Shown piece after piece: positions 1 through 30,524 of a stretch of 30,524 nucleotides of DNA. The position numbers and the translations under genes are program-made. Positions within the stretch are counted from its first letter, which is position 1; each line of letters opens with the position of its first letter. Origin of the DNA: Candidatus Bathyarchaeota archaeon. GTDB lineage: Archaea > Thermoproteota > Bathyarchaeia > TCS64. The notes below the pieces were generated by a model. That model did not search any database and had not been told where the DNA came from. It saw only the letters and a list, made by a program, of their open reading frames with translations. The stretch is taken from assembly GCA_963771885.1 (NCBI GenBank), contig CAVYVF010000003.1:1-30524 (forward strand), read 5' to 3'.

Positions 1-353
1 GGCAAGAAACAGTGGACGGACCATGCGAGGTACTTGCCAATCAGCAGTGTTGACCGTCTTACTGGGTTAGTGAATCCGATGAAGCAGGTTTTGTGTTCAA
101 GTTCTGAAGCGACAACGTCGCCGGCCAGAACGCAGGCAGCGATGCTAAGGTATAGGATGAAGAGGCTCGGCTGGAGTACCCAATTCAAGAAGGCCTCAGG
201 GTTCGCGAAGGAGGCATAACCCATGAGTATGATGGCGGCTGCTGAGGCGAGGATAAAGGCGGTCCATGCGATGGCTGCCTTGACCTTTCCACGCCTGCTG
301 AGCTTGAGCAACTCATAGGACGCGGTTGCACCCAGTTGGTTGAGGTAGTTCAT
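1..353 (-). CDS. ABC-2 type transporter permease (3' part runs off the window)
   Basis: ATG at 353, right after the ATPase stop. Hand translation gives MNYLNQLGATASYELLKLSRRGK..., hydrophobic segments, then GDVVASELEQNT...NPVRRSTLLIGKYLA, the typical ABC-2 permease motif. Confidence 0.85.
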   Translation of the reverse strand, partial: MNYLNQLGATASYELLKLSRRGKVKAAIAWTAFILASAAAIILMGYASFANPEAFLNWVLQPSLFILYLSIAACVLAGDVVASELEHKTCFIGFTNPVRRSTLLIGKYLAWSVHCFL

Positions 354-354
354 C

Positions 355-1283
355 TCAGCGAGCCTCCTCAACCAGACTAAGGTAGAGCTCCTCTAGAGCG
401 AGGGTGGACTGGAAAGACGTAAGCTGAAGGCCAACATCCTTTATCAAACTGGTCTGCATCGCCGCTCGGTCAGACTCGCTGCCCTCGAACCCTATAATGG
501 CGCCTTTCTCAGTGGTCTCGACAGTGCGTACGCCTGGGAATCCGCCGATGAGGGCTAGCTGATCCTTCGTCAACGGTTGTATGGTGTTAACGCTTATCCT
601 CTGCGACTTGAATAGGCTCTCGAGGCTATCGATGGTGTCATAGTTGATGAGCCTGCCTCCGTTGATGATGGCTACGCTGTCGCAGAGCTCCCTCACCTCG
701 TGAAGCATGTGGCTAGCCATGAATAGGGTCTTCCCGCCACGAACAAGCCCCTTGATGAGCTCGCGTATTTCGAATTGCCCCCGGGGATCCAGTCCCAGCG
801 CGGGCTCGTCGTAGATTAGAATATCTGGGTCGTGCAGGAGACTCTGAGCTATTCCAAGCCTCTGCTTCATGCCCCTGCTAAAACCGCCGATCCTCGTCCT
901 TTTCCACTTGGTCATATTGACGTCGGCTAGCACCTCATCGATTCGAGAGGGTATGCTTGAGGGTTTCACCCCCTGATCTTGGCTAGGTACCTGAATGTCT
1001 CATCTGGGGTCAGGTAGGGGTAGAACTCGGGGACCTCTACGAGTGCCCCGACGGATCCCAGGTGCTCGATGCCTCCGGGTTGGACTTCGATTCCGTTTAC
1101 GTAAGCCCTACCGCTGGTGGGCTTGATCAGGCTGCACAGGATCTTTATCGTGGTTGATTTGCCCGCCCCGTTGGGGCCTAGGAAACCCACTGATTGCCCC
1201 TTACGGATCGTGATGTTCAAGCTACTGAGCGCCTTTAATGGTCCGTAGCTCTTGGCTAGCTCTTCTGTGATTATTGCGTCCAT
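355..1283 (-). CDS. ABC transporter ATP-binding protein (frameshift near 965)
   Basis: Walker A GPNGAGKST in ORF 966..1283; signature FSRGMKQR, Walker B IYDEP and H-loop SH in ORF 355..969. Confidence 0.93.
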
Positions 1284-1434
1284 CCGGGTACAACCTCCAC
1301 TTCTTCGCTTTTTTGACTCATTTCAGGTCATGTGAGGCTGTGTGGTGGGGGCAGATTAGGGGGATTATGAATGGCTGATTGGTTTGGAGACTCGATGCTA
1401 AATTATTAGTATCAATTTCAGCAATATACATTTC

Positions 1435-2183
1435 ATGGAGAATCTCTGGAATCTTCTCTTCGAGCTCTCGAGCGAGGAACGAACCGGGATCCTTCTGGCC
1501 GTTAGGGCTGAGAGGATGAAGCTCACGGGGTTGGCTGAGCGGATGAGCTTCACTGCAACGGAGGCGTCGAGGCAGGTTCAGAGATTAAGCGAGGCGAAGC
1601 TGATTCAGAAGGATCCTGAGGGACTCTATACTATAACGAGGTATGGGGAGCTTTGCATCACGTTGTTGGAGAGTCTGAACTTCACATCCTCCAGCAGGGA
1701 ATATTTCCTGAACCACGACGCCTCGGTTCTGCCGCGTCAGTTCATTGGCAGGTTGGGGGACCTCGGCGGATGCGTTTACCAGGGTGATGTGATTACCAAC
1801 CTAGCGTATGACGAGGAGATGATGAAGTCTGCCGACAAATATGTTTGGGCTATGGCGGATCAGTTTCATTACAGTGCCCGCTCCATCGTTGTTGAGAAGA
1901 AAAAGTCTGGGGTGGAGTTAAGAACAATCTTACCCGAGACGGTTGTTCCTCCGCCAGGGTTCGTGCCGGCTGAGGGTGTGGCGAGGAGGCTGCTTCCGAG
2001 GGTTGATCTTCATCTCATCGTGACAGATAAGGAGGCCAACTTCGGCCTCGCATATGCCGATGGCAGGATGGATTATGGCATGTTCGTTGGCAAGGATGAG
2101 AGGTTCCGGGGCTGGTGCCACGACCTTTTCCAGTATTTTGGGAGAAGGCGAAGCCGATTGTTGGGCCTTTCCATGTGAAATGA
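1435..2183 (+). CDS. Archaeal winged-helix (ArsR-like) regulator with DUF1724-like C-terminal domain
   Basis: N-terminal LLFELSSEERTGILL...ASRQVQRLSEAKLI..GLYTITRYG, YFLNHD motif, C-terminal FRGWCHDLFQY. A probable indel near 2140 restores ...YFWEKAKP (stop at 2183). Confidence 0.85.
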
Positions 2184-2212
2184 GAACCCGCGCACGCCCT
2201 CTCATAGATCCT

Positions 2213-2296
2213 TCCCGCATCTAAATCCGACTTACCCATGTTTCTCCTATGGGAAATAGGGAAGGGTACTAAACTCTGAGCTTGGTGCGGGGGGAG
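2213..2296 (-). repeat. Imperfect ~85-bp direct repeat of 3162..3246 (tRNA-Leu 3' end, SD and integrase start); att-like remnant
   Basis: Hand alignment shows about 8-9 differences in 85 nt. It includes TGGTGCGGGGGGAG (tRNA 3' end on the minus strand), AGGAGA SD and ATG (MGKSDLDAG versus MWKADLDAG). Confidence 0.9.
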
Positions 2297-2363
2297 TGAC
2301 TTCACATTCAAGTTCAATTCCCTCACCATTTTTACATCACTTCAGGGACCAATAATCCCTAAT

Positions 2364-2383
2364 TAAATGGTGCCATTTCTAGT
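2364..2383. repeat. 20-bp near-palindromic site, copy 1 (TAAATGGTGCCATTTCTAGT)
   Basis: 18/20 identical to 2969..2988; core AAATGG-TG-CCATTT is dyad symmetric. Confidence 0.8.
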
Positions 2384-2410
2384 TATTATAAACTATGGGG
2401 CTTGAGGGGT

Positions 2411-2923
2411 TTACTCTTCGTAAAACATCTCCGAATACCTAACAGTGCCACCGACGCCCCTCAACCCTCCATCAACCTCATACACCATAAAAGACTCATC
2501 AGGCACCGGAAAAGGCGACTTCAACCCCTTCGAGGATGCGGAGACAAACCCAAACCTCGGATAATAACCGGCGTGCCCAATGACAACCACAACCTTATGA
2601 CCGAGACGCATACACTCCCTCAAACCCTCCCTGACGAGAGTTGAGCCGATTCCCTTCCCCTGATACTCTGGGAGAACTGCCATCGGCGCTAACGCTATTG
2701 CGGGTATCTCCATATTCTTCGCTTCGATTGAGATTTTACTGAAAAGTATGTGACCGAGTATGCTGCCGCTTTCCTCCGCGACGATTGAAAGGCCAGGGAT
2801 ATAGTATTCGCTGCTTCGGATGGCGTCAACGAGTTTCGCCTCCACTTCGCCTCCAAACGCTGTTTTGTTCAGCTCATAGATGGCTTCGTAATCGCCTTTT
2901 TTCTCAGGTCGAATCTTTAGCAT
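2411..2923 (-). CDS. GNAT family N-acetyltransferase (YhbS-like)
   Basis: IRPE start, LAPMAVLPEYQGKGIGSTL acetyl-CoA motif, VIGHAGYYPRFGF. Confidence 0.93.
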   Translation of the reverse strand: MLKIRPEKKGDYEAIYELNKTAFGGEVEAKLVDAIRSSEYYIPGLSIVAEESGSILGHILFSKISIEAKNMEIPAIALAPMAVLPEYQGKGIGSTLVREGLRECMRLGHKVVVVIGHAGYYPRFGFVSASSKGLKSPFPVPDESFMVYEVDGGLRGVGGTVRYSEMFYEE

Positions 2924-2968
2924 CGAAATCGAAAATACTACTCATCATAATGATATAACAACATCTGA

Positions 2969-2988
2969 TAAATGGTGCCATTCTTAGT
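2969..2988. repeat. 20-bp near-palindromic site, copy 2 (TAAATGGTGCCATTCTTAGT)
   Basis: Direct repeat of 2364..2383; coincides with the end of the integrase remnant. Confidence 0.8.
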
Positions 2989-3188
2989 ACGAGTTTCTGC
3001 TGAGGACCGTGATATGGTTGATGTATTCGGACCCTCTCCTTACTGATGCCCTCAGCAAGAAGATTGTTATCATATCTGCCTATGTCTTTCTTATCGTCTG
3101 GATGGATGTCTGTTGCTGAGTCTAGGCGTTTGAGTGCCAGCTCAAAATTTCTACTTGTTTCTCCCGCATCTAAATCCGCCTTCCACAT
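2985..3188 (-). pseudogene. Truncated tyrosine recombinase/integrase N-terminus
   Basis: MWKADLDAG...FELALKRLDSATDIHPDDKKDIGRYDNNLLAEGISKERV, continuing after a frame change as YINHITVLSRNSY*. Resembles N-terminal SAM-like domains of archaeal integrases and lies directly downstream of a tRNA 3' end. No catalytic domain is present. Confidence 0.7.
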
Positions 3189-3232
3189 GTTTCTCCTAGG
3201 AAGAAATAGGGAAGGGCACTGAACTCGGAGCT

Positions 3233-3318
3233 TGGTGCGGGGGGAGGGATTCGAACCCTCGAAAGCCTGAGCTAGGGGATCTTGAGTCCCGCCCCTTTGG
3301 CCACTTGGGAACCCCCGC
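3233..3318 (-). tRNA. tRNA-Leu(CAA), intronless, CCA encoded
   Basis: Acceptor GCGGGGG/CCCCCGC-ACCA, anticodon loop CT-CAA-GA, variable arm AGC-TCAG-GCT, T arm GAGGG-TTCGAAT-CCCTC. TATA-like TTTTAAG lies about 25-32 nt upstream. Confidence 0.97.
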
Positions 3319-3595
3319 CCCGCAGAAGATACGAGGCATAGCCCTTAAAACCTATTCGAAAATAAATCTCACATAACGCAGGACGATTCGCTGAGATTAG
3401 GAAGCCTAAACATTGGGGATAACATTGTCCTGGCACTCGGTTAACCTATACTTCGCCTCAGCAACGTCTTTAGCTGGACGGCACCAGATTATCATGTGTT
3501 CTAACCCCAAGCGCGCTGGTCGTCGTTTTTTCGACTATGTGGCACTGTTTATTGAAATTTTTAATACCAGTTTGAACCATTCTTAAGCGATTCTC

Positions 3596-4919
3596 ATGGA
3601 TCTTCTGGAGACCTATCATAAGCTAAATCCCAAATCGAGAAGTATGTATGAGAGGGCCTGCAAGAGCCTCCCAAGCGGAATCACGAGGAACGTATTGTAT
3701 ACGCCCCCGTTTCCAATCTATATGGCCCGCGGAGAAAAGTCTCGGCTGTATGATGTAGATGGAAACGAGAGAATCGATTTCAACTTTAATAACACGACGC
3801 TGATACTCGGTCACAATCACCCCAAAGTATTCAGAGCTGCCCGCCAGCAGCATGAGAGGGGAACCGTACTAGGGGCACCCACAGAGGCTGAGGTAGCCCT
3901 AGCCGAGGAGATTCTAAGCAGATTAAACGCTGAGAGGCTCAGGTTTACACCAAGTGGGACCGAGGCTAACATCCAGGCAATCAGACTTGCTAGAAGTTAC
4001 TCGGGTCGAGACATGATCGCGAAGTGCGAAGGCGCCTACCACGGCTCATGGGATACCGTGGACATCAGCGTCGCACCGCCCCTCAGCAAAGCGGGCTCAG
4101 CCAAGGCCCCCCTCTCGGTTCCCCAGAATGAGGGGGTGCCGAGGGGCGTACTTGAAAACACAATTATCATACCATTTAACGACGCCGAGGCAGCTGAGAA
4201 GATCATTAAAGAAGCATAAGAATGAGCTAGCCGCCGTGGTCTTAGAGCCTGTTCAGAGGGACACGCCGCCAGCGCCGGGCTTCCTTGAGGGTCTGAGGGA
4301 GATTACTCAGAGATACGGGGTACTCCTGATCTTTGACGAGGTGATCTCCTTTAGGCTGAGCCCGGGAGGCGCCCAGAAGTATTACGGGGTCAAGCCTGAC
4401 ATCACCTCGATGGGCAAGATCATAGGAGGCGGATTCCCGGTTGGAGCCTACGCCTCATCCGAGGAGGTGATGAAGCCTCTCATGATTCCAAATTCGGAGT
4501 TCCCCAGCGTTGGTCAGGCGAGGCTCGGATTCTCAGGCACCTTCAACGCCCACCCAATCACTATGGCGGCTGGCCTCGCAACGCTGAAGGAGCTGAAGCC
4601 ATCAGTCTATACCCGAATGGATAAAACCGCCGAATCTATGCGTAAGGGACTGGTAAAACTACTCGAGGCTAGGAAGCTACCCTACCAAGTCACTGGGGTT
4701 GGCTCATTCTTCCACATCGACTGGACGAAGGAGAAGGTCACAAACTATAGGTCAGCGGCTACCGAGGATCGGAAGATTAGCCGCGTCTTCTCAACAGAGC
4801 TGATGAATAGGGGGGTTTTCATGTGGGGTCACCCCAATGTTTCAGCGGTCACCACAGCTAATGATGTTCAGTTGGCCCTGGAAGCCGTTGAGAGAAGCCT
4901 CGACTCCATGTTCCCCTAA
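3596..4919 (+). CDS. Class III PLP aminotransferase, glutamate-1-semialdehyde aminomutase-like (frameshift near 4210)
   Basis: SGTEAN, GAYHG, LIFDEVISFR, GKIIGGGFPVGA (PLP lysine) and SGTFN motifs across ORFs 3596..4219 and 4128..4919. Confidence 0.9.
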
Positions 4920-5065
4920 AACCCTTTGACAAGTTTGTCAGAGGTAACGTACTCTCGCTGCGCGCGCGCACTACAACACCTAGTCTAAGCAACTCTTCAA
5001 CCACCCTCCCAGGAATCGCGCACGCGCATTCGAAAGCGAGCCAATTCTCCTTAACTGGGGGTCCC

Positions 5066-6679
5066 TTAGGGAATATTTTGATAGAGTACTTTTCCTCCAA
5101 CAATCGTCATCAGGTTCTTAACCTCCTTCAACTGCTCCCTTGGGATCCTCAATGGGTCCCTGTCGACGACGCATATGTCGGCGAGTTTCCCCGCCTCGAT
5201 GCTTCCCTTGATACCCTCCTCCCAGGAAGCATAGGCTCCATCGATCGAGTATGCTCTAATAGCCTCTAAGGGGGTGATCGCCTCCCTCGAGTAGAGGATC
5301 TGGCCGCTGCTCGTCTTCCTCGTGACTAGGCTGTAGATTCCGAGCCAGGGATTCGGGTCACATATGCTTGCATCGCTGTGTCCCGGGGCCGGTATGCCTT
5401 GATCAATCAGGCTTCTGTGAGGCCACATGTACCGCATCTCATCCTTTCCCCGGTTTTTCAGGTAAGCGTCACCTAGGTCATGGAGGAAACCAGATGCTGA
5501 AGCGTCTATTACCCCTAGTTCCTTCAGCCTCTTCTGAATAGGCGGGGTAACCGCGCAGCAGTGCTCTATCCTGTGGCGGTGATCAGGCCTCGGCTCCTCC
5601 CTCAGCGCGGCCTCAATCGCGTCGAGGGCTCTGTCTATCCCGCGGTCGCCAACCCCGTCTAACCCCACTCGTATCCCCGCCCCGTGCGCCTTCCTGACCC
5701 TCTCCGTGATGTCCTCCTGATCGTACAGGAGTATGCCCGTGTTGTTCGGCTCGCCGACGTAGGGCTTGTAGTAGGCGGCCGTCCTACCGCTTGTGCTGGT
5801 GTCGAAGACCCACTCAGCCGCCGTGACTTTGAGCCACTCGTCCCCGAAGGGCGTCTGGAGACCCATCGCGACAGCGCCCTCAACCATCCCGACGTCTCTT
5901 CCGCTGATGTGGACCGCGGTCCTGACCGGTAGCTTTCCCTCCCTCTTGAGCCTCTGCATCGCCTTGAACTCGTTTGGTGAAACCATGCTGGCGTGTATGC
6001 TTGTTAATCCGAGCTTGAGGCACTCCTGGTATACAATCTGCAGGCCTCGGTAGAACTCGTCCTCAGTGTAGGGGGGTATCTTGTGGTAGACGAGGTCCTT
6101 GGCTGACTCCCTGAGCAGGCCGGTGAGCTCTCCCTTCTCATCGTGCTCGATCTTGCCGTGGTGGGGGTCAGCCGTTTCCCTCGTGATCCCGGCTATGTTT
6201 AGCGCGTGAGTGTTTGCGACTCCGTTATGGCCGTCCCTCCTCTGAATGTATAGCGGGTTATCTGGCGCGGCCTCGTCCAGCTCCTTCAGGGTTGGGTACC
6301 TGCCCATCTTCACATCATCGAGTCTATAGCCGAGGATCCAGTTCCCCGCCGGAGTCTCAGAGGCTTTTCGCCTCACCGCGCCTAGCATCTCCTCGACGCT
6401 CGTAAACATGGGGCCGCAGGCTACTCCTCTAATGAGGTATGCCCCCCAGCTTCCCCCGGGGTGCATGTGGCTGTCGATGAGCCCAGGCAGAACCGTCAGG
6501 CCACCTAGCTCGATTACCTTGGTTCTGGGCCCAATGAATCTCTTTACTTGATTATTCGTTCCAACTTTCAGGATTTTGCCATCTCTTATCGCCACCGCCT
6601 TCGCAATCCGGTTTTGGCCATCCAGAGTGATTACCTTACCACTGAGGAGAGCGATGTCAGCCTGGTTTTCGCCCAACAA
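5066..6679 (-). CDS. Amidohydrolase 3 family, YtcJ-like metal-dependent hydrolase
   Basis: PGLIDSHMH, RDGH, RHRIEHC, HSD, KGSIEAGKLAD. Confidence 0.93.
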   Translation of the reverse strand: MLGENQADIALLSGKVITLDGQNRIAKAVAIRDGKILKVGTNNQVKRFIGPRTKVIELGGLTVLPGLIDSHMHPGGSWGAYLIRGVACGPMFTSVEEMLGAVRRKASETPAGNWILGYRLDDVKMGRYPTLKELDEAAPDNPLYIQRRDGHNGVANTHALNIAGITRETADPHHGKIEHDEKGELTGLLRESAKDLVYHKIPPYTEDEFYRGLQIVYQECLKLGLTSIHASMVSPNEFKAMQRLKREGKLPVRTAVHISGRDVGMVEGAVAMGLQTPFGDEWLKVTAAEWVFDTSTSGRTAAYYKPYVGEPNNTGILLYDQEDITERVRKAHGAGIRVGLDGVGDRGIDRALDAIEAALREEPRPDHRHRIEHCCAVTPPIQKRLKELGVIDASASGFLHDLGDAYLKNRGKDEMRYMWPHRSLIDQGIPAPGHSDASICDPNPWLGIYSLVTRKTSSGQILYSREAITPLEAIRAYSIDGAYASWEEGIKGSIEAGKLADICVVDRDPLRIPREQLKEVKNLMTIVGGKVLYQNIP

Positions 6680-6818
6680 TCTTAGTCAGAGGTCCCTGAA
6701 GCGCATCAATATTTAACAACATTCACTATTAACGCGTGCGCGGAGACACACAGAGTAGGAAATGGATTCAGTAATGAACTTTAAAAAAATACCGAAATAA
6801 TGGTCGTTGCGCCACTAT

Positions 6819-6854
6819 GTTTACATTTTAATACAAATGTATACTATTGTATTC
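6819..6854. promoter_or_regulatory. Operator array of four GTATAC-like hexamers at exact 10-bp period
   Basis: GTTTAC(6819)-attt-TAATAC(6829)-aaat-GTATAC(6839)-tatt-GTATTC(6849), in the divergent spacer upstream of the RHH gene. Confidence 0.7.
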
Positions 6855-6923
6855 TCTAAACTTGACTCTGTTAATAAAGAGTGAGATTAAATATTCGCTT
6901 ATTCATAAATATTATCGATTATC

Positions 6924-7446
6924 TTGACCAAAAAAACGAGTCAGTCAGTAGTTCGAACTCTGAGACTCGACCGGGATCTAAATGATTACCTGGTTCAGGA
7001 GGCCAAGAAGTCAAACATATCCATCTCTGCCCTAGCGTCGGAGATTTTCACATCCTACAGGGATAAGTACCGCTTTGTAGAGAAAATGAATCCTGTCGCT
7101 ATCACGCCGGGAAATCTAGCCCTATTCTTAGAATGCATAAGAGACGAGGACCTGCAACAAATAGCTCCCAAATTAGCTTCGAAGCTGTGCCTCTATCACC
7201 AAGCATGTCTTCGATCCTGGAAATTTCAAGACGGATCTCGACTGGTGCCTTACCAACCTTCTCCCCACATGCCACTGGTTTACATGTAACAGATCGGCTG
7301 AGAGTTACATGATAACCCACAATATGGGTCCAAAGTGGACGACATTCCTTACAAAGTTCCTTTCAAGCCTTATATCCGCGGAAACTGGGAAAACTCCCAT
7401 CGTCGAAGTGGACAATGAGATCATCCTCGTAAAGAAGTGGAACTAG
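6924..7446 (+). CDS. Ribbon-helix-helix regulator with C-terminal NitrOD5/V4R-like domain, paralog 1 (frameshift near 7190)
   Basis: VVRTLRLDRDLNDYLVQEAKKSNISISALASEIF is RHH-like. The shifted frame continues ...DWCLTNLLPTCHWFTCN..YMITHNMGPKWTTFLTKFLSSLISAETGK..* and aligns with 9033..9590. Confidence 0.75.
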
Positions 7447-7489
7447 CGGTTCCCCAACCGTCTGAGCTCATATCCCTATGAAATTATTC

Positions 7490-7505
7490 GTATACATTTG
7501 TAAAC
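7490..7505. promoter_or_regulatory. Operator GTATAC-ATTT-GTAAAC upstream of the microprotein/patB unit
   Basis: The reverse complement of 7489..7507 matches 12309..12327 at 18/19. TATA-like TTTTATAA at about 7527. Confidence 0.7.
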
Positions 7506-7577
7506 ATCCATGATTTATGTTGGAAATTTTATAAAATAACCTGGAAGCCCCGGTGTAACTGATAGTAGGTGATGTTG

Positions 7578-7733
7578 ATGCAAGTGATTGAGGAGGCTAA
7601 AAGGAATTCTTCGGGCACATATCCCCCACCCTTCAGATGTGAGTCGTACTGGATCAAGGCGTGCAACGTAAAGGACGCATCGCTTTGCCTGGAGTGCAGG
7701 GAGAACCTCTACCTCGAGCGAGCCAAGAGCTAG
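7578..7733 (+). CDS. Cys4 microprotein (51 aa), paralog 1, unannotated
   Basis: AGGTGA SD at 7567. MQVIEEAKRNSSGTYPPPFRCESYWIKACNVKDASLCLECRENLYLERAKS*, with the same C-x7-C-x7-C-x2-C motif as 19342..19479. Confidence 0.85.
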   Translation: MQVIEEAKRNSSGTYPPPFRCESYWIKACNVKDASLCLECRENLYLERAKS

Positions 7734-7780
7734 ATAGCCTCTTATCCCGAGAAACTACTTCAAACCGAGTTGAACCTAAG

Positions 7781-8955
7781 ATGATCTATGACTTTGATAC
7801 AGTGATCGATAGAACAAAGTCCAGCTCCGTAAAGTGGAGCTTTAGGAAGGAGAGAACCGGGGTTCCGGACATCCTCCCAATGTGGATAGCCGACATGGAC
7901 TTCGTATGCGCCCCGGAGATCGTTGATGCGCTGAAGGAGCGCGTCGCATTCCCTATCTACGGGTACACGGAGAGGACACCCGGTTATTATAACGGCCTCA
8001 TCAACTGGATGAGTAGGCGACACGGCTGGAACGGAATAAAGAAGGAGTGGATCCTGTTCACGCCCGGCGTCGTCGCGGGATTCAACTTCGCGGTCCAAGC
8101 CTACTCTCATCCCGGGGACAAGATAATCATACAGCCCCCCTGCTACTACCCCTTCTTTGACGCCATCGTCAACAACGGCCGAAGGATAGTCGAAAACCCC
8201 CTCAAGGTCGTAGATGGCGGCTACGTGATGGACTATGAGGACCTTGAGAGCAAGATCGATGGCAGAACGAGGATGATAATACTCTGCAGCCCACATAACC
8301 CGGTTGGCCGCGTCTGGAAAAGAGGGGAGCTTGAGAAACTCGTCGAAGTTTGCGAGAGGAAAGACATCGTCATACTCTCCGATGAGATCCATAACGATCT
8401 GATCATAGGCGACATGAAGCACGTACCGACCGCGACGATCTCCGAAGAGGCTATGAGGAGGACGGTCACGCTCGTGGCGACGAGTAAAACCTTCAACTTG
8501 CAGGCCTCACAAACTCTAACGTAGTAATACCCGACAAGAGGCTGAGAGAAGAGTTCCAGAACGTTGTAGAGAATAACCGCACCAAGAACACGAACATCTT
8601 CGGCATAGTTGCGCAGGAGGCTGCGTATGCGAATGGCGAGCCATGGCTTGAGGCACTCCTAACATATCTAAGGGGGAATTATCAGTACCTTAAGGAGTAC
8701 CTGGCAACGAAGTTGCCCCAACTGAAATTATACCCTCTTGAGGGAACTTATCTCCCCTGGATCGACTGTAGCGCTCTCGGCATGAACGACAAGGAGCTGA
8801 GCGAGTTCATGCTCAAGAAAGCAAAATTGTGGCTGGATGATGGAATACTGTTTGGGTACGGCGGCTCGATGTTCATGAGGCTTAACATTGCGTGTCCCAA
8901 GAGCATTCTACGAGAAGCGCTAGAGAGACTTGAGAAAGCGATAAGTGACTCCTAG
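7781..8955 (+). CDS. patB: MalY/PatB family PLP-dependent C-S lyase (frameshift near 8500)
   Basis: MIYDFDTVIDR, SVKW, PMWIADMDF, LCSPHNPVGRVW, SDEIHND, SKTFNL(AG), EGTYLPWIDC, FMRLNIACP. Confidence 0.92.
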
Positions 8956-9020
8956 AATCCCTGCCTGAGAAGAAGGATGGCTATAACGCCCGATAATTGG
9001 GAGTAACCTGCTTGAACTCC

Positions 9021-9027
9021 TTTTTTT
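9021..9027 (+). terminator. Oligo-T archaeal terminator candidate after patB
   Basis: T7 tract in the convergent spacer. Confidence 0.4.
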
Positions 9028-9032
9028 AGTGA

Positions 9033-9590
9033 CTAAGCCTTAGTGACAACATTACCTGGGCTGTCACCGATTTTTAGGGTTAATTTCTCTGCGTCTGATT
9101 CGATGAAGGCTGGTTGCCCGGTTTCGATTATGATCAGAGACGATATGAAACCTGTCAGGAATCTGCTCCATTTGTCGCCGAGTTCGTGTGTTAGGACATA
9201 GATATTGTTTGAAGCTTGGCATCGGAACCAGCCGGAGGTAGGTAATACTTCTGTTAGGCAGTAGCGTATCGAGTCCTCGGCTTTACGGTTGTTGAAGACA
9301 TATTGGGCATATTTGTGGAACCTCGAGGCTTCCTTGGCTCCAATCTCCCCCAGTTCGGCCTCTGTCAGAAATTCTAGTAAGGAGGATAACGCGTCTTTGT
9401 ACATGGCAACGGGCTTAACGGATTCGTACCTGCTGACGACATCTCTATATGAGTCTAGGATATTGATGGCGTAATCCTGTGTTGATAAATTGGCTTTTTT
9501 TGCTTCATTATTTAGGTGTGCATCTAATCCTTTCTCTAGTCTAATTGCTTTGACCAGCGTGTCTCTATTTCTTTTATCCGACGTGTTCAA
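9033..9590 (-). CDS. Ribbon-helix-helix regulator with NitrOD5/V4R-like domain, paralog 2
   Basis: TLVKAIRLEKGLDAHLNNEAKKANLS; THELGDKWSRFLTGFISSLIIIETG; colinear with 6924..7446. Confidence 0.8.
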   Translation of the reverse strand: MNTSDKRNRDTLVKAIRLEKGLDAHLNNEAKKANLSTQDYAINILDSYRDVVSRYESVKPVAMYKDALSSLLEFLTEAELGEIGAKEASRFHKYAQYVFNNRKAEDSIRYCLTEVLPTSGWFRCQASNNIYVLTHELGDKWSRFLTGFISSLIIIETGQPAFIESDAEKLTLKIGDSPGNVVTKA

Positions 9591-9754
9591 CTAAGGCTCT
9601 ATTGTCAATTACTATTACTTAATTTTTATGATCAGAGATGTGCGCACGGAAGGTATACTTCTTTATAGAAACATGATTCTATACTGGTGGATGTGTATCC
9701 TAAAACTCACTAGAATACGCGCATGGTGCTAGCACGTCTAAACCTTGCATTTAA

Positions 9755-10438
9755 TTATTCTAAATCACCAATCATCTTTCTAAAATAAAAAGCCTCTTTT
9801 TCAGATATGTTTAAAATAGATTTTTCATACTGTTCTTTTAAAATTACTATTTTTAATTTTTCAAAAGATCCATCAAGATCATCAAAACCCCATCCTTTAT
9901 TTATATAATATGTTTTATCATATGAGCGATCATCTCTCATTATTATACATTTATCATATTCATCTTTTAACTTACAATAATTAAATAAAACACTTTGTAA
10001 GAATGAATTTGCATGCGCACGCGAATTAAATAAAATATTTATATCCAAGGGATTTTCTATCCATAATTTACTATGTATTTTTTCTATTTGATTTAGAATA
10101 GATTTAATGGTATTATTATCACTTTCATTGATTTCTTTATTTTTAATTAATAATTTTTCTAGATTCTTATTATCAATACTGACTAAATTTACTTTAACAT
10201 ATCCTTTTTCAGGCTTTTTAGTTTTTTCCTCTGTCTTATTCTTTCTAATTTTTACTGCTTTTCTTGTTTTTTCTGAATTTTTTTCATCGTATGGAACATT
10301 CGCAACTTCACATATTTCTTTTTTATTCTTAAAATGCTCATATATTTCTCTGTTATTTATTTTGCAATTATTAGATATCCTTTTTACAGATGGTGTTTTA
10401 TTATTTTCACTATAATACATCTTAAACAGAATCGACAA
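9755..10438 (-). CDS. Very AT-rich orphan protein with a possible N-terminal HTH
   Basis: Intact 227-aa ORF in extremely AT-rich DNA. KTPSVKRISNNCKINNREIYEHFKNKKEICEVANVP resembles a TetR-like HTH or homing-endonuclease-associated repeat. Confidence 0.6.
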   Translation of the reverse strand: MSILFKMYYSENNKTPSVKRISNNCKINNREIYEHFKNKKEICEVANVPYDEKNSEKTRKAVKIRKNKTEEKTKKPEKGYVKVNLVSIDNKNLEKLLIKNKEINESDNNTIKSILNQIEKIHSKLWIENPLDINILFNSRAHANSFLQSVLFNYCKLKDEYDKCIIMRDDRSYDKTYYINKGWGFDDLDGSFEKLKIVILKEQYEKSILNISEKEAFYFRKMIGDLE

Positions 10439-10536
10439 TTTTTCTCTTTATTATCTGATTAGACATAGAGATTACCCAAATATCTATTCTTTAAGATATA
10501 AATCTTTCCAAAAATATTACTATATTCATTAAAAAA

Positions 10537-10615
10537 CATTTCAAATCATTTCAGCGATAAAAAGACATCATTTCAGCCATTTCAAAGCTCATTTCGATTC
10601 ATTTCAGTCATTTCT
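10537..10615. repeat. Helically phased array of seven CATTTC(A) boxes
   Basis: Copies start at 10537, 10547, 10569, 10578, 10590, 10600 and 10609. Confidence 0.85.
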
Positions 10616-10902
10616 AGCTATGATCCGAAAGCTAGTACTCTACTTTCTAGAAATTCTTAAACCTAATATGTGTATGTGAGTCCTGTAATTCGCGTGCGAT
10701 AGGTTAGAACAATGCAGGCGTAGTGCGAATGTAATCGTAGTAGAAGCCCGTCGTGCGCTGCACGCAGCCGACTTCCATAGAAACAACGCCGAAAACATCG
10801 CGCGTTCGATAAAGTGACTCGTAGAAGCCCGGTAGTCGATCAGTTCGCGCTCGGTGGAGTTTTTAAGACTCCCATTCACTAACGAGGTAGCCGTGATGAT
10901 TC

Positions 10903-11878
10903 GTGATACTAAACCAATGGTACTCCATTCTTGAATCCTCAGAGGTCGGGACGAAGCCAGTGGGAGTAACGAGGATGGGGGAGAAACTCGTACTCTGGCG
11001 CTCAAAGGGCACCATTGGTTGCTTAAAAGACAGGTGCATCCATAGAGGAGCCGCCCTCAGTGGCGGCAAGACCATTGACAGCGACTTACAATGCCCATTC
11101 CATGGCTTGAGGTATGATTCAACGGGCAAGGTAACGATGATTCCAGCCAACGGAAAGTCGAAACCTGTTCCCAACTACTTCAAAGCTGACAGCTACTTAG
11201 TGCGCGAGGAGCACGGGTTTATTTGGATTTGGTGGGGCTGCGCCAAGAGAAGAGTATCCGCCGATTCCATGGTTCGACGACATCGGCGAAGGCTTCAGCT
11301 TTAGCACGGTGAAGCAGCGATGGACCACCCACTACAGCCGAGCCATCGAGAACCAGTTGGACGTCGCGCACCTGCCATTCGTCCACTCTAACTCAATTGG
11401 CAGAGGGAACAGAACGCTTGTCAACGGACCCTACACAACATTCGACAACGGGGCAATCACAGTATACCCCGATAATGAGGTGGATGAAGATCAGACGCCG
11501 AAAAAGCCTATAGAGATGTCTTCTCCCCCCGGGCGTTACTATATACAGTTCAAGTTCCCGAACGTTTGGCAGAACAGGATCAGTGATGGCAATAGAGTCG
11601 TCGTATCATTCAGCCCTATAGATGGTGAAAATACGATGATGTACCTCAGGTCGTATTGGAAGACGAAGGGCGTTCCCGGGTTAAACTGGTTGACTGGAAT
11701 ATTTTCGGGAATAGGCTCTTGGTATATCGCCGACCAGGATAGGAGAGTGGTTGTCAGTCAGACCCCTAAGAGGGTGGGGGTAGATATCGGTGAGAAACTG
11801 ATTTCGGCTGATCTCCCTATTGCCATCTATCGGCAGGAAAGTGACCGTTTGATCAGGAAAGCTGTTAACGGCTCTTAG
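10903..11878 (+). CDS. Rieske non-heme iron oxygenase alpha subunit, VanA/KshA-like (frameshift near 11240)
   Basis: Rieske motifs DRCIHRGA and QCPFHG; mononuclear-Fe motif ENQLDVAHLPFVH and a downstream DQD. Confidence 0.9.
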
Positions 11879-11991
11879 GCTGAGTAACGCACGTATTCCT
11901 TCATTATTCAAGACATCCTCAGACGCATTCTAGTACCAAATATTGGACTATCTCATTAAGAGAAAAAAGGAGTGTAATAGTCTTGGGATGG

Positions 11992-12249
11992 TTATCCGTA
12001 GAATTTGAACTCGATATGCCACAGATACTCTGGTCGCTTCGTCTCCATAAAGGGCTTCATGGTATCATTCATGTGTTCTGCCTCGACCATAATCATGTAG
12101 TGGTACCTGTCACAGGCGGCTCCGTACTGGCCTACGAACTTTACCTTGGCCTTTTCGCAGGCTTTCTTCAGAGTCTCGGCGTATTCCTTTATTCTGGTTT
12201 CGCGTTGAGAGGACGTTCCATCCAGGTCGATGAGATACATCGCTAACAT
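11992..12249 (-). CDS. Small ferredoxin-like fold protein (GYD/DUF3303-like)
   Basis: MLAMYLIDL...KAKVKFVGQYGAACDRYHYMIMVEAE shows the dimeric alpha/beta-barrel pattern; ATG at 12249. Confidence 0.6.
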   Translation of the reverse strand: MLAMYLIDLDGTSSQRETRIKEYAETLKKACEKAKVKFVGQYGAACDRYHYMIMVEAEHMNDTMKPFMETKRPEYLWHIEFKFYG

Positions 12250-12310
12250 CTTCGTCACCAAGCGCTCGGGCGCGCTACCAATTTTCGTTAATTGATCCTA
12301 TAGCGTGTAT

Positions 12311-12326
12311 GTTTACAATTGTATAC
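12311..12326. promoter_or_regulatory. Operator GTTTAC-AATT-GTATAC
   Basis: Near-identical inverted copy of 7490..7505, in a divergent spacer. Confidence 0.7.
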
Positions 12327-12440
12327 GGGGATTGCCTTCGTTCCGATTATCGGTGGCACGAAGGACACTGATGCCCAAGTATGGGGCTTTGGAATAGTTT
12401 TAATCCGCATCGATACAAAGTCGCATCTGAGGCACTGGAA

Positions 12441-13640
12441 ATGCGCCGAACACAACGGATAGCGTCCGCCCTGCTGTTCCTCATGCTAGTCGCTGCGTTG
12501 CCTCCCGTCGCTGCGGAGGAATACTACCCTACATCGGGTTGGCGCACCTCTCCCCCAGAGGCGCAGGGCATGTCCTCGGAGAAGCTGAGGGAGTGGAGCG
12601 ACGAGATACGGGTAAGCGGCACGGCCATAGACGGCATCGTGGTGGTGCGTCACGGATACCTAGTCTGGGAAACCTATCCCAACCCGCTCTTCGGCGCCAC
12701 TGACACCCACCGCCTATACTCCGTCACGAAGAGCTTCACATCCTGCCTCGTCGGCATAGCCATCGATAAGGGCTACATCGACGGCGTCAATCAGACAATG
12801 CTCTCCTTCTTCCCCGAAAGGACGATAGCCAACCTCGACGAGCGCAAGCAACGGATCACCGTCGAGAACCTGCTCATGATGCGCAGCGGGCTACGGTGGG
12901 ACGAGTCGAGCGCCCCATTCACCGACCCCCGAAACGACATCTACCACAAATACTCTACGGGGACGGTCTCCAGTGGAGCCTCGACCTCGAGGCGGTCGGC
13001 GAGCCCGGCGTCACGTGGCACTACAACACTGGGGCAAGCCACATACTCAGCGGCATAGTCACCGCCGCCACTGGCTCATCGACGCTCGACTTCGCCGAGG
13101 AGAACCTCTTCAAGCCACTGGGCATAACCCGCTACGCCTGGTCGGAGGACGGCGCGGGCACGATCATAGGCGGATTCGACCTCCAGCTAAGCCCCCGCGA
13201 CATGGCCAAGTTCGGCTACCTCTACCTACACGGCGGCAGCTGGGACGGGAAACAGATAGTCTCCGAGGGGTGGGTGGAGAGGTCAACGAGCACCCTAACA
13301 AGGCCCACCGCGGCCCTCGGCTATGGCTTACCAGTGGTGGACGACGCCCAGCCAGAACATGTACTCCTGCCGCGGCCTCTACAACCAGATGATATACGTC
13401 CTCCCCGGGCAGGACATCGTCGTCGCTGTGACGGGTGACATGAGGAGCGGGGGCACAGACGACGCGATAGCCGACTACATACTTGCGTCGATAACAGAGT
13501 ATGACCCAGGCACAGAGCCGGCTGGGCAGAGTAATGGTGTACCCGGGTACCCGGTTGAGGCCTTCGCCGCTGGTTTGATCATGGTCATCTTGATCGGCGT
13601 ACAGGCGCGCACGGTTAGACCTAAGCTTCATAACTTGTAA
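12441..13640 (+). CDS. Secreted serine hydrolase (beta-lactamase/AmpC-like family) with a C-terminal PGF-like sorting signal (2 frameshifts)
   Basis: Signal peptide MRRTQRIASALLFLMLVAALPPVAA, SxxK (SVTKS), YxN-like HYNT, C-terminal GVPGYPVEAFAAGLIMVILIG followed by a basic tail. Confidence 0.85.
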
Positions 13641-13764
13641 CCGCTCTCGCTCGCGGAGGCTATACTCTTGAGATTCTCCAATGGCTAACGAAAACCTACG
13701 GGAAATATCTCTAGGCACATATTATTCATTCAATAATTGTATGCGCGCTTAGATAGATTGAAAA

Positions 13765-15208
13765 TTAACAAATTTCCCAAGAATTTTTTATTGGCCAAAG
13801 AGCAAGATGTTCAATGAAGATATTTCCTCGATTACAAAAAAGTTCAATCCCTGAATCCTCTTTACCTGGGAAAACCTGCATGGTCATTACCGCTTTTCCC
13901 CTGTTAGCAAAAACCTCCACGATACTATTATCAACAAATATCCTCAAATTCAAACTATCATTGTCCAGAACAAGGTTTGTTTCGCAACTTCCAAGTTTTT
14001 CATATATTTGATTAAATGAATTATTTCTCGTTTTACTTCTATCTAAACAAAGAGCATGAGACTCATTATCATAACATAACTCCATTTCATGGCCAGCACC
14101 CGAAAAAAACCGTATCCCAAAATTGGATTTATGCGAAGGTTTGGCAGAGATCTGCAGTTCAAACTGAGTTGAATTAACGGGCAACCTCATAGTTTTTTCA
14201 AGAATGAAACAATTCACCTCTAATAATGAAGCAGACCGAAGTATGCTCAACTGATGTAATGGGTTCTTGTAGCAATAACCACTCATCATTAACTTTTTTC
14301 AAGCGCAACATTCTTGGTAAGGACATAGCTCCTCTCCAAGGCATAGTCGGAATGTCTTGAGCATACTTCCAATTATTAGCCCAGCCAATACTAATCGGCA
14401 ATTCTCCCCTTGGACGATTTTTATAAACAATAGCCGCGTAGTAATCAGAACCATAATCAGGTCTGAATATTTTCGTGCTAGGGTTTTCATTTTTAAAATA
14501 TGACCCGTCAAAATCACCTACAAAATATTGCATATACGGGGAAGGCGAATGCATCAACACCCATTTTGTTTTTCCAGATTCATCATCAATAGGAACCTCA
14601 AATAGATCAGGGCACTCCCAAATTCCAGAGGTATCTCCTGCAGGACCGAAGCTGCTTAATAATTTCCATTCTTTCAAATTTTGGGAACTAAAAAATTGAA
14701 CCTTTTTTTCGACTGCAAGAACGATAGACATTATCCACTTCTTATGTGGTTCATACCAGAACACTTGCGGATCACGAAAATCCTTTATATCTAGATCCAA
14801 CACTGGATTCTTTTCATATTTTTTCCATGTTCTTCCTTTATCATTGCTGTAAGCGAGACACTGCGATTGATTCTTCCCTTTGATGTATCCGGTATAGATG
14901 GCAACCATAGGGACATTACCGGGTCTTTCTGCAAAGCCGGCTGTGTTAGTCTTATCAATTACACAGCTACCAGAAAAAATCATTACATCACCTTCTTCTG
15001 GAATTGCTAATGGAAAATGCTGCCAATGGATAAGGTCCCGGCTGATTGCATGGCCCCAACTCATATGTCCCCAACGGATGCCCACGGGATTGTGTTGATA
15101 GAATAGATGGTATTCACCGTCGTAAGATACGAGTCCGTTGGGGTCATTAATCCAATTTAATGGAGCGGAAAAGTGGTACTGTGGACGAAAATGTTCTCGA
15201 TATAACAT
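13765..15208 (-). CDS. Glycoside hydrolase family 32 (levanase/beta-fructofuranosidase; frameshift near 14250)
   Basis: RPQYHFS, WINDPNG, FSGS, FRDP, WECPDLF, C-terminal LRIFVDNSIVEVFAN. AGGAGG SD precedes the ATG at 15208. Confidence 0.95.
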
Positions 15209-15512
15209 ATTATTTGAACCTCCTATCATTGTAACCTCTCTATTTGATGACCTTATTTGGATCCGGTAAGAGTAGGGATAAGACCTTCGTCCGCGCGCGC
15301 ATTCCCTGAGAAGCGGCGCGCGTGTTAACATCCTTGCTGAGAGGGAAAATAAGCAACTAGGAGAGCGTGGAAGATGGGTATAGAGGAGCTAGCTCAGAAA
15401 GTATCCAAATTCAGTGTCATGTGCGAAATATTTCCTCCTCCACATAATGACGAGTCACTCTTGCCCTCCCGTAACTACCGTTAAATTACCAGAACCGTTC
15501 CTAGAACACGCT

Positions 15513-16232
15513 ATGTCCCTGACTGAGAAGGAGATCATCCAGAAGCTTGAGAAGATCGACACCCCCACCATCAGCAACGTGGTGGCCACGTACCCGAAGG
15601 CGGACAGCTGCATGAAGCTCTACGACGCGTGGTACGGGGAGTGGTACACCGACCAGACCATCAAGTGTATTTACCCCGAGATGGGCCCCAAGGTCGGCTA
15701 CGTCTCCACGGTTGTGTTCTGCGAAAAGTCTGAGAAATACACGGGCTTCAGCAGGTGGGCTCTGCCCGAGCACATTGAGAGGACACCGAAGCCGACGATC
15801 CTTGTCGCTGAGCAGCAGTTCCCACCCGAGATAGCGAACAGGGTAGGCCTCTTCGGCGAGATAATGACAACTCAGTACAAGGCACTGGGAGTGATCGGCG
15901 TCATCACGAACGGGCCGATGAGGGACATCGACGCCATCAAGCCTCTGGACTTCCAATACTATGCCACGGGCGTCACCCCGGGGCACGGCGACTTCATGGT
16001 GAAGGCGGTTGACGTCCCAGTGAAGGTGGGGGGCATGTCCGTGATGCCGGGAGACATGGTTCACATGGACATGCACGGCGCGGTCAAGTTCCCCGCCTCG
16101 AAGATGGGCGAGGTCCTGGAGCGCGCTACCAAGCTGCTTGAAAACGAGTCATCCCTGACTAGAATCTATAAGGAGCCCGAGTTCACCCTTAAGAAGTGGA
16201 AGCAGAGCGTGGAAGGCACCAAGACGTATTGA
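15513..16232 (+). CDS. RraA/HMG-aldolase family protein
   Basis: DTPTISN, GLFGEIMT..YKALGVIGVITNGPMRDIDAI, VMPGDMVHMDMHGAVKFP. Confidence 0.88.
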   Translation: MSLTEKEIIQKLEKIDTPTISNVVATYPKADSCMKLYDAWYGEWYTDQTIKCIYPEMGPKVGYVSTVVFCEKSEKYTGFSRWALPEHIERTPKPTILVAEQQFPPEIANRVGLFGEIMTTQYKALGVIGVITNGPMRDIDAIKPLDFQYYATGVTPGHGDFMVKAVDVPVKVGGMSVMPGDMVHMDMHGAVKFPASKMGEVLERATKLLENESSLTRIYKEPEFTLKKWKQSVEGTKTY

Positions 16233-17228
16233 ATGGAGTTGAATGATGTGAAGGTACTATTCGTAGCAGGCAGATGGGCGCAGGACGTCGACAAGTCAGA
16301 GAGGCTCAAAGAGCTCAAGAAGCACGCCGAGGTAGAGCTAGCCCTCCAAGGCGACGAGAAGTCCCTCATCGAGAAGGTGGGCGACGTCGAGGTGATCATC
16401 ACGGGCGGGCCGATAACCGCCGCGGTCATCAACGCAGCCCCCAAACTGAAGATGATACAGACGACCAGCGTCGGTTTCGACTACATCGACGAGGCGGCCG
16501 CGGCCAAGAAGGGCGTCATCATCTGCAACGTGGCCGGCGTCAACGCAAACAGCGTCGTCGAGCTTGACTTCGGAATGATCCTCGACATAGCGCGCAGGAT
16601 AGGAGCCCACAACCGCTCCATGAGGGAGGGTGGATGGGCCAGGGTCGAGGTTGAGAGGCAGGTCGAGATCCGGGGCAGCACAATAGGGATCGTTGGCCTC
16701 GGAGCGATAGGCAGCAGGATGGCGCAGTTTGCGACTCACGCCTTCAACATGAAGGTGCTCGCATACGACCCCTACATCACGGAGGCGAGGGCTCAGCAGT
16801 TCAACGCCGAGCTCGTTGACATCGAGACGCTCTTCAAGACTTCAGACATCGTGACAATCCACGTTCCACTTAACGAGGAGACACGCCACATGATCGGGGA
16901 AAGGCTGCTGAGAATGCTGAAACCCACAGCAATCTTCGTTAGCAGCGCCAGGGGCCCGATCGTCGACGAGGAGGCGCTGATAAAGGTCCTTAAGGAGAGG
17001 AGGATAAGCGGCGCATGCCTCGACGTCTACGAGACCGAGCCCTTACCCAAAGACAGCCCTCTGAGGACACTCGACAACATCTCGATTGTCCCCCACATCG
17101 GGAGCACACCCGGGATAATGGTCGTGATGAGGGAGACGGCGGTCTGGAACGTCATCCGCGTAGCAAAGGGAGAAACCCCCCTAAACGTTCAGACCCCCAA
17201 GGTCTACTACACCAGCCCGAAGTGGTAG
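16233..17228 (+). CDS. D-2-hydroxyacid dehydrogenase (SerA/glyoxylate reductase-like, NAD-type)
   Basis: GLGAIG, AYDPY, SARG, LDVYETEP, PHIG; abuts the RraA-family gene. Confidence 0.93.
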   Translation: MELNDVKVLFVAGRWAQDVDKSERLKELKKHAEVELALQGDEKSLIEKVGDVEVIITGGPITAAVINAAPKLKMIQTTSVGFDYIDEAAAAKKGVIICNVAGVNANSVVELDFGMILDIARRIGAHNRSMREGGWARVEVERQVEIRGSTIGIVGLGAIGSRMAQFATHAFNMKVLAYDPYITEARAQQFNAELVDIETLFKTSDIVTIHVPLNEETRHMIGERLLRMLKPTAIFVSSARGPIVDEEALIKVLKERRISGACLDVYETEPLPKDSPLRTLDNISIVPHIGSTPGIMVVMRETAVWNVIRVAKGETPLNVQTPKVYYTSPKW

Positions 17229-17363
17229 AATATCATACTCACCACAATTTTGCGCTTGAGCAAGACGATTTATGGTTATTATGAAATAGAGTTAATCAGT
17301 ATAAATAGCATAATAATTTAAAGGCGTGAACATACATGGATAACGAAGACTGAAGGCTTAGAA

Positions 17364-17936
17364 ATGAGTAAAACAAGCCCCTACGAAGTACAGGTACAGA
17401 ACGTCGTCGCCTCGGCCTCCCTCGACCAGAAGATAGACCTACTCGCCATCATGAAGGTGTTTAAGAACGTCGAGTACCGCCCAAAACAATTCCCAGGCCT
17501 AGTGTTCCGACTGAAGAAGCCTAAGACAGCGACCCTCATCTTCGGAAGCGGCAAGATGGTCTGCACGGGGGCGAAGTCCGAGAAGTTGGCGAAAAGCGCC
17601 GTGATACGGGTCGTCAAGGAGTTAAAGACGAATGGGATCATCATCCTCGGGAAACCGAAGATAGTCATACAGAATATGGTCTCCTCCGCAAACCTCCACG
17701 GCAAGATTGACCTAGAGACCGCCTCGGACGTCATGGATAACGTCATGTATGAGCCTGAGCAGTTCCCCGGTTTGATTTACCGGATGCCAGATCCCAAGGT
17801 GGTTATGCTCCTATTCGCTTCGGGGAAGATCGTTATTACCGGTGCAAAGACTGAGGAGCAGGTCCATGAGGCCGCGAAGAAAATCAATTCACTGCTCCTC
17901 GAATATGACCTCCTTTACCAGGGAGACGATCCTTAA
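17364..17936 (+). CDS. tbp: TATA-box-binding protein
   Basis: Two repeats QNVVAS..YRPKQFPGLVFR..LIFGSGKMVCTGAKS and QNMVSS..YEPEQFPGLIYR..LLFASGKIVITGAK. Confidence 0.98.
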   Translation: MSKTSPYEVQVQNVVASASLDQKIDLLAIMKVFKNVEYRPKQFPGLVFRLKKPKTATLIFGSGKMVCTGAKSEKLAKSAVIRVVKELKTNGIIILGKPKIVIQNMVSSANLHGKIDLETASDVMDNVMYEPEQFPGLIYRMPDPKVVMLLFASGKIVITGAKTEEQVHEAAKKINSLLLEYDLLYQGDDP

Positions 17937-18110
17937 CACAGCGCGCATAGGGCTTCACGATCTATTCTCCGAGGAAGCTCACAGCTTATGCGCGCGCGTA
18001 GCTGAAAGTGGTAAACTAAGCCACATAAATATCAAATAAAAAAGTCAATAACCAATGCTTCTAACGCTGAAGGAGACATAAAACAAGTAAAGTCTACAGC
18101 GCATGCATCA

Positions 18111-19121
18111 TTAATTCACAACTCGCAGAGGCGGTTTCCCCTCGCAGACTCTGTAAAGATTCTCAAAAACAAGCGGAGGTACCCGCTTCATTATCTCTGG
18201 CGAAAGAGCACTGCTATGGGGAGTTAAGAGAACATTCTTAGCTCCCAATAATGGGCAGCCCTCTATTTTTGGCTCGTTGACGAATACATCAACGGCTGCG
18301 CCCCTTAAGTGACCAGTTTTCAGAGCCTCAGCCAGTGCATCGACGTCGACTACCTCCCCTCTTGCGGTGTTGATGAGCACACTTCCTCTCTTCATCATGC
18401 GAATTTCTTTTTCCCCGATCATCCCCCGGGTCTGCTTTGTTAATGGTACATTGATACTCAGGACATCGGAGGTTCTGATAATTTCCTCGAATGATTTGTA
18501 GGTGATTGTCAACTCCTTCTCCACTTCTGGTGACAGTCTATTACGATTATTATACTGAATTTGTGTTCCGAACTCCTTTGCGAGCCTAGCGATCTCTCTC
18601 CCTATACTACCGCAGCCGATTATCCCTAGTGTAAGTGATCCGAATTCAAGCGGCATCCTTTCAGGGGCAATTAATTGTTGCTGCACCCAATTTCCTTTCC
18701 GAGTCTCTGTGTTTGCATACTCTATTGACTTTATCAGAAACAGAGCGGCCATAATCGTGTATTCGGCCATTGGTCTAGCAGTAATCCCAGCTGAATTGGC
18801 AACTGGTATCCCCCTCTCTTTAGCTGCTACAAGATCGACATCATCGAAGCCAATTGTATAACATTGAATAAGTTTGAGTTTTTTACCGCTCTCAATAACA
18901 CGCCTAGTCACTGGTGTGAAGTGCAGGGAGTCAGTAAGTAGGAAATCAGCATCTTTCACCAGTTCACAAACTCTATCCTCCGACGCCTTAGGCCCTGCCC
19001 TGATCAGCTCGAAGGTGTTTTTATCGACGAGTTTTCCGAAGAAATTATTAAATGCTTCATCCGGGAATGAGCAAATATCCAAGATTTTGAATTTAACCAT
19101 ACGACACATTCCCCAACTCAT
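18111..19121 (-). CDS. D-2-hydroxyacid dehydrogenase (glyoxylate/hydroxypyruvate reductase-like)
   Basis: GCGSIG, YNNRNR, INTARG, DVFVNEP, TPHS. Confidence 0.92.
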   Translation of the reverse strand: MSWGMCRMVKFKILDICSFPDEAFNNFFGKLVDKNTFELIRAGPKASEDRVCELVKDADFLLTDSLHFTPVTRRVIESGKKLKLIQCYTIGFDDVDLVAAKERGIPVANSAGITARPMAEYTIMAALFLIKSIEYANTETRKGNWVQQQLIAPERMPLEFGSLTLGIIGCGSIGREIARLAKEFGTQIQYNNRNRLSPEVEKELTITYKSFEEIIRTSDVLSINVPLTKQTRGMIGEKEIRMMKRGSVLINTARGEVVDVDALAEALKTGHLRGAAVDVFVNEPKIEGCPLLGAKNVLLTPHSSALSPEIMKRVPPLVFENLYRVCEGKPPLRVVN

Positions 19122-19199
19122 TTTTTTGAGATCCTAGTAACACGAACTAACCTAGAAACCTCAGAAAGCTGAGAAGCGATGATAATATTAATAGTGTTT

Positions 19200-19280
19200 G
19201 TATACAAATGTAATACTTCTTTTAATATGCGCTTTTCACGGGCCGAGAATAAGGTATTCTCCCGTACTACAATTGTATAC
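19200..19280. promoter_or_regulatory. Two inverted TACAWWTGTATAC operators in a divergent promoter
   Basis: GTATACAAATGTA at 19200..19212 and TACAATTGTATAC at 19268..19280, each a few bp upstream of a TATA-like AT box (about 19182-19193 leftward, 19286-19293 rightward). Confidence 0.7.
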
Positions 19281-19341
19281 ATACATTATAAATAAATTTT
19301 CAACTTAATCTCTCAATACCTCTTGAATTGGGGTGAATACA

Positions 19342-19479
19342 ATGTACAAAAATGTCAAAGATGTGATGACTCAGAGGTGTGAGTCGTTCTACATTGGTAG
19401 TTGTAAGATCCAAGATGGGAAAACTTGTTCTGAGTGCAGAAATTACATAGTAAACTCTCAATTTAGAAAGGTTTCTTGA
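19342..19479 (+). CDS. Cys4 microprotein (45 aa), paralog 2, unannotated
   Basis: GGGGTGA SD at 19330. MYKNVKDVMTQRCESFYIGSCKIQDGKTCSECRNYIVNSQFRKVS*. Confidence 0.85.
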   Translation: MYKNVKDVMTQRCESFYIGSCKIQDGKTCSECRNYIVNSQFRKVS

Positions 19480-19504
19480 TGTTGAGCAAGGTGTTTATGA
19501 AACC

Positions 19505-20509
19505 ATGATTCCCCCAACTAAGATAGTGTCTTTTTACTGGGGTCACACCCCTGAACATCAAAAGGCTTGGTTCAAAGACGCGATCCCAAACCTCATAGTG
19601 GACGTAGTTCCTCAAGGTTGCAGCCCCGGAAAGATATGTGAGATGATTTCTGACGCTGACCTGATTCTTCAGGTGCCTGGAACATTTATTTCCCGTGAGA
19701 TGCTTGAGGCCGCTAATAGGGCGAAGCTCGTTCAGTTCATGTCCGTTGGATACGATACTATCGATTTAGCTGCGGCTAAGGACCTCAAGATCCCCGTTGC
19801 GAATAATCCCGGTTTTCCATCGATACCTGTCGCCGAGCACACGATCATGAGCATTCTTGTTTTATTAAAACAGGCATTTTACGGCCATTCTGAACTCTTC
19901 AAAAACAACTGGGTGCAACAAGAGGTCTGCAACGGAAGAATTGGGGAGTTAACATGCAAAACCGTGGGGATTCTCGGATTGGGGCATATCGGCCTTGAGG
20001 TTGCTAAGAGAATCCGACCCTTTGGCTCTAAAATCATCTATAACAAGCGTAACAGGTTGACCAGAGAAACTGAGGAGCAACTTGGCGTAGAGTATGTCAC
20101 GTTTGATGACTTGGTCACAAGGTCAGATATCTTGACCATACACGCTCCACTTACCCCTGAAACGAAAAACATGATCAGCCGCGAACAGATCGCTAGAATG
20201 AAGCAGGGCTCGTACCTCATCAATACCGCCCGCGGGCCTATCGTCGATGAGATTGCCGTCGCCGATGCACTAAGGGAGGGGAAGTTGGCTGGAGCAGCCT
20301 TCGATGTTCCGCGTTATGGTGCGGGAGATGTGCCAAAGACTATCGAGAACTTCAAGGGCTGTAAAAACGTGTTAATCACGCCACATACCTCATCCTCATC
20401 GCCCGAGTCGGAGGAACGCTTTGTACAGGGATTCACGGCGAACGTCGTAAAGACGTTGAATGGTGGAAACCCTGACTTTGTAGTGAATGGGATTTTGAAG
20501 CCGAGATGA
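19505..20509 (+). CDS. D-2-hydroxyacid dehydrogenase family protein
   Basis: GLGHIG, YNKRNR, INTARG, TPHT; atypical DVPRYG where DVFxxEP is usual. Confidence 0.9.
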   Translation: MIPPTKIVSFYWGHTPEHQKAWFKDAIPNLIVDVVPQGCSPGKICEMISDADLILQVPGTFISREMLEAANRAKLVQFMSVGYDTIDLAAAKDLKIPVANNPGFPSIPVAEHTIMSILVLLKQAFYGHSELFKNNWVQQEVCNGRIGELTCKTVGILGLGHIGLEVAKRIRPFGSKIIYNKRNRLTRETEEQLGVEYVTFDDLVTRSDILTIHAPLTPETKNMISREQIARMKQGSYLINTARGPIVDEIAVADALREGKLAGAAFDVPRYGAGDVPKTIENFKGCKNVLITPHTSSSSPESEERFVQGFTANVVKTLNGGNPDFVVNGILKPR

Positions 20510-20576
20510 TGGGTTGAGAGTCTCGAAACATTTTGAGCGACAAAATATCTTGCTGTGGGAGATCTGGTGAGTAATT

Positions 20577-21788
20577 TTGAGCAAGGTGTCAAAGACGGCG
20601 CTTCTCCTTCTCGCTACTATTTGTGTCACATATTTTGTCGAAAATTTCTTTAGAACCGCGGCCTCGGCTCTCACACCGATTCTAATCGAGGAACTATCAA
20701 TCTCGAGGGCCTCTATGGGGTTGTTGATCACCGCTTTTTTCCTGATATATGGCTTCATGCAGTTCCCCGCTGGTCTACTTACCGAGATTTTGGGACCGAA
20801 AAAATCGATTGTCCTCTTCACTGCCTTGACTATTGTGGGTGGCGTGTTATTCTGGGCGAGCTACAGCTACGAGCTTCTCTTCGCGGCGCAGTTCATAATG
20901 GGGATCGGCACGAGCGTCTTCTACCTCAACGCGATAACCTTGCTGTCTAGATGGATTCCCTCTAGTAGACGTGCGACAGCCATCGGAATATTGAGTGCGA
21001 GTAGTGGGATGGGTGCGTTTACGTGCTTCATAGGGTTTCCGCTAGCTATCACGATATGGGGCACGTGGAGAAACCTCTACCTCGTTATGCTTGGGGCTCT
21101 CCTAGTAAATTGGGTCTTCAACTATTTTCTGATTAAGGATAATCCATCCAACACTACATCAGTGATTGGGAGACGTGAGGGCCTATTTCTCTCCTTGAAG
21201 AGGACGTTGGGTGAAAAGGCCCTACACCCTCTTTTCTTCGGTTACGCAATGATGGGTCTTAATTATCTCCTAATTCAATGGGCGAATCAATATCTAATCG
21301 AATCCAAGAGCCTCACTTACGTAGAGGCTGGCCTGGTGACTAGCGTTGGTACTGTGTCTGGGTTTATTGGCTGTATTGCCATGGGGGTGTTTAGCGACAA
21401 GATAAAGAAGCGCAAACTGCCGATCATCGCGTCTCTTACCCTTTACACGGTCTTTTTGGGATGCTTTATTTTCCTGCCTTCTGGATTGCCGGTTGCTTTC
21501 TACGCGTTGAACTGGTTTCTCTTGACCTTTTTCCTTAGTTTCTGGGTGCTCTTTCCCAGTATGGTTGGTGAGGTCGTATCGCGGGCTAAGGCTACGATTG
21601 GTTTCGGGGTTATGAATGGGTTGATGATGATCATCACGAGTTTAGCTACTCCCCTCTATGGTGCCTTGGTTGACTTGACGGGTAGTTTTTTCATTCCGAC
21701 GTTGATCAGTCTAGGTCTAAGTGTTTTTGCCTTGATTATTCTTAATAGGTCTCTATCGGAGACTTACGGGCTTGCTCCCGGCGATTGA
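20577..21788 (+). CDS. Major facilitator superfamily transporter
   Basis: About 12 hydrophobic segments; QFPAGLLTEILGPKK and GVFSDKIKKRK loop motifs; T8 tract after the stop. Confidence 0.92.
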   Translation: MSKVSKTALLLLATICVTYFVENFFRTAASALTPILIEELSISRASMGLLITAFFLIYGFMQFPAGLLTEILGPKKSIVLFTALTIVGGVLFWASYSYELLFAAQFIMGIGTSVFYLNAITLLSRWIPSSRRATAIGILSASSGMGAFTCFIGFPLAITIWGTWRNLYLVMLGALLVNWVFNYFLIKDNPSNTTSVIGRREGLFLSLKRTLGEKALHPLFFGYAMMGLNYLLIQWANQYLIESKSLTYVEAGLVTSVGTVSGFIGCIAMGVFSDKIKKRKLPIIASLTLYTVFLGCFIFLPSGLPVAFYALNWFLLTFFLSFWVLFPSMVGEVVSRAKATIGFGVMNGLMMIITSLATPLYGALVDLTGSFFIPTLISLGLSVFALIILNRSLSETYGLAPGD

Positions 21789-21935
21789 TTTTTTTTACGA
21801 TCCGTTCTTTGAGGAAGCGCGCGCGAGCAGTTCTTTAATCTAAATGTATCCGTTTTTTAGAAGTTTTGTATACTGCATCCTCAACCAGGTGTGAACTTTT
21901 ATATTATTTAGAAACACGCCTAATGGGAGAACAAT

Positions 21936-23489
21936 ATGACAAAAGAGACGAAGCCCACAGGACCAAATAAGAGACCCCTACTTGCACTCATCATAATCGT
22001 AGCCCTCGCAGGCGCCTCATACTACGCACACCAGACACTAAACCCTCCAATCAAGCCAACAAACTGGCCAACCCAAACCTGGACCACCGCCACAGCGGAG
22101 GCAAACGGCTTCGACTCACAGAAACTAGCCGAAGCCATCACCTCAATGAAAGCTACCCTCAACATACACAGCCTCACCATCACAGGCATCGACGGCGGAC
22201 TCTTCCTCGACGCCTACTTCTACCCATATGACGGCTCCACCTACCACGACTATGCCTCCGTCACAAAAAGCGTGACGACGACCCTCATCGGAATAGCGGC
22301 CGACCAGGGAAAACTCGACCTGGATAAACCGATCCTATTCTACTTCCCGATGCAACGGTGGCAAACCGCGACGCCCGCAAGGAGAATGTCACCGTGCGCC
22401 AGCTAGCAGGAATGACCTCCGGATTACATGCGTCGACTACCCCACTGAGGCGACGCTCGAAGAGATGATGTTGACCCCAGACTGGGTACAGTTGGCGCTA
22501 GAATCGCCCAATGGTAGCCGAGCCGGGCACACGCTTCGCCTACGACAGCCTCGGAATGCACCTGCTCTCCGTCATCCTCGAGAAAGTCACCGGGGTGACT
22601 GAGCTAGAGTACGCTAAACAGGTTTTGTTCACCCCTCTGGGAATAACCGAGGTTTGCTGGCAATCCGACCCGCAGGGCCACACTAGGGGCTGGGGGGACC
22701 TCTGCCTTCAGCCACGCGACGCCGCCAAAGTTGGCCTACTTTTTAGCCACGGTGGCGAATGGGGTGGCAAACAAGTGGTGTCACAGCGGTGGGTATCCCA
22801 GGCGACTAAGAGTCACATCTCGACGAATCGCGGCCAAGACTATGGCTATGGTTGGTGGGTATCGCCGTCCAGTGAAGTCATCCCCTACTATAGCGCTGAG
22901 GGCAGGGGCGGTCAATACATCAGGGTCTACCCGACGCTGAGCATCGTCATTTCAGCGACTGGGGGCGGCGTCAGCATGGGCGACATAGGTCCTAAGCTAG
23001 CGGAGGCGATTACAGAGGGTGGAAAGGCTCTGCCAACCAACCCGATTGGGGCTGAGAGGCTAAAAAGCGCAGTGGTTGAGGTGGGCGCTAAACCTCAACC
23101 GGCGTCTGTAGCTGAGTTACCCGGCTTGGCGGGCGTCGTGTCAGGTAAAACCTACGTCTTCGACTCGAATATTCTGGGTTTGAAATCTATGGTACTTGAG
23201 TTTGACGCTGGCTCTGAGGCGTTCTTTAAACTGGAAAAAGTTGGGGAGTTGGAGCCACGCTTCAGGGGTTGTTGGCCTCGACGGAGTCTATAGGATGAGC
23301 AGTAGCGGTCAGCCTGTGGCTGCAAAGGGAAGTTGGTCGAGTCCCAACGTCTTTATCTTGGACTATGACGAGGGGCCTGGCCTAAACTATCTTCAAATAA
23401 GAAATTCCTCTTTGAGGATGACGTGGTTCGGTTCAATGTTCAGGGATTCGGTGAAATCATCGGAAGAATCTCGCGCGGCAGTTCTTTAA
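21936..23489 (+). CDS. Membrane-anchored serine hydrolase (beta-lactamase-like family), several frameshifts
   Basis: N-terminal TM, WPT..W, ASVTKS, FAYDS, YGYGWW, AEGRGGQYI across ORFs 21936, 22511 and 23196; the 3' end is uncertain. Confidence 0.85.
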
Positions 23490-24104
23490 TCAAGTACCAT
23501 ATGAAAATAGCCTGCCAAACATAGTACCCGTAAGTTGACACGCGTTCACTTAATCCAACGTAGGGCGTAGGCTCCCCCATCACCAAACCGGGGATGGTCA
23601 GAAACACTGTTACGCCCGGCACAAGAAGCACAAGCAGAGCAGCGAACGAATAGATACGAAGCCAGCCACGAGACGAAAACGCAACAATGCAAACCGCAAA
23701 TAAGACGAAGACGACCCCAACACCCGCCAGGATGATGTGCATGGTGTCGGTGAATGTCGCCTCGACGCCCCGCATGTGCATCGGGTAGATGTTCCAGAGC
23801 ACCAAGCCGTTCACCGCGTTTCCGACGAACATCAAGGCGGTCAAACGAATAGTCCTGCGCCTCTCAGCGGAGAACCAAACCCCCAGAGAGAACGCGAGCA
23901 CAAGAAAACTGCTGAAGGTATAGACCGGGACCACGAAGCCGCTTGTCGGCGCACCGATTGCAAATAATTCACTGATAGCCTGAGCTGTGAAACTGTAGCC
24001 GGGGTATAGCAAACCCGCCGCTACATCCGTGACTGCAAATACCAGGGAAGCGACGATGCCGCAGACGAGTAGGAAGATCCTCCCTTTTCACTGATTTCCA
24101 TCAT
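23440..24104 (-). CDS. DUF998-like membrane protein (frameshift near the start)
   Basis: PGYSFTAQAISELFAIGAP, TDTMH, GLSER. The upstream frame gives LLVCGIVASLVFAVTDV; GGAGG precedes the ATG at 24104. Confidence 0.75.
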
Positions 24105-24129
24105 TATTCCTCCAATGGTCCGTCTTCGA

Positions 24130-24548
24130 CTTAGTTCCGCTTTTTGACTCGGCCACCTAATTGAATACCAGGCAATAAGAACAGAGGCCACGAATGTGGC
24201 CGTCTGCAACAGAGAAAGATACGCCGAGGCAATCGATAGCTTCGACAACCCGTATACGACCCCTGAGAGGTTAAAAACCGTAAAGATCAAACCCAACACA
24301 ACATTAACCCGACGGCTTTGAGAATCCCTCAGCGCGATTGAAAGAAAAGCTATCACAAACGGCAACAACAATATCGTCGCGCCACCCAGCAACATATAAG
24401 GAATTAACTCTGGGGGGAACCCGGCAATCATCTCTCTTAGCCCTCCACCAGAATCTAAACCATTTAACGCTAAGAGAAGAAGGAGTGAGAAATCCATGAA
24501 AACCCACAGCATCGAAATTTTAACCTTTAAAGAAAGGGTATCCATCAC
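24130..24548 (-). CDS. Small 4-TM membrane protein (DUF6326-like); 3' end uncertain
   Basis: KVKISMLWVF...SRRVNVVLGLIFTV...LIAWYSIRWP pattern. Confidence 0.6.
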
Positions 24549-24798
24549 CGACTCCCTCCGAGAACTTTCTCCATCATTCGTAAAAGCCTGATATTCGCCA
24601 ACGCCTGCGTCATATACTTACCCAAATCAGATCCACCGCTTACTCCTGCGGAAAGTCCTAAGCTGATATAATACACTCGAATAGTCAAGTGGAAAAATTC
24701 ACAGTCAAGCATTAACAAACAAATGTACACGGTTGCAGCAAGCGGAATCATAGACTATGAAAAATACCACTCAAGTATTCGAGTTCCTTTAATTCAGT

Positions 24799-25107
24799 AT
24801 GCCCCCAATCGACCCTGTGAACAAAGAAGAATCAAGCAAGGCAGACGATGAACACCCATTCTCCATCGAGATGGCCTCAAAAACCCACCTCTACAAACTC
24901 GAGGTATCCGACGGACCTAAGGATCAGGTGCTCATCGAGGGCGAACTAGGTCGAAACATCTCCGTTGAATTCGTCGAAGGAATCATGCTCCAGATAATCG
25001 GTGGGAACGGCGTATTCAGAATAGATCTATCTGAGGGAGACCTGAAAGGTGTCCTGAAACCCGTGAACAGCCTACACGCCAGAAACCATGAAGGTGGACA
25101 AACTTGA
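24799..25107 (+). CDS. Hypothetical beta-rich small protein
   Basis: EHPFSIEM..VLIEGELG..FVEGIMLQIIGGNGVFRIDLSE; stop overlaps the next start. Confidence 0.7.
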   Translation: MPPIDPVNKEESSKADDEHPFSIEMASKTHLYKLEVSDGPKDQVLIEGELGRNISVEFVEGIMLQIIGGNGVFRIDLSEGDLKGVLKPVNSLHARNHEGGQT

Positions 25108-25575
25108 TAAAACCCGCAACCTCGAAAACGCAATGCAATACAATCCCAGAGTCGCACGCCGGCCTACTTAGAAGCACAGTGGATGTCGTGCTAACAACGA
25201 TATCCCCCGAAGGCTATACGCAGAGCACACTAGTGTGGTGCAGCTTAGACGGCTCATCGATCCTAATGAACACCGGCAAGGGCTACCAGAAGGAGCGAAA
25301 CATTAGGAAGAAACCCCCACGTCTCCGTATTCGCGTTCGATACTGCAGACCATCTCCACTGCATCGAAGTCCAGGGCGACGCCGAGCTCATCGAAGAAGG
25401 CGCCAATGAACATCTAAACCGGCTCTCCATGGCCTACACTGGCAAGGCAGACTTCTACAGAGACGTGATGCCGGAGTTAGCAGGTAAAGAAACCAGAGTC
25501 ATTATCAGGTTGAAGCCGAAAAGGGTCAAGGTTAGGGATGGACCCATGGCTCGGAGACCAGTAAAACACTTATGA
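25104..25575 (+). CDS. Pyridoxamine 5'-phosphate oxidase-like (PPOX class, putative F420-dependent) protein (frameshift near 25310)
   Basis: LTTISPEGYTQSTLVW, KERNIRK, then a shifted frame NPHVSVFAFD..IEVQGDAELIEEGANEHLNRLSMAYTG..RVIIRLKP. Confidence 0.85.
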
Positions 25576-25594
25576 TGATATGATATTAGACAAT

Positions 25595-26423
25595 TCAACT
25601 TTTACTATCCTTATCTCTAGGTCGCCCCATAGTCCAGAACCAGGATAGCTCCTTCGCCTGCACCCAATAATATTCGAATAGATCCCTACACCAGCCATGG
25701 AAAACAGGATCCCTTGATCGATAGCCCAGCACATCGACCTCACCATCTCTCTTAGGGAGGGCGAGGACAGCCACCTCCTTCTCTGTCATGTACATCCTCA
25801 CCCTGACCTCGTCAAGGTATCTAATATGCAAGCATCCCTTCCTCCACTGCTCCTCAAAGAAGTCAAGGTGTTCCCTCGGCGTCTCCCTCATCACTTCCAT
25901 GGGAGGAGTATAGTACATGGGTCGATAGCCCTCAGCTTCACCCCCCTCTTCAACTGATTGATTGAGTCGTTTGCATCTCTGGGGCTCGACATTCTGCCGG
26001 GCGAGATAAACCACTCATACTCTTCAGAAGCCCTCCTCGCCCTCGCGATGTTCGCGACAACGTCGAGCAACTCTGTCGTCCTCTCATTGTCTATGAGCTC
26101 TCCGAGCCTGGAGACGAATGGTTGTGGCAGCCAGCGGGTGGAGTGGCTGAGGATGTAGTCACTCTGTTGTGTGAGGAATTCGAATGGAGCTAAAAGCTTG
26201 AGTGCGTTCACTCCAAGCGAGGTTAGGACGTAGTCGCCGGTGGGATCTCTTTGACGAGTGAAATCTGGACTAGCCTCGCAATGTTTCGTGAAGTACCCTG
26301 GGCGGTGAATTCGAGTTTGTTGGCTATCTGGGTGAGGTTCATCGGGCCTTGCTCGAGTGACATCAATATTGCGAGTCGATCATCGTTGGATAACTCGAAT
26401 AGGAGATTGCACAGAGGCTCCAA
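25595..26423 (-). CDS. Winged-helix regulator with DUF1724-like domain, paralog of 1435..2183 (2 frameshifts)
   Basis: LCNLLFELSNDDRLAIL, YILSHS..LPQPFVSRLGEL, FHGWCRDLFEYYW. Confidence 0.85.
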
Positions 26424-26598
26424 CTTTTGTTCTATGTTATTGTATTGGTTAAGAGATAAGATAGTTTGGGGCCAACCCCAAGCCAGATGAGCGCATGCTG
26501 ATTGGGTTCATGAATCGTCGATGTTGATTTTTCACACTTCAAAGTTCGGCTCAGTTAATAGCAATTTAGTATCTGCTTGTCTCGGAGTTGTGAGTAGA

Positions 26599-27040
26599 TT
26601 GGAAAAAAGCTTGGAGAAAAGCAGGGTGTTGGTTGTATTCTATTCAAAAGGTGGAAACACTCGATCAGTGGCTGAAAGAGTCGCGAAGAACCTCGGCGCA
26701 GACATCGATGAAATAATGATAGCGAACGATAGCGACAGTGCAATCTTTAAGGTGGATCCGAGTGCGTACGATTTGGTTATTGTTGGCACACCTGTCAATG
26801 GGTTTTCCCCTCGAAGCCTGTGGCAGACTATCTAAAAAGGAATAGCGGCAAGTTCAGGAAGCTGTCGACCTACTTGACCTATAGCCTATGGCCTGCGGGA
26901 ACCATGAAGAGGATGGGTGAGTTAGCCTCAACGGTGCCCGTGGCCTCGGCGGTCTTCAAGTCGAGAGACATCAAGCTAGATCAATTCGACGATGGGCTCA
27001 AGCTTACATAGCTTCTCTGAAAATGTGCTTGGTTGAGTGA
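26599..27040 (+). CDS. Flavodoxin family protein (frameshifted)
   Basis: LVVFYSKGGNTRSVAE, YDLVIVGTPV; continues in ORF 26820..27011. Confidence 0.8.
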
Positions 27041-27046
27041 TCTGAA

Positions 27047-27601
27047 ATGAATCTGATTCAGATTGTCGGGATCGTCATTGGGGTAATCGTGGGAGTGGTT
27101 GTTCTATCATTCCTGGTGATCAACTTGGATCTGGCCAGCTACCTTGCATCTGGCAGTGAAGTCCTTACACCGACTGGAACACCAGTTGGACGCGCCTTGG
27201 TCGTTTACAGCCCGGGGCTATCGGGAGCTGCCAAAGAGTCTGCATCAAAGATTGCCTCCGGCCTCGTGGGAAGGGGCTACAGAGTCGACCTAGTGGGTGT
27301 TCGGAGCTCAGCAGCCGGCTCCAGCACAGACTACGATGTGGTCATTGTAGGCGGCCCAGTATACTTCGGGAAACTCAGCGCAACAACCGCTGACTACCTC
27401 GGAAAGATCACCCGGAAAACCGATGCAAAACTCGGAGTATTCGGCACGACTGGAACAGACAAAATCATGGAAGTCAACTTCAACACAGTCACAGAGCAGG
27501 TATCCATCCTAAGAGGTGAAGAAACGGTTCAGATCAAGTTAATCCTGACGAATAACGTTGACGCTGACTGCGCCGCTCTGGTAAACTCTACGCTAGGATA
27601 A
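27047..27601 (+). CDS. Membrane-anchored flavodoxin-like protein
   Basis: N-terminal TM helix, ALVVYSPGLSG, YDVVIVGGPVYFG. Confidence 0.82.
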   Translation: MNLIQIVGIVIGVIVGVVVLSFLVINLDLASYLASGSEVLTPTGTPVGRALVVYSPGLSGAAKESASKIASGLVGRGYRVDLVGVRSSAAGSSTDYDVVIVGGPVYFGKLSATTADYLGKITRKTDAKLGVFGTTGTDKIMEVNFNTVTEQVSILRGEETVQIKLILTNNVDADCAALVNSTLG

Positions 27602-27623
27602 CGTCGACTGGGAGGAGCCACCG

Positions 27624-28201
27624 ATGATTGAGGATAAAAGCCAAATCGAAGTGCTCCCTACGGGGCAACGCGCGGGACTAGCGCTTATCATCCCCAATCT
27701 ACTTACATCCATTCGAGCCATAGCCACCAGCATCCTATTCATCACCCTCGTTGAAGGTGGCTGGGGTTTCCCCATCTACGCTCTGGCCTGCCTTACAGAT
27801 GTGCTGGATGGTTTTCTCGCGCGTCGTCTGCGGGTGGAGAGTGAGTTCGGGGGAATGCTAGATGCGTCGGTTGACTTTGTACTGATTTCTCGACTTCACT
27901 GTATCTGGTTCTGGATGGGTTGGTCTCTGCGTGGTTCTTGTTGTTAATTGTATTCGCGTTCACAAAGTTCCTGCTCTTTAGAGGAAAACCGGTTTATGAT
28001 CCCTTTGGGAAACACATAGGCACCGTGCTCTTTGTAAGCCTCGGAACGATTTTGCTCTTCAGGGCTCCATTAGTAGTTAACTGGGCCATATCCATTGCAT
28101 CGTGCTACGTTCTAATCGCTACTACAATAAGCATCGGCGCGCGCTGGAGGTGCTTGGTATCGAACTATCACGAATGTTGGCTCGGAATTTGGTTTAAGTA
28201 G
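27624..28201 (+). CDS. CDP-alcohol phosphatidyltransferase family (frameshift near 27890)
   Basis: IPNLLTSIR and the TDVLDGFLARRL..SEFGGMLDASVD signature. Confidence 0.88.
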
Positions 28202-28561
28202 TCATCAGAAATATGAATGACACGTGTGAGACGTATTAAAAACAAGTAATCATATCACACTCGTTTATAATATTTAAAATAATTTAGATATTGTAGTCTA
28301 TGTCTTATCCTCACATCCACCTGATTTAACCAGTGGTTATAGAGCAAACCTACAAGATCCAGAGAATAATTCTCTTCTCACTGGGGTAGTTCATATAAGC
28401 ATCGTAGTTCACAACGCCGAAGACCGCGGAGAAACTAGGTGAATATGGATTGGCCAAAGTCCAATTCCGCACGCGAAGATGTGAGCGGTAAAAGTGTACT
28501 GCAAATAATCTTATCTCCGCTTCGCGCTTGACATGATATGCGCGCCTAGAGGTGTCTGGAG

Positions 28562-28959
28562 GTGTTATGTGATTATCTTGCCCCCGACTATTTTAGTAAC
28601 CGAGTGCTATTCTTCACCATACTCGCCGCGGTCCTAATCATAGGCATATTATGGAAGAAGCTCAAGCCAAGCAGTTGGAGGATCGAAGACTTCTCCTTCA
28701 ATCGCTCCTTATCCACCGATATTCCTCCTAAAAAGAGCGCCATCAGATGCACGATTTGCGAAACATCATGGATTCACCCAGAGAATAGGTTAAGCGGAAA
28801 CATAACCTGGCTCGGTGAAATAGTATAAAGTGGAAGTGCCCCCGATGCGGTCACGTTGTTGTCTGGGAGAGGCCGCTTCAGTTTCCCCATAGTAATTATG
28901 GGCCGAATGAAGACATCGGGAAACTATCTAGGGTACTCCCTAAGGAGTACGAAGGCTAG
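28562..28959 (+). CDS. Membrane-anchored zinc-ribbon protein (frameshift near 28826; start uncertain)
   Basis: TM segment and RCTICE, then after a one-base shift KWKCPRCGHVVVWERP...EYEG* (stop at 28959). Confidence 0.55.
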
Positions 28960-29022
28960 GCGTGCGCGCTTCAGATAGTCGGGGGCATCACTGTATTTCT
29001 GGAGGTATCGTGCGCGCGACCG

Positions 29023-29418
29023 CTATCCTTCTACCCTTGCCTCAAATCCGCCATACGCCATACGTTTCACATCGAATGGCATCGGAACATCCTTGTATGC
29101 ATCTGCTTGCTTACTCATTTCCTCCATTACTCTTGCGTTGACCTCATCGCGGTGCATTTTCGACTTGAAAACGATAAACGAAAACCAAACAGTTTCACCC
29201 GGCTTCGCTTTTATCAACTCTGTAAATCCAAGTGGCTTAGATCCACCCATCTCCTTTGGATCAAGGTCGTCACCAATACACTCCATGTATTGAAGTGCGC
29301 CAAATTTCATCCACATCTCCTTTCCCATCTCCGCCATCTTCTGGTATTCTTCAACCTTGTCTTTCTGAACGACAAGTACGAACCCGTCTACGTATTTCGT
29401 CAAAATACTTCGCCTCAT
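29023..29418 (-). CDS. DUF1428 family protein
   Basis: YVDGFVLVV, GALQYMECIGDD, ETVWFSFI, MPFDVKRMAYGGF. Confidence 0.92.
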   Translation of the reverse strand: MRRSILTKYVDGFVLVVQKDKVEEYQKMAEMGKEMWMKFGALQYMECIGDDLDPKEMGGSKPLGFTELIKAKPGETVWFSFIVFKSKMHRDEVNARVMEEMSKQADAYKDVPMPFDVKRMAYGGFEARVEG

Positions 29419-29996
29419 GGACCTGATTTGAACGAATTCTTATAAACTCGACTTCGCAACCGCCGTTATTCCTCGACGATGTCGAGTCTCTCTGTTGCGT
29501 GCGCAACGAGGCGGTGCGCGCGAATATGTGCATACCATTTTCAATAACCTCTCTCCTCAAGCGAACTGGGTCTCCTTTATCAGGTCAACTCGTCTGGGAG
29601 AACACGCCATGATGCGGAAATTGGACGTTATGGAGTTGTTGAAGATCTTCGGGAGTCTACTGGCGTCGGCCTGAATCTGGGGCTCAACGTATTCGCGACG
29701 CCTCCATCCCCATTTCCAGACATTGAGGGTGACGGGTATAGGCTTCGGATGATCCGACCGTGCTCAGCTCCGAGGATGAGGATAGGATTAGGGACTTCGC
29801 TAGAGGAGGGTTTAATGACCGAGGATTATTGGAACGACTGGGGGAGGTATTTGACAATTTGGAAGAAGAAGTAACACAAGATATCAGGGTGACTTGAGCT
29901 TTTCCAGCGCATGGAAAGGTGCGCACAGTTTTACCGTTAGCTGAAAGCAATAATCTTATCATCACTTCATGTTCACTCAATTCCAGTGATTGATGT

Positions 29997-30412
29997 ATGG
30001 AGCCAAAAAACGTTGATGCGGTAAAACGGTTCTATGGCTACGTTGACTCGGGGAAACCCGAGGCACTTGGAACTTTGTTTGCCCCCGAGGCTAAAGTATT
30101 CTACGAGTCCAGTGACCCAGTTTTACTAGACAATATGATTCCAGTGATCAAGACTTTCTATGCTTCCTTCCCCGACTTCAAACATATTATCGAGGACATC
30201 TTCGAGGTTGGAGACAGGGTTGTAGCCAGGATGTCATTTACCGGTACTTTAGGAATGGTTTCATGGGTTTTGAACCAAATGGCTCGGGTTTCAAGTATGT
30301 GGGTGTCCACATCTTCCAATTTAGTGATGGAAGGATATCCACTGTCTGGGCTGTTGAGGATGAGTTGGGCTTGATGGCTCAGCTGGGTTTCCAACTCAAG
30401 CCTAAGAATTAA
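29997..30412 (+). CDS. SnoaL-like ester cyclase/NTF2-fold protein (frameshift near 30248)
   Basis: SFPDFKHIIEDIFEVGDRVVARMSFTGT, then shifted FMGFEPNG..GVHIFQFSDGRISTVWAVEDELGLMAQLG. Confidence 0.88.
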
Positions 30413-30524
30413 TGAATCGGATGCGCGCGGGGTGGGGTCAACCCTTTGAATGGCGCGCGCTATATAACAACATGCAAACCTATTCAATCTTCTACAACCG
30501 TACGAGGGTCAGGTGAAGATAGAT

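Follow-up and report, generated by a model that had tools for sequence, protein, structure and literature searches.

A candidate ligand-responsive RHH-V4R regulator and its putative palindromic promoter site in Bathyarchaeia, with a Cys4 microprotein as one possible target

In this work, we analysed a window of 30,524 nucleotides from Candidatus Bathyarchaeota archaeon (contig CAVYVF010000003.1) and tentatively favour a reading in which its RHH-V4R proteins act as a ligand-responsive activator of an accessory regulon spread by shuffling, with a four-cysteine (Cys4) microprotein as one of the targets. Binding of RHH-V4R to a palindromic motif found before these genes appears likely, and activation rather than repression is reasonably probable as its mode of action.

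Gene layout and the promoter motif

The gene order given in the original prediction was confirmed, namely a box array followed by RHH1, a palindrome, a Cys4 ORF, patB and a convergent RHH2, as was the second unit at 19265-21788, comprising a palindrome, a Cys4 ORF, a dehydrogenase and an MFS transporter. The features are as follows.

5066..6679, minus strand: amidohydrolase-3 family gene (Pfam PF07969, E 1e-100), divergent from RHH1
6818..6857: array of four TGTWWACA-like boxes with a 10-bp period, 5′ of RHH1
6924..7446, plus strand: RHH-V4R paralog 1 (RHH1), found by tblastn in two frames
7490..7505: palindrome GTATACATTTGTAAAC, exact motif match
7513..7520, plus strand: TATA-like box at the fixed +8 position, from sequence
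7578..7733, plus strand: Cys4 microprotein 1, 51 aa, C-x7-C-x7-C-x2-C (11-row alignment; third-position-biased substitutions)
7781..8955, plus strand: patB, PatB-family PLP C-S lyase (TIGR04350, E 5.5e-94 on the 5′ part)
9033..9590, minus strand: RHH-V4R paralog 2 (RHH2), intact, 185 aa, convergent (model pLDDT 87.7)
11992..12261, minus strand: 89-aa small protein, a typical motif target (family in 59/79 genomes)
12311..12326: palindrome GTTTACAATTGTATAC, facing the 89-aa gene
18111..19121, minus strand: 2-hydroxyacid dehydrogenase (Pfam PF02826), faced by the 19200 site
17364..17936: gene for TBP
19186..19294: bidirectional promoter of two inverted 31-nt arms (19186-19216 and 19264-19294), 84% complementary
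19342..19479, plus strand: Cys4 microprotein 2, 45 aa (alignment; third-position-biased substitutions)
19505..20509, plus strand: 2-hydroxyacid dehydrogenase (Pfam PF02826/PF00389)
20577..21788, plus strand: MFS transporter (Pfam PF07690)

The RHH1 frame is split in this assembly by one extra base near 7195, which is absent from all four related contigs covering this place, and patB by a one-base frameshift near 8496, where the extra base is seen in one related contig and is not shown by one other contig covering the place. Microprotein 1 may alternatively start at 7572. The 6818 array sits between RHH1 and the divergent amidohydrolase gene, a possible second target of the array; unlike the other sites, it is not followed by a TATA-like box at the constant +8 spacing, and its region (6805-7002) is covered by one related contig, with nine differences. 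The 7490 palindrome is conserved in the related loci L106 and L107, and a second TATA candidate, TTTTATAA, with a purine-rich BRE, lies at 7527-7534, downstream of the first one. The 19200 and 19265 palindromes form an inverted pair facing outward, each arm consisting of the palindrome, 7 bp and a TATA-like box. The motif is absent upstream of RHH2, whose 82% identical paralog on contig C4 does not adjoin patB, and neither RHH2 nor three other paralogs have an array at their own promoters.

The consensus of the motif is the palindrome GTWTACAWWTGTAWAC, a 16-bp site of two TGTWWACA boxes 10 bp apart. The window holds six matches at no more than two mismatches versus 0.09 expected. The parts of the module outlined in the original prediction are real; its scope was too narrow, since the motif is genome-wide and marks 17 promoters in the source genome. 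Ten of these precede genes for small proteins of 85-113 aa, and only two lead to a Cys4 microprotein; the other targets include PLP decarboxylases, an aminotransferase, PatB, 2-hydroxyacid dehydrogenases and MFS transporters. One small-protein family (A7) had no match in Pfam or the PDB; other motif targets match DUF3303 and YdhR, matches that give a tentative hint of a dimeric alpha-beta barrel for this family.

The motif ends 7 bp before the TATA-like box, spanning a purine-poor BRE into which its last two bases run. With TATA boxes predicted from sequence, a run of six A/T beginning at +8 after the motif was found in 10/16 promoters of the source genome, versus no more than 3/16 at any offset on the far side, and the A/T fraction at +8..+13 was 0.88-1.0 (33 sites). 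The 7-bp gap contained 3.25 purines on average in 16 motif promoters as compared with 4.9 in 22 tRNA promoters (p 2.4e-4). This geometry is that of an activator site, because the motif lies just 5′ of the TATA-like box, over a purine-poor BRE.

Domains and fold of the RHH-V4R proteins

As judged from profile matches and a structure model, the paralogs are fusions of an N-terminal ribbon-helix-helix (RHH) domain to a sensor fold of the type found in the phenol sensors DmpR and PoxR (V4R/H-NOX). The proposal that they form a family of one-component regulators carrying RHH was supported, as the family profile matches NikA (E 1e-4), AvtR (0.003), MazE7 and Arc over residues 4-56. The Pfam RHH_1 match is weak (5/37 members, best E 0.0012). 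In the RHH2 model, helices are predicted at 20-32 and 37-55, the strand being unformed in the monomer model. The C-terminal domain is predicted to be mixed alpha/beta with four strands; residues 51-181 align with DmpR (6iy8; Z 10.7, rmsd 3.6, 129 aligned residues) and PoxR (Z 9.8), the top structural rows all belonging to the V4R/H-NOX fold group. The Foldseek check proposed earlier likewise returned V4R/H-NOX-type folds, in the order Bet3, DmpR, H-NOX, BcsD, PoxR and MopR (best E 2e-3). At the profile level, Pfam V4R matched none of the 37 family members, and the NitrOD5 (PF11537) and MetOD1 profiles matched 0/37 at E 0.1.

The likeness to "NitrOD5/V4R" in the original prediction therefore stands for the V4R-type fold and falls for NitrOD5. 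The latter is described, in the portion of PMC5847659 available, as a death-domain-like (helical) domain of ~100 aa, whereas the C-terminal domain of RHH-V4R is alpha/beta with V4R/H-NOX matches, so that NitrOD5 identity was rejected. The same portion describes MetOD1 as HNOB/V4R-like, with three conserved Cys, from methanogens; NitrOD5, MetOD1 and RHH-V4R are all lineage-specific, multi-copy archaeal domains.

Conservation of the shared Cys and His residues also proved uneven. H135 is broadly kept, as is W141 (each in 25/27 broad-family rows), whereas C124 is specific to the clade, being present in 14/14 subfamily rows and only 6/27 broad-family rows; C111 is found in 12/14 subfamily rows. 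The three-cysteine cluster of V4R domains has a role in zinc binding. A cluster of three conserved cysteines is given for V4R-type sensors in the text seen of PMC5847659; in the 14 subfamily rows, no more than two Cys are conserved, and the last two strands contain none, as assigned without a residue-level structural alignment.

The sensors of DmpR, PoxR and MopR (XylR_N plus V4R; V4R/H-NOX/Bet3 fold) thus share their fold with the RHH2 C-terminal domain. They differ in their three-cysteine cluster, absent from RHH-V4R, and DmpR differs in being fused to an AAA+ sigma-54 activator instead of RHH, at ~10% identity. The RHH domain is common to NikA, Arc, CopG and AvtR, and cooperatively bound RHH dimers occupy boxes of a fixed period, as in this motif. 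NikR combines RHH with a ligand domain. RHH-V4R differs from the RHH regulators NikA, Arc, CopG and AvtR in its genome-wide, island-borne candidate regulon. No description of an RHH fusion to a V4R-type sensor was found in the literature searched.

Distribution of the regulator, the motif and the microprotein

We surveyed 79 genomes of the order, the source genome being G000. The wider RHH-V4R family occurs in 37 of them, and the flanks retrieved include a TFB gene for 22/37 broad-family loci versus 0/42 control loci; near loci of the subfamily, the count is 0/10. A separate RHH clade carries TGTGTTCA boxes with a 10-bp period at its own start in 16/16 loci, as compared with 0.4% in shuffled sequence. 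This second clade adjoins a TFB gene, and its boxes lie between TATA and the start codon. The clade studied here has four copies each in two Bathyarchaeia genomes, G000 and G016, and the subfamily was not found in 400 other genomes of the phylum; RHH-centred contexts were taken from these two genomes and from loci reached through the microprotein.

The motif is amplified only in these two genomes with intact clade genes (14 sites in G000 and 15 in G016), counts that are partly circular because the relaxed pattern was derived from their sites. There are 0-2 sites in 76 other genomes and three, at two promoters, in G012 (95% complete), where no RHH was found with two profiles. The window-only pattern at two mismatches separates genomes poorly (25 sites versus 12 in the control for G016, 20 versus 7 for G012, 9 versus 1 for G009). 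The motif precedes homologs of the small target protein at 3/3 loci of G000, G016 and G012 and at 0/27 loci of other genomes; in G016, where RHH is present, it is nevertheless missing before the ortholog of the 89-aa gene.

All four paralogs of G000 were placed relative to the nearest site, at 44, 1543, 1624 and 6939 bp; positions drawn at random on the small contigs come equally near in 1%, 10%, 10% and 23% of cases, respectively. Divergent RHH-motif pairs were found in L097, a unit orthologous to that of microprotein 2 with an intact divergent RHH, and in G016:C13. In L101 and G014, RHH is reduced to a remnant and the motif is also absent. The RHH-motif association is limited to two genomes of a single genus. 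The proposed co-occurrence of the RHH clade, motif and microprotein was borne out in part, since they share genomes and some loci, with G005 and G012 as exceptions.

By its alignment and its coding signal, the Cys4 microprotein represents a genuine gene family (18 loci), new and under selection. None of 11 rows matched Pfam, and the PDB gave no match; PHROG matches came from single rows only (E of at least 0.04), Atlas matches stayed under 0.9, and the structure model had a pLDDT of 57.8. The C-x2-F/Y-x2-G-x-C part presumably resembles CCCH zinc fingers, a likeness for which the Pfam search with 11 rows gave no support. A viral-contig match (L096) was rejected as a chance one antisense to a phage gene, one of 12 metagenome loci (L108) was dropped for lack of the four-Cys pattern, and weak matches in G003, G017 and G040 disappeared under a better profile. 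The microprotein is probably a metal-binding product of some operons. The genes downstream of the 18 loci encode nine dehydrogenases, five small proteins, three PatB and one decarboxylase.

Mode of action, alternatives and meaning

According to the reading that we tentatively favour, RHH-V4R would bind pairs of TGTWWACA boxes 10 bp apart and help TFB to load, such that the promoter would be on when the sensor holds a small molecule. Aid in TFB loading is the most likely effect of the bound protein because the proximal box pair is directly 5′ of a weak BRE and TATA. As PLP enzymes are among the targets, the ligand could plausibly be an amino acid, amine or related aromatic compound, which gives a faint hint of its class. 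The promoter block would have been shuffled before many accessory genes, mostly those of 85-113-aa small proteins. A counterpart is TFB-RF1 (PF1088) of Pyrococcus furiosus, a TFB-recruiting activator whose palindromic site lies, according to the part of PMC5937170 available, just 5′ of a weak BRE and TATA. Here, too, we find a weak BRE and a site at fixed spacing directly 5′ of the predicted BRE-TATA; the placement is the same and the motif different, homology is not claimed, and TFB recruitment is predicted by analogy.

The same regulator and motif might instead serve repression, with RHH dimers beside the BRE blocking TFB until the ligand releases them. We consider this unlikely, even though the motif abuts the BRE, with its last two bases within it, the boxes of the TFB-linked clade occupy a repressing position, and RHH proteins are mostly repressors in the accessible text of PMC5569661, which has AvtR capable of both activating and repressing. 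A site upstream of BRE-TATA at a fixed distance, with a purine-poor BRE, is rather the pattern of a TFB-recruiting activator (PMC5937170, as far as its text was available), and the term "operator" in the original prediction probably has the wrong polarity, as the geometry fits activation. It is likewise doubtful that another regulator, of the Lrp/AsnC or FilR1-like winged-helix type, binds the motif while the RHH genes merely share its islands. Such a regulator would explain the motif pairs of G012, where RHH was undetected, and an Lrp-like ORF lies ~600 bp from the C23 site; moreover, throughout the genus, an Lrp-like gene and glnA have beside them a motif that shares the 10-bp core TACA-WW-TGTA. 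However, the outer bases of the Lrp/glnA sites differ, their TATA-like box is near +16 rather than +8, and in genus members with these sites the motif is missing upstream of the corresponding small genes. The winged-helix family, as counted at the family level, occurs in 52/79 genomes, most without the motif, so that a FilR1-like binder is disfavoured on distribution, and related boxes occur in the second RHH clade.

The microprotein had been proposed as a dedicated partner of the regulator, with a hint of cysteine/sulfur sensing; in such a model it would tune the regulator, for example through transfer or sensing of a metal. It is present in all three genomes with a clade gene or remnant and in only four of the 79 overall; it neighbours RHH in three ways, namely in tandem in the window and L106, divergently in L097, and divergently across two intervening genes in G016:C13, and the clade keeps C111, C124 and H135 while lacking the C-terminal cysteines of V4R zinc sites. 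Against this, the motif is missing before 11/17 testable microprotein loci (present before 6/17), G005 (92% complete) has two microproteins with RHH not found and no motif, the microprotein is intact beside the RHH remnant in L101 and G014, 15 of the 17 motif promoters in G000 lack it, and its downstream genes vary. We therefore consider a dedicated partnership improbable. Sensing of cysteine/sulfur through PatB fared no better, as only three of the 18 microprotein loci precede patB and neither motif nor microprotein accompanies any of 14 other patB loci. The microprotein looks like one target of the regulon and not a dedicated partner or obligatory cofactor.

A bolder and quite unlikely extension would make RHH-V4R proteins in general ligand-gated factors acting via TFB: some clades would control spare TFB genes, while this clade would recruit TFB to a portable block of boxes, weak BRE and TATA, dropped by genome shuffling before newly gained island genes and joining them into one regulon, with the C-x7-C-x7-C-x2-C microprotein, made first in some operons, as a feedback factor that binds metal and acts in trans on the regulator.

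Bathyarchaeia, represented here by an uncultured group, are archaea abundant in sediments, and no described regulon for them was found in the literature searched. The activator reading that we tentatively favour offers a testable regulon: it names a protein clade and a 16-bp site, lists 17 candidate promoters of one genome and predicts how they are controlled. Activation by an RHH protein from a position 5′ of the BRE would, if true, be unusual. The regulon would place several families of unannotated small proteins, along with a new Cys4 microprotein, under a common signal, thus providing a lead to their function.

Target promoters of the palindrome

In the 16-bp palindrome at 7490-7505, two TGTWWACA boxes are set at a distance of 10 bp; the array at 6818 contains four such boxes. 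The pattern GTWTACAWWTGTAWAC has six matches in the window at up to two mismatches vs. 0.09 expected, and the window's own genome, G000, has 14 sites that differ from the window pattern by no more than one mismatch. When each oriented promoter was counted once and the copy of 12311 on contig C4 was left out, 17 motif promoters were obtained in G000. Ten of them precede small proteins of 85-113 aa (two with a DUF3303 match in Pfam, the majority unassigned), two PLP enzymes (a decarboxylase and a class-III aminotransferase), two MFS genes (one identified by Pfam and the other by inspection), two the Cys4 microprotein and one a 2-hydroxyacid dehydrogenase. The targets in a second genome, G016, are of the same kinds, and the sites there often come in pairs, at a spacing of 21 or 30-31 bp, that make up two-way promoters. 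On its contigs C28 and C20 (loci L113 and L119), such promoters couple a PLP decarboxylase with a QueG/reductive-dehalogenase-like Fe-S protein, a GNAT acetyltransferase additionally standing beside the decarboxylase in L113. Many paralogous 85-113-aa proteins lacking a Pfam match are encoded at 11992-12261 of the window and on contigs C1, C10, C12, C13 and C23 of G000, with tandem two-domain versions on C10; one small-protein family, A7, is present in 59 of the 79 genomes of the order.

Across these 79 genomes, the relaxed pattern GHNTACAHDTGTANDC gave 14 sites in G000, 15 in G016, three in G012 and 0-2 in each of the other 76, counts which are partly circular because G000 and G016 were the source of this pattern; with the pattern from the window alone, at two mismatches, the genomes separate less cleanly. 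For a less circular test, a single small target family was examined at 30 loci (best-scoring locus per genome, 59 genomes matching): the loci of G000, G016 and G012 have the motif ahead of the gene, whereas none of the other 27 does. We read the motif as the signal of a regulon.

The RHH-V4R family and candidate binders of the motif

An alignment of 37 homologs yielded a structure model of the regulator with a pLDDT of 87.7. Its N-terminal 55 residues form the RHH domain, with profile matches to NikA (E 1e-4), AvtR, MazE7 and Arc; RHH_1 matched weakly in five of the 37 members. For residues 51-181, the structural matches are the DmpR phenol sensor (Z 10.7, rmsd 3.6, 129 aligned), PoxR, BcsD, Bet3, VirS and H-NOX. 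The RHH family had originally been suggested to be NitrOD5/V4R-like: the fold matches uphold the V4R part, while NitrOD5 does not fit, since PMC5847659 describes it as a death-domain-like family of 100 aa. Unlike V4R domains, the regulator is devoid of the three-Cys cluster; C124 is invariant in 14/14 clade rows but found in only 6/27 broad-family rows, and H135 and W141 are conserved family-wide. The broad family occurs in 37 of the 79 genomes, and similar archaeal clusters, unnamed, are present in the Atlas. The window's RHH proteins form a distinct clade (support 100/100), present as four copies each in G000 and G016 and as a remnant in G014; a search of 400 other genomes of the phylum found no member.

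The RHH protein is the likely binder of the motif. The two face one another in metagenome locus L097 and on contig C13 of G016. In L101 and G014 only the C-terminal half of the RHH gene survives, cut at a (CG)n run, and the motif is missing as well; a single deletion may have taken both. A second RHH-V4R clade, from another genus, carries two or three TGTGTTCA boxes of the same 10-bp period between the TATA box and the clade gene's own start codon in 16/16 loci (L003, L004, L010, L069, L072, L073, L075-L082, L086, L088), which make one independent case because all belong to one clade. Overall, 17 of 46 family loci have tandem boxes of this period vs. a shuffle rate of 0.4%, the tandems having been noticed in three loci and tested afterwards. 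Against the link between RHH and motif count one G016 ortholog of the small target gene, which has no motif, and G012, where the motif is present and two profiles detected no RHH. The main rival binder is a FilR1-like winged helix, but such proteins occur in 52 of the 79 genomes. A genus-wide related motif, next to genes that by their sequences look Lrp-like and glnA-like, differs from the palindrome in its outer bases and spacing.

Some further observations concern these elements. The RHH remnant (L101:2380-2640; G014:C116) starts exactly at the (CG)n run, and several motif promoters of G000 are also flanked by CG runs. FilR1/HVO_A0261-like winged-helix regulators are encoded at 1435-2178 and 25891-26423 of the window, with 11 matches in G000. 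In six genomes of the genus, palindromes of another class (CTATACAWWTGTATAG and related sequences; G000:C23:527710 and 528705, L043, L056) lie between genes for an Lrp-like protein, a transporter and a glnA-like product, and a TATA-like box stands near +16.

The window units, PatB and the microprotein

The window, which is contig C3 of G000 in full (30.5 kb), is low-GC accessory DNA (49% GC vs. 55-58% in the four large contigs of G000) and encodes TBP. The noted order of array, RHH1, palindrome, Cys4 ORF and patB, closed by convergent RHH2, was confirmed, as was the second unit at 19265-21788. RHH2 did not hold up as a fixed part of the module, having no motif upstream; its paralog on C4 (82% identity) sits among other neighbours, and in one related contig the DNA beyond patB differs from the window. 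RHH1 and patB carry one frameshift each: the extra base at 7195 is absent from 4/4 related contigs (from three runs), and the base missing at 8496 is present in one related contig, with no sign of it in one other covering contig. RHH1 and patB are thus intact in relatives, and the shifts in the window are probably assembly errors. Single-base shifts split many window genes, including an aminotransferase (3596-4919), a Rieske gene (10903-11878) and serine hydrolases (12381-13640 and 21936-23489); uncorrected assembly indels would produce this pattern. A very AT-rich 227-aa ORF (9755-10438) lies between RHH2 and the split Rieske-type gene; C4 carries nearly the same neighbourhood but lacks the ORF.

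The microprotein is a real gene family with an invariant C-x7-C-x7-C-x2-C, and the differences among its 17 distinct cores number 636 at third vs. 271 at first and 203 at second codon positions; no match was found in Pfam, PDB or PHROGs. It occurs in four of the 79 genomes, all within the genus; of 12 metagenome loci retrieved, 11 encode it. Among the 18 loci, several of them near-identical, it leads its unit in 17 and is followed by a dehydrogenase (9), a small protein (5), PatB (3) or a decarboxylase (1). PatB itself is present in 28/79 genomes, and 0/14 other PatB loci examined have the motif or microprotein, so that the cysteine link is only local and the suggested cysteine/sulfur sensing was not borne out.

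Nor was the microprotein found to be a dedicated partner of RHH: of 17 testable loci, 6 have the motif upstream (its position in G016:C13 being taken from the operon start), and G005 has two microprotein copies with neither RHH nor motif found. RHH adjoins the microprotein in the window, L097, L106 and G016:C13, and an RHH remnant does so in L101 and G014; an absent RHH neighbour is weak evidence because many contigs are only 1-5 kb. Since the closeness to RHH recurs in three arrangements, the microprotein may still be a partner, but it is more simply read as a small metal-binding protein made by some operons of the regulon. The leader of microproteins without the palindrome contains a conserved element of 18 nt, GGCTCTGCCTAGGGTTTC, which may be the site of a different regulator or an element of the RNA:

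L035:1427, GGCTCTGCCTAGGGTTTC site
L102:9904, GGCTCTGCCTAGGGTTTC site
L103:1317, GGCTCTGCCTAGGGTTTC site
L104:1934, GGCTCTGCCTAGGGTTTC site
L105:1629, GGCTCTGCCTAGGGTTTC site

Promoter geometry and a proposed mechanism

At 33 gene-facing sites, among which the G016 promoters in part duplicate each other, seven bases (consensus ATCCATG) separate the palindrome from a downstream A/T run, ATTWAT. Six A/T start from +8 in 10/16 G000 promoters vs. at most 6/16 at any other offset and 3/16 on the far side. The gap holds 3.25 purines vs. 4.9 in tRNA promoters (the 22 of 36 with a clear TATA; p 2.4e-4). According to PMC5937170, TFB-recruiting activation is marked by a site immediately before a weak BRE, and AvtR, an RHH protein, can activate, as stated in PMC5569661. 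The TATA boxes are predictions, with a second candidate at the 7490 promoter, so the RHH protein may instead repress by blocking the BRE. A TFB gene lies within the ~1.5-kb flanks of 16/16 second-clade and 6/21 other broad loci, vs. 0/10 subfamily and 0/42 control loci. In the three second-clade loci inspected, eIF5A is downstream.

Starting from the predicted folds and from the motif, spacing, distributions and coding signal that the analysis shows, we propose that RHH dimers would bind both boxes of the palindrome and the sensor domain would take up a small molecule; to judge by the PLP enzymes of the regulon, this may be an amino acid or amine. The ligand-bound complex would help TFB onto the weak BRE, and promoter blocks may move among the island genes. 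In open-access literature, at the level of abstracts, no description of the RHH-V4R fusion, the motif or the microprotein was found. RHH-V4R would work like a one-component regulator with promoter geometry of the TFB-RF1 type, in which an RHH and a V4R-type sensor form a domain pair not previously reported.

Follow-up and report, generated by a model that had tools for sequence, protein, structure and literature searches.

Cys4 microproteins at the heads of archaeal operons

Two short open reading frames of a Bathyarchaeia contig, from an archaeon of sediments that is uncultured, belong to a real, conserved and uncatalogued family of four-cysteine (Cys4) microproteins found at operon heads. 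Both lie in the window, the 30,524-nucleotide stretch of DNA analyzed here. The description in the earlier note was borne out for the two frames, their translations and their shared C-x7-C-x7-C-x2-C spacing, as well as for the TATA-like boxes ahead of them, the GGTGA sequence 5 nt upstream of each ATG and the enzyme genes that follow. The features of the region are as follows.

5066..6679, −: Amidohydrolase_3 gene (Pfam PF07969, E 9.6e-101), divergent from the ribbon-helix-helix (RHH) gene across the box array
6819..6854, unstranded: operator-box array upstream of the RHH gene, 10-bp period, with three overlapping two-mismatch matches (6819, 6829, 6839)
6924..7446, +: RHH regulator, frameshift-split, with an unnamed C-terminal domain; the family HMM is matched by both pieces
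7490..7505, +: perfect 16-bp operator, two TGTWWACA-type boxes (site match)
7527..7536, +: TATA-like box by sequence, putative in function
7568..7572, +: Shine-Dalgarno-like GGTGA (sequence)
7578..7733, +: Cys4 microprotein, subfamily B, 51 aa (translation, family search, selection test)
7781..8955, +: PatB family C-S lyase, frameshift near 8500 (TIGR04350, E 5.6e-94 on the 247-aa part ahead of the frameshift)
9033..9590, −: second RHH-family regulator, intact, 185 aa (family profile match)
18111..19121, −: 2-hydroxyacid dehydrogenase, divergent from the second microprotein operon (profile matches)
19200..19215, +: operator with two mismatches (site match)
19268..19280, −: partial operator in reverse orientation, beside the TATA-like box (site match)
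19286..19293, +: TATA-like box by sequence, putative in function
19332..19336, +: Shine-Dalgarno-like GGTGA (sequence)
19342..19479, +: Cys4 microprotein, subfamily A, 45 aa (translation, family search, selection test)
19505..20509, +: 2-hydroxyacid dehydrogenase (PF02826, E 7.8e-51)
20577..21788, +: MFS transporter (PF07690, E 1e-44)

Both genes had been presented as missed by the ORF track. In NCBI/ENA the 51-aa protein is already called, without a name; the exact sequence of the 45-aa protein is absent there. Across the 2.46-Mb genome, the pattern [RK]C[EDQ]S[YF][WYF] has no six-frame match besides these two. A family HMM, which includes both window sequences themselves, retrieved them from the genome at E 8.6e-21 and 6.1e-19, with the next best match at E 0.17. 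The likeness of the two frames is thus not due to chance. Six loci with weak genome matches were inspected and the motif was absent from them; a 979-aa repeat protein, P0003, proved spurious. Contigs from RNA runs left positions 7654-7675 and 6700-7272 uncovered, to which we attach no weight.

Conservation and extent of the family

A homologue search recovered 28 distinct family sequences with conserved Cys residues and an open frame. Two subfamilies gave pN/pS values of 0.17 and 0.26 for the core, which is thus under purifying selection, and of the frames only that of the microprotein remains open. Together, the relatives, the selection and the single open frame establish both window ORFs as real genes.

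The proteins, of 38 to 60 aa (38 to 81 aa as called), share a 21-residue core, C-E-[SL]-[YF]-[YW]-I-[GK]-x-C-x-[VI]-x-D-x3-C-x-E-C-[RK]. In all 28 sequences the four Cys are invariant, as is the Glu that follows the first of them, the invariance of the first two Cys being partly built into the search pattern used to collect the family. None of the 28 has an additional Cys, all carry a net charge of +1 to +5, and Arg or Lys directly follows the last Cys in every one. Pro is absent from the listed cores and is not one of the residues most often following the third Cys, and both window proteins are devoid of His. The C-terminal tails vary in length and sequence, that of locus L003 tolerating a frameshift.

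Members were found in 4 of 79 genomes of the order, all from one Bathyarchaeia genus, and in none of 400 other genomes of the phylum. Three of the four carrier genomes keep two paralogs each. Two pattern matches in viral contigs were not confirmed as family members.

Examination of 17 loci confirmed that the microprotein generally leads its operon: in 16 it comes first, preceded by an intergenic stretch, the exception being copy D, the third gene of its operon. The microprotein gene is always co-directional with the next gene, about 14 to 47 nt ahead of its start. Five different gene sets stand behind the microproteins, and these small operons are catabolic. The downstream families are unrelated (PatB; 2-hydroxyacid dehydrogenases of two types, 44 to 46% identical; a small protein plus YdhR; a pyridoxal phosphate [PLP] decarboxylase), with strict linkage of each subfamily to one gene type.

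Comparison with known families

The Cys pattern had been described as matching no named family, and indeed we found no significant match in Pfam (16 members tested), NCBIfam, PHROGs or PDB sequences. Known-family searches matched the microproteins to no DNA- or RNA-binding family and to no Fe-S family, and the ESM Atlas returned only unnamed clusters, under 0.9. Two AlphaFold2 models were of low confidence (pLDDT 60.9 and 57.8), too poor for fold comparison, and agree only on a C-terminal helix beginning just ahead of the CxxC. VIA-align (best Z 4.5, generic helix-loop-helix chains) and Foldseek (a single row, E 6.9) were uninformative on the fold.

The closest parallel is with Brz and the archaeal CPxCG-related one-domain zinc finger microproteins, which are likewise archaeal, shorter than 70 aa and equipped with four potential metal ligands (PMC2253796). 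Their genes, too, immediately precede another gene in the same orientation, sometimes beside a larger regulator; Brz itself is encoded directly upstream of the gene that it regulates (PMC2253796). The CPxCG group comprises proteins of <100 residues, as are those of the Cys4 family, but with two Cys/His patterns (ligands 2 to 3 apart) separated by 7 to 40 residues and at least one CPxCG, CxxCG or CPxCx motif. The Cys4 family has none of these motifs and a single CxxC pair, its first two Cys being 7 apart. Unlike the Brz/CPxCG proteins, it consists of genus-restricted paralogs heading unrelated operons, and its regulatory role is predicted only. Four Cys residues do not prove zinc binding, since 5 of 14 purified Haloferax volcanii C(P)XCG microproteins were zinc-free, and some archaeal Cys4 microproteins bind other metals (PMC11241148).

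The identical Cx7Cx7Cx2C spacing is contained in the B-box zinc finger of the plant miP1a/b type (Cx2Cx7Cx7Cx2Cx4Hx8H), which also occurs as stand-alone microproteins (PMC4807768). However, the Cys4 family lacks the first Cys and both His, so that the two-zinc ligand set of the B-box cannot form, and no Pfam B-box match was obtained. The C-x2-aromatic-x2-G-x-C opening presumably resembles the first half of CCCH zinc fingers. In the latter the fourth ligand is His, whereas the Cys4 proteins end in C-x7-C-x2-C, with Cys as fourth ligand in 28 of 28, and have no Pfam match at E up to 1. A weak likeness to the anti-sigma-F factor Fin (NF053765) at the CxxC-helix end (best E 0.013) was rejected as membership: two of 16 members, neither from the window, scored 15.9 and 14.4 bits against an NCBIfam cut-off of 95. 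A literature search on Fin yielded nothing relevant. It is well established that archaea have no sigma factors.

The tandem-box operator and RHH regulators

The GTATAC operator that the two genes were said to have in common is part of a 16-bp tandem-box site, GTWTACANNTGTAWAC. This site is perfect ahead of the first gene but carries two mismatches ahead of the second, and bare GTATAC occurs 12 times in the window. Tandem-box sites are also present at many genes without a microprotein, and 12 of the 17 microprotein loci have no paired box at ≤3 mismatches in the scanned upstream stretch.

The N-terminal domain of the neighboring regulators is of the RHH type, its family profile matching NikA (E 0.0013), CopG and omega; PF01402 was matched in 7 of 16 RHH members (best E 9.7e-05), all from a distant clade. 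In L006, L037, L028 and L005 an RHH gene lies next to the microprotein unit, as does a decayed one in L002/L032. Genes of the close RHH clade (E < 1e-60) are confined to G000 and G016, each a microprotein carrier, apart from a fragment in G014; the 14 genomes of the genus that have no microprotein lack them. This co-location and partial co-occurrence suggest that the RHH paralogs probably read the tandem-box operator. A predicted complex of the L028 microprotein with the adjacent RHH dimer and Zn scored 0.21 (mark, 0.32) and carries no weight either way.

Predicted function and alternatives

We tentatively favor, at slightly less than even likelihood, the reading that the microproteins are one-domain, probably zinc-binding regulators of the local operon, comparable in action to haloarchaeal Brz and outside the CPxCG family. 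The four Cys would bind one metal ion, most likely Zn, creating a compact finger followed by the C-terminal helix. The basic protein, with its aromatic pair, may then regulate or co-regulate the operon it heads, by acting on promoter DNA, mRNA or a transcription factor, in parallel with Brz acting on bop; some copies would additionally be under the tandem-box operator. Purifying selection, the invariant Cys4, basic charge, operon-head position, varied operons, RHH neighbors and the Brz precedent argue for such a regulator. Counting against it are the absence of a match to any known DNA- or RNA-binding family, the mid-operon position of copy D, genome G005, which has microproteins but neither a close RHH gene nor an operator match, and genome G012, in which operator sites occur with neither microprotein nor close RHH.

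Bathyarchaeia are abundant in anoxic sediments and have no pure culture (PMC10477458), so that their gene regulation is almost wholly without experimental tests. The reach of the family is limited, as no members were found beyond a single genus and archaea are already known to have small zinc-finger regulators. It nevertheless offers small, synthesizable proteins with an uncatalogued Cys spacing, and with them a defined operator, a candidate RHH regulator and a regulon, all open to in vitro assay.

Among the alternatives, a cis-acting leader gene, in which translation of the micro-ORF or its metal-dependent folding, with the surrounding RNA structure, controls the downstream genes, is unlikely yet deserves some weight. 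It would account for the invariable co-direction and short distance to the next gene, for the retention of two paralogs, and for the subfamily B spacer (47 nt), more alike between L006 and L037 (96%) than the ORF (87%). In subfamily C, moreover, a conserved stem pairs the 5′ leader with bases just after the stop codon in 5 of 5 loci, ranking in the best 1 to 7% of 90 background genes in test windows chosen after the data were seen. However, this stem represents one inherited instance, its 16 closing pairs having no both-side changes; in subfamily A it does not rise above background and B, D and E lack it, so a family-wide closing stem was rejected. The earlier suggestion of a leader peptide is weakened further by the conservation of a spaced domain, including non-Cys residues and exact spacing, rather than a run of Cys codons, by the variable C termini with the frameshift in L003, and by copy D. 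A related proposal, which we consider improbable, is that the folded, metal-binding micro-ORF, with a ligand geometry unlike that of catalogued zinc fingers, forms a portable cis-acting sensor cassette copied before unrelated catabolic operons, in some copies RNA-stem-enclosed, that would couple cellular metal or thiol state to downstream expression.

A redox/thiol sensor or electron carrier with Fe-S or mononuclear Fe, serving the co-encoded enzymes, is less probable than a leader gene. The invariant Cys with their CxxC pair, the dehydrogenases and YdhR putative mono-oxygenases among the neighbors and the archaeal non-zinc precedents fit this idea, but every member is basic, whereas small electron carriers are usually acidic, PLP enzymes need no electron carrier and no Fe-S family was matched. 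It is improbable that the microproteins are dedicated anti-repressor or co-repressor partners of the RHH regulators reading the operator, despite RHH genes adjacent in about five lineages and the distribution of the close clade. In G005 (92% complete), which has two microproteins, neither an RHH gene (at E 1e-8) nor the operator was matched, and at L002/L032 the microprotein is intact while the RHH gene has decayed and the operator is lost. An obligate partnership with the operator or the RHH regulators is weakened by G005 and by the 12 loci without a paired box. Least probable of all is a small accessory subunit or modulator of the adjacent-encoded enzyme. Fused forms numbered 0 among 7999 longer candidates, which is weak evidence, and a frameshift fusion to PatB was rejected because in L037 and L038 a stop closes that frame 5 codons short of the end of the micro-ORF. 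The strict subfamily linkage would suit a subunit, but the downstream proteins have unrelated folds, and the L002 and L007 dehydrogenases, 89% identical, are headed by distant microprotein paralogs, so that a generic regulatory module fits better than an enzyme-specific partner.

Two window microgenes and a genus-restricted family

The two Cys4 ORFs of the earlier note translate as reported there, and both the GGTGA sequence 5 nt ahead of each ATG and the upstream TATA-like AT-rich boxes are present. The enzyme genes attributed to them also lie directly behind.

7578-7733: first microgene (51 aa, subfamily B), followed by a PatB family C-S lyase gene
19342-19479: second microgene (45 aa, subfamily A), followed by genes for a 2-hydroxyacid dehydrogenase and an MFS transporter

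In a six-frame search of the 2.46-Mb genome, the RCES-type motif matched these two microgenes only, and the bare Cys spacing gave nine matches, seven of them unrelated. Public gene sets already include the 51-aa protein as a predicted gene with no name, whereas the exact 45-aa sequence is absent from them. Contigs of a close relative in one RNA library cover window positions 7273-7653 and 7676-7826; because the operator and promoter are covered as well, these contigs are not proof of transcription.

Homologs were found in 3 of the 17 other genomes of the genus, in none of the remaining 61 genomes of the order, and in none of a 400-genome sample across the phylum. Single-query protein searches gave three matches, one spurious, and profiles raised the number to 9 and then 13; a metagenome scan yielded 19 pattern matches and, from these, 11 loci. 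Among the 28 distinct sequences (30 collected), the C-x7-C-x7-C-x2-C spacing is exact without exception, although the invariance of the first two Cys is partly circular, as search patterns such as that of the metagenome scan demanded them. In all 28, Glu comes directly behind the first Cys and R or K behind the last; none has a further Cys, and the net charge ranges from +1 to +5.

Selection was analyzed over a 26-codon core at 17 loci, excluding L031, L039 and L040 as duplicates of included loci. Purifying selection, proposed earlier as a check, is apparent in subfamilies A (n = 6; pooled pS 0.68, pN 0.12) and C (n = 5; pS 0.45, pN 0.12), the pairwise comparisons behind these figures not being independent. 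In subfamily A, 164 of 268 pairwise differences fall at third positions; the ratio of 0.42 in subfamily B (n = 3) comes from just 10 pairwise differences, too few for a test. The gene frame is stop-free at all 17 loci, the other five frames being interrupted by stops at 16, 17, 10, 17 and 17 of them, and in-frame indels occur only at the termini. The Cys4 microproteins are a real, new, genus-restricted family.

Gene neighborhoods

At 16 of 17 loci, what precedes the microgene is either a divergent gene or an intergenic gap of at least about 130 nt, in keeping with the leading position first proposed. Sequence and next gene together define six groups.

Groups A and F: 2-hydroxyacid dehydrogenase (plus MFS where the contig extends far enough)
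Group B: PatB
Group C: small unnamed protein plus YdhR
Group D: PLP decarboxylase; microgene third, behind a small protein and YdhR
Group E: another dehydrogenase, 44-46% identical to that of group A

Loci L002 and L007 have dehydrogenases that are 89% identical but distant microproteins, which suggests that the paralogs are interchangeable. The 47-nt spacer before PatB (window 7734-7780) contains no clear Shine-Dalgarno sequence; between loci L006 and L037 it is 96% conserved, as against 93% for the PatB start and 87% for the micro-ORF. A TBP gene (PF00352) lies at 17364-17936, within an accessory-looking metabolic region.

Frameshifts split many window genes. They are probably assembly errors, likely from long reads, because the Rieske gene has an unbroken parallel copy on contig C4. 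Window segments have counterparts on contigs C2, C4 and C6 at 87-96% identity, so the assembly is probably a strain mixture.

A putative tandem-box operator and neighboring RHH proteins

The putative operator, GTWTACANNTGTAWAC, is best read as 8-bp boxes with a 10-bp period. Perfect sites number 11 in the genome, one of them in a duplicate segment, whereas block shuffling, done three times, gave 0, 1 and 0; one-mismatch sites number 7 (shuffles 2, 0 and 3), and two-mismatch sites are not enriched (12; shuffles 19, 17 and 10). Of the two microgenes, to which the earlier note assigned the same operator, the first has a perfect site (7490-7505) and the second a site (19200-19215) in the unenriched two-mismatch class.

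Operator sites elsewhere in the genome, by contig
C1: 30140, 79291, 87728
C2: 203889
C10: 53654
C12: 5341, 8493, 9308
C13: 475
C23: 832825
Window: 12311-12326

Most of these other sites face small genes of 85-110 aa, some of them DUF3303, and a PLP decarboxylase; the operator would head a regulon dominated by such products. Many of the small proteins have no Pfam match.

None of the 17 other genomes of the genus contains the exact site; of 53 other genomes of the taxonomic family, 2 have a single copy each. With one mismatch allowed, a variant site occurs 16 times in G016 (control 1) and 5 times in G012 (control 0), and not in G005, G014 or G013. The same regulon pattern recurs in G016, where sites frequently come in inverted pairs spaced by roughly 30 bp. 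Upstream of the microgene, 5 of 17 loci have a paired box with no more than three mismatches; at L005 a weaker one stands at the operon head. In G012, an unrelated 53-aa four-Cys ORF (C-x10-C-x2-C-x5-C; L084:1334-1495) ends beside an operator site.

The regulators neighboring microgenes are RHH proteins whose relatives include unnamed Nitrososphaerota proteins. They form an uncatalogued family with an N-terminal RHH and a C-terminal domain of about 130 aa in which W, H and W are conserved. The window's genome and G016 each have an expanded set of about four paralogs.

RHH family members
Window: 6924-7446, 9033-9590
Other loci: L028, L041, L051, L055, L058

The close clade occurs in the window's genome and G016, plus a fragment in G014; in about five lineages one of its genes lies next to the microgene unit. 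We infer that the RHH proteins read the tandem boxes.

Possible functions of the microproteins

Four invariant Cys in a basic protein of 38-60 aa would most simply form one tetrahedral metal site, with Zn the prior expectation; however, zinc was missing from 5 of the 14 haloarchaeal C(P)XCG microproteins purified in one study (PMC11241148). We tentatively favor a local trans-acting regulator or co-regulator. Fe-S binding or redox sensing appears decidedly unlikely: small electron carriers are usually acidic, and the positive charge of the microproteins disfavors an electron carrier. A microprotein dedicated to an RHH partner seems very unlikely; the microprotein-RHH-operator link is frequent but not obligate, since G005 has microproteins but neither an RHH match nor the operator, while in G012 operator sites occur and both proteins lack a match. 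Most improbable is an enzyme accessory, as the downstream products are unrelated to one another.

That the microgene acts in cis as a leader, the second-ranked reading, is also unlikely, though it has one genuine clue: in subfamily C a conserved stem joins the 5' leader to bases after the stop codon and beats 93-99% of 90 background genes. This imperfect 16-bp stem (L003:1418-1628 and L033-L036), whose 5' arm starts about 27 nt past a TATA-like box, is a single inherited instance with no compensatory changes, and in the two window copies a closing stem is absent or at background level.

Comparison with known families

The family, whose Cys pattern the earlier note did not recognize as a named one, matched nothing significantly in Pfam (16 members; a single unrelated hit at E 0.084), NCBIfam (Fin at E 0.013, far under the cut-off), PHROGs (24 members; scattered single-member matches, E 0.017 or worse) or PDB sequences (one at E 3.6). 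There is some resemblance to CCCH fingers. The family fails the definition of CPxCG-related proteins. In the literature searched, the sole match to its Cys spacing was the plant B-box microproteins, given as Cx2Cx7Cx7Cx2Cx4Hx8H in PMC4807768; B-box identity was rejected, the first Cys and both His being missing. Brz is encoded directly upstream of bop and required for bop mRNA level (PMC2253796); its likeness to our family lies in gene position and size. Among the papers listed for small proteins, zinc fingers, microproteins or RHH in Bathyarchaeia or Bathyarchaeota, mostly outside subscription journals, none concerned the family. It is thus new relative to the databases and literature compared, a statement on which the supplementary small zinc finger lists of PMC2253796 could bear. 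It would best be filed as a new variety among archaeal one-domain metal-finger microproteins, outside CPxCG and B-box, with a putative regulatory function. Three proteins of unrelated sequence (contig C23: 722087, 38961 and 746781) have a fuller multi-Cys pattern with the same spacing.
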